Shown here one piece after another: positions 1 to 64,000 of a stretch of 64,000 nucleotides of DNA. Position numbers and translations under genes: made by a program. The first letter of the stretch is position 1; every line of letters starts with the position of its first letter. The notes under the pieces were generated by a model. It searched no databases. It was not told where the DNA came from and was given only the letters and a program-made list of their open reading frames with translations. The stretch comes from Escherichia phage FL31, in sequence record PP400782. One strand, given 5' to 3'.

Positions 1-732
1 GAAAAATACCGTCACGGCGTATTTGATATGCGCGGTTCTAATGTATTTGCTGTAACAAGAATTATAAGAACAAACGTTGGCTCTATTACTTCAATGGATG
101 GTAATGCAACTTATCCTTGGTTCACTGATTTCCTTTTAGGAATGGCAGGTGTTTCTGGTGGTATGGGTAGTAATTGTGGTAAATTCTACGGTCCGAACGC
201 TTTTGGTGCCGACCTCGGGTATTATTCTCAATTAGTATCTTATATGGGTATGCTTCAAGATATGATTGCTCCTCTTCCGGATTTTTGGTTTAACTCTGCA
301 AACGAGCAATTAAAAGTAATGGGTAACTTTAGACAGAAAGATGTCATTATCGTTGAATCGTATGTTCGCTCTTATATCGAGACCCATAAGATGGTAGGAA
401 ATACAGTAGGGTACGGTCAGGTCGGTCCTCGTGATTCATGGTCTATTTCTGAACGTTATGATAATCCAGACCATAATTTGGTAGGACGTCGAGTTGGTGA
501 AGATCCTGCAACCAAACAAGGCGCGTATAACAACCGCTGGGTTAAAGATTATGCAACTGCATTAGCTAAAGAGCTTAATGGACAAATTCTTGCTAAACAT
601 CAAGGTATGATGTTACCTGGTGGTGTCACTGTTGACGGTGTTCGATTAATTGAAGAAGCCCGTTTAGAGAAAGAAGCTTTACGAGAAGAGTTATATTTAC
701 TGGACCCTCCTGCAGGTATTTTGGTAGGTTAA
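1..732 (+). CDS. 13: neck protein gp13, 5'-truncated at window edge
   Basis: Frame 1 is open from nt 1 to TAA at 730-732; sits immediately upstream of gp14 as in T4. Only the C-terminal part is present. Confidence 0.7.
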
Positions 733-733
733 T

Positions 734-1498
734 ATGGCAACTTATGATAAAAATCTTTTCGCCAAGCTAGAAAATCGTGGTGGGTATTCTCAGACAAATG
801 AGACCGAAATCCTCAATCCATTTGTCAATTTTAATAACTATGAGAATAGTCAGACATTAGCCGATGTTCTAGTGGCAGAAAGCATACAGATGCGCGGTAT
901 TGAGTGTTTTTATGTTCCACGTGAATATGTTGCCGTGGACCTTATCTTTGGTGAGGACCTTAAAAATAAATTTACTAAAGCATGGAAATTTGCTGCATAT
1001 CTGAACTCTTTTGAAGGTTATGAAGGAGCGAAATCGTTCTTCAGCAACTTCGGAATGCAAGTTCAAGACGAAGTTACATTATCTATTAACCCAGGTCTTT
1101 TCAAACACCAGGTCAACAATCAGGAGCCCAAGGAAGGTGATTTAATATACTTCCCAATGGACAACAGTTTGTTTGAGATTAACTGGGTTGAACCATATGA
1201 CCCATTCTATCAAGTAGGTAAAAATGCGATTCGTAAAATTACTGCAGGCAAGTTTATTTACTCTGGCGAAGAAATCAATCCGGTGCTTCAGAAAAATGAA
1301 GGTATCAATATACCTGAATTTAGTGACTTGGAACTTAACCCTGTTAGAAATCTTGACGGTATCCATGACATTAATATCGATGAATATTCTGAAGTTGAGC
1401 AAATCAATTCAGAGGCAAGTGAATACGTTGAACCGTACGTAGTAGTTAACAACCGTGGTAGACAAAATTCACCATTTGACGATGGGTTTATGAATTAA
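734..1498 (+). CDS. 14: neck protein gp14
   Basis: 254 aa (T4 gp14 about 256 aa); ATG 2 nt after gp13 stop; T4 gene order 13-14-15. Confidence 0.8.
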
Positions 1499-1521
1499 TA
1501 AATAGATAAGATAAAGCAAAC

Positions 1522-1539
1522 ACCGGCCGAAAGGCCGGT
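1522..1539 (+). other. RNA stem-loop (GAAA tetraloop) in the gene 14-15 intercistronic region
   Basis: ACCGGCC-GAAA-GGCCGGU directly 5' of the gene 15 SD; no U-run. Confidence 0.5.
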
Positions 1540-1550
1540 TAGGAGAAATG

Positions 1551-2372
1551 ATGTTTGGCTATTTTTACAACTCGTCGTTCAGGCGATATATCACAATGAT
1601 GGGCGATTTGTTTTCAAATATCCAAGTTAACCGTCAATTGTCTACAGGCAATAAATTAATTAGAGTTCCTATTACGTATGCATCTAAAGAGCACTTTATG
1701 ATGAAACTTAATAAATGGACCTCTATAAACTCACAAGAAGATGTGGCTAAAGTCGAAACTATTCTACCACGTATAAATCTCCAAATGGTAGATTTCGTTT
1801 ATAACCCAACGTTTAAAACGAATATATTGAATAACTCTCTTTTGAGTAAATCGACTAAGGATATTGTAGACCAATACAACCCATCACCAATTAAAATGAT
1901 TTTTGAACTGAGCATCTTTACTCGTTATGAAGATGATATGTTCCAAATCGTTGAGCAAATTATTCCATATTTTCAGCCGCATTTTAATACGACTATGATT
2001 GAGCAATATGGGCAGGATATTCCATTTGAAAGGGATATTAAAGTCGTATGGATGGCAGCAGCAATGGATGAACAAATAGACGGTGATAATTTATCTCGTC
2101 GACGTTTAGAGTGGTCATTAACATTTGAAGTAAATGGATGGATGTATCCTCCGGTAGGCGCAGCAGAAGGCCTTATTAAAACGACTTATCTTGATTTTCA
2201 TGCTAATGAACGAGACCTTCAAACAGCCGCCCACGTTTTTGAATCAGTTGATACAGAAATTAAACCGAGAGACGTTGAAGCACAAGATTGGAATGGTGAA
2301 GTTGAACAAACTTATACTCATGATATTCCAATCCCGACTCCACCAACCCCTCCTGGTCCTAGAAAACAATAA
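1551..2372 (+). CDS. 15: tail sheath stabiliser / tail completion protein gp15
   Basis: Protein MFGYFYNSSFRRY... matches recalled T4 gp15 over its length. Second ATG chosen because AGGAGA lies 6 nt upstream; the ATG at 1548 is an alternative. Confidence 0.85.
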   Translation: MFGYFYNSSFRRYITMMGDLFSNIQVNRQLSTGNKLIRVPITYASKEHFMMKLNKWTSINSQEDVAKVETILPRINLQMVDFVYNPTFKTNILNNSLLSKSTKDIVDQYNPSPIKMIFELSIFTRYEDDMFQIVEQIIPYFQPHFNTTMIEQYGQDIPFERDIKVVWMAAAMDEQIDGDNLSRRRLEWSLTFEVNGWMYPPVGAAEGLIKTTYLDFHANERDLQTAAHVFESVDTEIKPRDVEAQDWNGEVEQTYTHDIPIPTPPTPPGPRKQ

Positions 2373-2381
2373 GAGGTAAAT

Positions 2382-4698
<2,317 letters not shown>

Positions 4699-4725
4699 AA
4701 ATAAAGCAAATTAAGAGGAATTAAA

Positions 4726-6708
4726 ATGGCACTTCTCTCTCCGGGCGTTGAGCTCAAAGAAACTACCGTACAGAGTACTGTAGTTAATAACTCCACTGGT
4801 ACTGCTGCCCTGGCTGGAAAATTCCAATGGGGACCTGCATTCCAGATTAAACAAATCACCGATGAGGTTGCGTTGGTTGATATGTTTGGTACTCCTAACA
4901 CAGACACCGCAGATTATTTCATGTCTGCTATGAACTTCCTTCAATATGGTAATGACCTTCGTGTTGTACGCGCAGTTGATCGTGATACTGCTAAGAACTC
5001 ATCTCCTGTGGCAGGAAACATTAATTTTACTATTTCTTCGGCTGGCACCAACTACAGAGTAGGTGATAAAGTTGTAGTTAAATATTCTACAGATATTATC
5101 GAACCAGACGGTGAAGTTACTTCAGTTGATTCTGACGGTAAAATTTTGAATATCTTTATTCCTTCAGGTAAAATTATCGCTAAAGCGAAAGAAATCGGCG
5201 AATATCCTGAATTAGGTTCAAACTGGACTGCCGAAATGTCTGGGTCTTCTTCTGGTCTGTCTGCAGTAATTACTATTGATTCCGTTGTAATGGATTCTGG
5301 TATTCTGTTGACTGAAGTTGAAACTTCAGAAGAAGCTATTACTTCTCTAACTTTCCAAGAATCTATTAAAAAATATGGTGTCCCGGGTGTAGTTGCTCTT
5401 TATCCTGGTGAACTTGGCGACCAGCTTGAAATCGAAATCGTATCTAAAGCAGACTATGACAAAGGTGCTTCAGCCCAGTTAAAAATTTATCCTGATGGTG
5501 GTACTCGTGCATCTACTGCTAAAGCAGTGTTTGGATATGGCCCACAAACTGATGACCAATACGCAATTATCGTTCGTCGTAACGATGCTGTAGTTCAGAG
5601 CGTAGTTCTTTCTACTAAACGCGGTGAACGAGATATTTATGGTAGTAATATCTTTATTGATGATTTCTTTGCTAAAGGCGCAAGCAATTATATTTTCGCT
5701 ACTGCACAAGGTTGGCCAAAAGGTTTCTCTGGTGTAATCAAACTGAATGGTGGCTTATCATCTAATGAAACGGTTGACGCTGGTGATTTAATGGAAGCTT
5801 GGGATTTGTTTGCTGACCGTGAATCTGTTAATGCGCAGTTGTTTATTGCCGGTTCTTGTGCAGGTGAATCTTTAGAAGTTGCTTCTACAGTTCAGAAACA
5901 TGTTGTAGCAATTGGTGATTCTCGTCAAGATTGCTTGGTTCTTTGCTCGCCTCCACGTGCAGCTGTAGTTGGTATTCCTGTTAATCGTGCAGTTGATAAT
6001 CTGGTTGATTGGCGTACAGCGTCAGGAACTTACACTGATAATAACTTTAATATAAGTTCTACTTATGCTGCTATTGACGGTAACTATAAATATCAATATG
6101 ACAAATATAATGACGTGAATCGTTGGGTTCCATTAGCTGCTGATATTGCTGGTCTTTGTGCTCGAACAGACAATATTTCTCAGCCTTGGATGTCTCCAGC
6201 CGGTTATAACCGTGGACAAATTCTTAACGTTATTAAGCTTGCAATTGAAACTCGTCAAGCACAACGAGATCGTTTGTATCAGGAAGCTATTAACCCTGTT
6301 ACTGGTACCGGTGGTGATGGGTATGTTCTGTACGGCGATAAAACTGCCACTTCTGTTCCTTCGCCATTTGACCGTATTAACGTTCGTCGTTTGTTCAATA
6401 TGGTTAAAACGAACATTGGTTCAGCATCTAAATATCGCCTGTTTGAATTGAACAACGCATTTACCCGTTCTTCTTTCCGTACAGAGACTTCTCAATATCT
6501 ACAGGGTATTAAAGCTCTTGGTGGTGTATATAACTTTAAAGTTGTTTGTGATACTACCAATAACACCCCAGCAGTTATCGACCGTAATGAATTTGTAGCT
6601 ACTTTCTACTTACAACCTGCCCGCTCGATAAATTATATTACGTTGAACTTTGTAGCAACAGCAACTGGTGCTGATTTCGACGAACTGATTGGTGCTGTAG
6701 GTGGTTAA
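4726..6708 (+). CDS. 18: contractile tail sheath protein gp18
   Basis: 660 aa, MALLSPGVELKETTVQSTVVNNSTGTAALAGKFQWGPAFQIKQ... matches recalled T4 gp18; TATAAATA 28 nt upstream. Confidence 0.95.
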   Translation: MALLSPGVELKETTVQSTVVNNSTGTAALAGKFQWGPAFQIKQITDEVALVDMFGTPNTDTADYFMSAMNFLQYGNDLRVVRAVDRDTAKNSSPVAGNINFTISSAGTNYRVGDKVVVKYSTDIIEPDGEVTSVDSDGKILNIFIPSGKIIAKAKEIGEYPELGSNWTAEMSGSSSGLSAVITIDSVVMDSGILLTEVETSEEAITSLTFQESIKKYGVPGVVALYPGELGDQLEIEIVSKADYDKGASAQLKIYPDGGTRASTAKAVFGYGPQTDDQYAIIVRRNDAVVQSVVLSTKRGERDIYGSNIFIDDFFAKGASNYIFATAQGWPKGFSGVIKLNGGLSSNETVDAGDLMEAWDLFADRESVNAQLFIAGSCAGESLEVASTVQKHVVAIGDSRQDCLVLCSPPRAAVVGIPVNRAVDNLVDWRTASGTYTDNNFNISSTYAAIDGNYKYQYDKYNDVNRWVPLAADIAGLCARTDNISQPWMSPAGYNRGQILNVIKLAIETRQAQRDRLYQEAINPVTGTGGDGYVLYGDKTATSVPSPFDRINVRRLFNMVKTNIGSASKYRLFELNNAFTRSSFRTETSQYLQGIKALGGVYNFKVVCDTTNNTPAVIDRNEFVATFYLQPARSINYITLNFVATATGADFDELIGAVGG

Positions 6709-6720
6709 TAAGACGCCTGA

Positions 6721-6740
6721 TGGGCTATTTCGGTAGCCCA
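6721..6740 (+). other. RNA stem-loop after gene 18
   Basis: UGGGCUA-UUUCGG-UAGCCCA immediately 5' of the gene 19 late promoter; a second AUGGGC...GCCCAU pair at 6775-6802. Confidence 0.45.
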
Positions 6741-6748
6741 TATAAATA
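6741..6748 (+). promoter_or_regulatory. late promoter for gene 19
   Basis: Exact TATAAATA in the 18-19 intergenic region, immediately 3' of a hairpin. Confidence 0.7.
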
Positions 6749-6820
6749 TACTATATCGTTTAAAAATTAATTCTATGGGCCTCCGGTTAATCCTAAGCCC
6801 ATATTACTACAGAGGCTAAT

Positions 6821-7312
6821 ATGTTTGTAGATGACGTAACTCGCGCCTTCGAATCTGGTGATTTCGCTCGCCCTAACCTGTTCGAAGTAGAAATCTCTTA
6901 TCTTGGGCAAAACTTTAGCTTCCAGTGTCGTGCTACGGCTCTTCCTGCTGCGATCGTTGAAAAGGTTCCTGTTTCTTATATGAACCGTAAAATTAACGTG
7001 GCCGGTGATCGTACATTCGATGATTGGACTATTACAGTAATGAACGATGATGCTCATAGCATTCGTCAGAAATTTGTTGATTGGCAAGGTATTGCTGCTG
7101 GTCAAGGAAATGAAATTACTGGTGGTAAACCTGCTGAATATAAAAAGTCTGCTATCGTTCGTCAATTTGCCCGTGATGCTAAAACGGTCACTAAAGAAGT
7201 TGAAATTGTCGGCTTGTGGCCTACTAACGTTGGCGAAGTATCTCTTGACTGGGACAGCAATAACGAGATTGAAACGTTCGAAGTAACTCTTGCTCTTGAT
7301 TGGTGGGAATAA
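6821..7312 (+). CDS. 19: tail tube protein gp19
   Basis: 163 aa, the same length as T4 gp19; follows gene 18; own TATAAATA late promoter. Confidence 0.9.
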   Translation: MFVDDVTRAFESGDFARPNLFEVEISYLGQNFSFQCRATALPAAIVEKVPVSYMNRKINVAGDRTFDDWTITVMNDDAHSIRQKFVDWQGIAAGQGNEITGGKPAEYKKSAIVRQFARDAKTVTKEVEIVGLWPTNVGEVSLDWDSNNEIETFEVTLALDWWE

Positions 7313-7318
7313 TCTGGT

Positions 7319-7334
7319 TGGGGAGAAATCCCCA
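7319..7334 (+). other. RNA stem-loop (GAAA tetraloop) after gene 19
   Basis: UGGGGA-GAAA-UCCCCA 7 nt after the gp19 stop. Confidence 0.45.
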
Positions 7335-7360
7335 GCTTCCCGTGATGACGGAGAAGTCCA

Positions 7361-7368
7361 TATAAATA
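7361..7368 (+). promoter_or_regulatory. late promoter for gene 20
   Basis: Exact TATAAATA 29 nt upstream of the gene 20 ATG. Confidence 0.7.
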
Positions 7369-7396
7369 TAACTATAATTCCCATTCGGAGAATACA

Positions 7397-8968
7397 ATGA
7401 AATTTAATATCTTAAGTTTGTTTGCTCCATGGGCAAAAATGGACGAACGTGATTACAAAGACCAAGAAAAAGAAAATTTAGAATCTATCACCGCACCAAA
7501 ATTGGACGACGGCGCTAAAGAATACGAAGTATCTGAAAATGAAGCACAGCAAACATATAATGCTATGTTTCAGAGAATGTTCGGTAGTCAAGAACCAGGG
7601 CTCAAATCAACCCGTGAATTAATCGATACGTATCGAAATTTGATGACGAACTATGAAGTGGATAATGCAGTCTCTGAAATAGTTTCTGATGCTATCGTAT
7701 ATGAAGATGATACAGAAGTCGTTTCTATAAATTTAGACAACACAAAATTTAGTCCAAATATCAAATCAATGATGTTGGATGAATTTAACGAAGTGTTAAA
7801 TCATTTATCTTTCCAACGTAAAGGTTCAGATCATTTTAGACGTTGGTATGTGGATTCTCGAATTTTCTTCCATAAAATTATTGACCCTAAACGCCCTAAA
7901 GAAGGTATTAAAGAGCTTCGTCGTTTAGACCCACGTCAAGTTCAATATGTCCGTGAAGTTATTACAACCACTGAAGCCGGTGTTAAAATAGTCAAGGGTT
8001 ATAAAGAATATTTCATTTATGACACATCACACGAATCTTATGCTTGTGATGGTCGCATATATGAAGCTGGCACAAAAATAAAAATCCCTAAAGCCGCGAT
8101 TGTTTATGCCCATTCTGGTTTAGTTGATTGTTGTGGTAAAAATATCATTGGTTATTTGCATCGGGCTATTAAGCCGGCGAACCAATTAAAACTTCTTGAA
8201 GATGCCGTCGTAATTTATCGTATTACTCGTGCTCCTGATCGTCGTGTATGGTATGTTGATACAGGTAATATGCCTTCAAGAAAAGCAGCCGAACATATGC
8301 AACATGTTATGAATACGATGAAAAACCGTATTGCATATGATGCTACTACAGGCAAGATTAAAAACCAGCAGCATATTATGTCGATGACCGAAGATTATTG
8401 GTTACAACGACGTGATGGTAAAGCAGTAACAGAAGTTGACACATTACCAGGTGCAGATAATACTGGAAATATGGAAGATGTACGTTGGTTCCGTAATGCG
8501 CTTTATATGGCTTTACGTATTCCTATTACCCGTATTCCAAGTGACCAAGGTGGTATACAGTTTGATGCTGGTACTTCTATTACACGAGATGAATTGACAT
8601 TTGGTAAATTTATTCGTGAGCTGCAACATAAATTTGAAGAGATATTTCTAGACCCGCTTAAAACTAATTTAATTCTTAAAGGAATTATTACAGAAGATGA
8701 GTGGAATGATGAAATAAATAATATTAAGATAAAATTTCATCGGGATAGTTATTTCTCGGAATTAAAGGATGCTGAGATTCTGGAGCGTCGCATTAATATG
8801 CTTCAGATGGCCGAACCATTTATTGGTAAATATATTTCTCACAGAACAGCTATGAAAGATATTCTTCAGATGTCTGACGAGGAAATTGAACAAGAGGCTA
8901 AGCAAATTGAAGAAGAGTCGAAAGAGGCTCGTTTCCAAGACCCCGACCAAGAACAAGAGGATTTTTAA
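7397..8968 (+). CDS. 20: portal vertex protein gp20
   Basis: 523 aa, [18 protein letters not shown]... near-identical to recalled T4 gp20. Confidence 0.95.
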
Positions 8969-9198
8969 TGGACGATTTAATTCAAGCTATTAAATCAAAC
9001 GACCTCGTTGCTACTCGAAAGTTTTTTGAAAGTGCAATGGCAGAAAAAACGGTTCGTTTGATTGAAGCACGCAAAGCAGAAATCGCTTCTCAATTTTTGA
9101 TTGAAGGCGAAGAACCCGAAGAAGAAGAGAAAGCTTCGGAAGACGACGCTGATGAAGGCGATGACGACGAAGACGAAGATGATGAGGACGATGAATAA
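8968..9198 (+). CDS. 67: prohead core protein gp67
   Basis: 76 aa with a poly-Asp/Glu C-terminal tail; ATGA overlap with the gene 20 stop; T4 position. Confidence 0.75.
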
Positions 9199-9623
9199 TG
9201 TATCTTATCCCTGAATCTTATGAATTGGTACTCGAAAATGTCGAAGCACTTATTCCTGAAGCACAGGGCCGAATCGATGCATTGTCTTCTGCTCTCGATA
9301 TTGACGATATAAATACTATTATCGAGAACATGCTTGAAACTGAAACGGATTTAGCTGTTGCAATGGCTTCCATTATTAATGAAGAACAGTTAAATGAGTT
9401 TATCGTTAAACATGTTTCTTCTCGTGGTGAAGTCACTCGCACTAAAGACCGTAAAACTCGTGAACGTAACGCGTTCCAAACAACTGGTCTTTCTAAAGCA
9501 AAACGTAGACAAATCGCTCGTAAGGTCGTTAAAGCTAAAAAAGCTAACCCTTCAGGCCAAGTTAAAGGCTTGCGTAAGCGTAAAAAAGCTCTTAAACGTC
9601 GTAAAGCATTAGGATTAAGCTAA
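9198..9623 (+). CDS. 68: prohead core protein gp68
   Basis: 141 aa (T4 gp68 is 141 aa); basic C-terminus; start overlaps the gp67 stop. Confidence 0.75.
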
Positions 9624-10264
9624 TGAATAAACCCGAGTTACTTATTGAAACTTGGGGTCAACCCGGTGAGATTATTGATGGCGTTCCAATGTTGGAATCT
9701 CATGATGGAAAAGATTCTGGCTTAAAACCAGGGCTTTATATAGAAGGTATTTTTCTTCAGGCAGAGGTTGTTAACCGAAATAAACGTTTATATCCTAAAC
9801 GCGTTTTGGAAAAAGCAGTAAGTGACTATATTAAAGAACAAGTCGAAACCAAACAAGCCCTTGGAGAATTAAACCATCCACCTCGTGCAAATGTTGACCC
9901 CATGCAAGCCGCTATCATTATTGAAGATATGTGGTGGAAAGGAAACGATGTATATGGACGTGCTAGAATTATTGAAGGCGACCATGGTCCCGGTGATAAA
10001 TTAGCTGCTAATATACGAGCTGGTTGGATTCCAGGTGTTTCCTCTCGTGGTCTTGGTTCTTTAACCGACACCAATAAAGGGTACCGTATCGTGAACGAAG
10101 GATTTAAATTAACCGTCGGCGTAGATGCCGTATGGGGACCTTCTGCTCCAGATGCTTGGGTTACTCCTAAACAAATATCAGAATCAGAAAATTCGGTGGA
10201 AATCACCAAAAACAGTGCTGATGAAGCATTTAAAGCTCTCGCAGAGAGTTTAAAAGCATTATAA
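9623..10264 (+). CDS. 21: prohead core scaffold protease gp21
   Basis: 213 aa (T4 gp21 about 212 aa); position between 68 and 22; start overlaps the gp68 stop. Confidence 0.85.
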   Translation: MNKPELLIETWGQPGEIIDGVPMLESHDGKDSGLKPGLYIEGIFLQAEVVNRNKRLYPKRVLEKAVSDYIKEQVETKQALGELNHPPRANVDPMQAAIIIEDMWWKGNDVYGRARIIEGDHGPGDKLAANIRAGWIPGVSSRGLGSLTDTNKGYRIVNEGFKLTVGVDAVWGPSAPDAWVTPKQISESENSVEITKNSADEAFKALAESLKAL

Positions 10265-10267
10265 ATA
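10260..10267 (+). promoter_or_regulatory. late promoter for gene 22
   Basis: Exact TATAAATA overlapping the gp21 stop, 31 nt upstream of the gene 22 ATG. Confidence 0.7.
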
Positions 10268-10297
10268 ATAATGTAATCTAAACCACAGGACACTAAA

Positions 10298-11110
10298 ATG
10301 ATCAAAGAACAACTTTTGAAAGAAGCTCAGAATATCGAGACTTCAGTTGCTCTTAATAGTGTTTTCGAATCAGTAGAACTGTCTCCGGACGTTAAAGCTA
10401 ATTTCAGCACTGTATTCGAAGCCACCGTTAAGCAGGAAGCAGTCAAACTAGCTGAATCTCATATCAAAGCTATCGCCGAAAAAGCCGAAGAAGAAGTTGA
10501 AAAGGCTAAAGAAGATGCTGAAGAGAAAGCTGATAAAAAATTGGCTGAACAAGCTTCTAAATTCCTGGACCATCTTGCAAAAGAATGGCTCGCAGAAAAC
10601 CAAATCGCAGTTGATAAAGGCATTAAAGCTGATTTGTTCGAATCCATGCTTGGTGGTCTGAAAGAACTGTTTGTTGAACATAACGTTGTTGTTCCAGAAG
10701 AATCTGTAGATGTTGTAGCAGAAATGGAAGAAGAGCTGGCCGAACATAAAGAAGAAACCGCTCGTTTGTTCGAAGAAGTTACCAAACGTGATGCATATAT
10801 CAATTACGTTCAGCGTGAAACCGCTATTAATGAAAGCGTGAAAGACCTGACTGAATCTCAGAAAGAAAAAGTTATTGGCCTGGTTGAAGGTATGGATTAT
10901 TCTGACGCATTTGGTACTAAGTTAACTGCTATTGTAGAAATGGTTAAAGGTTCTACTAAAGAAGAAGCCGCTATTACCGAAAGTATAAATACAGTTGACA
11001 ATGACGCTGCCGGTCTTAATTTTGTTGCCGAAGCAGTTGACACTACCACAACTCAGGTAGAACAGAATTCTAATGTAAGTTTATATGCGAAAGTCGCATC
11101 TCGTTTCTAA
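10298..11110 (+). CDS. 22: prohead scaffolding core protein gp22
   Basis: 270 aa, highly acidic and helical (Glu/Lys/Ala-rich); TATAAATA at 10260-10267; T4 position. Confidence 0.85.
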   Translation: MIKEQLLKEAQNIETSVALNSVFESVELSPDVKANFSTVFEATVKQEAVKLAESHIKAIAEKAEEEVEKAKEDAEEKADKKLAEQASKFLDHLAKEWLAENQIAVDKGIKADLFESMLGGLKELFVEHNVVVPEESVDVVAEMEEELAEHKEETARLFEEVTKRDAYINYVQRETAINESVKDLTESQKEKVIGLVEGMDYSDAFGTKLTAIVEMVKGSTKEEAAITESINTVDNDAAGLNFVAEAVDTTTTQVEQNSNVSLYAKVASRF

Positions 11111-11127
11111 TTTAAAGGTTAACACAA

Positions 11128-12696
11128 ATGACTACTATCAAAACTAAAGCTCAGCTCGTAGACAAATGGAAAGAACTGCTGGAAGGTGAAGGCCTGCCGG
11201 AAATCGCTAATAGCAAGCAGGCTATTATCGCTAAAATCTTCGAAAACCAGGAAAAAGATTTCGAAGTATCCCCTGAATATAAAGACGAGAAAATCGCTCA
11301 GGCATTTGGTTCTTTCTTGACCGAAGCTGAAATTGGTGGTGACCATGGTTATAATGCTCAGAACATCGCAGCAGGTCAAACCTCTGGTGCAGTAACCCAA
11401 ATTGGGCCGGCAGTTATGGGTATGGTTCGTCGTGCTATTCCTAATCTGATCGCTTTTGATATTTGTGGTGTTCAGCCTATGAACAGCCCGACCGGACAGG
11501 TATTTGCTCTCCGTGCAGTATATGGTAAAGACCCTATCGCTGCTGGCGCTAAAGAAGCTTTCCATCCGATGTATGCCCCAGACGCGATGTTCTCTGGTCA
11601 GGGTGCTGCTAAGAAATTCCCAGCTCTGGCTGCTGACACTACTACTGTTGTAGGTGATATCTATACTCACTTCTTCCAAGAAACTGGTACTGTATATCTG
11701 CAAGCTTCTGCTGTCGTAACACTTGATTCTGGTGCAACTGATGCAGCTAAATTAGATGCAGAAGTTAAGAAACAAATGGAAGCTGGTGCACTGGTAGAAA
11801 TCGCTGAAGGTATGGCTACTTCTATCGCTGAACTCCAGGAAGGTTTCAACGGTTCTACCGATAACCCATGGAATGAAATGGGCTTCCGTATCGATAAACA
11901 AGTTATCGAAGCTAAATCTCGCCAGCTGAAAGCTGCTTACTCTATCGAATTAGCACAAGACCTCCGTGCAGTACACGGTATGGATGCTGATGCTGAACTG
12001 AGCGGTATTCTGGCTACAGAAATTATGCTAGAAATCAACCGTGAAGTTGTTGATTGGATTAACTACTCAGCACAGGTCGGTAAATCTGGTATGACCCTGA
12101 CTCCTGGTTCTAAAGCTGGTGTATTTGACTTCCAGGACCCGATTGATATCCGTGGTGCTCGTTGGGCCGGTGAAAGCTTTAAATCTCTGTTGTTCCAGAT
12201 TGATAAAGAAGCAGTTGAAATTGCTCGTCAAACCGGGCGTGGTGAAGGTAACTTCATTATCGCTTCCCGTAACGTAGTTAACGTACTGGCTTCAGTTGAT
12301 ACTGGTATTTCTTACGCTGCACAGGGCCTGGCTTCTGGTTTTAATACCGACACTACTAAGTCTGTATTTGCCGGTGTACTTGGTGGTAAATACCGCGTAT
12401 ACATTGACCAGTATGCTAAACAGGATTACTTCACCGTTGGTTACAAAGGCGCTAACGAAATGGATGCAGGTATTTACTATGCTCCTTACGTTGCACTTAC
12501 CCCACTGCGTGGTTCCGATCCTAAGAACTTCCAGCCGGTAATGGGCTTTAAAACTCGTTACGGTATCGGTGTTAACCCGTTTGCTGAAAGTTCCCTGCAG
12601 GCTCCAGGTGCTCGCATCCAGTCCGGTATGCCGTCTATCCTGAACAGCCTTGGTAAGAACGCTTACTTCCGCCGTGTATATGTAAAAGGCATCTAA
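11128..12696 (+). CDS. 23: major capsid protein gp23
   Basis: 522 aa (T4 gp23 521 aa); strong SD; codon usage of a highly expressed gene; C(UUCG)G terminator directly downstream. Confidence 0.95.
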   Translation: MTTIKTKAQLVDKWKELLEGEGLPEIANSKQAIIAKIFENQEKDFEVSPEYKDEKIAQAFGSFLTEAEIGGDHGYNAQNIAAGQTSGAVTQIGPAVMGMVRRAIPNLIAFDICGVQPMNSPTGQVFALRAVYGKDPIAAGAKEAFHPMYAPDAMFSGQGAAKKFPALAADTTTVVGDIYTHFFQETGTVYLQASAVVTLDSGATDAAKLDAEVKKQMEAGALVEIAEGMATSIAELQEGFNGSTDNPWNEMGFRIDKQVIEAKSRQLKAAYSIELAQDLRAVHGMDADAELSGILATEIMLEINREVVDWINYSAQVGKSGMTLTPGSKAGVFDFQDPIDIRGARWAGESFKSLLFQIDKEAVEIARQTGRGEGNFIIASRNVVNVLASVDTGISYAAQGLASGFNTDTTKSVFAGVLGGKYRVYIDQYAKQDYFTVGYKGANEMDAGIYYAPYVALTPLRGSDPKNFQPVMGFKTRYGIGVNPFAESSLQAPGARIQSGMPSILNSLGKNAYFRRVYVKGI

Positions 12697-12719
12697 TCTT
12701 AATTGATTAAATCTTATTT

Positions 12720-12751
12720 TGGGAGACTTCGGTCTCCCATTTTTGGTTTTA
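12720..12751 (+). terminator. intrinsic terminator after gene 23
   Basis: UGGGAGAC-UUCG-GUCUCCCA hairpin followed by UUUUUGGUUUUA. Confidence 0.75.
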
Positions 12752-13018
12752 TTTCTGTGCAATTTCGATGTAAGTTTTCAAAATATTTTGCCAATTAGGC
12801 ATACCTTCTTGGACATATGCCGGAGAACCATCTTTGTTTTTGAATGATGCAAGTTTATCAGTGGCCCAATAACCTTTAGCTCGAGCTTCAGAATCAACTT
12901 TCATCCATACTTTGTTGAAGGCATTACCATTAACTTTTGCACCGTATTTTTCTACTAACTTAACTGCTTCAGCTTCCAGAACTTTTAAAGTATCTCGTAA
13001 GAAACGTGCTTTAGTCAT
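12749..13018 (-). CDS. hypothetical early protein (89 aa) lying antisense between late genes 23 and 24
   Basis: ATG start with GAGGAG SD; its own early-type promoter at 13049-13078; no recognisable motif. Confidence 0.5.
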   Translation of the reverse strand: MTKARFLRDTLKVLEAEAVKLVEKYGAKVNGNAFNKVWMKVDSEARAKGYWATDKLASFKNKDGSPAYVQEGMPNWQNILKTYIEIAQK

Positions 13019-13048
13019 TTTGTTTACTCCTCTGTAGTTGATAAGTCT

Positions 13049-13078
13049 ATAGTATCACATACTAAATACGTTGTAAAC
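13049..13078 (-). promoter_or_regulatory. early (sigma-70 type) promoter for the 89-aa ORF
   Basis: Minus strand GTTTAC, 18-nt spacer, TGTGA-TACTAT-AGAC; about 30 nt upstream of the ATG. Confidence 0.6.
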
Positions 13079-13084
13079 AATCTT

Positions 13085-13092
13085 TATAAATA
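13085..13092 (+). promoter_or_regulatory. late promoter for gene 24
   Basis: Exact TATAAATA 28 nt upstream of the gene 24 ATG. Confidence 0.7.
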
Positions 13093-13119
13093 ATCTATAT
13101 CACATAAGGAAAAAATGCA

Positions 13120-14403
13120 ATGAGTAAAATCCAAAAATTATTGCGTGAATCTACAACGTCTACTAGCAACTCAATTGGTCGCCCAAATCTCGTTGCTTTG
13201 ACTCGCGCTACGACTAAATTAATATATTCTGACATTGTAGCAACACAAAGAACTAATCAACCTGTTGCTGCTTTTTATGGTATCAAATATCTTAACCCAG
13301 ATAACGAATTCACATTTAAAACCGGTGCTACTTATGCTGGCGAAGTTGGATATGTAGACCGAGAAAAAATTACTGAGCTCACAGAAGAATCAAAAGTCAC
13401 ACTAAATAAAGGTGATTTTTTCAAATATAATAATATCGTCTATAAAGTGTTAGAAGATACACCATTTGCAGATATTCAAGAAAGTGATCTAGAATTAGCT
13501 CTTCAGATTGCAGTCGTTCATTTAAAGGTACGGTTATTTTCAGATGCAGCGGTAACAAGCAAATTTGAAAGCTCTGATAGCGAAATTTCTGATGCAAGAT
13601 TCCAGATTAATAAATGGCAAACTTCAGTCAAATCTCGCAAACTTAAAACTGGTCTCACGGTTGAATTAGCGCAAGATTTGGAAGCGAATGGATTTGATGC
13701 TCCTAACTTCTTAGAGGATTTGCTTGCTACTGAAATGGCTGATGAAATTAATAAAGATATTCTTCAGTCTTTAATTACTGTATCGAAACGTTATAAAGTT
13801 ACTGGAATTACTGACACCGGATTTATTGACTTGAGCTATGCATCCGCTCCAGAAGCAGGTCGTTCATTATATCGAATGGTGTGTGAAATGGTATCACACA
13901 TTCAAAAAGAGACAACTTATACTGCAACGTTTTGTGTAGCCTCAGCTCGTGCAGCTGCTATTCTTGCTGCTTCCGGTTGGTTAAAACATAAGCCAGAAGA
14001 TGACAAGTATCTTTCACAAAATGCTTATGGATTCTTGGCAAATGGATTACCTCTTTACTGCGATACCAACAGTCCGTTAGATTATGTTATTGTTGGTGTT
14101 GTAGAAAATATCGGCGAAAAAGAAATTGTAGGGTCCATCTTTTATGCTCCATACACTGAAGGAGTAGATTTAGATGACCCGGAACATGTTGGTGCATTTA
14201 AAGTTGTAGTTGATCCAGAAAGCTTGCAACCGTCTATCGGATTATTGGTTAGATATGCTTTATCAGCAAATCCTTACACAGTAGCAAAAGATGAAAAAGA
14301 AGCGAGAGTAATTGATGGCGGGGACATGGATAAAATGGCAGGACGTTCAGACTTGTCTGTTTTACTCGGTGTTAAATTGCCTAAAATTATTATAGATGAA
14401 TAA
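13120..14403 (+). CDS. 24: capsid vertex protein gp24
   Basis: 427 aa, the same as T4 gp24; gp23 paralogue position; TATAAATA at 13085-13092. Confidence 0.9.
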   Translation: MSKIQKLLRESTTSTSNSIGRPNLVALTRATTKLIYSDIVATQRTNQPVAAFYGIKYLNPDNEFTFKTGATYAGEVGYVDREKITELTEESKVTLNKGDFFKYNNIVYKVLEDTPFADIQESDLELALQIAVVHLKVRLFSDAAVTSKFESSDSEISDARFQINKWQTSVKSRKLKTGLTVELAQDLEANGFDAPNFLEDLLATEMADEINKDILQSLITVSKRYKVTGITDTGFIDLSYASAPEAGRSLYRMVCEMVSHIQKETTYTATFCVASARAAAILAASGWLKHKPEDDKYLSQNAYGFLANGLPLYCDTNSPLDYVIVGVVENIGEKEIVGSIFYAPYTEGVDLDDPEHVGAFKVVVDPESLQPSIGLLVRYALSANPYTVAKDEKEARVIDGGDMDKMAGRSDLSVLLGVKLPKIIIDE

Positions 14404-14404
14404 A

Positions 14405-14433
14405 CAAAAAAAGGGACCGTAAGGTCCCTTTTT
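14405..14433. terminator. bidirectional terminator between gene 24 (+) and rnlB (-)
   Basis: A-run, GGGACC-GUAA-GGUCCC, U-run; symmetric, so functional on either strand. Confidence 0.7.
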
Positions 14434-14435
14434 AG

Positions 14436-15434
14436 TTATGATACTAATTCAATCCATGCAGGACGCAGAACATCTTGCACCATTCGGACTAATTCTTTCT
14501 TAACAAGATTCGGATTATCAGATGATGTTAATACAATACCTTCACGAGAAGTTTCTTCCAGAATATCTTGAACAGTCAATCCCATCACTTTGCCAAAATC
14601 TTTTGGCGTTACAGTCCCAATCTTAGAAATCACATTATTAACACGGTTTAATGTAACATAACAAGCTAGGACATCAAGCAAGTTTTTGTCAATTTCGGTT
14701 AATGGAACCTGAGTTTTAATAGGCTTATCAGACTTTTTCTTTTCACTGAATTTAGAGTTCTTACACTTAATAGCTACACGAGTACCGTTTGGCAGCCATT
14801 TAGGGAAACAAGGCTTCAGAACATAACCTTCTGCCGTATTATCGCCAATAACATTAGCATCAAATACACAATTATTTGCTTCTACAAGGTCTTCTGACGC
14901 AGTAGCATTATAAGCGGCTAAAACGGAATCAAGGTCATTTGGAATCATGATAAGAGAATCAAATGTTCCACGACCAAGCATTGGTGCCATTTTAAAACCG
15001 AATTCATTACAGAAATCTTGCATTTCGTAATCGGTCAAATACGTATTATCACCGCTTTCTGTATTGATAAGGATATCGAACACATAAAAATCTTTTTCAC
15101 CGTAGTCAACACCTTTCTGGATTCCACCACCAGCGAATTCACCAAAGACCTGATATGATACAGCTCGAGAACTACCAATTACTTCTTGAACGTTTTTAAT
15201 AGCCTTATCATACTTCTTGAGTACAATTTCATAACCATAAAAATCTTCTGCTGGAAGAATAGGGCCTGTGCGCTTGGCGCATGTGACGTTGTCACGTTCA
15301 ATTATTAACGAGAAGTTAGTCCCATGGATTTTCTCACGTGCTACCCAAACACCAGTAGTCAAACCATTAGTGTAGAGTTTTTCAATAAACTTAGAGTTGT
15401 AGTGGTTTTCAAGACTGCTGTATTTCTTAAACAT
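14436..15434 (-). CDS. rnlB: RNA ligase 2 (Rnl2)
   Basis: 332 aa, [21 protein letters not shown]...[11 protein letters not shown] (nucleotidyltransferase motif I KxHGxN); near full-length match to recalled T4 Rnl2. Confidence 0.9.
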
Positions 15435-15525
15435 AAATCACCATTATAAATAATAATATCAAAATAATTAGCAGAGACTCTATCTCTGACCGGATGTTTA
15501 ATTTGAATGGATAGAACCTAGATTC

Positions 15526-15551
15526 ATTATACCATCAAAAATTGTAAAGCA
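15526..15551 (-). promoter_or_regulatory. MotA-dependent middle promoter for rnlB
   Basis: Minus strand reads TGCTTTA, 13-nt spacer, TATAAT, about 90 nt upstream of the rnlB ATG. Confidence 0.55.
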
Positions 15552-15553
15552 TA

Positions 15554-15805
15554 TTAGAACTTGATTTCTATCCAATGACCATCACGCTGGTCGTGATTAA
15601 TTTTGTACTGAAAGCCGTTATCACGAAGCCATTGACCGACTTGTTCAGTTATAGTTAAATCATTCTTTGACGGATAGTATGTAAATTGTGTCTGGCCTTT
15701 GTCAGCGGCTTTCTCTGCCATCGCAGAGAAGTTAGTAATAAAATCACTCAACAAATTAGCTTTAGTGGCCAGAGCCCTTTCTCTTAATTCCTGTGCAAAA
15801 CTCAT
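15554..15805 (-). CDS. hypothetical protein (83 aa; T4 24.2/24.3 region)
   Basis: ATG start; ATGA overlap with the upstream ORF stop; no motif recognised. Confidence 0.45.
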   Translation of the reverse strand: MSFAQELRERALATKANLLSDFITNFSAMAEKAADKGQTQFTYYPSKNDLTITEQVGQWLRDNGFQYKINHDQRDGHWIEIKF

Positions 15806-15996
15806 TTCTTCACCTTTTTGTTAATCAAACGTTTACGGTATACAACTTTTTCTTTTGCTTTAAACTTTGACCGAGCTATCTCGGCTTTAGTCCATAGTAA
15901 TCCAACTTCTTTAGGTTGTAAACCAATTTTTTGAGCAATTTCTACGAATGAAAATCCCGCCTCATGTAATGTATAAACTTCAACTTCAGCTCTCAT
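15802..15996 (-). CDS. hypothetical small protein with predicted helix-turn-helix (64 aa from first ATG)
   Basis: The track start at 16002 is TTG; first ATG is codon 3. EAGFSFVEIAQKIGLQPKEV resembles a sigma-70 region-4/LuxR-type HTH. Confidence 0.4.
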   Translation of the reverse strand: MRAEVEVYTLHEAGFSFVEIAQKIGLQPKEVGLLWTKAEIARSKFKAKEKVVYRKRLINKKVKK

Positions 15997-16077
15997 AATC
16001 AATCCCGTATTATTTGGTTTGTGCCATTATATACATCAATCTCAAGTTGTGTTTTGTATGCTTTAAAAACGAAGAAA

Positions 16078-16091
16078 GGGGCCGAAGCCCC
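16078..16091 (-). terminator. terminator after hoc
   Basis: Minus-strand GGGGC-UUCG-GCCCC followed by UUUCUUCGUUUUU. Confidence 0.65.
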
Positions 16092-16097
16092 TTACGA

Positions 16098-17228
16098 TTA
16101 TGGATATGTATAGATGATACCAGTTTCCAAAGCAGTTTTATGGATGATGTATCCATTACGTGATTCTTGAACATCAACTTCCGGATAGTCTTTCATCATC
16201 TTCTGAAGAGTGTAACGATGCAGGTAGTATTTACTATCTGGATCTTCAGTTTTCCAATCTTTACCTTCTTCAGTCATTTTTTGGATTTCATCCATAACCC
16301 ACCAACCGCACCAGATGTAAGCTGAAGTACGATGTGGAAGAGGATGAACATAAGGTAGTTCACCTTCTGGTTCTGGAGCAACTTTATCAGTTACCTGAAC
16401 TTGACCTTCTGCTGTAATAGTTTTGCTATCGTAATCAGTTGCAGTAATAGTTGCAGTAACTTCAATAGTTTGACTTCCAATAGATGAGGTATCAACGGTA
16501 TATACATTAGTTGACCCTTCTACAGGAGAAGAATCTTTCTTCCATGAATACGCAATTTGCGCTTCTTCTGGAGCATCCGTAACATTAGCGGTAAATGTAG
16601 CTGAAGCATCTTGCTGAACGTTAATAGAAGGAGGAGTCAATGTAACCTGTGGATTCATTGTCTTCTTATTAACCGTTAATGATACTTCATTCGAAGTAAC
16701 TTCCTTTGCATCATAATCTGTCGCAGTTACTTGGGCTACACATTTAATTCTTTTTACTCCATTTGTAGTTGGAGTATAATTAAATGTAGAGTTAGTTTCT
16801 CCACTAACTTGAGAACCGTCAACATACCATTGGTACGTAGCAGATGCGCCTGACGGTTGAGAAGCTAAAGCCGCAGTAAATTTAACAGCTGTTCCAATTA
16901 CTCCAGCAGCAGGGCTATCAGGAGTTATAGCCAGAGTAGTTGACTGAGTTTTATTTTTAACCGTGATAGTCGTAGTAATTTCTGCTGTTTCAGCTTCAGC
17001 TTCTGGAACTGTATTTGTTGCAACTACTTTAATAGTCTTTTGACCGGCAGGTCCCTTTAGTATATAACTAAAAGTTGCTTCAGCTCCATCTTGTGGAACA
17101 TCATCCACAGTCCAAGCATATGTAATAGTTCCACCTTCAGCCTGACCACTGGGTGTGGCAGTAAACTGCTGAGTCTGTCCTATAACTCCAGTAGGTGTTT
17201 TAGGAGTTATATTAACTGTAAAAGCCAT
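16098..17228 (-). CDS. hoc: highly immunogenic outer capsid protein Hoc
   Basis: 376 aa, the same as T4 Hoc; Thr/Val-rich beta-sandwich-like repeats; lies between rnlB and inh as in T4. Confidence 0.8.
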   Translation of the reverse strand: MAFTVNITPKTPTGVIGQTQQFTATPSGQAEGGTITYAWTVDDVPQDGAEATFSYILKGPAGQKTIKVVATNTVPEAEAETAEITTTITVKNKTQSTTLAITPDSPAAGVIGTAVKFTAALASQPSGASATYQWYVDGSQVSGETNSTFNYTPTTNGVKRIKCVAQVTATDYDAKEVTSNEVSLTVNKKTMNPQVTLTPPSINVQQDASATFTANVTDAPEEAQIAYSWKKDSSPVEGSTNVYTVDTSSIGSQTIEVTATITATDYDSKTITAEGQVQVTDKVAPEPEGELPYVHPLPHRTSAYIWCGWWVMDEIQKMTEEGKDWKTEDPDSKYYLHRYTLQKMMKDYPEVDVQESRNGYIIHKTALETGIIYTYP

Positions 17229-17237
17229 AAGTTATCC

Positions 17238-17906
17238 TTATTTTAATGTTATGAAAGAAGAATTACGAGTTTCACGAATTAGAACTGATCCATCGCGATT
17301 AATATAATAAATTAAGCTAAATAATGTTTGGTGAGCAGAAGCATGTACAAAACTAGTTGGGCGAGATTTCCAATCTGGGGTTTCGGCTATCCATTGATAA
17401 ATCCACCAAGGAACAGTAACATATCCTGGGGCTTTGCCTAATTTAATGAGTGTAGGACTAAAATTTTCAGGCAGAACAAATTTTACTTCTTTATTTACCT
17501 CTGACTCAGGCTCTTTTTCAGATTCAACAACCTGAGTAATTGCTTCTTCGAATTTATCATGGTCGAATTCTTTTTCTTGTTCGACAACTTCTAATACTTC
17601 AACTTGTTCTGTTGGAGAATCAAACAACAGAATAGCTTCTTCTTTAACTTCTTCGTTGGTGAAATTAACACCGTCCACATCATCTGCGGCAGTAATTAAA
17701 TCAGTGATAGATAATCCATCAGTTTCAGGTAATGGTTCATCAGCCAGTGCGTTAAGAGCTTCTTCGATATCAATAACAATATTATCGAATGATTTTGTTT
17801 TCTTAACACTAATGCCAAATTGTTTCGCATATTCGAACAGTTTAGCTTTGGCTTCCTTTTTATCAGAAAGAGCACGTAACTCTTCAATATAGTCTTTATC
17901 GATCAT
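17238..17906 (-). CDS. inh: prohead protease inhibitor Inh
   Basis: 222 aa (T4 Inh 226 aa); position immediately upstream of hoc; acidic protein. Confidence 0.65.
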   Translation of the reverse strand: MIDKDYIEELRALSDKKEAKAKLFEYAKQFGISVKKTKSFDNIVIDIEEALNALADEPLPETDGLSITDLITAADDVDGVNFTNEEVKEEAILLFDSPTEQVEVLEVVEQEKEFDHDKFEEAITQVVESEKEPESEVNKEVKFVLPENFSPTLIKLGKAPGYVTVPWWIYQWIAETPDWKSRPTSFVHASAHQTLFSLIYYINRDGSVLIRETRNSSFITLK

Positions 17907-17919
17907 GGTATTTCCTCAT

Positions 17920-17927
17920 TATAAATA
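17920..17927 (+). promoter_or_regulatory. late promoter for uvsW
   Basis: Exact TATAAATA 30 nt upstream of the uvsW ATG. Confidence 0.65.
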
Positions 17928-17956
17928 TAACTATATTTATTACATGGTAATTTGAC

Positions 17957-19471
17957 ATGACTGACATTAAAGTACATTTTTATGATTTTAGTCACGTGCG
18001 CATTGAATGCGACGAAAGTACGTTTTACGAACTTCGTGACTTTTTTAGCTTTGAAGCTGACGGGTATAAATTTAACCCAAAATATCGCTATGGGCAATGG
18101 GATGGTAGAATTCGACTTTTAGATTACAACCGTTTGTTACCATATGGACTTGTAGGACAAATAAAAAAGTTCTGTAGCAATATGAGTTATTCTGTATGGA
18201 TTGACCCTAAAATCTTTGAGACCGAAGACCTTACCAGAGAAGATTTTGACGCATGGCTTTCTAAACAAGAAATTTATTCGGGCAACGCCAAAATCGAACC
18301 ACATTGGTATCAAAAAGATGCAGTATATGAAGGACTAGTTAATCGTCGTCGAATTTTAAACCTTCCGACATCAGCAGGTAAATCACTAATCCAAGCACTT
18401 TTAGCTCGATATTATCTAGAGAATTATGAAGGTAAAATTCTCATTATCGTCCCTACAACAGCATTGACAACCCAGATGGCTAATGATTTTGTTGATTATC
18501 GCTTGTTTAGTCATTCGATGATTAAGAAAATTGGCGGTGGTGCTGATAAAGCAGACAAATCTAAAAACGACGCTCCAATTATTGTTGGCACATGGCAAAC
18601 GGTAGTTAAGCAGCCTAAAGAATGGTTCTCTCAGTTCGGTATGATGATGAACGATGAATGCCACTTAGCAACAGGTAAAAGTATTTCTTCAATCATCTCA
18701 GGATTAAATAATTGCATGTTTAAATTCGGTTTATCCGGCTCATTAAGAGACGGAAAAGCCAATGTAATGCAGTACGTAGGAATGTTCGGTGAAATCTTCC
18801 GTCCTGTTAGCACGTCTAAATTAATGGAAGACGGTCAAGTAACTGAGCTTAAGATTAATAGTATTTTCCTTCGTTATCCGGACGAATTCACCGTTAAATT
18901 AAAAGGTAAAACATACCAAGAAGAAGTTAAAATTATTACCGGACTAAAACGTCGTACAAAGTGGATTGCTCAACTTTCGGTCAAATTGGCTAAGAAAGAC
19001 GAGAACGCCTTTGTAATGTTTAAACATGTTACACATGGTAAAGAAATATTTGAAGCTATTAAAGAGCTTGGATACGAAAAAGTTTATTACGTATCAGGTG
19101 AAGTTGATACTGAAACACGTAACGCGCTTAAAGTCATGGCAGAAAATGGTAAAGGCATTATTATTGTCGCATCATATGGAGTATTCTCTACCGGTATTTC
19201 AGTCAAGAATCTTCATCATGTTATTTTTGCCCATGGTGTTAAATCAAAAATTATCGTACTTCAAACAGTAGGTCGTGTGCTTCGTAAGCATGGTTCTAAA
19301 GCCGTTGCTACAGTTTGGGATCTCATCGATGACGCAGGTGTAAAACCTAAATCATTAAATACTAAAAAGAAGTATACTCATCTTAATTACTTGTTAAAAC
19401 ACGGTATTGATCGTATCCAGCGTTACGCTGATGAGAAATTTAACTATGTAATGAAAACAATTAATTTATAA
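17957..19471 (+). CDS. uvsW: UvsW SF2 DNA/RNA helicase
   Basis: 504 aa; Walker A PTSAGKS and DECH box (MMMNDECH); TATAAATA at 17920-17927. Confidence 0.9.
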   Translation: MTDIKVHFYDFSHVRIECDESTFYELRDFFSFEADGYKFNPKYRYGQWDGRIRLLDYNRLLPYGLVGQIKKFCSNMSYSVWIDPKIFETEDLTREDFDAWLSKQEIYSGNAKIEPHWYQKDAVYEGLVNRRRILNLPTSAGKSLIQALLARYYLENYEGKILIIVPTTALTTQMANDFVDYRLFSHSMIKKIGGGADKADKSKNDAPIIVGTWQTVVKQPKEWFSQFGMMMNDECHLATGKSISSIISGLNNCMFKFGLSGSLRDGKANVMQYVGMFGEIFRPVSTSKLMEDGQVTELKINSIFLRYPDEFTVKLKGKTYQEEVKIITGLKRRTKWIAQLSVKLAKKDENAFVMFKHVTHGKEIFEAIKELGYEKVYYVSGEVDTETRNALKVMAENGKGIIIVASYGVFSTGISVKNLHHVIFAHGVKSKIIVLQTVGRVLRKHGSKAVATVWDLIDDAGVKPKSLNTKKKYTHLNYLLKHGIDRIQRYADEKFNYVMKTINL

Positions 19472-19486
19472 GGGCTTCGGCCCTTA
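19469..19486 (+). other. intercistronic C(UUCG)G hairpin between uvsW and uvsW.1
   Basis: UAAGGGC-UUCG-GCCCUUA overlapping the uvsW stop and abutting the uvsW.1 SD (AGGAG). Confidence 0.55.
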
Positions 19487-19496
19487 GGAGATAAAA

Positions 19497-19730
19497 ATGG
19501 TACTTGAATTTAAACAATTTTTATACGAAGCATCTATTGACGAATTCATGGGTAAAATTGCTAGTTGTCATACCTTAGAAGGGCTTGAAGAATTGGAAGC
19601 TTATTATAAGAAACGTATAAAAGAAACGGAATTAAAAGATACAGATGATATTTCTGTCAGGGATGCCTTAGCAGGTAAGCGTGCCGAACTTGAAGGCGAC
19701 GATGATGAGGATGTGGAAGAAGACTTCTAA
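19497..19730 (+). CDS. uvsW.1: UvsW.1 small acidic protein
   Basis: 77 aa with acidic C-terminus; follows uvsW after a C(UUCG)G hairpin, as in T4. Confidence 0.65.
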   Translation: MVLEFKQFLYEASIDEFMGKIASCHTLEGLEELEAYYKKRIKETELKDTDDISVRDALAGKRAELEGDDDEDVEEDF

Positions 19731-19738
19731 TTAAAAAA

Positions 19739-19761
19739 GGCCCGACCTTTTCGGAAGGGCC
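19739..19761. terminator. terminator between uvsW.1 (+) and the minus-strand uvsY cluster
   Basis: Imperfect GGCCC...GGGCC hairpin flanked by A-run and T-run; the U-run is on the minus-strand side. Confidence 0.5.
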
Positions 19762-19786
19762 AAAAACCATAGGCAAAAAGGTAACA

Positions 19787-19954
19787 CTATAGTAAAAGTT
19801 GGGTTTCGTTCAATTGCTCTTCTGAACTTTCTGAAACCGGCAATTGTTGGACATAGTTATAACAAGGACCAGGATGTGCTGGACCTTTGTCTGTTTCAAC
19901 AACCAATGCAGAATCGATTGGAGTTTTACAGACAACACAAATCTTATCTGACAT
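19787..19954 (-). CDS. small Cys-containing protein (55 aa; T4 uvsY.-2 position)
   Basis: Below the track's 60-aa cutoff; ATG to TAG, translated by hand as MSDKICVVCKTPIDSALVVETDKGPAHPGPC..., with CxxC plus a distal Cys. Confidence 0.45.
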   Translation of the reverse strand: MSDKICVVCKTPIDSALVVETDKGPAHPGPCYNYVQQLPVSESSEEQLNETQLLL

Positions 19955-19986
19955 GATTGCCTCCTAAGTTGAAATTACATATCTAT

Positions 19987-20211
19987 TTATACAACTCTCA
20001 TATGCATATCAATGCCCATATCTTTAGAATAAAAATATTCATCAAGATATCCAGCAAATTTTCCTTTAATATAAAGGACATCTTCACCACACGGGTGGTC
20101 GGCCAGGATACGAATATCCTGACGACGTAGACGATACTTTTCCATTAAGAATTTAATTTCAGTTTCAAATTCTTCGTCATTATTAAAGGCATCTTCAATT
20201 GAATAACGCAT
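19987..20211 (-). CDS. hypothetical protein (74 aa; T4 uvsY.-1 position)
   Basis: ATG overlaps the uvsY stop as TAATG. Confidence 0.55.
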   Translation of the reverse strand: MRYSIEDAFNNDEEFETEIKFLMEKYRLRRQDIRILADHPCGEDVLYIKGKFAGYLDEYFYSKDMGIDMHMRVV

Positions 20212-20624
20212 TATTGCCCCGCTTCAAATTCTCGCATATCCTGGATATGTTTAAGTGCAAAACTACGAGACTTAACTGCGTCAAGTGCACCACTACAGAA
20301 CTCAAGTAAAATTCCCCAGTATTGTAAAGTAGTCTCTATTTTAAGCACATCTTTATCTGCAGCCAGGACAGTTTTCATTTCAGATTTCTCGTATCGGTCC
20401 ATACTGAATTCATCACCGTCACCTCGTCCCGAGTAGTAGTCTAATCTTGCTTTTAGAGCAGTTTTCTTCTGAGTCTCTATACGCAACATTTCTTTACGAA
20501 TAAATGAGTGCTTACGTAGCCATTTGCTGTATAACTTAACATTATTCGCCGTCTCATATTGCAACTTTGTCATATCAATAGCTAAGTCCGCGTCTAACTC
20601 TTCCTGTAAATCTTCCAGCTTCAT
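20211..20624 (-). CDS. uvsY: recombination mediator UvsY
   Basis: 137 aa, the same as T4 UvsY; MotA-box middle promoter immediately upstream. Confidence 0.9.
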   Translation of the reverse strand: MKLEDLQEELDADLAIDMTKLQYETANNVKLYSKWLRKHSFIRKEMLRIETQKKTALKARLDYYSGRGDGDEFSMDRYEKSEMKTVLAADKDVLKIETTLQYWGILLEFCSGALDAVKSRSFALKHIQDMREFEAGQ

Positions 20625-20678
20625 AATATTCTCTCTTTAACTAATAATCTCCCGGCTGTATCGGAAGGACCTAAAACC

Positions 20679-20703
20679 ATTATACATAGGTCGCCTTGAA
20701 GCA
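20679..20703 (-). promoter_or_regulatory. MotA-dependent middle promoter for uvsY
   Basis: Minus strand reads TGCTTCA (MotA box), 12-nt spacer, TATAAT, about 55 nt upstream of the uvsY ATG. Confidence 0.65.
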
Positions 20704-21102
20704 TTACACTCTATTGCTTGACGCTAACTGAAGTTTAATTTGTTCAATATCGTCAGGGTTGTCTACGACCGAAAATCTAATCTCTACTATAACCGTATAG
20801 TCATCATATACTGGCGTTACACTTACAGAAAGTTTGTCGATGCGTGGCTCATAGTTACGAACAGCTGCCTGGATATTACGCTCAATCGTATCGGCTGTAA
20901 GTGGTGTCATGTTCTCGAAAAGTTCATCAACCAAATCGCATCCAAATTCAGGGTCGAAGGGGCGTGAGCCTTTTCTAGTTGTCACTATGCCAAGAAGACT
21001 ATTTTTAATAGAACGAAGTCCTACAGAACGAGCAACGTCCTTGTTCCAATCCATACGCATTTCTGGGTCGATATCTGAATAAAGTTTATTGATATTAGAC
21101 AT
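20704..21102 (-). CDS. 25: baseplate wedge protein gp25
   Basis: 132 aa, the same as T4 gp25; downstream of gene 26 on the same strand. Confidence 0.9.
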   Translation of the reverse strand: MSNINKLYSDIDPEMRMDWNKDVARSVGLRSIKNSLLGIVTTRKGSRPFDPEFGCDLVDELFENMTPLTADTIERNIQAAVRNYEPRIDKLSVSVTPVYDDYTVIVEIRFSVVDNPDDIEQIKLQLASSNRV

Positions 21103-21728
21103 TATAGTAACTCAAAGAATTCTTTGAGGCCTCGTATTGTGTGAACGTGTGACGCCCCACATTTGGGACATTTAATAGGGGTTGCCAGATAAATTGATGG
21201 CGACACCAAAAGATTTTTAATATTGATCATATCATCTTCTGTTATAAGGCCGTAAAGGTCGTTTATTTCTGCTTCAGTTAAATCTTCAACAGGGATGGAC
21301 TCTCCATTGACAAAAACGGCCTCAATACATGAAGCAATCATTAATGCGATATTTTTATCGTCAAATAATTTAGGTTGACGGAACTTAATTTTAATACCAC
21401 TAAACGAATACCAGGGATCGGCCTGTCCATCTAATTGAGTGTGCAATAAATTCATATAGACTTGAAATGAATGCCCACAGGAACAATTCCAGGTGTGTTC
21501 TTGATTCACTTCACCTAATGAATGTGCCCACAGATTTACCAACAATAACTCGGCTTCTTGTTTAGTCAAGTTTTTAGCATTAGAGCAATTAGTGATAATA
21601 TTGTTCACTGCGGATTCAATAGTACCGGTAGCCCGCGCACCTATGAGTCCTAAATATTCTTTTAAAGTAAAGGCTCTACAATTCACTTCTTTATCGCCTA
21701 AACGTACTGTAAACGTATATTTGTACAT
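21102..21728 (-). CDS. 26: baseplate hub protein gp26
   Basis: 208 aa, the same as T4 gp26; divergent from gene 51 with a shared late-promoter region. Confidence 0.85.
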   Translation of the reverse strand: MYKYTFTVRLGDKEVNCRAFTLKEYLGLIGARATGTIESAVNNIITNCSNAKNLTKQEAELLLVNLWAHSLGEVNQEHTWNCSCGHSFQVYMNLLHTQLDGQADPWYSFSGIKIKFRQPKLFDDKNIALMIASCIEAVFVNGESIPVEDLTEAEINDLYGLITEDDMINIKNLLVSPSIYLATPIKCPKCGASHVHTIRGLKEFFELL

Positions 21729-21746
21729 GTTAACTCCTTTATTGTG

Positions 21747-21754
21747 TATTTATA
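21747..21754 (-). promoter_or_regulatory. late promoter for genes 26-25, overlapping the divergent gene 51 promoter
   Basis: Plus-strand tatttata is TATAAATA on the minus strand, 19 nt upstream of the gene 26 ATG; the two divergent late cores overlap by 4 bp. Confidence 0.65.
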
Positions 21755-21758
21755 AATA
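21751..21758 (+). promoter_or_regulatory. late promoter for gene 51 (operon 51-27-28-29-48-54)
   Basis: Exact TATAAATA 18 nt upstream of the gene 51 ATG. Confidence 0.7.
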
Positions 21759-21775
21759 ATAGAAAAGGAGTAATT

Positions 21776-22528
21776 ATGGCTAATATAATTCGTTGTAAAT
21801 TACCGGATGGTGTTCATCGTTTCAAGCCGTTCACCGTAGCGGATTATAGAGACTTTTTACTAGTTAGAAATGATATCGAACATCGTTCGCCACAAGAACA
21901 AAAAGAAATAATTGCCGATCTGATTGATGATTATTTTGGCGAGTATCCTAAAACATGGCAACCATTTATATTCCTGCAAGTTTTTGCAGGCTCTATAGGC
22001 AAAACAAAAGTTCCCGTTATTTTCACTTGCCCTAAATGCTCTAAAGAAAAAACTGCACCATTTGAGATATATCAAAAAGAACTAGTCGAACCTGAACTTG
22101 ATGTTGCTGGTATAAAAATACGTTTTTCTTTCCCTGAAAAGTTTTATGACAACAAGGCATTAATGATAAGTGAAAACATAAAAGAAATATATTATAATGA
22201 CGAATGGTACCCATGGAATGATTTGACTGAAGAGAACCAAATCCAAGTAATAGAAGCAATAGACATTGACTCGCTCGAGAAGGTTATTGCTTCTATGAAT
22301 CCTATTAATTTGACCCTTAGATTAGGTTGTTGTGAACGACATGTTAAAACATATACCGATATCTTAGAGGTTTTTAAATTGTTAGTTAACCCTGATGAGA
22401 TTTTTACATTCTATCAGATAAACCATTCACTAGTAAAGAGTCAATACACATTGGATTCTATTATGCAAATGATTCCTGTTGAACGTGGTATTGCTTTAAC
22501 ATTAGTAGAAAAGGACCATAAAAAATGA
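21776..22528 (+). CDS. 51: baseplate hub assembly catalyst gp51
   Basis: 250 aa (T4 249 aa); Cys-rich CPKC...CCERH; TATAAATA at 21751-21758. Confidence 0.85.
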
Positions 22529-23697
22529 AAGTATTCCAACGTCCAGGATATCCTAACTTAAGCGTTAAATTATATCAAGATTATTCGGCTTGGCAAGAAA
22601 ATAGATACGTTGAACTCGCGGCAACAATAACAACTTTAACCATGCGAGATTCGCTATATGGAAGAAATGAAGGGATTCTTCAATTTTATGACACTAAAAA
22701 CATCCACACTAAAATGGACGGTAGACAGATAGTTCAAATCTCTGTTTCAAATTCAAACACACCTCTCCAAGTTAGAACTCGAATTTATGGATGTAGACAT
22801 TATTCTGTGTCTGTGGACTCAAAAGGTGACAATATTATTGCAATTGAGCTTGGAACAATACATTCTATAGAGAACCTTAAATTTGGGCGTCCATTCTTCC
22901 CGGACGCAGGCGAATCTATACGTGAAATGTTAGGTGTCATATACAAAGACCGTGCGTTAATTACTCCGCCAATAAACACTATTAATGCTTATGTTCCTGA
23001 TATCCCTTGGACAAGCACATTTGATGATTATTTGGCATATGTCAGAGAATTAGGACTTGCTACAGCGAGTGATAAGTTCGTATTCGTATGGCAAGATATT
23101 TTAGGCGTAAACATGATTGACTACGATACTCTTATTGGACAGGAAGGCATTAAGATGATTGTAGGTGAGCCAAATACTGTAGGTCAGTATATTCAAGAGC
23201 TTGAGTATCCATTAGTATGGGATTTCACCTGGATGACTAAAGCTAACCAATTTACAAGAGACCCTATTAAAAACGCCACGATATTCGCTCATTCATTTTT
23301 AGATACATCTATTCCGGTTATTGTTACAGGCGATGGTGATAATGCTATTCTTGTGTCAAGATCCGGTGGATATTCCGAAATGACCTATCGTAATGGATTT
23401 GAAGAAGCAAGTCGTCTTCAGACAATGGCTCAATATGACGGATATGCTAAATGCACTACTACAGGCAATTTTAACATAACGCCTGCTACTAAAATTATAT
23501 TTGTTGACCAAAAGAACCAATTCAAATCCGAATTTTACGTAGATGAAGTTATTCATGAGTTATCAAATAACAACTCACAAACTCATCTGTACATGTTTAC
23601 CAACTCAATGGTGTTAGAACCTGTTAACCCAGTTAAGGTTAAAAATGAACTTAAATCTGATTCTACCTCTAAAGAAAATAATTCTACCACAGTCTAA
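22525..23697 (+). CDS. 27: baseplate hub protein gp27
   Basis: 390 aa (T4 391 aa); ATGA overlap with the gp51 stop. Confidence 0.9.
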
Positions 23698-24178
23698 TAA
23701 AAAGGTAATGATTCCTAAATTAGGGCTCAAACATTATAATCTTTTAAAGGACGTTAAAGGTCCTGATGAAAACATGAAAATCTTAGCTGATTCTATTTGT
23801 AAAAATATGAGTCCCGCAGATTTTGATTTTGCATGTCTACACATATTGGAATTTAATAACAAACTTAAGTCTGAAGTTGAAAAAGATGGATTCACTTATA
23901 AACTAGATGACGTCTATGTATGCCAACGAACAGAATTCCAATTCCAAGGTAATACTTTTTATTTTAGACCACCAGGCAAATTTGAACAATTCGCTACAAT
24001 CAGTGAAATGCTATCAAATTGCTTAATAAAAGTTAATGACGAAGAGAAAGAAATTTCTTTCCTTGAGATGCCTGCTTTTGTAATCAAATGGGCAGAAGAC
24101 CTTTCGACAACTATTGCTATTCCAGGCCCTAATGGTCCTATTAAGGGTATAGCAGAAATTATTGGATTGCTTGAATGA
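23645..24178 (+). CDS. 28: baseplate hub distal subunit gp28
   Basis: 177 aa, the same as T4 gp28; overlaps the gp27 3' end. Confidence 0.8.
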
Positions 24179-25947
24179 AACCTGAAGAAATGAAATCCAT
24201 GCGTAGAAATAAGGTCATTGCCGATAATAAACCACAAAAAGTAGCTGCAACAGCAGCTACCGATTCATTAGAAGCATTGAATGATATTTCATCAAAACTA
24301 GACGATGTCCAAGCTGCGTCTGAACTCACATCACAAAGTGTAGAAGATAAAGGCAATGGAATTATTGAATCAATTGGAGACTTAAAGAATTCGACAGATA
24401 ATACTGCTGAAGGCACAGAGCTTATCGCAGAAGTTATTGAAAAACAAACTGAAGTCACTAAAAGTATAAACGAAGTTTCTAGTGCAATAAGCTCTAAGTT
24501 AGACCGATTAGCTACATTATTAGAGCAAAAATTACAAACATCTACCGCTATTCAAAATACAGGAGGCACCTCTCTTGAAGTAATTGAGAACGCAATACCT
24601 GTTAAAGTGGTTGAGAATGAAACTTCTGATGAGTTGTTTAAAGCATTCCCTACACCTGAAAAGATTGATAATAAGCCAGACGAAGATTTCTTCCCAGCAC
24701 CGGTTCAAGAAAGTGCTAATTCTACTTCCGATTCTAAAGGCGGAATTAGCTTTAAATTGAGCGATAAAATTGCAATGCTCACCAAAACAGTTCAAACCGG
24801 GTTTAATAAATCAATATCAATTTCAGACAGAATTGCTGGAATGCTTTTCAAATACACTATAACGGCTGCTATTGAAGCAACAAAAATGGCCGCACTTATT
24901 CTTGGTATTGTTATCGGTATTGATTTATTGATAGTCCATTTCAAATATTGGACAGACAAGTTCACTTCTGCCTGGGATTTATTTGATGAAAACTTTACTA
25001 AATTCTCCGATGAAGCTAAAGAGTGGGGTAAATTCTTAAGTGATATATTCACTTCTATTGACTCGATAAAACAATTGTGGGAAGCTGGAGACTGGGGTGG
25101 TTTAACCGTTGCTATTGTCAAAGGTGTAGGAACAGCATTAATGAACTTAGGTGAACTAATTCAATTAGGAATGGCTAAACTCTCCGCGTCTATATTGCGT
25201 GCTATAGGTTTTGGCGATACCGCGGACGAAATAGAAGGACGTGCTTTAGAAGGATTCCAAGAAACTACTGGGAACAAATTAAAGAAAGAAGACCAAGAGA
25301 AAGTCGCTAAATATCAAATGAAGCGTGACGATGGGGAATTAGGAACCGTTTCTAAAGGTCTTGATATGTTACAACGCGGCAAAACATTCGTTACTAACTG
25401 GGTTCGTGGTAATGACAATAAAGAAGAGTTTAGTACAAGCGATGAGCGTGCTGCGGAATCAGCAAAATTAAAAGAGTTACCTGAAGAGGAACGTAAAGAG
25501 GCATACATAAAAGCGAATGAAACTCGTGCGGCACTGGTTAGATTTGAAGATTATATCGATAAAATCGATATGACTAATCCGGAAAATGCTAAAAACGTCG
25601 AGAAGTCTTATGCTGATTTAAGTAAACTTATTAAAGACCCTGAACTTAATAAAACTCCTGTTATTAAAAAGGAATTAGATGCTAGATTTGAAAAGCTAAA
25701 TAATAAAATGGCTGAAGCCAAAAAGGCTCAGACAACAGTTAAGCCTGAATCTTCGTCTAAATCTCCGGAAGCAAAACAAGTTCAGTCAATAGAGAAAGGA
25801 CGTGCTTCTGAATCTAAACAACAGCAACCGGTAGCGGCGATTAGTAACACAAATAATGTCGTCAAAAAGAATACCGTAGTCCAGAATATGACCCCTGTAA
25901 CAAGTACAACGGCTCCTGGAATTTTCCATGCCACCGGTGTTAATTAA
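24175..25947 (+). CDS. 29: tail tube length determinant (tape measure) gp29
   Basis: 590 aa, the same as T4 gp29; extended helical, low-complexity protein. Confidence 0.85.
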   Translation: MKPEEMKSMRRNKVIADNKPQKVAATAATDSLEALNDISSKLDDVQAASELTSQSVEDKGNGIIESIGDLKNSTDNTAEGTELIAEVIEKQTEVTKSINEVSSAISSKLDRLATLLEQKLQTSTAIQNTGGTSLEVIENAIPVKVVENETSDELFKAFPTPEKIDNKPDEDFFPAPVQESANSTSDSKGGISFKLSDKIAMLTKTVQTGFNKSISISDRIAGMLFKYTITAAIEATKMAALILGIVIGIDLLIVHFKYWTDKFTSAWDLFDENFTKFSDEAKEWGKFLSDIFTSIDSIKQLWEAGDWGGLTVAIVKGVGTALMNLGELIQLGMAKLSASILRAIGFGDTADEIEGRALEGFQETTGNKLKKEDQEKVAKYQMKRDDGELGTVSKGLDMLQRGKTFVTNWVRGNDNKEEFSTSDERAAESAKLKELPEEERKEAYIKANETRAALVRFEDYIDKIDMTNPENAKNVEKSYADLSKLIKDPELNKTPVIKKELDARFEKLNNKMAEAKKAQTTVKPESSSKSPEAKQVQSIEKGRASESKQQQPVAAISNTNNVVKKNTVVQNMTPVTSTTAPGIFHATGVN

Positions 25948-25955
25948 GGATTATT

Positions 25956-27065
25956 ATGATTAGTGTAAAAGAAATAGTAGTAGATGCAAAGGATTTAAAT
26001 AAAGCAATCCCAGTCTCAGAAAGTGCCGGGCAAAGCACTAAAACCGAAACAACTACTAAAACTTATGTTGCTCAATTTCCTACAGGAAGAGCAGCCGGAA
26101 ATGACTCCACAGGAGACTTCCAGGTAACAGACCTTTATAAGAATGGATTATTATTTACCGCGTACAATATGTCTGCACGCGATTCAGGATCCCTCAGGAA
26201 TTTACGTCCGGCGTATGCCGGGACTTCATCTAATGGTATCATATCAGATTTAACTGATAACGTGAAAGATGCAGTGACTAAATTCTCAAATGGCTTGCTT
26301 CCTGCCGGAGCTAATAAGTCTACTATAAACAAAACTCCTGTTGCTAATATACTTTTGCCACGTTCCAAATCTGATGTTGATACAACTTCACATCGTTTTA
26401 ATGATATCGGTGATAGCCTTATTACTAAAGGTGGAGGTACTGCTACAGGTGTTTTAAGTAACATTGCTTCTACTGCAGTTTTTGGTGCATTAGATTCTAT
26501 TACTCAAGGGCTTATGGCTGATAATAACGAGCAGATTTATACGACTTCTCGTAGTATGTATGGCGGTGCCGAGAACCGTACTAAAGTCTTTACATGGGAT
26601 TTAACTCCGCGTTCAACTGAAGACCTTATGGCTATTATAAACATTTACCAGTATTTTAACTATTTCTCATATGGTGAGACCGGTAAATCACAGTACGCCC
26701 AAGAGATTAAAAGTTATTTAGACGAATGGTACCGTTCAACGTTTATTGAGCCTATGACGCCAGATGATGCAGTAAAAAATAAGACATTGTTTGAAAAGAT
26801 TACTGCGTCATTAACAAATGTATTAGTTGTAAGCAACCCTACAATTTGGATGGTTAAAAACTTTGGTTATACATCTAAATTTGATGGATTAACTGACGTA
26901 TTTGGTCCATGCCAAATTCAAAGCGTACGTTTTGATAAAACTCCAAATGGACAATTTAATGGTCTTGCTGTTGCTCCTAACTTACCGTCAACATTTACGT
27001 TAGAGATAACAATGCGAGAAATTATTACATTAAACCGTTCTTCACTTTATGCGGGGACTTTCTAA
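25956..27065 (+). CDS. 48: baseplate-tail tube junction protein gp48
   Basis: 369 aa (T4 364 aa); position 29-48-54. Confidence 0.85.
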   Translation: MISVKEIVVDAKDLNKAIPVSESAGQSTKTETTTKTYVAQFPTGRAAGNDSTGDFQVTDLYKNGLLFTAYNMSARDSGSLRNLRPAYAGTSSNGIISDLTDNVKDAVTKFSNGLLPAGANKSTINKTPVANILLPRSKSDVDTTSHRFNDIGDSLITKGGGTATGVLSNIASTAVFGALDSITQGLMADNNEQIYTTSRSMYGGAENRTKVFTWDLTPRSTEDLMAIINIYQYFNYFSYGETGKSQYAQEIKSYLDEWYRSTFIEPMTPDDAVKNKTLFEKITASLTNVLVVSNPTIWMVKNFGYTSKFDGLTDVFGPCQIQSVRFDKTPNGQFNGLAVAPNLPSTFTLEITMREIITLNRSSLYAGTF

Positions 27066-28027
27066 TGTACTCTTTAGAAGAATTTAATAACCAAGCTATA
27101 AATGCAGATTTCCAACGAAACAATATGTTTAGTTGTGTATTTGCTACTACACCATCGACTAAATCATCTTCACTAATTTCGTCAATTGGTAGTTTTGCTT
27201 ATAGTAACTTAGGGTTGGATTCCGATTGGCTAGGATTGTCTCAAGGTGATATCAATCAGGGCGTAACAACCCTGATTACAGCAGGAACACAGAAATTAAT
27301 TCGAAAATCAGGTGTAAGTAAATATCTGATTGGAGCAATGAGTCAACGTACGGTACAAAGCTTGTTAGGTGAGTTCACAGTAGGAACTTATCTGATAGAC
27401 TTCTTCAATATGGCATATAATAATACAGGTTTAATGATTTATTCTGTAAAAATGCCTGAGAACCGATTATCTTATGAAACGGATTTCAACTATAACTCCC
27501 CGAACATCCGAATTACCGGCCGTGAAATGGACCCGTTAGTAATAAGCTTTAGAATGGATTCTGAAGCATCTAACTTTAGAGCAATGCAAGACTGGGTAAA
27601 CTCAGTCCAAGACCCTGTAACAGGTCTTCGTGCTTTACCACAAGACGTCGAAGCAGATATTCAGGTTAATTTACATGCACGAAATGGTTTACCACATACC
27701 GCTGTTATGTTCACCGGATGTATTCCTGTTAGCGTCTCTTCTCCTGAGTTAACGTATGATGGTGATAATCAGATAACAGTTTTTGATGTAACATTTGCTT
27801 ATCGTGTTATGCAATCAGGTGCTGTAAATAGACAGGCTGCTTTAGAATGGCTGGAATCAGGACTTATTAGTAGTGTTTCAGGAATGTTTGGAAATAATCA
27901 GAATGATTCTGGACTAGGAAGTGCAGTATCAAGACTTTCTAGATTAGGTGGGACTGCTGGTGGTGTGTCTAATATAAACACATTGACAGGTGTGGTGAAT
28001 TCTGCGTCAAGAGTTTTAGGACTATAA
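27065..28027 (+). CDS. 54: baseplate-tail tube initiator gp54
   Basis: 320 aa, the same as T4 gp54; start overlaps the gp48 stop. Confidence 0.85.
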   Translation: MYSLEEFNNQAINADFQRNNMFSCVFATTPSTKSSSLISSIGSFAYSNLGLDSDWLGLSQGDINQGVTTLITAGTQKLIRKSGVSKYLIGAMSQRTVQSLLGEFTVGTYLIDFFNMAYNNTGLMIYSVKMPENRLSYETDFNYNSPNIRITGREMDPLVISFRMDSEASNFRAMQDWVNSVQDPVTGLRALPQDVEADIQVNLHARNGLPHTAVMFTGCIPVSVSSPELTYDGDNQITVFDVTFAYRVMQSGAVNRQAALEWLESGLISSVSGMFGNNQNDSGLGSAVSRLSRLGGTAGGVSNINTLTGVVNSASRVLGL

Positions 28028-28033
28028 GAAAAA

Positions 28034-28050
28034 GGGAGACGTTGTCTCCC
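28034..28050. terminator. bidirectional terminator between gene 54 (+) and the alt cluster (-)
   Basis: GGGAGAC-GUU-GUCUCCC flanked by AAAA and UUU. Confidence 0.65.
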
Positions 28051-28059
28051 TTTAGGGGT

Positions 28060-28353
28060 TTATTTACGGAATGAAAGGAATGCTGGTGCTCGGAATGGAG
28101 TATCATCTTTAGAGTATTTAACTAATACGACCATTGGTACCTCTGTTTCTAAATGACCTGTCACTACACCGATAAAAATTTGATCAGTGTGCTCAGGGTC
28201 ACGAAAGTTTTTAAGAGGTTCCATAGCAATATGGAATGCACCTGGGAATACTCGATTCAATTCGTCAATCACAGCTTCGTTAAAAACATCATCCGCTGGG
28301 ATAGCATCTTCAACTACTAGTTCTTGACCATTAAAGCGAAGCATAGATTTCAT
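28060..28353 (-). CDS. hypothetical early protein (97 aa; T4 alt.-1 region)
   Basis: The track ORF starts at a TTG upstream of its own promoter; re-set to the first ATG (codon 25), which has a GAGGAAA SD and lies downstream of the early promoter at 28383-28412. Confidence 0.5.
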   Translation of the reverse strand: MKSMLRFNGQELVVEDAIPADDVFNEAVIDELNRVFPGAFHIAMEPLKNFRDPEHTDQIFIGVVTGHLETEVPMVVLVKYSKDDTPFRAPAFLSFRK

Positions 28354-28382
28354 AACGTTTTCCTCATGTTGTTGATGGGACA

Positions 28383-28412
28383 ATAGTATCACACATCCAT
28401 GTGTTTGTAAAC
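28383..28412 (-). promoter_or_regulatory. early promoter downstream of alt
   Basis: Minus strand GTTTAC, 18-nt spacer, TGTGA-TACTAT; the -35 overlaps the alt stop. Confidence 0.6.
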
Positions 28413-30499
28413 TATCCTTGGACAAATTTAAACGGAACTGATTCTAAATCCATTAAAGATGCTAACAATTTCAAACCTTTAGGTGCACTAGTTTTTTCTA
28501 CAAATGAGGCAAAAGATACCGGCTCATCTGATTCGATTTCACCCGTCATAGCAACTACCTCGCCTGTTTCCATGAGAACATCACCATCGTAAATGACAGC
28601 TTCGTCCAACTGGTCCGATGACATGACTTCAGCTTGAATAAATTTAAGGTTGGATTCTAAACCTGCACCAGTGTCAGATGACGCATCTGTAATTTTATTT
28701 ATCTGTAAGAGAATGCCTCTAGGCAAAATAATTTCTTGCTCATTAGGGTGATTACTCAACTGCCCCGGATAAATCACGTTAACTTTATGAGCGCCATCAA
28801 TAGCCCATCCAACATTAACACGAATTTGTTCTGGCGCATGCATAGCGGTACGCACCAGGCTAGGAGAAATAGTAACACCTTCGTCATTATTGTCAATGTT
28901 AAGCTCTTTGCGAACTTCTTCAGGAGCAAGTCCAAGGGCAACGTTCTCTTTAAACCCACCGAAAATAATAGGAGCTAGTGAAGTGGAAACATAGTTTCTG
29001 AAGTAGAATACCTTATTTTTAACCATTGCTTCGTAAATAGGCATTCTGATAGACTGAGCTCTATATAACGTTAGTCCTTCAGGTAAACGATCTCCATTTA
29101 AAAACGCTGAATCAAGACCATCAATAGCGCGTTTAACTTCATCTTCATCTGCAACATCGTAAAAATCTGGTTTATAACGACCTAACAACATATTATTGAT
29201 ATCGGTATACGCAGAAGAGGCATATTCACGAATAGCTCGTTTTTCAGCAACAGAGTATTGTTTAGGGTCCCGATTCATTGTTATATTAAAGGTGCCTCTA
29301 GCCGATTCTCGTGCATAAGTATACATCACATTAGACAAGAACGCTGATTTACGTTGTTTCCAAGTTTTTTCAGATACTTCAGCCAAAACATCGTCTGCCA
29401 GTTGGAAATTATCTCGTCTAAAATCTTCAAACCATTCGTCTCTAATAGAGTCTGCAATTTCATTTGCAGCTTCAACAAAAGCAGCTAATGCTTTAACAGA
29501 TGTTGTTTTTTCGGTTTTAATTTTCTTAGCAAACTTTTCTAAAGTTGGCTTAATAACACTACCATAAGAAACTTCATCAGCAAATCTAAAGGATTCATCA
29601 ATACGATTATAAATCTTATTTTCGATATCAGCAACTAAAGTGCCTTTTGCTGTGGATGATGCTTGGGCTAGTACGATTTCATATGCTTCAGGAAGTAATT
29701 CGGCTGTAGCCGGGCCACTAACTTCTTTAGCAGAATTTTCGTATTTCTGGAATAACTCACCTTCTTGGCGGTCAGCTTCTAAAGATTGGCTTGCGGCAAT
29801 AGCGCGCCGAGAAATTTTAGTACGAGCAATAACAGGCTTATCTTTACGTTTTTCTTCTACAGCAGCAATAGAACCAGCGATAGCCGTTTCTTTGGTGACC
29901 GTTTCGCCAGTCTTTTTACTCACATAAACTTCGCCAACATCAGAATCTACTTTCGTGTACAACTCTGTGTTAATGTTAGGGATGCCTTTAATATCTTCAA
30001 TGTTGGCATTTTTACGAACCATCATCACATAAGTGTGTTTACCTGTGAATTGATACATTGCCGACAATACTTTAAAACGACCACCGGTTTTAGTAGAAAC
30101 TAAACGAGCAAGAAGAGTTTGAAGTTGCTGTCCACGTCCTTTCAATTTCTTGGTAGGGAATCGGAACAGAACTGCATCCATACGAAGAGCTTTAACCTGT
30201 TCATACACTGTATTGAAAATGGTGTTGATTGCATCAATAGGAGCAGGGCCAAGGCCATTTTTCAATTCAGCTAGATTACCCTTTTCAGACAGACTCATAA
30301 TAACAACATGAGCGTATTTGTCGCCAAGTTTAACTTGTTTTACAGCGTCGCCTTCGGAAAGGTAAGAGAATAAACGAACTACAATATTTGTATCGATATC
30401 ACCAATTTTCCAGACTTGTGGAACTTTAGCTTTAGGGTTCAAATTGACGACAGGAAGACTGCCTTCAGATTCAAACACTTCATTTAATTGTTCAGACAT
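28412..30499 (-). CDS. alt: Alt-like capsid-packaged ADP-ribosyltransferase
   Basis: 695 aa (T4 Alt 682 aa) located between gene 54 and DNA ligase as in T4; assigned by size, position and recalled similarity, motifs not verified. Confidence 0.75.
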   Translation of the reverse strand: MSEQLNEVFESEGSLPVVNLNPKAKVPQVWKIGDIDTNIVVRLFSYLSEGDAVKQVKLGDKYAHVVIMSLSEKGNLAELKNGLGPAPIDAINTIFNTVYEQVKALRMDAVLFRFPTKKLKGRGQQLQTLLARLVSTKTGGRFKVLSAMYQFTGKHTYVMMVRKNANIEDIKGIPNINTELYTKVDSDVGEVYVSKKTGETVTKETAIAGSIAAVEEKRKDKPVIARTKISRRAIAASQSLEADRQEGELFQKYENSAKEVSGPATAELLPEAYEIVLAQASSTAKGTLVADIENKIYNRIDESFRFADEVSYGSVIKPTLEKFAKKIKTEKTTSVKALAAFVEAANEIADSIRDEWFEDFRRDNFQLADDVLAEVSEKTWKQRKSAFLSNVMYTYARESARGTFNITMNRDPKQYSVAEKRAIREYASSAYTDINNMLLGRYKPDFYDVADEDEVKRAIDGLDSAFLNGDRLPEGLTLYRAQSIRMPIYEAMVKNKVFYFRNYVSTSLAPIIFGGFKENVALGLAPEEVRKELNIDNNDEGVTISPSLVRTAMHAPEQIRVNVGWAIDGAHKVNVIYPGQLSNHPNEQEIILPRGILLQINKITDASSDTGAGLESNLKFIQAEVMSSDQLDEAVIYDGDVLMETGEVVAMTGEIESDEPVSFASFVEKTSAPKGLKLLASLMDLESVPFKFVQG

Positions 30500-30538
30500 A
30501 GTGTTTTCCTTTTAGTAATAATTTATATTTATGCCAAA

Positions 30539-30556
30539 AAGAGCCCGAAGGCTCTT
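30539..30556 (-). terminator. terminator-like hairpin upstream of alt
   Basis: Minus-strand AAGAGCC-UUCG-GGCUCUU followed by UUUUGG. Confidence 0.55.
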
Positions 30557-30743
30557 AATCCACAATCGGAAGCAAAGTACGATAAACTTCAAAATTAGGG
30601 CCTTTTTCATACCCATTAACGTTATCTACGAAAACCCGATACGAATTTTCATTAGGAAAATCTAATATAATCTGAGAGCAAGAGGTGGAAACATCTCCAC
30701 CATCCTTCTTAGCTACAATAACTGTTTCTAAATAAGCTTTCAT
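30555..30743 (-). CDS. hypothetical protein (62 aa; T4 alt.1 position)
   Basis: The track start is GTG; first ATG (codon 8) overlaps the gene 30 stop as TAATG. Confidence 0.45.
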   Translation of the reverse strand: MKAYLETVIVAKKDGGDVSTSCSQIILDFPNENSYRVFVDNVNGYEKGPNFEVYRTLLPIVD

Positions 30744-32236
30744 TATAAACCTGTCTGGGACCACGGTCCAAATACGTCTTCAAATGAATCCGCTTCTGTT
30801 TTATCAAAACGGAACCCTTTAATAATTGGAAGGAAAATACCTACAGTACCTTCACGGCCTTTAGAATGAACCCAACCATTGCATTCACAATCAGCAATAC
30901 GTCCAATCAATTTACCTTCACGAGCTTCGGTCATTAATCGTTCACGGTCCAAATCATGACGCTCATCTAAAGGAATAAGAACCTTTACACCATCAACTGT
31001 TTTATGAGTTGTATCTTTAAACCCTGAACCACAATCAGTTGTAATACGACGACAACGTGATACGAGTTCGACACCACCTAATTTGTTAGGGTCTTTAGAG
31101 TGTTCATAGTATCCTACAACTTCTAAAGCGATATCAATAACTTCTTTAAATTTAATTAGGTTCTTAGAGCGTTTGTTTTCCCAGTATGAATCACGGTTTT
31201 TAAGGATAATACCTTCAAGACCTTGGTCAACATATTTTTTATAAACCACTTTAGCTTCATCAAGATTACGAACTAACTGGTTTTCGATAGGTTCAATTCG
31301 TTTAAAGCCTTCAGCCATATTTTCAAGAGCAGCAAAACGAACATCGTATTTCTGACCTTTAATTTTGCCGTCAGAATAGACTTCATCTAAAGGAACATAG
31401 TCCCAGGCTTGAAGAACCATACCTTCCGCTTCTTTAGGAGAAATAGTCCCTTGAAGAGATTTATTTGCTAAACCGTTTGAAGTGCTACGGTCTGCAACTT
31501 GTACTTCTTCGGATTCTTCATTATCACCAAATAAGAACGACAAGTCATTTCCTGAGCTCACAGCCTTTTTAATATCAAATGAATGATAAACTAATTCACC
31601 GTCGATTAAAACCCCATTAGGGTGTCTTTCACGAGCTTCTTTAGTCATTTCCATTAGTTCATCCGCTAATAGAGTAAGACCATGGTATTCATTACCAGCA
31701 CGAGAAAAGAATTGAACACCATCATCGCGAACTTCAGCGAAACAACGAGCACCATCTGCTTTTAATTGGGCAAATGCAGGCCATTTAATATTTTTAGTAA
31801 TCAATTTCTCGTCATATGCAGATGCTAACATCTGTGGTTGCAATTGAATAAGTCCAGGCCACACCTTATTCGCGATAGACACTGAAGCACCTACTTCAAG
31901 GTCGCGCATCATTACACGACGAAGGACTTCTACATCATCAGGTTTACCGTCAGCGATATAACCCATGAGCTCTTTAATTGCAGCATTACCAGTGAGTTTA
32001 CGAGTGGCTAATGTGAACTCAATAAAATCCAACATGTCATCTAATTCAAGAAGACCATACGCTTGAGACCTTTCACCTGGTCCTGGCCATTTCTTAATAT
32101 AATACTGGATACCACGTGCATATGTTAAACGATACACACGTTCAAGTAATTTGTTGTCCTTATTTTTCTTAAGGATTTCCTGTTTTGTTTTAGTAGAACC
32201 GATCGCAGCTATTTGGTTTAAAATATCTAAAATCAT
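30743..32236 (-). CDS. 30: ATP-dependent DNA ligase gp30
   Basis: 497 aa; adenylation motif KADGAR; MILDILNQIAAIGSTKTKQEILKKNKDNKLLERVYRLTYARGIQYYI... matches recalled T4 DNA ligase. Confidence 0.95.
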   Translation of the reverse strand: MILDILNQIAAIGSTKTKQEILKKNKDNKLLERVYRLTYARGIQYYIKKWPGPGERSQAYGLLELDDMLDFIEFTLATRKLTGNAAIKELMGYIADGKPDDVEVLRRVMMRDLEVGASVSIANKVWPGLIQLQPQMLASAYDEKLITKNIKWPAFAQLKADGARCFAEVRDDGVQFFSRAGNEYHGLTLLADELMEMTKEARERHPNGVLIDGELVYHSFDIKKAVSSGNDLSFLFGDNEESEEVQVADRSTSNGLANKSLQGTISPKEAEGMVLQAWDYVPLDEVYSDGKIKGQKYDVRFAALENMAEGFKRIEPIENQLVRNLDEAKVVYKKYVDQGLEGIILKNRDSYWENKRSKNLIKFKEVIDIALEVVGYYEHSKDPNKLGGVELVSRCRRITTDCGSGFKDTTHKTVDGVKVLIPLDERHDLDRERLMTEAREGKLIGRIADCECNGWVHSKGREGTVGIFLPIIKGFRFDKTEADSFEDVFGPWSQTGL

Positions 32237-32502
32237 TTGATGTCCTCGATTTTGGTTACGGTTCTATTATAAGCCACTTCATCTAGAAGCGATTTCAGCG
32301 TTTTCTGATAAGTGGTAATCCATTTACCGAGACCTTCAACATAGTATTCTGAAATGTAGATGAACCCTTGTTCAACACACTCTTTAAATATTTCTGCGTC
32401 TTTTACTAAACGAAACAACGGCCAGTCTCGAAAGAACATGTTAACGTGACCGTAGTCACGCGTTGTGTTTTTGCCATCTGTAATATCATGAACTACAAAC
32501 AT
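32233..32502 (-). CDS. hypothetical protein (89 aa; T4 30.1 position)
   Basis: ATG start; overlaps the gene 30 start. Confidence 0.5.
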   Translation of the reverse strand: MFVVHDITDGKNTTRDYGHVNMFFRDWPLFRLVKDAEIFKECVEQGFIYISEYYVEGLGKWITTYQKTLKSLLDEVAYNRTVTKIEDIK

Positions 32503-32511
32503 AATTAACCC

Positions 32512-33327
32512 TTAACAATTTATAGACCAAGTCCATTTGGACGAATCTAAAGGAAAGTTTTGAATCGTCCACCATGGCTGCATATCGGTTGGTCCTGGAG
32601 TTCGCCAGGTATACGGATTCGACGGAGCGCCGATTTGATTAGGCCATGCGCCTGGACTTGTTGCACCAGATTCTTTAAGCAAATCCGCCAATCGTTTTAA
32701 AAGGTCTTCACGATCTGAATCTGAATTATGCTCAGGTGGAACCAAACGAGATTCAATATCATCCCACGTGTGTACACGTTGTGCAGTACGAGGAATGGCA
32801 TCACGTTCACCACGAGCCAACCAATAAATCGGTACATTAAGAATTTCTGCCGCATGGTCACAGTGATGAGCTAAATCGTCAACGTAACAAATCACGTTAT
32901 ATTTTGTTTTAGCTAGTTCAAATAATTGTTCCTTTGACGAATCATGACCACACATCATTACTTCAGAAAAAGCGCCTGGGAACAAAGCATTCAAATTAAA
33001 TTGTCTATTCAATCGAGCATCAATTGAATCACCTAGCGCCGTCACGGCTACAAAATTATAGTCTTCTTTTAGTTTATTGATAACTCGAAGAGCATCAGAA
33101 TAAGGCGCTAAGTAACGAATAAAATCAGAGCTATTATATTTTTCTATTAATTGTTTACCAAGGTTATCGTCGGTATTGAACAGTTTACCAGGAGAAATAA
33201 ATTTTTCGTCCTGAATCATTTTTAAAATATGTTCTAATGGAAGGTTATATTTTTGGGCAAAATAAGGAAGTCCAGATTGCCAGCTTAAACATACACCATC
33301 AATATCAGTCAAAATAGTAGGCTTCAT
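32512..33327 (-). CDS. predicted HAD-superfamily phosphatase (271 aa; T4 30.2 position)
   Basis: N-terminal LTDIDGV (HAD motif I DxD) and CYVDDL (motif IV-like); function inferred from motifs only. Confidence 0.5.
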   Translation of the reverse strand: MKPTILTDIDGVCLSWQSGLPYFAQKYNLPLEHILKMIQDEKFISPGKLFNTDDNLGKQLIEKYNSSDFIRYLAPYSDALRVINKLKEDYNFVAVTALGDSIDARLNRQFNLNALFPGAFSEVMMCGHDSSKEQLFELAKTKYNVICYVDDLAHHCDHAAEILNVPIYWLARGERDAIPRTAQRVHTWDDIESRLVPPEHNSDSDREDLLKRLADLLKESGATSPGAWPNQIGAPSNPYTWRTPGPTDMQPWWTIQNFPLDSSKWTWSINC

Positions 33328-33782
33328 AAAGAGTCTCTTAATAGGTTTAACACGTCAATAAATTCATCTTCAGTTAGTATTGTATCATCTTTTGTTAGGT
33401 GGCTGGCCATGCTGTGCTTCAAAATTTTTCCTTTAGAGGCTTGTAAGGCATCACGAAACCCCTTGTTTTGGATCGCGGCTTCAAAATATGCATTTGTGTA
33501 TAATTCTTTCCACGCTTCAGAGTATCTTGAAAATGGAACTCCTAACCAGAAGAGAGTCCCACGGTCCTGAGCTCTTGCGTAAGACCTTCCAGCTTGCTGT
33601 GCAGCCAATCCAGACAACCCAAATATACGTCTTTGTTGTTCAACATTTTTCACCTTACATCCTTGGAGAAATCCTTCAAGACCTCCGAATTGAATACCAT
33701 CCATAACAAAAGGCCATTGAGCAAAGTTACTTAATGCACATGATGGCCATTTGAAATTACTTCTTATTTCTAATTCAGACAT
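33324..33782 (-). CDS. hypothetical protein (152 aa from first ATG; T4 30.3 position)
   Basis: The track start at 33791 is GTG; first ATG is codon 4. Confidence 0.5.
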   Translation of the reverse strand: MSELEIRSNFKWPSCALSNFAQWPFVMDGIQFGGLEGFLQGCKVKNVEQQRRIFGLSGLAAQQAGRSYARAQDRGTLFWLGVPFSRYSEAWKELYTNAYFEAAIQNKGFRDALQASKGKILKHSMASHLTKDDTILTEDEFIDVLNLLRDSL

Positions 33783-33993
33783 CTTTAACACTTATAATTT
33801 CAACATCAGCCCAATGACCGTATCCAGGTATACGGTCTTCGATAGATAAATTTCTGTCATTTTTAGGCATTTTAATTGACGTAACGTATGGTTCTAAACG
33901 GTTTTCCGCGTAATATGGAAAAACGTCGGTTACACGATAAGTAACTTCAATCATTTCCGTACCAAACAATTTCTGCATCAGTTTCTTAAACAT
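33775..33993 (-). CDS. hypothetical protein (72 aa)
   Basis: ATG start; tandem early-gene array. Confidence 0.45.
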   Translation of the reverse strand: MFKKLMQKLFGTEMIEVTYRVTDVFPYYAENRLEPYVTSIKMPKNDRNLSIEDRIPGYGHWADVEIISVKDV

Positions 33994-33994
33994 A

Positions 33995-34189
33995 TTATCC
34001 TCGCTTTAAACATTTGATTACAGACAGTTCTTGGCTCATGCGGACGTCTTCAGTTCCATCAACCCACAGGACTGCATAGGCTTCTTTAATTAAATTACCG
34101 TTAATTTTAAAAGCAGGTAAAACCTTTGAAATCATTCCGGGGATACCTATACCTTTTAACTGGACAGTTTGTGATAAGAATAGTTGCAT
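33995..34189 (-). CDS. hypothetical protein (64 aa)
   Basis: ATG overlaps the upstream stop as TAATG. Confidence 0.45.
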   Translation of the reverse strand: MQLFLSQTVQLKGIGIPGMISKVLPAFKINGNLIKEAYAVLWVDGTEDVRMSQELSVIKCLKRG

Positions 34190-34476
34190 TAGAACCTCAT
34201 CTGAAATCCGTGTGATTTAACATTACCGCCATAGATGTCAGAGGTATTGACTTCACGAGCGTCGCTAGGGTCGATGTTAATATCATGGTTGAGCTTAGTG
34301 ATTGCTAGGGTGTCACGACCATTGACTGTACGGAATTCTACTGGACAAACCACATCAGCATAAGCCTTAATGGATTCACGGGTGGGCTGTTTGTCGGCAG
34401 GAACATCTTTACCTGCTTTAGAGAAAACAACTTCACAGAAATTTTTACGAGTATCGAAATAAGTGGTCATAAACAT
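34189..34476 (-). CDS. hypothetical protein (95 aa from internal ATG)
   Basis: The track ATG at 34507-34509 is buried in the stem of a C(UUCG)G hairpin; codon 12 ATG at 34474-34476 has a GAGGAAA SD 5 nt upstream. Confidence 0.45.
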   Translation of the reverse strand: MFMTTYFDTRKNFCEVVFSKAGKDVPADKQPTRESIKAYADVVCPVEFRTVNGRDTLAITKLNHDINIDPSDAREVNTSDIYGGNVKSHGFQMRF

Positions 34477-34489
34477 AATATTTTCCTCA

Positions 34490-34509
34490 ATGGAGGCCGA
34501 AGCCTCCAT
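34490..34509 (-). other. C(UUCG)G hairpin between early ORFs
   Basis: Minus-strand AUGGAGGC-UUCG-GCCUCCAU, whose 5' arm contains the AUG used by the ORF track. Confidence 0.5.
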
Positions 34510-34517
34510 TTTTAAGA

Positions 34518-34883
34518 TTAGATATCGAATTCATTCAGAACTACATCAAAGATTGCTTCCAGGTGTTCAGGTTTAGCTCGGTTGCTCAGGATGTGACGAA
34601 TCCAAGTTTTAACCAGAAGCTTACGATTAACACCGTTCCAGCAAGGATGAGTACCTAAATCACGTTGACGGAAATCGTCATCTAATGCAATTTTGAAGTT
34701 GGAACCTTCCATCGTGATTGAAACCGTGATGCCATTTTCAAATCGCATATAAACGTAGTTAGGAGTCATGCACTGTTCGATTTCACAAACTGTACCATTT
34801 TCGTGTTTCCATAAGCAAATAACTTCAGAAGAACCAGCGATACCGTTAGAAACATATTTACGTTCGAAGTTGATGTAGTTCAT
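34518..34883 (-). CDS. hypothetical protein (121 aa)
   Basis: ATG start; early promoter at 34925-34953 just upstream. Confidence 0.5.
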   Translation of the reverse strand: MNYINFERKYVSNGIAGSSEVICLWKHENGTVCEIEQCMTPNYVYMRFENGITVSITMEGSNFKIALDDDFRQRDLGTHPCWNGVNRKLLVKTWIRHILSNRAKPEHLEAIFDVVLNEFDI

Positions 34884-34924
34884 TTTATTCTCCAGATGTT
34901 TAAGTTATTTGTTGGTACAGGACT

Positions 34925-34953
34925 ATAATAACATAACCTGTACCAAAGTAAAC
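34925..34953 (-). promoter_or_regulatory. early promoter
   Basis: Minus strand GTTTAC, 17-nt spacer, TATTAT-AGTC; upstream of the ORF starting at 34883. Confidence 0.55.
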
Positions 34954-34957
34954 ATTT

Positions 34958-35329
34958 TTATTTGATTTTTGTCCACTTAGCTGAATCAATAACACCTTTT
35001 GCTTTAATCTTCTCAATTAATGACTCTGCGCGATTTCTGGCATTTTCGTACCATACAACATCTTCAGAGTAACCAGTTTCTTCATCTTCGTAAGTTTTAG
35101 AACGAATACAGCCATAAACTGTAGAATTCAGACGGTAAATTTCACCAGTGAAAAAGTTTTCGATTTCGATATGATAACAAAAATCGTCTGAAGGGCCGTC
35201 AGGAGTTGTACAATAAACCACATCACCTTGAACTGAACGAACCATCCACTGTAACTCGTTAACAACTTGAGATTTATATCCATCATGGTCACGGCATTTA
35301 ATTGTAGCATTTAAATTGATAGTGTTCAT
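34958..35329 (-). CDS. hypothetical protein (123 aa)
   Basis: ATG start with GGAG SD; early promoter at 35371-35399 upstream. Confidence 0.5.
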   Translation of the reverse strand: MNTINLNATIKCRDHDGYKSQVVNELQWMVRSVQGDVVYCTTPDGPSDDFCYHIEIENFFTGEIYRLNSTVYGCIRSKTYEDEETGYSEDVVWYENARNRAESLIEKIKAKGVIDSAKWTKIK

Positions 35330-35370
35330 TTTATTCTCCGGTTGTTTTATTGATTAGGTGGTACAAGTCT

Positions 35371-35399
35371 ATAGTAACACATCCTACAGGAGAGTAAAC
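35371..35399 (-). promoter_or_regulatory. early promoter
   Basis: Minus strand GTTTAC, 17-nt spacer, TGTGT-TACTAT-AGAC; upstream of the ORF starting at 35329; directly 3' of a C(UUCG)G terminator. Confidence 0.6.
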
Positions 35400-35435
35400 A
35401 TCTTTTTAAACTTTTTCTGCCCTAAACGCACAAAA

Positions 35436-35453
35436 GGGAGACCGAAGTCTCCC
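35436..35453 (-). terminator. terminator after the 59-aa basic protein gene
   Basis: Minus-strand GGGAGAC-UUCG-GUCUCCC followed by UUUUGUGCGUUU; 23-nt identity with the gene 32 terminator. Confidence 0.7.
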
Positions 35454-35458
35454 TAAAA

Positions 35459-35638
35459 TTATGCAACAACCTTTCCAAAACGAGAAGCATCATCTCGAAG
35501 AACTGCACGTGCTCTGCGCATGATCTTCTCAACTGTTTGATTAATACGAGAGTTCGACCCACGCTTGTATCCAGCGCGTTTAGAGGTACCATCAACTTTC
35601 TTTTCAACTGCTTTCTTTGCTTTAGCTTGTTTTGCCAT
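35459..35638 (-). CDS. small highly basic protein (59 aa), absent from the ORF track
   Basis: Hand-translated ATG to TAA, 60 codons: MAKQAKAKKAVEKKVDGTSKRAGYKRGSNSRINQTVEKIMRRARAVLRDDASRFGKVVA; followed on the minus strand by a C(UUCG)G terminator. Confidence 0.45.
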   Translation of the reverse strand: MAKQAKAKKAVEKKVDGTSKRAGYKRGSNSRINQTVEKIMRRARAVLRDDASRFGKVVA

Positions 35639-35902
35639 TATAAATTCTCTTTAAATGAAAATGCAGGACTTATTGACATTGCCTGCGCAAGCCCTCAAGG
35701 GGAACATAGGTTTTGGATATTTAACGACAGGATAACCATAAACCTCGTCATCATACCAACCACGTCTTAGACAGATAACCTTTTTCTGACGCGTGATAGT
35801 ACAAAATACATTCAAGAGGTACACCGTAAAACTGCCGGGGACTTAAAACTATAATGATTCGCAAATCATTAATCAGACAGTTCGACGGCTCCTCGATTTA
35901 AC

Positions 35903-36151
35903 TTACTTTAGGGTAATAACAAAATGACGAACTGCTTTACGTGCGGCAGAAGCCAAAGGCTTAGCATATTTCAGTTCATCTTTTGCTTCCAGTTCAGAGG
36001 CCAAAGCTGCCTGGACCGGGTTCAGATGTTTGAAATATCGCAGGATTTCAAGAGCTTCGGCTTCAACATCGATAGATGCGCCATAGTTTTCGTGACCATT
36101 ATTCCATGCGTTACGTTGCAGTTCAAGAGCGTGTTGTAATTGTTTAATCAT
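35903..36151 (-). CDS. rIII: rIII lysis-inhibition accessory protein
   Basis: 82 aa, the same as T4 rIII; MIKQLQHALELQRNAWNNGHENYGASIDVEAEALEILRYFKHLNP... matches recalled T4 rIII. Confidence 0.8.
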   Translation of the reverse strand: MIKQLQHALELQRNAWNNGHENYGASIDVEAEALEILRYFKHLNPVQAALASELEAKDELKYAKPLASAARKAVRHFVITLK

Positions 36152-36244
36152 TTTAAATTCTCAATTCGAGATAATATTTAGTAACCACGTTTGTCTGAAT
36201 TTCACCTTCTTTCGACAAGTCTCTCAGTTGTAGGCTACCGCTTA

Positions 36245-36260
36245 GAAGAGTGTTCTCTTC
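36245..36260 (-). other. hairpin between gene 31 and rIII
   Basis: GAAGAG-(4 nt)-CUCUUC perfect 6-bp stem, just 3' of the candidate rIII late promoter. Confidence 0.35.
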
Positions 36261-36267
36261 ATATAGT

Positions 36268-36275
36268 TATTTATA
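36268..36275 (-). promoter_or_regulatory. candidate late promoter upstream of rIII
   Basis: Minus-strand TATAAATA abutting the gene 31 stop, about 115 nt upstream of the rIII ATG. Confidence 0.4.
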
Positions 36276-36608
36276 TCACTTATAAAGACACGGAATAGCT
36301 TTATAGTGGCATGTTACGAATTTCTGTTTAATTTCTTTAGGTTGTTTAAGTCCCAAAGCCACAAATGGATGTGGAACATTTCGAATTTGTCCAACCGGTA
36401 GTGGAGTCAAATCACCGACTTCAACAAAACCTTCAGGAACATCAGGACCTACAGAATGAACTACACATAGTTCAGGAACTTCACCTTGAACACGTTTACC
36501 AATCACAAGTCCTGATTCGGTAACTTCTTCATCACCTGCTTGAGCGGGTTCAGAAACCAGAATAACATATTCACCAACAGCACGAATTGGGAGTTGTACT
36601 TCAGACAT
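36276..36608 (-). CDS. 31: gp31 co-chaperonin (GroES analogue for capsid folding)
   Basis: 110 aa (T4 gp31 111 aa), [21 protein letters not shown]...; MotA-box middle promoter upstream. Confidence 0.85.
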
Positions 36609-36638
36609 CTTATTTCCTTGTTGTTTGACGATAGATTA

Positions 36639-36663
36639 ATAATACCATACTATTCGTAAAGCA
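36639..36663 (-). promoter_or_regulatory. MotA-dependent middle promoter for gene 31
   Basis: Minus strand reads TGCTTTA, 12-nt spacer, TATTAT, about 30 nt upstream of the gene 31 ATG. Confidence 0.55.
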
Positions 36664-36665
36664 TA

Positions 36666-36962
36666 TTACATAAGAAGCAAACGTTCTACCGGAGTACCAT
36701 CAACCGAAATTACTTTATCAAGACGGAAAGAACGCCACTGACCTAACTTGGTATCGAATGCTCGAACTGATTCACGAGGTTCATAACGAACTTCTGTTGC
36801 CGGATTGTTATTTTCATATTTGACTTCAAGTTCATCGCGGGAAGCAAACATAGTACGAACATCACCGTTAGCCTTTTCAAATACAACACAATGAACGCCT
36901 ACAGACAGAATAGTTTTAATACGTTCACGAAGAACCATAGTTTCTTGTTCAGTTAAAATCAT
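36666..36962 (-). CDS. hypothetical protein (98 aa from first ATG; T4 31.1/31.2 region)
   Basis: The track start is GTG overlapping cd; first ATG lies 1 nt after the cd stop. Confidence 0.45.
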   Translation of the reverse strand: MILTEQETMVLRERIKTILSVGVHCVVFEKANGDVRTMFASRDELEVKYENNNPATEVRYEPRESVRAFDTKLGQWRSFRLDKVISVDGTPVERLLLM

Positions 36963-36963
36963 A

Positions 36964-37545
36964 TTATTCACCACAAAAGTTTCGGATTTGTTCCCAATTC
37001 AGAGAACGAAGATTATTACGAGAGTACTGAATTACTTCAATACCAGCTTGTTTAAGAATGTCTGCCCAATTTTCAGGAGACCGGTCATATAATTCTGCAT
37101 ATACAACCTTTTTAATGCCTGACTGTGTGATAGCTTTAGTGCAATCAGGACATGGAGAAAGTGTCGTATACAACGTAGCACCTTCAATAGAATTACCTTT
37201 GCGAGCTGCAAATAAAATTGCATTCAGTTCCGCATGGATTTCGTTATTAGCAGACCATGCACTATGAGCGGCCCGATGTTCTTTAGCCAAAACAAAATTA
37301 TCTGCCCGTCCAAATGCTGTAGTGCCTTCTTTATGACCAACAACGATGACCGGGCTTGGTTTATTCTTCAACCAGCCGTTTTCGGATGCATGTTCGCAAC
37401 AGTTAACGCCACCTGAAGGAGAGCCATTATAACCTGTAGAAATAATGCGTCCATCTTTTTCAATGACTGCGCCAACTTTCCATGAACAACATTTTGATTC
37501 TTGAGAAATCAGATATGCAATCTGAAGGTATGTGCTAGCTTTCAT
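36964..37545 (-). CDS. cd: dCMP deaminase
   Basis: 193 aa; zinc-binding HAELNAI and PCPDC motifs; near-identical to recalled T4 Cd. Confidence 0.95.
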   Translation of the reverse strand: MKASTYLQIAYLISQESKCCSWKVGAVIEKDGRIISTGYNGSPSGGVNCCEHASENGWLKNKPSPVIVVGHKEGTTAFGRADNFVLAKEHRAAHSAWSANNEIHAELNAILFAARKGNSIEGATLYTTLSPCPDCTKAITQSGIKKVVYAELYDRSPENWADILKQAGIEVIQYSRNNLRSLNWEQIRNFCGE

Positions 37546-38537
37546 TATTGAACCTTATTAATATAAGTTAACAGCTCTTTAGTTTGTTCCCAACTGATGC
37601 ACGCATCGGTAACGGAAACGCCATAGGACATATTATCAGAAATTTTTTGATTTCCTTCATGTAGGAATGATTCTATCATAATTCCTTTGACCAAATCATT
37701 AGCTGCTAAATTTTTACCAATACCAATTTGATTGCTATAATGCCCAGCAGCGTTTGCATGGCTACAGTCAACCATTACATAATGATTCAGACCTACTGCC
37801 CTTGCTTTGTTAGAAGCTTCTTGAATATCAGAAGAATGATAGTTCGGACCGTTGGTCCCACCACGCAATACGATATGCGTATTCTGATTACCTTCAGCTT
37901 CAACAATGCCTACAGTACCATCGACGTCCATACCCATATACCGATGAGGCCAGGCGGCACTATACATCGCGTCTGTAGCTACTTTAATAGAACCATTGGT
38001 TGCGTTCTTGAAGCCTACGCACATCGGTAGACCTGAAGCAATTTCACGATGTGTCTGGCTTTCAGTAGTACGGGCGCCAATAGCAACCCATGAGAAAATA
38101 CCAGAAAGATACTTAATCGTGAATGGGTCTAATACTTCAGTTGCTAATGGAAGTCCCATACGTAGAAGTTTACGACACAATGTTCGTGCAACTATAAGAC
38201 CGTGGTTCATATCAAAACTTCCGTCAAGATATGGATCATTTACAAGACCTTTCCAACCTACGGTAGTTCGAGGCTTTTCAAAATAAACGCGCATCACTAA
38301 CAGAACATTAGGAAGACGAGTTTGAAGTTCAGCCAGACGTTTGCCGTATTCAACAGCAGCAATAGGGTCATGAATTGAACAAGGACCTACAACAATAAGT
38401 TTGCGTGGGTCTTCACCGTTCATAATCGAATTAACTTGTTCGCGATGAGAAGCCACTTGTGATGCGTAAGCTTCCGACAAAGGAATAATCTCAGCCAGTT
38501 CTTTTGGAGAAATAAGTTTTCCGACGACAGGTAACAT
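37545..38537 (-). CDS. 3-deoxy-D-arabino-heptulosonate-7-phosphate (DAHP) synthase, class I (AroF/AroG/AroH family)
   Basis: 330 aa; conserved blocks GPCSIHD, MRVYFEKPRTTVGWKGL, AIGARTTESQTHRE, CVGFKN, VLRGG, VDCSHAN, ESFLHEGNQ, YGVSVTDACISWE align by eye with E. coli AroG and AroF over the full length; AAGGA SD; stop overlaps the cd ATG as TAATG. Confidence 0.9.
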   Translation of the reverse strand: MLPVVGKLISPKELAEIIPLSEAYASQVASHREQVNSIMNGEDPRKLIVVGPCSIHDPIAAVEYGKRLAELQTRLPNVLLVMRVYFEKPRTTVGWKGLVNDPYLDGSFDMNHGLIVARTLCRKLLRMGLPLATEVLDPFTIKYLSGIFSWVAIGARTTESQTHREIASGLPMCVGFKNATNGSIKVATDAMYSAAWPHRYMGMDVDGTVGIVEAEGNQNTHIVLRGGTNGPNYHSSDIQEASNKARAVGLNHYVMVDCSHANAAGHYSNQIGIGKNLAANDLVKGIMIESFLHEGNQKISDNMSYGVSVTDACISWEQTKELLTYINKVQ

Positions 38538-38657
38538 AACAATCCTTAGGAGATATAAACAGATTCTGATTCAACAATACCTTTAACCGGATTAGACAGG
38601 CTAAGTTGGTAGTGCTCAGATTTATGACCATTCTCGATAGTAATGAGATAGCTCTCA

Positions 38658-38894
38658 TTATAGTGTTCCATATACTCGAGTTGCTTCAACAAGACCATCA
38701 CTGCCTAATTTAAGATTAGTAATTTGGTCACCATCTTTAGGATTAACGATTATGAGAAAAGAACGTGGAGATTCTTGAATAACTCGTAATGTTGCATCTT
38801 GGAAACGTTCAGACACTTTATTGATGAGTGCTTGAGCAAATTCTTTTACTTTAATCTGAAATTCGTGTACTGTAATTGGGTTTTCACTTAGCAT
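38658..38894 (-). CDS. hypothetical protein (78 aa; cd.x region)
   Basis: ATG with GAGGAAA SD; early promoter at 38921-38950 upstream. Confidence 0.5.
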   Translation of the reverse strand: MLSENPITVHEFQIKVKEFAQALINKVSERFQDATLRVIQESPRSFLIIVNPKDGDQITNLKLGSDGLVEATRVYGTL

Positions 38895-38920
38895 TTCTAT
38901 TTCCTCATTTTGGTAGAGTC

Positions 38921-38950
38921 ATCATATCACAACTCTACGGTGTTGTAAAC
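38921..38950 (-). promoter_or_regulatory. early promoter for the cd.x-DAHP synthase-cd transcription unit
   Basis: Minus strand GTTTAC, 18-nt spacer, TGTGA-TATGAT-GACTC; upstream of the ORF starting at 38894; no promoter found closer to the DAHP synthase gene. Confidence 0.55.
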
Positions 38951-39226
38951 TTAAATTGCAAAACATTTAATTTCTTGTGAATCGAAATCAACTTCGCACT
39001 GAATTACTAGTTCAGCATCAAGTCCAAACACAACAATCACATGAGCCGAGCTGGGCAACAGTGTAACGGACACAGAATCCACTTGGTCAGGCACCAGCGT
39101 ATTCAAAACGTAGAGTAGTTCAGAGTGGATCTTAAGCTCTGTAGCCGTGTCCAGCTTATCAAAGAAATGATTTGCGATAATCTGACTAAAAACGACCTTT
39201 ACAATTTCAGAATATTTAGGGAACAT
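38951..39226 (-). CDS. hypothetical protein (91 aa; cd.x region)
   Basis: ATG start; tandem small early ORF. Confidence 0.45.
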   Translation of the reverse strand: MFPKYSEIVKVVFSQIIANHFFDKLDTATELKIHSELLYVLNTLVPDQVDSVSVTLLPSSAHVIVVFGLDAELVIQCEVDFDSQEIKCFAI

Positions 39227-39233
39227 AATTACC

Positions 39234-39458
39234 TCAGTGTACAGTATTTACTTTAACTCGAACAACAAATTGCTCGGTCGGTTCGCCTACAGGAACAAAC
39301 TCTACATGATATTCACCTTTGTAACGAGTATTCAGATCATTACGAATTCCTGCGAGTTTGTTGATTAATGTAGGACTCATATTAAGTCCCACTAGTTTAC
39401 GAAGCATTTTGTATGCTTCATCTTCGATTTCATGATGTTTATCGTACATAGTTTTCAT
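39234..39458 (-). CDS. hypothetical protein (74 aa; cd.x region)
   Basis: ATG start; tandem small early ORF. Confidence 0.45.
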   Translation of the reverse strand: MKTMYDKHHEIEDEAYKMLRKLVGLNMSPTLINKLAGIRNDLNTRYKGEYHVEFVPVGEPTEQFVVRVKVNTVH

Positions 39459-39629
39459 TTAACCATTCAATTGCCTGGTCGACGTTATCAAATATACCGC
39501 CGTCCAAACGTTCTTCATGCTCATAGTCCAGCACATCAATATCGAACTGTCCATTTACTAAAGGCCAGGCTACAAACAAATATTCTTTATGATGTTCGAT
39601 GGCCTCAATCACTTCATATAATCGTTTCA

Positions 39630-39630
<1 letters not shown>
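39439..39630 (-). CDS. hypothetical acidic protein (63 aa; cd.x region)
   Basis: ATG overlaps the pseT stop. Confidence 0.45.
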
Positions 39631-40716
<1,086 letters not shown>

Positions 40717-40717
<1 letters not shown>

Positions 40718-41016
40718 TATTTTATTCCTAAGAAAGTTTCAAGAATACGAATGTTATGCTCGCGCCGGTCTTTATTAATTTCAGCAACGTTTTTATTAAT
40801 TGACGTACTTCTAACGTTTGAAGAAATAAATTTAATCATATGACTTTTGAGTTGTTGCAAATCCAACCCTTTTTCTTTAGCAGCTTTACGAAGAGCTTTA
40901 CCTGCTTCATCTAGTGCCTTTGCTGCATCTTTGTCATAATTGACAAGTGACATTCCACGGCAGATATCAATATACTCATCAGACCGTTTGATGTAATTCT
41001 CTAGTAATGTTTTCAT
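40717..41016 (-). CDS. hypothetical protein (99 aa)
   Basis: ATG with GAGGAAA SD; its own early promoter at 41045-41074. Confidence 0.5.
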
Positions 41017-41044
41017 CTAGATTTCCTCAATTATCCATAGGAGC

Positions 41045-41074
41045 ATTATACTCTGCTCCCGAGAGTTTGTAAAC
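41045..41074 (-). promoter_or_regulatory. early promoter
   Basis: Minus strand GTTTAC, 18-nt spacer, TATAAT; upstream of the ORF starting at 41016. Confidence 0.55.
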
Positions 41075-41298
41075 TATTTTACTAAAGATTCAATATACTC
41101 ATGAAGAGCTTTAGTAGCTACTGCCCACTTATTCTGATATTCATTTTTCAGATTAGCACGAGACTGAACTAACAAGCTGTCATTAGTCGGAGGCAAAGAT
41201 TCTAATCGTTGAATCTGGCGCCCATAAATCATAGCCGCCATTTCAGATTCATAGATAAGCCCTTTAATGTGTTCAAGCTGTTCTTTAGTCATTGGCAT
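41074..41298 (-). CDS. hypothetical protein (74 aa)
   Basis: ATG start overlapping the o-spanin 3' end. Confidence 0.45.
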   Translation of the reverse strand: MPMTKEQLEHIKGLIYESEMAAMIYGRQIQRLESLPPTNDSLLVQSRANLKNEYQNKWAVATKALHEYIESLVK

Positions 41299-41579
41299 TT
41301 TTCCTCTTTTAAACCACTACGATAATAACATAACATAGTCTTCTGGTCATGTACATATCTTTTTACGTCGTTTAACCAGATACGAAATTCTTGAGAGTCT
41401 TCAAATGGCATTCCAACCCACGGATTACCATCAATAACCTTTACTTGCCATTTCTGGTTGTATTCGGAAATAGGCGTAGGCCATGAAGGATGTAAAGTTT
41501 CTTTAGGGCTTACTGGCACATCCTGGGTACATCCAACTAGGAGACCAATAGATAATACAACTGCGGTTAATTTAATCAT
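41289..41579 (-). CDS. outer-membrane spanin lipoprotein (Rz1-like o-spanin)
   Basis: 96 aa; signal peptide with lipobox LLVGC; Pro-rich mature region; ATGA overlap with the i-spanin stop. Confidence 0.7.
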   Translation of the reverse strand: MIKLTAVVLSIGLLVGCTQDVPVSPKETLHPSWPTPISEYNQKWQVKVIDGNPWVGMPFEDSQEFRIWLNDVKRYVHDQKTMLCYYRSGLKEEKCQ

Positions 41580-41932
41580 TCTGAGAGCTTCCTGAGGTCT
41601 TCTGCAAAGGAATCGAAGGACCTGTTGATTTGTTTTTCGACCAATCCTGGTTTACTTGCCACCACGTTCTTCTTCTTCGAATCCTTACGGAGCTTTTCAT
41701 TTTCAGCCTTAAGTTGGTCAACTAAAACACGGTTCTTATAAGTCATTTCTTCGATTGACTGATATTGAACCTTGAAGTCGTCTAATACTTTAGCATTGTT
41801 TTTAGCAGTCTCTTTTACTGTAGCCAATTCAGTATTCAGCGAATCGACTTTATGGTTCAGAAATGCTATTGTTACAGTAGCAACAACCGCAAAAGCTGCC
41901 ACTACAATATATGATGCATTTACTTTAAGCAT
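41576..41932 (-). CDS. inner-membrane spanin (Rz-like i-spanin)
   Basis: 118 aa; N-terminal transmembrane helix (YIVVAAFAVVATVTIAF) followed by charged coiled-coil; immediately upstream of the o-spanin. Confidence 0.7.
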   Translation of the reverse strand: MLKVNASYIVVAAFAVVATVTIAFLNHKVDSLNTELATVKETAKNNAKVLDDFKVQYQSIEEMTYKNRVLVDQLKAENEKLRKDSKKKNVVASKPGLVEKQINRSFDSFAEDLRKLSE

Positions 41933-42420
41933 GTTTGAATAATCTCAATGATTTCGTCTCGGGATAATCCATTGATAAGAACTGTTTTAGGCCCGTCAGT
42001 TTGGATTTTGTATGATTCAAACAATACACACAACTCTTCTGCTGTATGATATGGGCTTGAGATTCCGAGACGGTTGAATTTGTCGGTAAGAGGGTCGCAA
42101 ATGATGTAGAATTTGATACCTGCGATATGTACGTTTGGTTGACTAATATTAATGAACACATTAGCGTCATATTTAGTCAAATTGTTTTGAAGAAATTCTA
42201 CCATAGCATTAACTGCTTCCGGCATCGCTTCGCGTTTCTCTTCAGCGTATCGGGTGGAATACTCTTTTTGTTTTACTTTCTTTTTAAGATTTTTGGCCAG
42301 TGTAACACGTAGGTCAGTAAGATAACCAACTGGACGTCCTTTCTTAAAGACCCGGATTCCGTCAGTTGTGTCTCCAAAAGCGGTTACGACCATATCGTTA
42401 GTAATCAATTGCATATTCAT
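41920..42420 (-). CDS. alc: Alc-like host transcription inhibitor
   Basis: 166 aa from the internal ATG (T4 Alc 167 aa). The track start at 42483 would put the early promoter at 42451-42480 inside the ORF; the chosen ATG has a GAGGAG SD. Identity by position and size. Confidence 0.6.
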   Translation of the reverse strand: MNMQLITNDMVVTAFGDTTDGIRVFKKGRPVGYLTDLRVTLAKNLKKKVKQKEYSTRYAEEKREAMPEAVNAMVEFLQNNLTKYDANVFINISQPNVHIAGIKFYIICDPLTDKFNRLGISSPYHTAEELCVLFESYKIQTDGPKTVLINGLSRDEIIEIIQTCLK

Positions 42421-42450
42421 AATTTTCTCCTCGTATTGTTGATAAAAGCC

Positions 42451-42480
42451 ATAGTAACACCTTCCTTGGTGTTTGTAAAC
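42451..42480 (-). promoter_or_regulatory. early promoter for alc
   Basis: Minus strand GTTTAC, 18-nt spacer, GGTGT-TACTAT; lies inside the 5' extension of the track ORF, supporting the internal ATG at 42420. Confidence 0.6.
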
Positions 42481-42482
42481 CA

Positions 42483-43616
<1,134 letters not shown>

Positions 43617-43632
43617 TCAGTTAGTTTTTTAA

Positions 43633-43662
43633 ATTGTACCACAATCCTTGTGGTATGTAAAC
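43633..43662 (-). promoter_or_regulatory. early promoter for rnlA
   Basis: Minus strand GTTTAC, 18-nt spacer, TGTGG-TACAAT; the -35 overlaps the denA stop. Confidence 0.6.
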
Positions 43663-44072
43663 TACTTTTTCTTATGTTGGATATTCCAAGGCGGGTTGAA
43701 CTTTTTGATAAAAAGCGGTTCTTCAAGGTCCATTGTTGCGATGGTCATTGAACCAAGTTCGTTGGTGACTGAAAGGTCAAAACATTGGCGGGCCCAGAAT
43801 TCAACCTTTTTGCCTTGCATTAAGGCATCCAAAATCATAAGTGATTTTCTTGAATCTGAAGTCTGGTCTTTTCGATTTATGGCTGTTCGATAATAGTTAA
43901 TGCGTTTCTTTAAATTCTTGGTTTTACCAATATACACAAGTTCGTCATCTATAGCAATAGCATATATGACATTTTTCTTATTAGGGACATCAACTGTTTT
44001 AATTGTTGCATCTTCTAATAGCTCCAATTCTGTATATTTAATAAAGGAATATTCGGCGGCGATATCTTTCAT
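43662..44072 (-). CDS. denA: endonuclease II (GIY-YIG)
   Basis: 136 aa, the same as T4 EndoII; GIY-YIG block VIYAIAIDDELVYIGKT. Confidence 0.85.
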   Translation of the reverse strand: MKDIAAEYSFIKYTELELLEDATIKTVDVPNKKNVIYAIAIDDELVYIGKTKNLKKRINYYRTAINRKDQTSDSRKSLMILDALMQGKKVEFWARQCFDLSVTNELGSMTIATMDLEEPLFIKKFNPPWNIQHKKK

Positions 44073-44080
44073 AATAAAGT

Positions 44081-44094
44081 GGGACCGAAGTCCC
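44081..44094 (-). other. C(UUCG)G hairpin between nrdB and denA
   Basis: Minus-strand GGGAC-UUCG-GUCCC 5 nt after the nrdB stop and 8 nt before the denA ATG. Confidence 0.5.
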
Positions 44095-44098
44095 GTCC

Positions 44099-44601
44099 TT
44101 AGAAATATTTTTTGTATGAATTGATTACATTTTGGTCTACATCATTATCAATTTGTGCGACAAGATAAGAACTGATTTCAACTTCCTGAGGAGCTGCTTG
44201 AACTAAATCAGAGTTCAGATATTCACGAATCCAAGGATACGGATGCTTGGTCGGAGCATCAGTAATTGGACATGGCAAACCACACTGTTTCATACGAGAC
44301 ACAGTCAAGTAATCAACAAAAGCACACATACTCTGCGTATTGATACCTGGACATGTACCATCTTTAAAGAGGTGTGCAGCCCATTCCTTCTCTTGACTAT
44401 TTACTTCCATAAAAATGTCAACTGCTTCTTGTTCACATTCTTTAGCAATTTGAACCCACTCATCACCGTCAGTACCAGATTGAAGTTGACGGATAATGTA
44501 CTGAGTACCCTTGAGATGGAGTTGTTCGTCACGAGCAATGAACTTCATAATCTTTGCATTACCTTCCATAATTTCCATGTTCTTATGGAAGTTAAAGGTA
44601 C
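44099..44601 (-). CDS. nrdB: ribonucleotide reductase small subunit NrdB, exon 2
   Basis: Encodes ...MEGNAKIMKFIARDEQLHL... (diiron ligands E..H) through the C-terminus. The 5' boundary is inferred so that the splice restores conserved FAC-TFNF and gives 393 codons in frame. Confidence 0.75.
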
Positions 44602-44737
44602 CGTTATGTTCGATTGAGCTCGCTAATTCTCAACCCGTTCTCTTATGAACTGCTACATATTACTATGCAGACCAGACTATATCACAATCCCAGAGGGATT
44701 CTCCCCATTTCGAGTCGCTTGACCCTACGTCCGAAGA

Positions 44738-45547
44738 CTAGTCGTTGAACCTTGCTTTGCAATTGTCGCCGTGCCATCGTTTATATGTTGATGGTGATAA
44801 ATCTTTCTTATCACAATATGGACAATTCAATTGAATTCTATTTGGATTTAATTTACATCTATCATTATGTTTTAGATAAAATCCAGGACCTTTACCAATG
44901 TGACCGCAGAAATCACATGTGATTTCTTTTTGTGCAGGATGGGTTCCGTTCTTAACCATTTCTAATGTTTTTGCTGATGTTCTTTTCTTATGGTCTTCTG
45001 ACAAGAAATGATGTGAACCGTCATTTACCCGTTTTGATTGAGTTTCTGACTGCATTTTACCACCGCAAAATACATGAGTACCTTCTTTTATAGCTGCAAT
45101 ATTGCGTTCTTTAACTTTTGCAATATGCTCAGCTTGTTGAAAATTATGTATACCTAATGCAACTCTATTTAAATTAGATTTACGCTGTATTTCACCGTCT
45201 AAAAGATGAAATGTACCATTTTCTATCTTAGATTTAATAGAGGCAATATTTTTAGCTCGTACTTCAGGGATATTAAAAATCTGGATTTCTCTAGATTTTG
45301 CGGCTTTAGAAGCTAATTCAGAAATTTCTTCAGGAGAATATTTCATTCTAAGCTTTATAGCGTGACAAGCCTGGTAATCTTTTTGAGCTAAATGTATATC
45401 ATAATGTTCCTGTATAGAAAGGCACATCAAATTATCTAAATCATTATTTTCACGGTTACCGTCTTTATGATGGATTTCGTATGTTCTTCCATCAGAATCT
45501 TTAGGTATAGGTCCGTTAGCATCTATCCAAATTTTTCTATAGTTCAA
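44738..45547 (-). CDS. intron-encoded HNH homing endonuclease (I-TevIII-like), intact
   Basis: 269 aa; HNH motif EIHHKDGNRENNDLDNLMCLSIQEHYDIH; C-terminal Cys clusters (CDFCGH...CPYC...C) suggesting zinc fingers; apparent TTG start with AAGAGGA SD; TATAAATA 28 nt upstream. Confidence 0.75.
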   Translation of the reverse strand: MNYRKIWIDANGPIPKDSDGRTYEIHHKDGNRENNDLDNLMCLSIQEHYDIHLAQKDYQACHAIKLRMKYSPEEISELASKAAKSREIQIFNIPEVRAKNIASIKSKIENGTFHLLDGEIQRKSNLNRVALGIHNFQQAEHIAKVKERNIAAIKEGTHVFCGGKMQSETQSKRVNDGSHHFLSEDHKKRTSAKTLEMVKNGTHPAQKEITCDFCGHIGKGPGFYLKHNDRCKLNPNRIQLNCPYCDKKDLSPSTYKRWHGDNCKARFND

Positions 45548-45574
45548 TTGTGCATCCTCTTAAAAGTATAATCA

Positions 45575-45582
45575 TATTTATA
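45575..45582 (-). promoter_or_regulatory. late promoter inside the nrdB intron driving the homing endonuclease ORF
   Basis: Minus-strand TATAAATA 28 nt upstream of the endonuclease start. Confidence 0.55.
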
Positions 45583-45692
45583 TTATACTAATTAAAGGTG
45601 CAAGCAAAACCTTGGCTGCTAGTTTTCCTATAAAGGACTTTCCAGCAATTAAAGGAGTTTTCGATAAACGTTACCGTTTAAAGGCGCATTTT

Positions 45693-46368
45693 ACGCAAAA
45701 GATACATAAAAACGAATAGCTTCTAAGGCATTAATAACGTGTAAACAGAGGTAAAGAGATTTCATTAAAGCACGTTTAGCTTCGGCTTCTTGTTTAATAG
45801 CTCGGTTTAAACGAAAATCAGCATCAGGAGATTCTTTAGCTAGTTCTACAAATTCTTTAGCATTTTCCCAATAACGAGTTTTAACCAGAACATCATCGTA
45901 ATATTTACCTATTGATTCAGCTCGTTTCATGATTGCTTCGTCTAATACAATCTCATCAAATACCTTAGATGGATCGGTATAAAGATTTCGCATAATATGA
46001 GTGTACGAACGAGAGTGAATAGTTTCACTGAATGTCCATGTTGCAACCCACGTATCTAATGAAGGGTCGGAAATCAGTGCCATAAGTACCGCAGATGGGG
46101 CCCTGCCTTGGATAGAATCTAATAATGATTGATACTTAAGATTGTTTGTAAAGATGTCCTGTTGGAACTGAGGAAGCTTATTGAACTGCGCAGAGTCCAA
46201 CATCAAGTTTACCTCTTCTGGGCGCCAGAAAAACGACAATTGCTTTTCAATAAGTTCTTCAAAAACTTTATGTCGCTGAATATCATAACGTGCGAGGCCA
46301 AGACCAGAACCAAAGAACATTGGTTCATTCAAAACATCGACTTGTTGTGTGTTAAAAACTGTACTCAT
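45693..46368 (-). CDS. nrdB: ribonucleotide reductase small subunit NrdB, exon 1
   Basis: Starts MSTVFNTQQVDVLNEP... at the first ATG (the track start 46380 is GTG); R2 fold motifs; ends at the inferred 5' splice site. Confidence 0.75.
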
Positions 46369-46406
46369 TATATTTCTCACTTAGTTATTAACTCATCCAT
46401 GAGTAA

Positions 46407-46430
46407 ATTATAATCAAAAGTCTTAAAGCT
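46407..46430 (-). promoter_or_regulatory. candidate middle promoter for nrdB
   Basis: Minus strand reads AGCTTTA, 11-nt spacer, TATAAT, overlapping the nrdA stop region. Confidence 0.3.
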
Positions 46431-48705
46431 TACAAGCAGAACAATCTTCAGCTTTAGGTGTTTCTAATTCATAGTCATCTGTACCTGACCCATCACGGGT
46501 GTTATGATAGTAGAGGTTTTTTCCGCCAAAGTACCAGAAGTAAAGCAGATCGTCAAGCATTACTGACATTGGCACTTTACCTTTCTCAAATACTGCAGGG
46601 TCATAGTAAGTATTAGCAGAAGCAGATTGGCACACCCATTTCAACATGATAGCAACTTGGGTCAAATAAGGTTTATTACCTTTCTTAGCAAGTTTCCACG
46701 CGTAGTCGTAAAGACTCATGTTATGTTCTATATTAGGAACAACCTGTCGGAAGTTGCCTTCTTTAGATTCTTTAATACTTACTGGACCACGTGGGGGCTC
46801 AATCCCGTTTGTAGAGTTCGATACTTGACTGCTTGACTCACAAGGCATGAGTGCAGACAACGTTGAGTTACGAATTCCATGTTCTTTGAGTTCAGCTCGA
46901 AGTTCTTCCCAGTCACAGACATAGTTCGGGGCTGCGATTTGGTCAATCTTTTTATTGTACCAGTCGATAGGTAATTCGCCTCTAGACCATTTAGTGTCTG
47001 AATAATACTCACAAGGTCCTTTTTCTTTGGCGAGTTTGATTGATGCTTTGATAAGGCCATATTGCAATCTCTCGAACAATTCATGGGTCAAATCGTTAGC
47101 GTCTTCATATGAAGCAAAGTTAGAAGCTAACCATGCAGCATAGTTCGTCACACCAACACCAAGATTACGACGCTTTTTAGCTTTTAAAGCTTCTGGAACC
47201 GGATAATCTTGATAGTCTAACAGGTTATCAAGTGCACGTACTTGTACTTCAGCAAGTTCATTAATTTTATCTTGGTCTTGCCAATCAAATTTATCTAATA
47301 CAAAAGCAGATAATGTGCATAAACCAATTTCAGCATCAGGACCATTCACATCATTAGTTGGAATAGCGATTTCACAACATAAGTTACTCTGACGAATTGG
47401 AGCTTTTTCACGAATAAACGGAGTGTAGTTATTCGTGTTATCAACAAACTGTGGATAAATTCGAGCAGTGCCAGAACGTTCAGTCATGAACAATTCAAAG
47501 AGTTCTAGTGCTTTGATTCTTTTCTTTCTGATTGTTGGGTCTTTTTCAGCTTTCTCATAAAGCTCACGGAATTTATCTTGATCTTCAAAGAACGAGTAGT
47601 ATAGTTCGCCTGACATTTCGTGAGGGCTAAATAAAGTAATATAATCATTTTTACCAAGGCGTTCCATCATAAGGTCATTAATCTGAATTCCGTAGTCCAT
47701 ATGTCGAATACGGTTTTCATCCACGCCTTTGTTATTTTTCAGAACTAATAGGTTCTCTACTTCTAAGTGCCACATCGGATAATACGCTGTAGCAGCACCA
47801 CCACGAATACCGCCTTGAGAACAAGATTTTACTGCAGTTTGGAAATGTTTCCAGAATGGAATAACACCTGTATGTCGAACTTCACCCATACCGATCTTAG
47901 AACCTTCTGCACGAAGCATACCAACGTTGATACCAATACCAGCTCGTTTAGAAATATATTCAATAATTGATGCTGAAGTTTTGTTAATAGATTTTAACGA
48001 ATCACCGGCTTCAATAACTACACAACTAGAGAACTGGCGAGTCGGAGTACGAGCACCTGCCATAATTGGAGTTGGCAATGAAACTTGATGAGTAGAAACG
48101 GCATCATAAAAACGAATAATATGTTTCAAACGGTCATGAGTTTCGTCTTGGTGTAAGGCCATACCAATAGCCATGATAGCAAACTGCGGAGTTTCATAAA
48201 TCTTACCAGTTGTTTTATCTTTAACCAGGTATTTTTCTTTAAGCTGCATAGCACCAGCATAAGTCAGGTCAAAGTCTCGTTCATGTTTAATCTGTGAATC
48301 GAGATAAATGATTTCTTCTGCTGAATATTGAGACAACAGCTCAGGGTCATATTTGCCTTCATTAACACAGTAAGAAATATGGTCGATAAAAGCAGGTGGT
48401 TCAAACTGCTCATATACATCTTTACGAAGTGCAAACATTAGACCTTTGGCGGCGACATACTGATAATCAGGTTCTTCGACAGAAATCGAGTTAGCTGCAA
48501 CTTTAATACAAATCTTCTGAATATCTTTGGTGCTCATCCCATCAACCAGATGAGTCTTAATTTCTTCATACAATTCGTATGGGTCAATTTGTGTTCCTTC
48601 ACATTGCCAAGTTAAGACTTGAATAATTTTCTGTGCATCAAAATTTTGTGATACACCACTGCTCTTAGTTACTTGCATATATTCCTCGGATAGATTGATA
48701 GACAT
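46423..48705 (-). CDS. nrdA: ribonucleotide reductase large subunit NrdA
   Basis: 760 aa; active site SNLCCEIAIPT; C-terminal redox pair CSACKL; long collinear match to recalled E. coli NrdA. Confidence 0.95.
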   Translation of the reverse strand: MSINLSEEYMQVTKSSGVSQNFDAQKIIQVLTWQCEGTQIDPYELYEEIKTHLVDGMSTKDIQKICIKVAANSISVEEPDYQYVAAKGLMFALRKDVYEQFEPPAFIDHISYCVNEGKYDPELLSQYSAEEIIYLDSQIKHERDFDLTYAGAMQLKEKYLVKDKTTGKIYETPQFAIMAIGMALHQDETHDRLKHIIRFYDAVSTHQVSLPTPIMAGARTPTRQFSSCVVIEAGDSLKSINKTSASIIEYISKRAGIGINVGMLRAEGSKIGMGEVRHTGVIPFWKHFQTAVKSCSQGGIRGGAATAYYPMWHLEVENLLVLKNNKGVDENRIRHMDYGIQINDLMMERLGKNDYITLFSPHEMSGELYYSFFEDQDKFRELYEKAEKDPTIRKKRIKALELFELFMTERSGTARIYPQFVDNTNNYTPFIREKAPIRQSNLCCEIAIPTNDVNGPDAEIGLCTLSAFVLDKFDWQDQDKINELAEVQVRALDNLLDYQDYPVPEALKAKKRRNLGVGVTNYAAWLASNFASYEDANDLTHELFERLQYGLIKASIKLAKEKGPCEYYSDTKWSRGELPIDWYNKKIDQIAAPNYVCDWEELRAELKEHGIRNSTLSALMPCESSSQVSNSTNGIEPPRGPVSIKESKEGNFRQVVPNIEHNMSLYDYAWKLAKKGNKPYLTQVAIMLKWVCQSASANTYYDPAVFEKGKVPMSVMLDDLLYFWYFGGKNLYYHNTRDGSGTDDYELETPKAEDCSACKL

Positions 48706-48712
48706 TACTCCA

Positions 48713-48735
48713 AACGGGATAGTATTTATCCCGTT
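48713..48735 (-). other. stable hairpin in the nrdA 5' leader, abutting the SD
   Basis: Perfect 9-bp stem AACGGGAUA/UAUCCCGUU with a 5-nt loop, ending 3 nt before GGAG and 11 nt before the AUG. Confidence 0.5.
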
Positions 48736-48740
48736 AATTT

Positions 48741-48764
48741 ATTATACACTTTTAAACTGAAGCG
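48741..48764 (-). promoter_or_regulatory. candidate middle promoter for nrdA
   Basis: Minus strand reads CGCTTCA (one mismatch to the MotA box), 11-nt spacer, TATAAT. Confidence 0.3.
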
Positions 48765-49019
48765 TTAATTATTCTTAGCAATAATTTCTTTGTATTCTTT
48801 AGGAGTCAAGACCGTAATATCGAAATAAACCAATGGTTCTTTTTCCATACCGTAACCACCACAAAATTCGCGATATTCATAAATTCGTTCGTGTGAATGG
48901 CAAATGAATCGTTCACCTTTAACTGTGATTTCACTATTTGGTGAAGGGATATCCAGTTCACTTGGATTTTTCATTTCAAAAATTGTGGTGCCATATGAAT
49001 TAATAAAACGTAAAATCAT
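48765..49019 (-). CDS. hypothetical protein (84 aa) between td and nrdA
   Basis: ATG start 2 nt downstream of the td stop. Confidence 0.45.
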   Translation of the reverse strand: MILRFINSYGTTIFEMKNPSELDIPSPNSEITVKGERFICHSHERIYEYREFCGGYGMEKEPLVYFDITVLTPKEYKEIIAKNN

Positions 49020-49020
49020 T

Positions 49021-50716
<1,696 letters not shown>

Positions 50717-50778
50717 TTTATTCTCCTTCACTTTTGATTTGATAGGGCTACTATAACATAACCCTATCTGATTATACA

Positions 50779-51171
50779 CTACTTTTTAAAAGTTTTTTGC
50801 AAAAGTTTGATGATTTCGTCGACGTTGGTTTCATCTACGATACAATGGATTTTTGTTACACCTAAAGTTATACCTTCGTTAGTAGGTTGAGGCTTTACTA
50901 AATCTACCTCAGTAAAGTATTTGAACTCGTCATGATAAATCTCAAAATAAGTTTCAATTTCACCACCGGCAGAACATACCGTACCGTCTTCCATAGTTAC
51001 ACTTACTACGTTTGACGTATCGCTATCATAATCAGGTTCCATTCCGTTTACAACAAAACTAGGCCCGTGGAGTTCAATCAATTTTAACATCTTAGCGTTA
51101 TTGTGTGGTGCTTCTTGAACAAAGTCGTCTTTAAATAAAGGGTTAATGATATAAGATTTTCCGATTTTCAT
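50779..51171 (-). CDS. hypothetical protein (130 aa; frd.2 position)
   Basis: ATG start; early promoter at 51201-51229 upstream. Confidence 0.5.
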   Translation of the reverse strand: MKIGKSYIINPLFKDDFVQEAPHNNAKMLKLIELHGPSFVVNGMEPDYDSDTSNVVSVTMEDGTVCSAGGEIETYFEIYHDEFKYFTEVDLVKPQPTNEGITLGVTKIHCIVDETNVDEIIKLLQKTFKK

Positions 51172-51200
51172 TTTGATTTCCTCATGTTGTTGATAGGTCT

Positions 51201-51229
51201 ATACTAACACATCCAGGTAAGAAGTAAAC
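51201..51229 (-). promoter_or_regulatory. early promoter for the frd.2-frd.1-frd-td unit
   Basis: Minus strand GTTTAC, 17-nt spacer, TGTGT-TAGTAT-AGAC; directly 3' of the gene 32 C(UUCG)G terminator. Confidence 0.6.
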
Positions 51230-51260
51230 AACTTTTTCGGCAATTTACAGATACTCAAAA

Positions 51261-51278
51261 GGGAGACCGAAGTCTCCC
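51261..51278 (-). terminator. terminator after gene 32
   Basis: Minus-strand GGGAGAC-UUCG-GUCUCCC followed by UUUUGAG. Confidence 0.7.
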
Positions 51279-51284
51279 AATTTA

Positions 51285-52184
51285 TTATAGACCAGCTAAC
51301 AGGTCATCGAGGTCGCCATCGTCAGAAGACGAGGAACTCATGAAGTCATCTTCAGTTTTTGCAGAACCAAAGGCTTCCATGTCTTTATCAAAATCGTCAA
51401 GGTCAGAAGCAACTTTATCTGCAACAGAAGCTGCTGCGGCTGCTGCACCACCAAGAGCGGCAGTACCAAGAACTTGATTAAATTTAGTATTCAATTCTTC
51501 AAACGATTTGAACTTATCTTTAGAAGTCATTTCAGAAAGGTCAACCATTTGTTCGAACAATTCTTTCTGGAAAGATTCATCATCAATGTTTGGAATCGCA
51601 GATTGATTCAGGAATTTAGATTCGTCGTAGTTACTGAAACCAGAAACCTGTTTAACTTTCAGCACAAAGTTAGCACCTTCCCATGGGCAAGTTACATCAA
51701 CAGGAGTTTCACCCATTTCAGTATCGACTGCAATCATTGCATTGATTTTGTCCCAAATCTTTTTACCGAAACGATATTTGAATACTTTACCTTCATTATC
51801 TGGAGCTTGAGGGTCTTTAACAACCAGAATATTAGCCCAATAAGAAGTTTTACGTTTCAGTTGAGAATATTCAGTTTTGTTGGTATTGTACAGGTCATTT
51901 TTACTAATGTACTGACATACAGGACAAGAGTCATAATCGCCGTGTGTAGATGAACAGGTTTCAATATACCATTTACCATTTTTCTTGAACCCGTGGTTAA
52001 CAAGAATTGTAAACGGAAGTGCGTCATCTGTTTTTGCCGGCAGGAAACGAATTACCGCTTGACCATTACCGGATGCATCGAGTTTCAGCTTCCATTCACC
52101 TTTATCTTCTGAAGAGAAACCTTTGTTACCATTCAGTTTAGCCATCTGAGCTGCGAGGTCTGCGGTACTTTTACGTTTAAACAT
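51285..52184 (-). CDS. 32: single-stranded DNA-binding protein gp32
   Basis: 299 aa; zinc-binding H...C...CPVC block ([14 protein letters not shown]); acidic C-terminal tail; near-identical to recalled T4 gp32. Confidence 0.95.
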
Positions 52185-52254
52185 TTTATTTGCCTTTATT
52201 TAGATTATTAATTAAATTTTACAGTTGGTTGCTACGACACTTATACCTCGTAGC
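52185..52254 (-). promoter_or_regulatory. gene 32 mRNA leader: stem-loop plus AU-rich unstructured tract (candidate gp32 autoregulatory operator)
   Basis: 7-bp stem GCUACGA/UCGUAGC with a 10-nt loop (52231-52254), then AAAAUUUAAUUAAUAAUCUAAAUAAAGGCAAAUAAA-AUG with repeated UUAAA/UAAA motifs. Confidence 0.4.
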
Positions 52255-52264
52255 TGGTATGTTT

Positions 52265-52272
52265 TATTTATA
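52265..52272 (-). promoter_or_regulatory. late promoter for gene 32
   Basis: Minus-strand TATAAATA about 80 nt upstream of the gp32 ATG, upstream of the structured/AU-rich leader. Confidence 0.55.
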
Positions 52273-52301
52273 CGGTAATTCTAACACAGATAAAATAAAG
52301 C

Positions 52302-52955
52302 TTAATACTTACATGATTTGATTGTTTCTATGAACAATTTCTTAGCAGCATTTCCATCGATTTGAAGTATTTTTCGATATGCCTTTAATTTGATAGAATA
52401 ATTTTGCCAGACTAAGTTATCGGTGAGTTCGTCGTGCTTATCTATAATATTCAAAAATGAGTCCAACAATAAGAAAGTCTCAAATGAAATTATATTGCTT
52501 TGTAGCAATTTGAATATGTAGCTCGACTGAACGTTGTTATTATAATCAAATATCTCTTGAAGCGCACTAACTTCAACTTTCTTACTGAAATAGTAGATGT
52601 TACGTACGTCTTCAGCAAACGTCTCTTTAGCTTGTTTGAGACGTCCAATATATTCCCTATAGAAAACTAATGCATCAGCGTCTGATATCTCACCAATCCA
52701 TGCGTCTTGGTTAGCAACTAAGTTGCTTATGAATATCAAGGTGAGTTCCTTCAATTTATATTTCTCTGCTAGTTTTTCAAAGAAATATTTATCTCGGCGT
52801 TTTTGATACGCATTATCCGAAACACGCATGCACCAGTTATATTTGATTACGTCATACCGACCATTAAAATGTTGTTTGCACATCAAGTATAGTTTGTATA
52901 CCGATTTTCCGTTAATATAACGTTCTCCATCAGGAGGCATGCGTATTTTAATCAT
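52302..52955 (-). CDS. 59: gp59 helicase loader
   Basis: 217 aa, the same as T4 gp59; position 32-59-33. Confidence 0.85.
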   Translation of the reverse strand: MIKIRMPPDGERYINGKSVYKLYLMCKQHFNGRYDVIKYNWCMRVSDNAYQKRRDKYFFEKLAEKYKLKELTLIFISNLVANQDAWIGEISDADALVFYREYIGRLKQAKETFAEDVRNIYYFSKKVEVSALQEIFDYNNNVQSSYIFKLLQSNIISFETFLLLDSFLNIIDKHDELTDNLVWQNYSIKLKAYRKILQIDGNAAKKLFIETIKSCKY

Positions 52956-53290
52956 AATAAGAAATCTAACGTATTAGTTTTTTCACCACGAGCAACTGAC
53001 GGGCGAAGCATGTTTTCGTCAATTGCTTCGCTTGTAATTTTTTCAACAATTCCTGTAGGAATAAATTTAGCAAATTGTGTTTCCGGAATAGAATTTTCTT
53101 CCAAGAAAGCAGTTGTTGCTTCTAAATAAGACATACCAAATTGTTCAACCATAGATTCGATAATGAATCCGTTTTCTTGCCGGTCAAGCAATTTAGCGAT
53201 ATCATCTTTATCGTGTTTTACTGCTAATTCTTGTTCAGATAAACCGGCCTCATCAACCGGTTTAATATCACTTAGTGAAAACTGTGTCAT
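52952..53290 (-). CDS. 33: gp33 late-transcription co-activator
   Basis: 112 aa, the same as T4 gp33; ATGA overlap with the gene 59 start. Confidence 0.85.
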   Translation of the reverse strand: MTQFSLSDIKPVDEAGLSEQELAVKHDKDDIAKLLDRQENGFIIESMVEQFGMSYLEATTAFLEENSIPETQFAKFIPTGIVEKITSEAIDENMLRPSVARGEKTNTLDFLL

Positions 53291-53537
53291 AAAGCTCGAC
53301 TACCTCTTCGTTTTCAGCTTCAAATTGGTCACGAGCGTCTTTATGATAAAGAGCTAACAAACGATTAAACATTTTTCCATCGACACCAAGCTCTTCTTTA
53401 GCACGAGTACGAATGTCTTTAATCAGTTCATTATAACCAGAAATTTTAAGTTTGTTATCGGAAGCTTCCTTGACTAGTTTAGCCAGTTCTTCACCGTGCA
53501 CATCTTGATTAAATTCAACTGCTTCTTTCTTAGCCAT
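53268..53537 (-). CDS. dsbA: double-stranded DNA-binding protein DsbA
   Basis: 89 aa from the ATG at codon 7 (GAGGT SD), matching recalled T4 DsbA MAKKE...; the longer track ORF would overlap rnh. Confidence 0.8.
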   Translation of the reverse strand: MAKKEAVEFNQDVHGEELAKLVKEASDNKLKISGYNELIKDIRTRAKEELGVDGKMFNRLLALYHKDARDQFEAENEEVVELYDTVFTK

Positions 53538-53544
53538 GTTTACC

Positions 53545-54462
53545 TCAGAATTCATTAATTACACTTGTTAATTTAGAAAGACCAGATTTTACAAAATATG
53601 AATAAATCTTGCCTTTAGGTTGTTGTTTATATGAGTTATAATACTCTATAATGGTTGAAGCAATATTATCAGGGATATAATCAAAATCAATGAGAACCAA
53701 ATTTTCTTGATACCGTTTATATTCTTCTGCACTTAATAATACTTCAGCTTGAGAACGATCGTTGGCAATTGCTTCAATAATCGTTGTTTTCATGCTCGGA
53801 GTTCGTTCACCATCAACTCTGGTAAACCAGAAATCGCCACGAACTCGAACAGATGCAACACCATCCTTACGGTCGCCTTTAAGAATTTTAGTCATGCAAT
53901 CAATTTCAGCAGAACCGTTCTTAATTTTAACCCATTTTTTCTGTGGTGGCGACCACTGTTTAACGTTAGGATATTTGTGTAATTGTGTAAAGTCACCATC
54001 TGATGCAACAATACATACCTTATGACCAGCTAATGACAAATATTTAGTTAATACACCGATATGGTCGTCCGCTTCATACTTGTCAATATCCATTACAACG
54101 TATGGCATGTATTTCTTAATCTCATCAACAACTTGATGGAGTGCAGTAAAATATCCTTCCCAATCCCACTTTGAAGCTTCACGATCGGTTTTACGATTTT
54201 TCTTATAATAGTAAGCAAAGTCACGACGCCAATAACCTGAAGTAGCATTATCCATACACAATACAAATTTTGTATAGCCTTGCTTACGGAACATCACTAC
54301 GTTTTTACGAATTGAATTCAAGATTACATGTCGAACCATTGGAACAGTAATTTTATCACCGTCTTCAAAGTTGTTTAATGCGGCTGCTAATGCAATGTTA
54401 CTAAAGTCAGCAAGTGCAATACCTTCTTTGTAATCTTCATCCAACATCATTTCTAAATCCAT
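53545..54462 (-). CDS. rnh: RNase H (5'-3' exonuclease, FEN family)
   Basis: 305 aa, the same as T4 RNase H; MDLEMMLDEDYKEGIALADFSNIALAAAL... matches recalled T4 Rnh. Confidence 0.9.
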   Translation of the reverse strand: MDLEMMLDEDYKEGIALADFSNIALAAALNNFEDGDKITVPMVRHVILNSIRKNVVMFRKQGYTKFVLCMDNATSGYWRRDFAYYYKKNRKTDREASKWDWEGYFTALHQVVDEIKKYMPYVVMDIDKYEADDHIGVLTKYLSLAGHKVCIVASDGDFTQLHKYPNVKQWSPPQKKWVKIKNGSAEIDCMTKILKGDRKDGVASVRVRGDFWFTRVDGERTPSMKTTIIEAIANDRSQAEVLLSAEEYKRYQENLVLIDFDYIPDNIASTIIEYYNSYKQQPKGKIYSYFVKSGLSKLTSVINEF

Positions 54463-54495
54463 ATGAACCTCTTGTTCAGTTAGTCAACTTGGACT

Positions 54496-54525
54496 ATAGT
54501 AACATACTAGTTCGAAAGCGTAAAT
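54496..54525 (-). promoter_or_regulatory. early promoter for rnh
   Basis: Minus strand ATTTAC, 18-nt spacer, TATGT-TACTAT-AGTC; divergent from the gene 34 late promoter. Confidence 0.5.
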
Positions 54526-54540
54526 AGTCTTTTACTCATT

Positions 54541-54548
54541 TATAAATA
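54541..54548 (+). promoter_or_regulatory. late promoter for gene 34
   Basis: Exact TATAAATA 35 nt upstream of the gene 34 ATG. Confidence 0.7.
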
Positions 54549-54582
54549 GTAAAATAGAACACATAATGATAAGAGGACTACC

Positions 54583-57500
54583 ATGGTTGACATCAAACGT
54601 AAGTTCAGGGCCGAAGATGGTCTTGACGCAGGCGGTGATAAGATAGTTAACGTTGCGCTTGCTGACCGCACAGTTGGCACCGATGGCGTGAACGTTGACT
54701 TTTTGGTGCAAGAAAACACCGTACAGAATTATGACGATACGCGCGCGTATACAAAAGATTTTATTGTTCTTTATGATAATCGTTTTTATCAAGCTTTAAG
54801 CGATATTCCAGCTCCGGCAGGCCCTTTCTCTTTGGGTAAATGGAAGGCAACTCGTACAGATGCAGATTGGATTACAGTTCAAGGCGGAGATTTCCAATTA
54901 TCAGTAGGTAACTCTATTGCGGTTGATACTTCAGCTGGCACTGATATTAATTTCACTTTGCCTCAAAATCCTTTAGATGGCGATACAGTTATTTTGTCTG
55001 ATATTGGCGGTAGAGTAGGCTATGTAAAAGTTCAAATTACTGCAGCGGCTCAAAGTATTGTAAACTTTAGAGGACAACAGGTTCGTTCAGTTTTAATGAC
55101 GCACCCAAAATCTAAAATGGTCTTCATTTTTAGCAACCGCCTATGGCAAATGTATATTTCTGATTATGAACGTAATGCAGTCACAGTAACTCCTGCTAAG
55201 CCGTATCAGGCGCAACCTAACGATTTTATCATTCGTCGTTTTACATCAGCCGCTCCTATTAATATTACATTGCCTCGCAATGCTAATAATGGCGATATTA
55301 TTAATTTAGTTGATTTAGACAAATTAAACCCGTTATATCACACAATTGTCAAAACTTACGATGATACAACTTCTATACGAGAAGCTGGTGTTCATGTAGC
55401 AGAAGGACGTAATACTGCGGAAGCGTTCTTTGTTTATGATTCTGCTAATAGCTTATGGCGTGTTTGGGAAGGTGACCAGAAATCTCGTTTACGTATAGTT
55501 CGTAATGATACTGATTTACGCCCTAATGAAGAAGTTCTTGTGTTTGGAACTAATAATGATACAATCTCGACGGTAAATCTTACTTTGCCTACAGATATTT
55601 TGTCTGGCGATACTGTTAAAATATCGTTGAATTATATGCGTAAAGGGCAAACTGTAAAAATTAAAGCTGCTGAAGGCGATACAATTGCTACCAGTATTTC
55701 TTTATTACAGTTCCCAAAACGTTCAGAGTATCCACCTGATGCACAATGGGTTTCTGTTAGTGAGCTGGAATTTAATGGCGATACTTCGTATGTACCTGTA
55801 CTTGAGTTAGCTTATATAGAAGATTATTCATCTGAAACAAAATATTGGGTAGTTCAACAAAACACTGTAACCGTCGAACGAGTCGATGCATCGAGCAATA
55901 CAACTCGAGCTCGTTTAGGTGTTATTGCTCTTGCTTCTCAAGAGCAAGCAAATGTTGATTTAGAAAATGCTCCTGGTAAAGAACTGGCTATTACTCCGGA
56001 AACATTAGCAAATCGTACAGCAACTGAAACTCGTCGTGGTATTGCTCGTATTGCAACAACTGCACAAGTTAACCAGAATACCGATTTTGCATTCCAGGAT
56101 GATTTGATTATTTCTCCTAAGAAATTGAACGAACGTACAGCAACTGAAACCCGTAGAGGTGTTGCTGAAGTTGCAACTCAGGCTGAAACTAATGCTGGCA
56201 CAGATGATACCACTATTATTACTCCTAAGAAATTGGATGCCCGTCAAGGTTCTGAAGTTTTATCCGGTATTGTAAAATACACATCTACGACTGGTACTAC
56301 AGCTGCTACTATTCGTGGTAATGCTGGGACTAACGTTTATAACAAATCCGTAGATAATTTAACTATTTCTCCAAAGGCTCTTGACCAGTATAAAGCTACC
56401 CCTACTCAACAGGGCTCAGTAATTCTTGCTATTGAAAGCGAAGTTATCGCTGGCGAATCACAAGCTGGTTGGGCTAATGCTGTAGTGACCCCTGAAACTC
56501 TGCATAAGAAAACTTCTACTGATGGACGTATTGGTTTAATTGAAATTGCTACGCAAGCAGAAACTAACACTGGAACTGATTATACTAGAGCAGTAACGCC
56601 TAAGACGTTAAATGATAGGAAAGCTACGGAAGGATTATCTGGTATAGCCGAAATTGCTACGCAAGTTGAATTTGATACTGGAACTGATGATACTCGTATC
56701 TCAACTCCACTGAAAATTAAAACTCATTTTGATTCTTCTGACCGTACCAGTGTTAATTCTGATTCCGGACTTATTGAAGAAGGAACCTTGTGGAACCATT
56801 ATACTCTTGATATTTCTAAAGCAAATGAAACACAACGTGGTACACTTCGTGTAGCGACCCAAGCTGAATCTAATGCAGGAACTTTAGATGACGTTCTTAT
56901 TACTCCTAAAAAGCTTTTAGGGACTAAGTCCACTGAAACATCTGAAGGTGTAATTAAGGTTGCTACTCAAGATGAAACTGTAACGGGAACTTCCACTAAT
57001 ACTGCTGTATCACCTAAGAATTTAAAATGGATTGTTCAATCAGAACCATCATGGACTGCTACTACAGCAATTCGTGGATTCGTTAAAACTTCGTCTGGTT
57101 CTATTACATTCGTTGGTAATGATACAGTTGGTTCAACACAACCTTTAGAATCATATGAAAAAAATAGCTATGCTATATCTCCATATGAATTAAACCGTGT
57201 ACTTGCTAACTATTTGCCATTAAAAGCAAAAGCAGCTGATAGTAATTTGTTAGATGGTCTAGATTCTCTTCAGTTCATCCGTAGAGACATCGACCAGACG
57301 GTTAATGGTTCTTTAAGTCTTACTAAACAGACCAACCTGAGTGCCCCTTTGGTATCTACAAGCACCGCTTCTTTTGGTTCCGAAGCATCTGTTACTCGTA
57401 GATTAACTCTTAATGACTCTAGCGGTTCCGAAATAGTTTTCACTAAAGGAACCCAATCTCTTAGTAATAAAGAGAATTTCGTTGTTAGAGTATGGGGTAA

Positions 57501-58416
57501 TAGCGCTACAGATGGTGCCCGCGATACAGTATTTGAAGCGGGTGACGAAACCGGATACCATTTCTATTCTCAGCGCGCTGCTGATAATAAAGTATCATTT
57601 AATATTAATGGAACACTTTATTCAACAGGTATTGTTTCTACAAATGGATTAAATGTTACAGGTGTTTCTACCTTTACCGGGTCTATTAGTGCTACAGGCG
57701 AAATTGTTTCTAGTTCTCCTATTGCATTCAGAGCTATTAACGGTAACTATGGTGTTATGCTTTATAACGCTGGTAACAGTTCTTATATTGCATTAACTAA
57801 CTCAGGTGACCAGACCGGGACGTTTAATAACTTACGCCCGATCACGATTAACAACGCCACAGGCTTAGTTCGTCTTGACAATGGTGTTCAAATCACAAGT
57901 GGTGCAACAATAACTACCGGCGGGTTAACTGTAAATAACAGAATTATTTCTAACGGCGTTAAAACTGCCACGGTTTATACCGATAAACCAACAGCTTCTA
58001 CTGTAGGTTTTTGGTCTATTGACATTAACGATTCTGCTGTATATAGCCAATTCCCTGGATACTGGACGCGTGATAACAAAGGTAACCGTGACCAAGAAAT
58101 TAAATATCCTGGTACTTTGACTCAATTCGGCAATAGCTTAGATTCGCTTTATCAGGATTGGATTTGTTATCCTACGGGTGCAAATGGTGGTAGTATTCGT
58201 TATACTCGTACCTGGCAGAAAAATAAAGATGCTTGGACTTCATTTGCAATGGTATTTGATAGTGGCAACCCACCTTCACCTAGCGATGTCGGTGCTATCC
58301 CATCTGATAATGCTGTTATTGGAAACCTTACTGTTCGAGACTTCTTACAATTAGGAAATGTGAGAATTGTTCCAGACCCGGTTAACAAAACAGTTAAATT
58401 TATATGGGTTGAATAA
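54583..58416 (+). CDS. 34: long tail fiber proximal subunit gp34
   Basis: 1277 aa (T4 1289 aa); internal roughly 35-40 aa repeats; TATAAATA at 54541-54548. Confidence 0.9.
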   Translation: MVDIKRKFRAEDGLDAGGDKIVNVALADRTVGTDGVNVDFLVQENTVQNYDDTRAYTKDFIVLYDNRFYQALSDIPAPAGPFSLGKWKATRTDADWITVQGGDFQLSVGNSIAVDTSAGTDINFTLPQNPLDGDTVILSDIGGRVGYVKVQITAAAQSIVNFRGQQVRSVLMTHPKSKMVFIFSNRLWQMYISDYERNAVTVTPAKPYQAQPNDFIIRRFTSAAPINITLPRNANNGDIINLVDLDKLNPLYHTIVKTYDDTTSIREAGVHVAEGRNTAEAFFVYDSANSLWRVWEGDQKSRLRIVRNDTDLRPNEEVLVFGTNNDTISTVNLTLPTDILSGDTVKISLNYMRKGQTVKIKAAEGDTIATSISLLQFPKRSEYPPDAQWVSVSELEFNGDTSYVPVLELAYIEDYSSETKYWVVQQNTVTVERVDASSNTTRARLGVIALASQEQANVDLENAPGKELAITPETLANRTATETRRGIARIATTAQVNQNTDFAFQDDLIISPKKLNERTATETRRGVAEVATQAETNAGTDDTTIITPKKLDARQGSEVLSGIVKYTSTTGTTAATIRGNAGTNVYNKSVDNLTISPKALDQYKATPTQQGSVILAIESEVIAGESQAGWANAVVTPETLHKKTSTDGRIGLIEIATQAETNTGTDYTRAVTPKTLNDRKATEGLSGIAEIATQVEFDTGTDDTRISTPLKIKTHFDSSDRTSVNSDSGLIEEGTLWNHYTLDISKANETQRGTLRVATQAESNAGTLDDVLITPKKLLGTKSTETSEGVIKVATQDETVTGTSTNTAVSPKNLKWIVQSEPSWTATTAIRGFVKTSSGSITFVGNDTVGSTQPLESYEKNSYAISPYELNRVLANYLPLKAKAADSNLLDGLDSLQFIRRDIDQTVNGSLSLTKQTNLSAPLVSTSTASFGSEASVTRRLTLNDSSGSEIVFTKGTQSLSNKENFVVRVWGNSATDGARDTVFEAGDETGYHFYSQRAADNKVSFNINGTLYSTGIVSTNGLNVTGVSTFTGSISATGEIVSSSPIAFRAINGNYGVMLYNAGNSSYIALTNSGDQTGTFNNLRPITINNATGLVRLDNGVQITSGATITTGGLTVNNRIISNGVKTATVYTDKPTASTVGFWSIDINDSAVYSQFPGYWTRDNKGNRDQEIKYPGTLTQFGNSLDSLYQDWICYPTGANGGSIRYTRTWQKNKDAWTSFAMVFDSGNPPSPSDVGAIPSDNAVIGNLTVRDFLQLGNVRIVPDPVNKTVKFIWVE
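56014..56030 (+). repeat. direct repeat copy 1 inside gene 34
   Basis: 17-mer cgtacagcaactgaaac, repeated 120 bp downstream; encodes the RTATETRRG start of a repeated structural unit. Confidence 0.5.
56134..56150 (+). repeat. direct repeat copy 2 inside gene 34
   Basis: Identical 17-mer cgtacagcaactgaaac, in frame with copy 1. Confidence 0.5.
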
Positions 58417-58424
58417 GAGGTTAT

Positions 58425-59549
58425 ATGGAAAAATTTATGGCAAGGTTTGGACATGGATACGTCCAAACGCCGTTTTTATCGGAAAGCAATTCAGTTAGAT
58501 TTAAGCTAAGTATAGCGGGTTCATGCCCGCTTTCAACAACTAATCCGTATATTTTGTTCCAAAACGAGCCTTTAGGGTTGCAGTCTTTTGGTATTGGACT
58601 AAATGTTAGGGTGATAAATCCTGAAAATGGAACTATAGTTGATAGTAAATTATACAATTTTGCGCCTACAAATAATGCAACTTCGGCAGCGTTTATTTCG
58701 TTTGTTAATACATACGCGGATAATTTCATTTTCGCATTTATTTCTAATAACAAATTTAATTTGCCACCAGAAATAATTGAATGGTTTAAAGCTGCTGGGA
58801 GTTCAGTTATACCGTCAATTGAAGTTGCTAGTCTTGTTGATATTTCATATTCAGCGTTTTATGTTTCAGGTAAAAATACTATTGCATTAGAACACATAAA
58901 ATACAGTAATAAGAAAACAATTTCTGATTACGCAACTCCATTAGATATTGTATATGACTCTATTGCTGATATAGGTGCTACCGGCTATCCTAGACGCACA
59001 TATGAAGCTCTAGAAACGTTTTTATCTCCTGTTGGAGGAACTAACAATGAAATAAAAAGGATGCCTACATCATCCCTTGTTACTCCTATCGCAAACTATG
59101 GATTAAAGCCTACAGATTTTCTTTATTTGAAATTTCAATTAATGGCTGATGAAGAATTATTAGAGGAAGGAACCACAAGACTTTCAATTCGTTTCTTTAA
59201 GTCTCCATCTAGCTCTCCTATATCATCTAAAGATATAAACTTTGATGGAACTGCTGGTGAATGGAAGTTATACGAAGAATATGTTGAAATACCAGCCGAA
59301 GCTGATGGCTTTACGGTATATTGTTACCGTACGGCCCCAGTCGGTCAAGGTGGACTAAGAAATGTTATTTTCACTGAAGTATCATGTAACGGAAGTATAG
59401 CAAAACCTGCCGAGTTTGGTATAAACGGTATTCGTGTTAATTACATTGATGAATCATTAACCGGTAATGATATAATGGACTTGCCTACTCAGTTATCTAA
59501 CGACACAGGTAAGGTATTTGGGCAGGAATTTAAAGAGTACACAGAATAA
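58425..59549 (+). CDS. 35: long tail fiber hinge (knee) protein gp35
   Basis: 374 aa (T4 372 aa); position 34-35-36. Confidence 0.85.
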   Translation: MEKFMARFGHGYVQTPFLSESNSVRFKLSIAGSCPLSTTNPYILFQNEPLGLQSFGIGLNVRVINPENGTIVDSKLYNFAPTNNATSAAFISFVNTYADNFIFAFISNNKFNLPPEIIEWFKAAGSSVIPSIEVASLVDISYSAFYVSGKNTIALEHIKYSNKKTISDYATPLDIVYDSIADIGATGYPRRTYEALETFLSPVGGTNNEIKRMPTSSLVTPIANYGLKPTDFLYLKFQLMADEELLEEGTTRLSIRFFKSPSSSPISSKDINFDGTAGEWKLYEEYVEIPAEADGFTVYCYRTAPVGQGGLRNVIFTEVSCNGSIAKPAEFGINGIRVNYIDESLTGNDIMDLPTQLSNDTGKVFGQEFKEYTE

Positions 59550-59570
59550 AGGAGACTTCGGTCTCCTTTT
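59549..59570 (+). terminator. terminator after gene 35
   Basis: AAGGAGAC-UUCG-GUCUCCUU then UU; overlaps the gp35 stop codon. Confidence 0.65.
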
Positions 59571-59574
59571 CGCG

Positions 59575-59582
59575 TATAAATA
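59575..59582 (+). promoter_or_regulatory. late promoter for gene 36
   Basis: Exact TATAAATA just 3' of the gene 35 terminator hairpin, 27 nt upstream of the gene 36 ATG. Confidence 0.7.
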
Positions 59583-59608
59583 CTTTAATATTAATAAGGA
59601 GACACGAA

Positions 59609-60265
59609 ATGGCCGATTTAAAAGCCGGAAGTACAGTTGGTGGTTCCGTCATATGGCATCAAGGCAATTTTCCTTTAATGCCAGCTGGCGATGACATCCT
59701 ATATAAAACATTTAAATTATACACCGAATATAACAAGCCAAAAGCGGCTGATAACGATTTCGTATCTAAAGCAAATGGTGGGACATATCTCAAAAAGGTA
59801 ATCTTTAACGAAGGTGTTGCAGTCAAAACAGCAGATGACCAAACGAATGGCATTTTTTCTGGCGGTGGTGACGCCGCGACATTCGACCAAACAAACATGG
59901 ATATTGTTTCGTGGTATGGTATTGGGTTTAAATCATCTCAAGGTACAGGTGAAAGAACTGTTGTAATTGATACTCGCACCGGTAATATAAGTTCTAAAGG
60001 CGTTATTGAAGCATCTCAATTCAGAGCCACAACGTTAGCACCTTTAAATAATTACGACCTTACTCGCAAAGATTATGTTGATAGTCAAATAAATACAGTT
60101 AATGCTAATGCAAACAGTCGTGTACTCCGTTCAGGAGATACGATGACCGGCGCGCTAACCGCCCCAAACTTTTTCTCACAGAATCCTGCATCTCAACCCT
60201 CGCATGTTCCACGATTTGACCAAATTGTTATTAAGGATTCTGTTCAAGATTTCGGCTATTATTAA
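59609..60265 (+). CDS. 36: long tail fiber distal connector gp36
   Basis: 218 aa (T4 221 aa); TATAAATA at 59575-59582. Confidence 0.85.
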   Translation: MADLKAGSTVGGSVIWHQGNFPLMPAGDDILYKTFKLYTEYNKPKAADNDFVSKANGGTYLKKVIFNEGVAVKTADDQTNGIFSGGGDAATFDQTNMDIVSWYGIGFKSSQGTGERTVVIDTRTGNISSKGVIEASQFRATTLAPLNNYDLTRKDYVDSQINTVNANANSRVLRSGDTMTGALTAPNFFSQNPASQPSHVPRFDQIVIKDSVQDFGYY

Positions 60266-60273
60266 GAGGACTT

Positions 60274-64000
<3,727 letters not shown>

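Follow-up and report, generated by a model that had tools for sequence, protein, structure and literature searches.

Sense-oriented C(UUCG)G hairpins next to stop codons in an RB69-like Escherichia phage, with a recurring stem of probably convergent origin

Introduction

C(UUCG)G hairpins were reportedly first described by Tuerk et al. in PNAS in 1988. Their discovery in bacteriophage T4 mRNA in that year and their extraordinary stability are recounted in Hall 2015 (PMC4371310), in agreement with the original prediction for the DNA studied here, which had called such hairpins a known T4 feature. The terminator of T4 gene 32 consists of GGGGACC CUAGA GGUCCCC UUUUUU and is followed by an early promoter and frd.3. 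T4-type phages also carry composite terminator-promoter cassettes, termed PeSL (Arbiol 2010, PMC2839356; Comeau 2014, PMC4122927), and the stems described for those of T4 and PST have the form AGNA-loop-TCNT. In addition, T4 genes 38 and 25 have split ribosome-binding sites (Nivinskas 1999; Malys and Nivinskas 2009, as cited in PMC3014915), in which, according to the same source, hairpins between the Shine-Dalgarno sequence (SD) and the AUG enhance translation, the SD-AUG spacing of gene 38 being cut from 22 nt to 5.

Here, we describe the hairpins of a 64,000-nt stretch (hereafter the window) of Escherichia phage FL31 (sequence record PP400782), a T-even phage of the genus Mosigvirus (RB69-like). 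The 4-kb piece around positions 51261-51278 shows about 98% identity to the Escherichia phages vB_EcoM_G2469, moha, the AV1xx series and NBG1, and the window is collinear with NBG1 from gene 13 to gene 37 at 84-97% identity. The hairpins of the window share with the T4 C(UUCG)G hairpins the same loop, the C-G closing pair, a short G+C-rich stem, the sense orientation and the intercistronic placement, but differ from them in stem sequence. Since the family was described in T4 in 1988, finding it in a Mosigvirus is ordinary: the phenomenon is already known from T4 and is re-observed in an RB69-like genome, and the main outcome is to confirm that RB69-like phages, too, have this classic feature of T4. 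For this genome segment, the result is also a clean annotation of terminators and of hairpins between cistrons, useful for delimiting transcription units and for picking terminators or insulators in phage engineering.

Results

Predicted terminator at the 3' end of gene 32

The plus strand reads GGGAGAC-CGAA-GTCTCCC (GGGAGACCGAAGTCTCCC) at positions 51261-51278, and the hairpin on the opposite strand starts 6 nt past the stop of a 299-aa ORF (51285-52184, minus strand), which is gene 32 (ssDNA-binding protein) according to the annotation in relatives. At the orthologous site, NBG1 is annotated with a 'terminator'. Downstream of the hairpin come UUUU, then AAAAAGTTGTTTACT-N17-TATAGA, an SD and the frd.2 start at 51171 (ORF 50779-51171, Pfam FRD2). 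This order of hairpin, U-run, early promoter and frd matches the T4 gene 32 layout, which suggests that the focal feature is the gene 32 terminator of this phage. Like the T4 terminator, it lies directly past the stop and combines a G+C-rich 7-bp stem and a U-run with an early promoter for frd genes; it differs in the stem (GGGAGAC versus GGGGACC), the loop (UUCG tetraloop versus CUAGA pentaloop) and the tail (UUUU versus UUUUUU). Judged by its sequence and position, the hairpin thus appears to be the positional counterpart of the T4 gene 32 terminator, and we predict that it serves both as an intrinsic terminator and as a 3' stabiliser of gene 32. Gene 32 transcripts would end at this copy, and the early promoter directly after it would restart transcription for frd.2.

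Together with that promoter, the focal hairpin can be read as a PeSL-like (promoter-early stem-loop) terminator-promoter composite. The succession of stem-loop, A-rich tract, GTTTAC -35, -10 element, SD and start codon is found at 35435 and 51261, that is, at only two of about 15 hairpins and two of nine early promoters in the window, and neither stem is of the type described for the T4 and PST cassettes.

Sense orientation of C(UUCG)G hairpins at gene ends

Hairpins were collected with purpose-written scans (UUCG loop, C-G closing pair, stem of at least 5 bp), which took the place of a generic terminator scan. The latter returned 11 versus 12.9 expected and 17 versus 12.9 expected in the window, not exceeding shuffles, and is uninformative because its loose U-window criterion is easily satisfied in A+T-rich DNA. 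Rfam at gathering thresholds gave no match anywhere in the window, which means that the hairpins belong to no family curated there.

The window contains 11 C(UUCG)G hairpins, compared with a mean of 0.39 and a maximum of 3 in 300 dinucleotide-preserving shuffles; when the count was confined to padded intergenic segments (4.2 kb), nine were found versus 0.0125 (maximum 1) in 2000 shuffles. A chance origin of the family is excluded by these shuffles. Ten of the 11 lie at gene 3' ends, on the plus strand at 12720, 19469, 59548 and 63589 and on the minus strand at 16076, 30539, 34489, 35435, 44081 and 51261, and all ten carry UUCG on the sense strand of the upstream gene (one-sided binomial p ~0.001). 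All ten also start between -3 and +23 nt from the upstream stop codon and have the C-G closing pair. The eleventh (59291, minus strand) runs antisense within the gene 35 coding region, has a weak stem with G.U and looks like a chance occurrence. Other hairpins at gene ends comprise one U(UUCG)G hairpin (6720, where the closing pair is U.G), three with GNRA loops (1522, 7316 and 14408) and one triloop (28034). Nearest-neighbour predictions of stability range from -7.5 to -16.4 kcal/mol, and from -7.5 to -14.4 kcal/mol for the C(UUCG)G hairpins. Among the 83 gene 3' ends of the window, 27 have a sense hairpin of -7 kcal/mol or lower within 55 nt, ten of them with a UUCG loop.

Whole-genome scans found 21 C(UUCG)G hairpins in T4 (20 of 21 sense) and 23 in NBG1 (22 of 23 sense), nearly all adjoining a stop codon. 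The family proposed in the original prediction is therefore real, with 11 members against 0.39 in shuffles, and its claim that the loop always reads UUCG in the sense transcript agrees with 10/10 here, 20/21 in T4 and 22/23 in NBG1; hairpin count and orientation both exceed the shuffled or random expectation. In our interpretation of sequence and placement, these hairpins constitute a strand-specific, probably RNA-level family of C(UUCG)G elements of very high predicted stability just 3' of stop codons (Table 1).

Table 1. Hairpins of the window and the early promoter next to the focal hairpin, by position
Feature	Position	Strand	Arms and loop	Adjoining sequence and context
Genes 14/15 hairpin	1522..1539	+	ACCGGCC GAAA GGCCGGU	then UAGGAGAAAUGAUG
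Gene 18 3' hairpin	6720..6741	+	AUGGGCUAU UUCG GUAGCCCAU	U.G closing pair; late promoter after
Gene 19 3' hairpin	7316..7337	+	GGUUGGGGA GAAA UCCCCAGCU	
Gene 23 (major capsid protein) 3' hairpin	12720..12739	+	UGGGAGAC UUCG GUCUCCCA	UUUUUGGUUUU; between convergent genes; predicted terminator
Gene 24/rnlB hairpin	14408..14433	both	AAAAAGGGACC GUAA/UUAC GGUCCCUUUUU	gene 24 (+) versus rnlB (-); predicted bidirectional terminator
hoc 3' hairpin	16076..16093	-	AAGGGGC UUCG GCCCCUU	UCUUCGUUUUU; same hairpin in T4
uvsW hairpin	19469..19486	+	UAAGGGC UUCG GCCCUUA	includes uvsW stop; GGAGAUAAAAAUG (SD + uvsW.1 start) directly after; intercistronic, no U-run
Triloop hairpin	28031..28053	both	AAAGGGAGAC GUU/AAC GUCUCCCUUU	bidirectional; convergent gene 54 (+) and alt.-3-like ORF (-)
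alt.1-like hairpin	30539..30556	-	AAGAGCC UUCG GGCUCUU	UUUGG; overlaps alt.1-like stop
Intercistronic hairpin	34489..34510	-	AAUGGAGGC UUCG GCCUCCAUU	then GAGGAAAAUAUUAUG; at edge of gene replacement versus NBG1
30.9-like ORF 3' hairpin	35435..35454	-	AGGGAGAC UUCG GUCUCCCU	UUUG; early promoter ~35398 after
nrdB/denA hairpin	44081..44094	-	GGGAC UUCG GUCCC	SD-like UAAGGA (overlaps nrdB stop) 5'; denA AUG 8 nt 3'
T4-type early promoter	51195..51233	-	AAAAAGTTGTTTACT ... GGATGTGTTAGTATAGA	downstream of focal hairpin
Focal hairpin	51261..51278	-	GGGAGAC UUCG GUCUCCC	then UUUUGAG; dG -12.0 kcal/mol
Gene 35 hairpin	59548..59569	+	AAAGGAGAC UUCG GUCUCCUUU	UCGCG; overlaps gene 35 stop; late promoter TATAAATA after
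37/38 junction hairpin	63589..63606	+	GAGGGGC UUCG GCCCCUU	then GGAGGUUUAUAUG (SD + gene 38 start)

Predicted terminators and intercistronic hairpins

The hairpins differ in what follows them, and the original division into U-run copies, taken as likely terminators, and copies adjoining an SD proves correct by both U-content and SD context. U-run copies are those at 12720, 16076, 30539, 35435 and 51261 together with 14408 and 28034 (both strands each), and they have 5-11 U among the stem-terminal and next eight bases. The U-tract is borderline at 59548 and 44081, and the hairpins at 1522, 19469 and 34489 lack one. We propose that the U-run copies (12720, 14408, 16076, 28034, 30539, 35435 and 51261, and more weakly 59548) are most likely intrinsic terminators, which would also act as 3' barriers shielding the upstream message from 3' exonucleases. 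Several U-run copies have late (TATAAATA) or early promoters downstream, an arrangement that would fit terminator-promoter punctuation. At several copies the U-tract is short or interrupted (UUUUGAG at 51261, UUUGUG at 35435 and UCGCG at 59548), and termination efficiency may consequently be partial. A literature search for mapping of T4 transcript 3' ends gave nothing directly usable.

The copies at 1522, 19469, 34489 and 63589 have an SD and start codon within 0-2 nt and no U-run, so that efficient termination is not possible there. They are better seen as candidate intercistronic structural punctuation, probably combining a 3' stability barrier with an insulator of the downstream ribosome-binding site.

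The start of denA (44072-44103, minus strand) shows a third arrangement, in which the 8 nt leading up to the AUG contain no SD and an SD-like AAGGA stands just 5' of the 14-nt hairpin at 44081. Folding would cut the SD-AUG spacing from about 23 to about 9 nt, and there is no other SD before denA. The hairpin could in this way bring the SD-like sequence closer to the denA AUG, as in the split ribosome-binding site of T4 gene 38, which the order AAGGA, 14-nt hairpin, 8 nt, AUG resembles. We therefore list 44081 as a candidate split ribosome-binding site, with translational coupling to the nrdB stop as the alternative. In T4, the nrdB-denA gap is only 3 nt, unlike the hairpin region of the window. 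The T4 37/38 junction carries a C(UUCG)G hairpin too, but its counterpart at 63589 has a normal SD after it and so forms no split ribosome-binding site.

A different role would apply if the GGGAGAC stems were substrates or decoys of the phage endoribonuclease RegB, a cutter of GGAG between the genes of early mRNAs, and marked processing sites rather than terminators. The 5' arm does contain GGAG, NBG1, a related genome, has an annotated regB homologue, and GGAG/U cleavage falls mostly in intergenic translation-initiation regions (PMC3014915). However, the GGAG is buried in a stem of -12 kcal/mol, most family members have stems without it (GGGGC, GGGC, GAGCC and GGGAC), several GGGAGAC copies follow late genes (23, 54 and 35) that are transcribed past the early role of RegB, and bacteria without RegB commonly carry this hairpin too, which together make this reading very improbable.

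Conserved sites and loop with compensatory stem changes

T4 has hairpins at sites orthologous to those of the window at hoc, gene 23, 30.9, alt.1 and the 37/38 junction. Between T4 and Mosigvirus, the sites and the loop are kept while the stems differ by compensatory paired changes: the gene 23 hairpin is AGGGAACC UUCG GGUUCCCU in T4 versus a stem arm of UGGGAGAC in the window, the 30.9 stem arm is GAGGACUCC in T4 versus AGGGAGAC in Mosigvirus, and that of soc is GGACUCC versus GGAAUCC. A check of positions against T4, which the original prediction had proposed, thus revealed several hairpins at orthologous sites as well as the T4 terminator and early promoter after gene 32. In NBG1, 'terminator' features put in the record by its depositors stand at sites orthologous to window hairpins, and the counterpart of 59548 has the GGGAGAC stem.

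The gene 32 site was further followed through 80 homologue loci from the viral contig collection IMG/VR (37-92% protein identity), 76 of which have downstream sequence. A G+C-rich hairpin occurs within 70 nt after the gene 32 stop at 69 of these 76 loci. The 37 distinct hairpins include 17 with UUCG, three with other UNCG, two with UUUG and two with GAAA loops. Across the 19 distinct tetraloop hairpins, six of seven stem pairs have changed on both sides, while the C-G closing pair and loop positions 1 and 4 are invariant. The 100% stem pairing in this covariation table is circular because the hairpins were chosen by a pairing filter, and the independent evidence at these loci consists only of the 69/76 frequency and the stem diversity under a constant loop.

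T-even phages are highly recombinogenic. This established property, together with the perfect palindromes that the stems form in the DNA between genes, would suit an explanation in which the inverted repeats work at the DNA level, whether as cruciforms, as palindromic binding sites for proteins or as hot spots of recombination, the RNA hairpin being a by-product. Such an explanation is extremely improbable in view of the loop, which reads UUCG on the sense strand in 10/10 hairpins here, in 42/44 of T4 and NBG1 combined and in 66 versus 2 other viral contigs among the matches listed, since a DNA palindrome has no reason to orient an asymmetric loop; the compensatory substitutions that change the stems with the loop retained likewise speak against it.

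Origin of the shared GGGAGAC stem

An exact GGGAGAC/GTCTCCC stem occurs four times in the window (12721, 28034, 35436 and 51261) and not once in 100 shuffles. Five copies had originally been counted, but the stem at 59548 is AAAGGAGAC, which matches at 6/7 positions. The copy at 28034 had been placed in the UUCG family: its stem is exact, whereas its loop is a GUU triloop, so that GGGAGAC-GUU-GUCUCCC presents the focal stem with a different loop. Two copies are indeed identical over 23 nt, as had been noted, although the shared block spans 35431-35453 and 51256-51278 rather than starting at 51258 and ending at 51280.

Two sources, duplication or selection on the stem sequence itself, had been put forward for the shared stem. 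In an alignment of the flanks of the GGGAGAC copies, similarity stops at the U-run, save for the early promoter after 35435 and 51261. Duplication was rejected as the main explanation of the shared-stem copies on the ground that their flanks are alike only in the early-promoter consensus. Of the original pair of sources, duplication thus finds no flank homology, and selection holds for a class of stems, GGGAGAC itself not being special.

The exact 18-mer GGGAGACTTCGGTCTCCC was found in at least 120 unrelated viral stretches of IMG/VR, in 110 distinct flanking contexts, and the contigs that carry it range in G+C from 0.30 to 0.63 among the matches listed. Again among the matches listed, the UUCG strand alone has a long ORF ending upstream in 66 contexts and the CGAA strand alone in two, and the 8 nt after the 18-mer contain at least five T in 96/110 contexts. 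Bacterial genomes of many phyla also hold it in at least 120 stretches, with a T-run after the hairpin in 102/125 contexts among the matches listed. Elsewhere, then, the exact 18-mer mostly looks like a sense-strand terminator.

Stems of the same composition are comparably frequent in IMG/VR (108 stretches for GGAGGAC and at least 120 for GGGGAAC), and on this evidence GGGAGAC was rejected as a uniquely favoured stem. The version of the GGGAGAC stem with a GAAA loop was found 88 times. By contrast, the arm-swapped hairpin GUCUCCC-UUCG-GGGAGAC occurs in only five stretches, versus at least 120 for GGGAGAC-UUCG-GUCUCCC with the same base pairs. Because other purine-rich stems are about equally common, selection appears to act on the stem class, with a G/A-rich 5' arm, and not on GGGAGAC specifically. 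In a pool of 120 phage C(UUCG)G hairpins (bait-excluded and non-redundant, but not phylogenetically independent), purines make up 79% of the 5' arm, and the arm seen most often is GGGAGAC (9/120). The preferred design would accordingly run from an A-run through a G/A-rich 5' arm, C(UUCG)G and a C/U-rich 3' arm to a U-run. We speculate that this polarity may arise because a pyrimidine-rich 3' arm would give a weaker RNA:DNA hybrid and hence easier hairpin completion.

These results suggest that the recurring GGGAGAC stem is mainly the product of convergence in a narrow design space defined by the purine-rich 5' arm. One exact 18-nt hairpin would have been reused convergently across unrelated phages and bacteria, the purine-rich 5' arm being strongly preferred, and identical short terminator stems are accordingly poor evidence of duplication.

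Descent offers another account of the copies, as terminator or terminator-promoter cassettes of PeSL type that were duplicated, or homogenised within the genome by short-patch recombination or gene conversion, with lineage-favourite stems and with cassettes as junctions of module shuffling. In its favour, the copies at 35435 and 51261 are identical over 23 nt with a very similar early promoter about 30 nt after each, and both match the PeSL arrangement (PMC4122927), in which a stem-loop precedes an early promoter, an SD and a start codon. However, their downstream similarity is that of the general T4 early-promoter consensus, common to nine promoters of the window of which seven have no hairpin, and the copies of gene 23, gene 54 and gene 35 are alike in the stem only. 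Moreover, identity needs no common descent, since the identical 18-mer recurs in unrelated viral stretches (at least 120) and in bacterial ones (at least 120). Comparisons between genomes speak for descent in that the repeated stem differs from one to another (GGGAGAC four times plus GGAGAC and a triloop in NBG1; GGACUCC twice and AAGGGGC twice in T4), and one IMG/VR locus has GGGAGAC at 3/3 sites in 20 kb where its relatives have three different stems. When 8-10 stems were drawn from the pool, at least three were identical with p ~0.05-0.10 and at least four with p ~0.004-0.01. To find three to four stems identical in a set of about ten hairpins is thus somewhat more than random draws from a phage-wide pool yield (p about 0.01-0.1), and convergence may not be the whole story, but the within-genome excess of stem sharing is marginal and the pool is not phylogenetically independent. 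As regards module exchange, hairpin 34489 adjoins a gene replacement relative to NBG1 (breakpoint 34190-34469) but is not promoter-linked; the other breakpoints against NBG1 are at 35799-35913, 44599-45678 and 50468-50476, neither 35435 nor 51261 coincides exactly with any breakpoint, and no indel directly flanked by two PeSL-like cassettes was seen in the window. Overall, we consider descent an unlikely explanation of the GGGAGAC copies.

In a more specific form, non-orthologous T-even terminators would be homogenised within a genome, lineages would have favourite stems, and the blocks of about 20 nt would double as microhomology junctions for module exchange. We hold this to be rather improbable; within-genome homogenisation is retained as an unproven, minor contribution to stem sharing, for which the evidence is at most weak. 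If true, it would extend the PeSL idea to promoter-less terminators.

Convergence is thus retained as the main source of the shared stem. As a whole, the hairpins are very probably mRNA-level C(UUCG)G elements (a few with GNRA loops), placed within about 25 nt past stop codons, that would serve as terminators, barriers or punctuation. The analysis establishes that they exist, are enriched, keep to one strand and to gene ends, and are conserved with compensatory changes; their effects on termination, mRNA stability and translation are inferred.

Bacterial matches in Gallionellaceae and related genomes

Gallionellaceae, Sideroxydans and Nitrosomonadales are strongly over-represented among the bacterial matches listed (six loci and others), and MAGs of these groups often hold two exact GGGAGACTTCGGTCTCCC hairpins within a few kb. 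A terminator favoured in this lineage, or a small repeat, could account for the excess.

Promoters, gene replacement and mobile elements

Nine intergenic T4-type early promoters lie on the minus strand of the window, at 51228, 43661, 42479, 41073, 38949, 35398, 34952, 28411 and 13077. Their consensus comprises an A-rich tract, GTTTAC[AT], about 9-11 nt and GGAnGTGnTAnTATAG, and an SD with a start codon comes after every one of them.

The gene replacement at 34190-34469 corresponds to NBG1 130891-131552 (280 nt here, 660 nt in NBG1), and on its upstream side it is bounded by the start codon, the SD and hairpin 34489. For the ORF listed as 34189-34509, the most likely start is the ATG at 34476, past the hairpin and the GAGG SD.

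The nrdB gene (44099-46380, minus strand) is split into ORFs of 159 and 229 aa, both matching Pfam Ribonuc_red_sm, by an insert of about 1.1 kb that is absent from NBG1 and carries an HNH endonuclease ORF (44738-45547). A sub-threshold Rfam match to a group I intron (44653-44889; 35.4 bits versus a gathering score of 50; E = 6e-7) lies within the insert. Probably, therefore, a group I intron and its homing endonuclease interrupt the gene here, as they do in T4 nrdB. Between inh and uvsW (window 17950-17957), NBG1 contains an additional homing-endonuclease gene, and near frd (window 50468-50476) an additional small ORF; in other relatives, a Seg-like endonuclease is found between genes 32 and 59. 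These insert differences at inh/uvsW, frd and 32/59 are typical T-even mobile-element polymorphisms.
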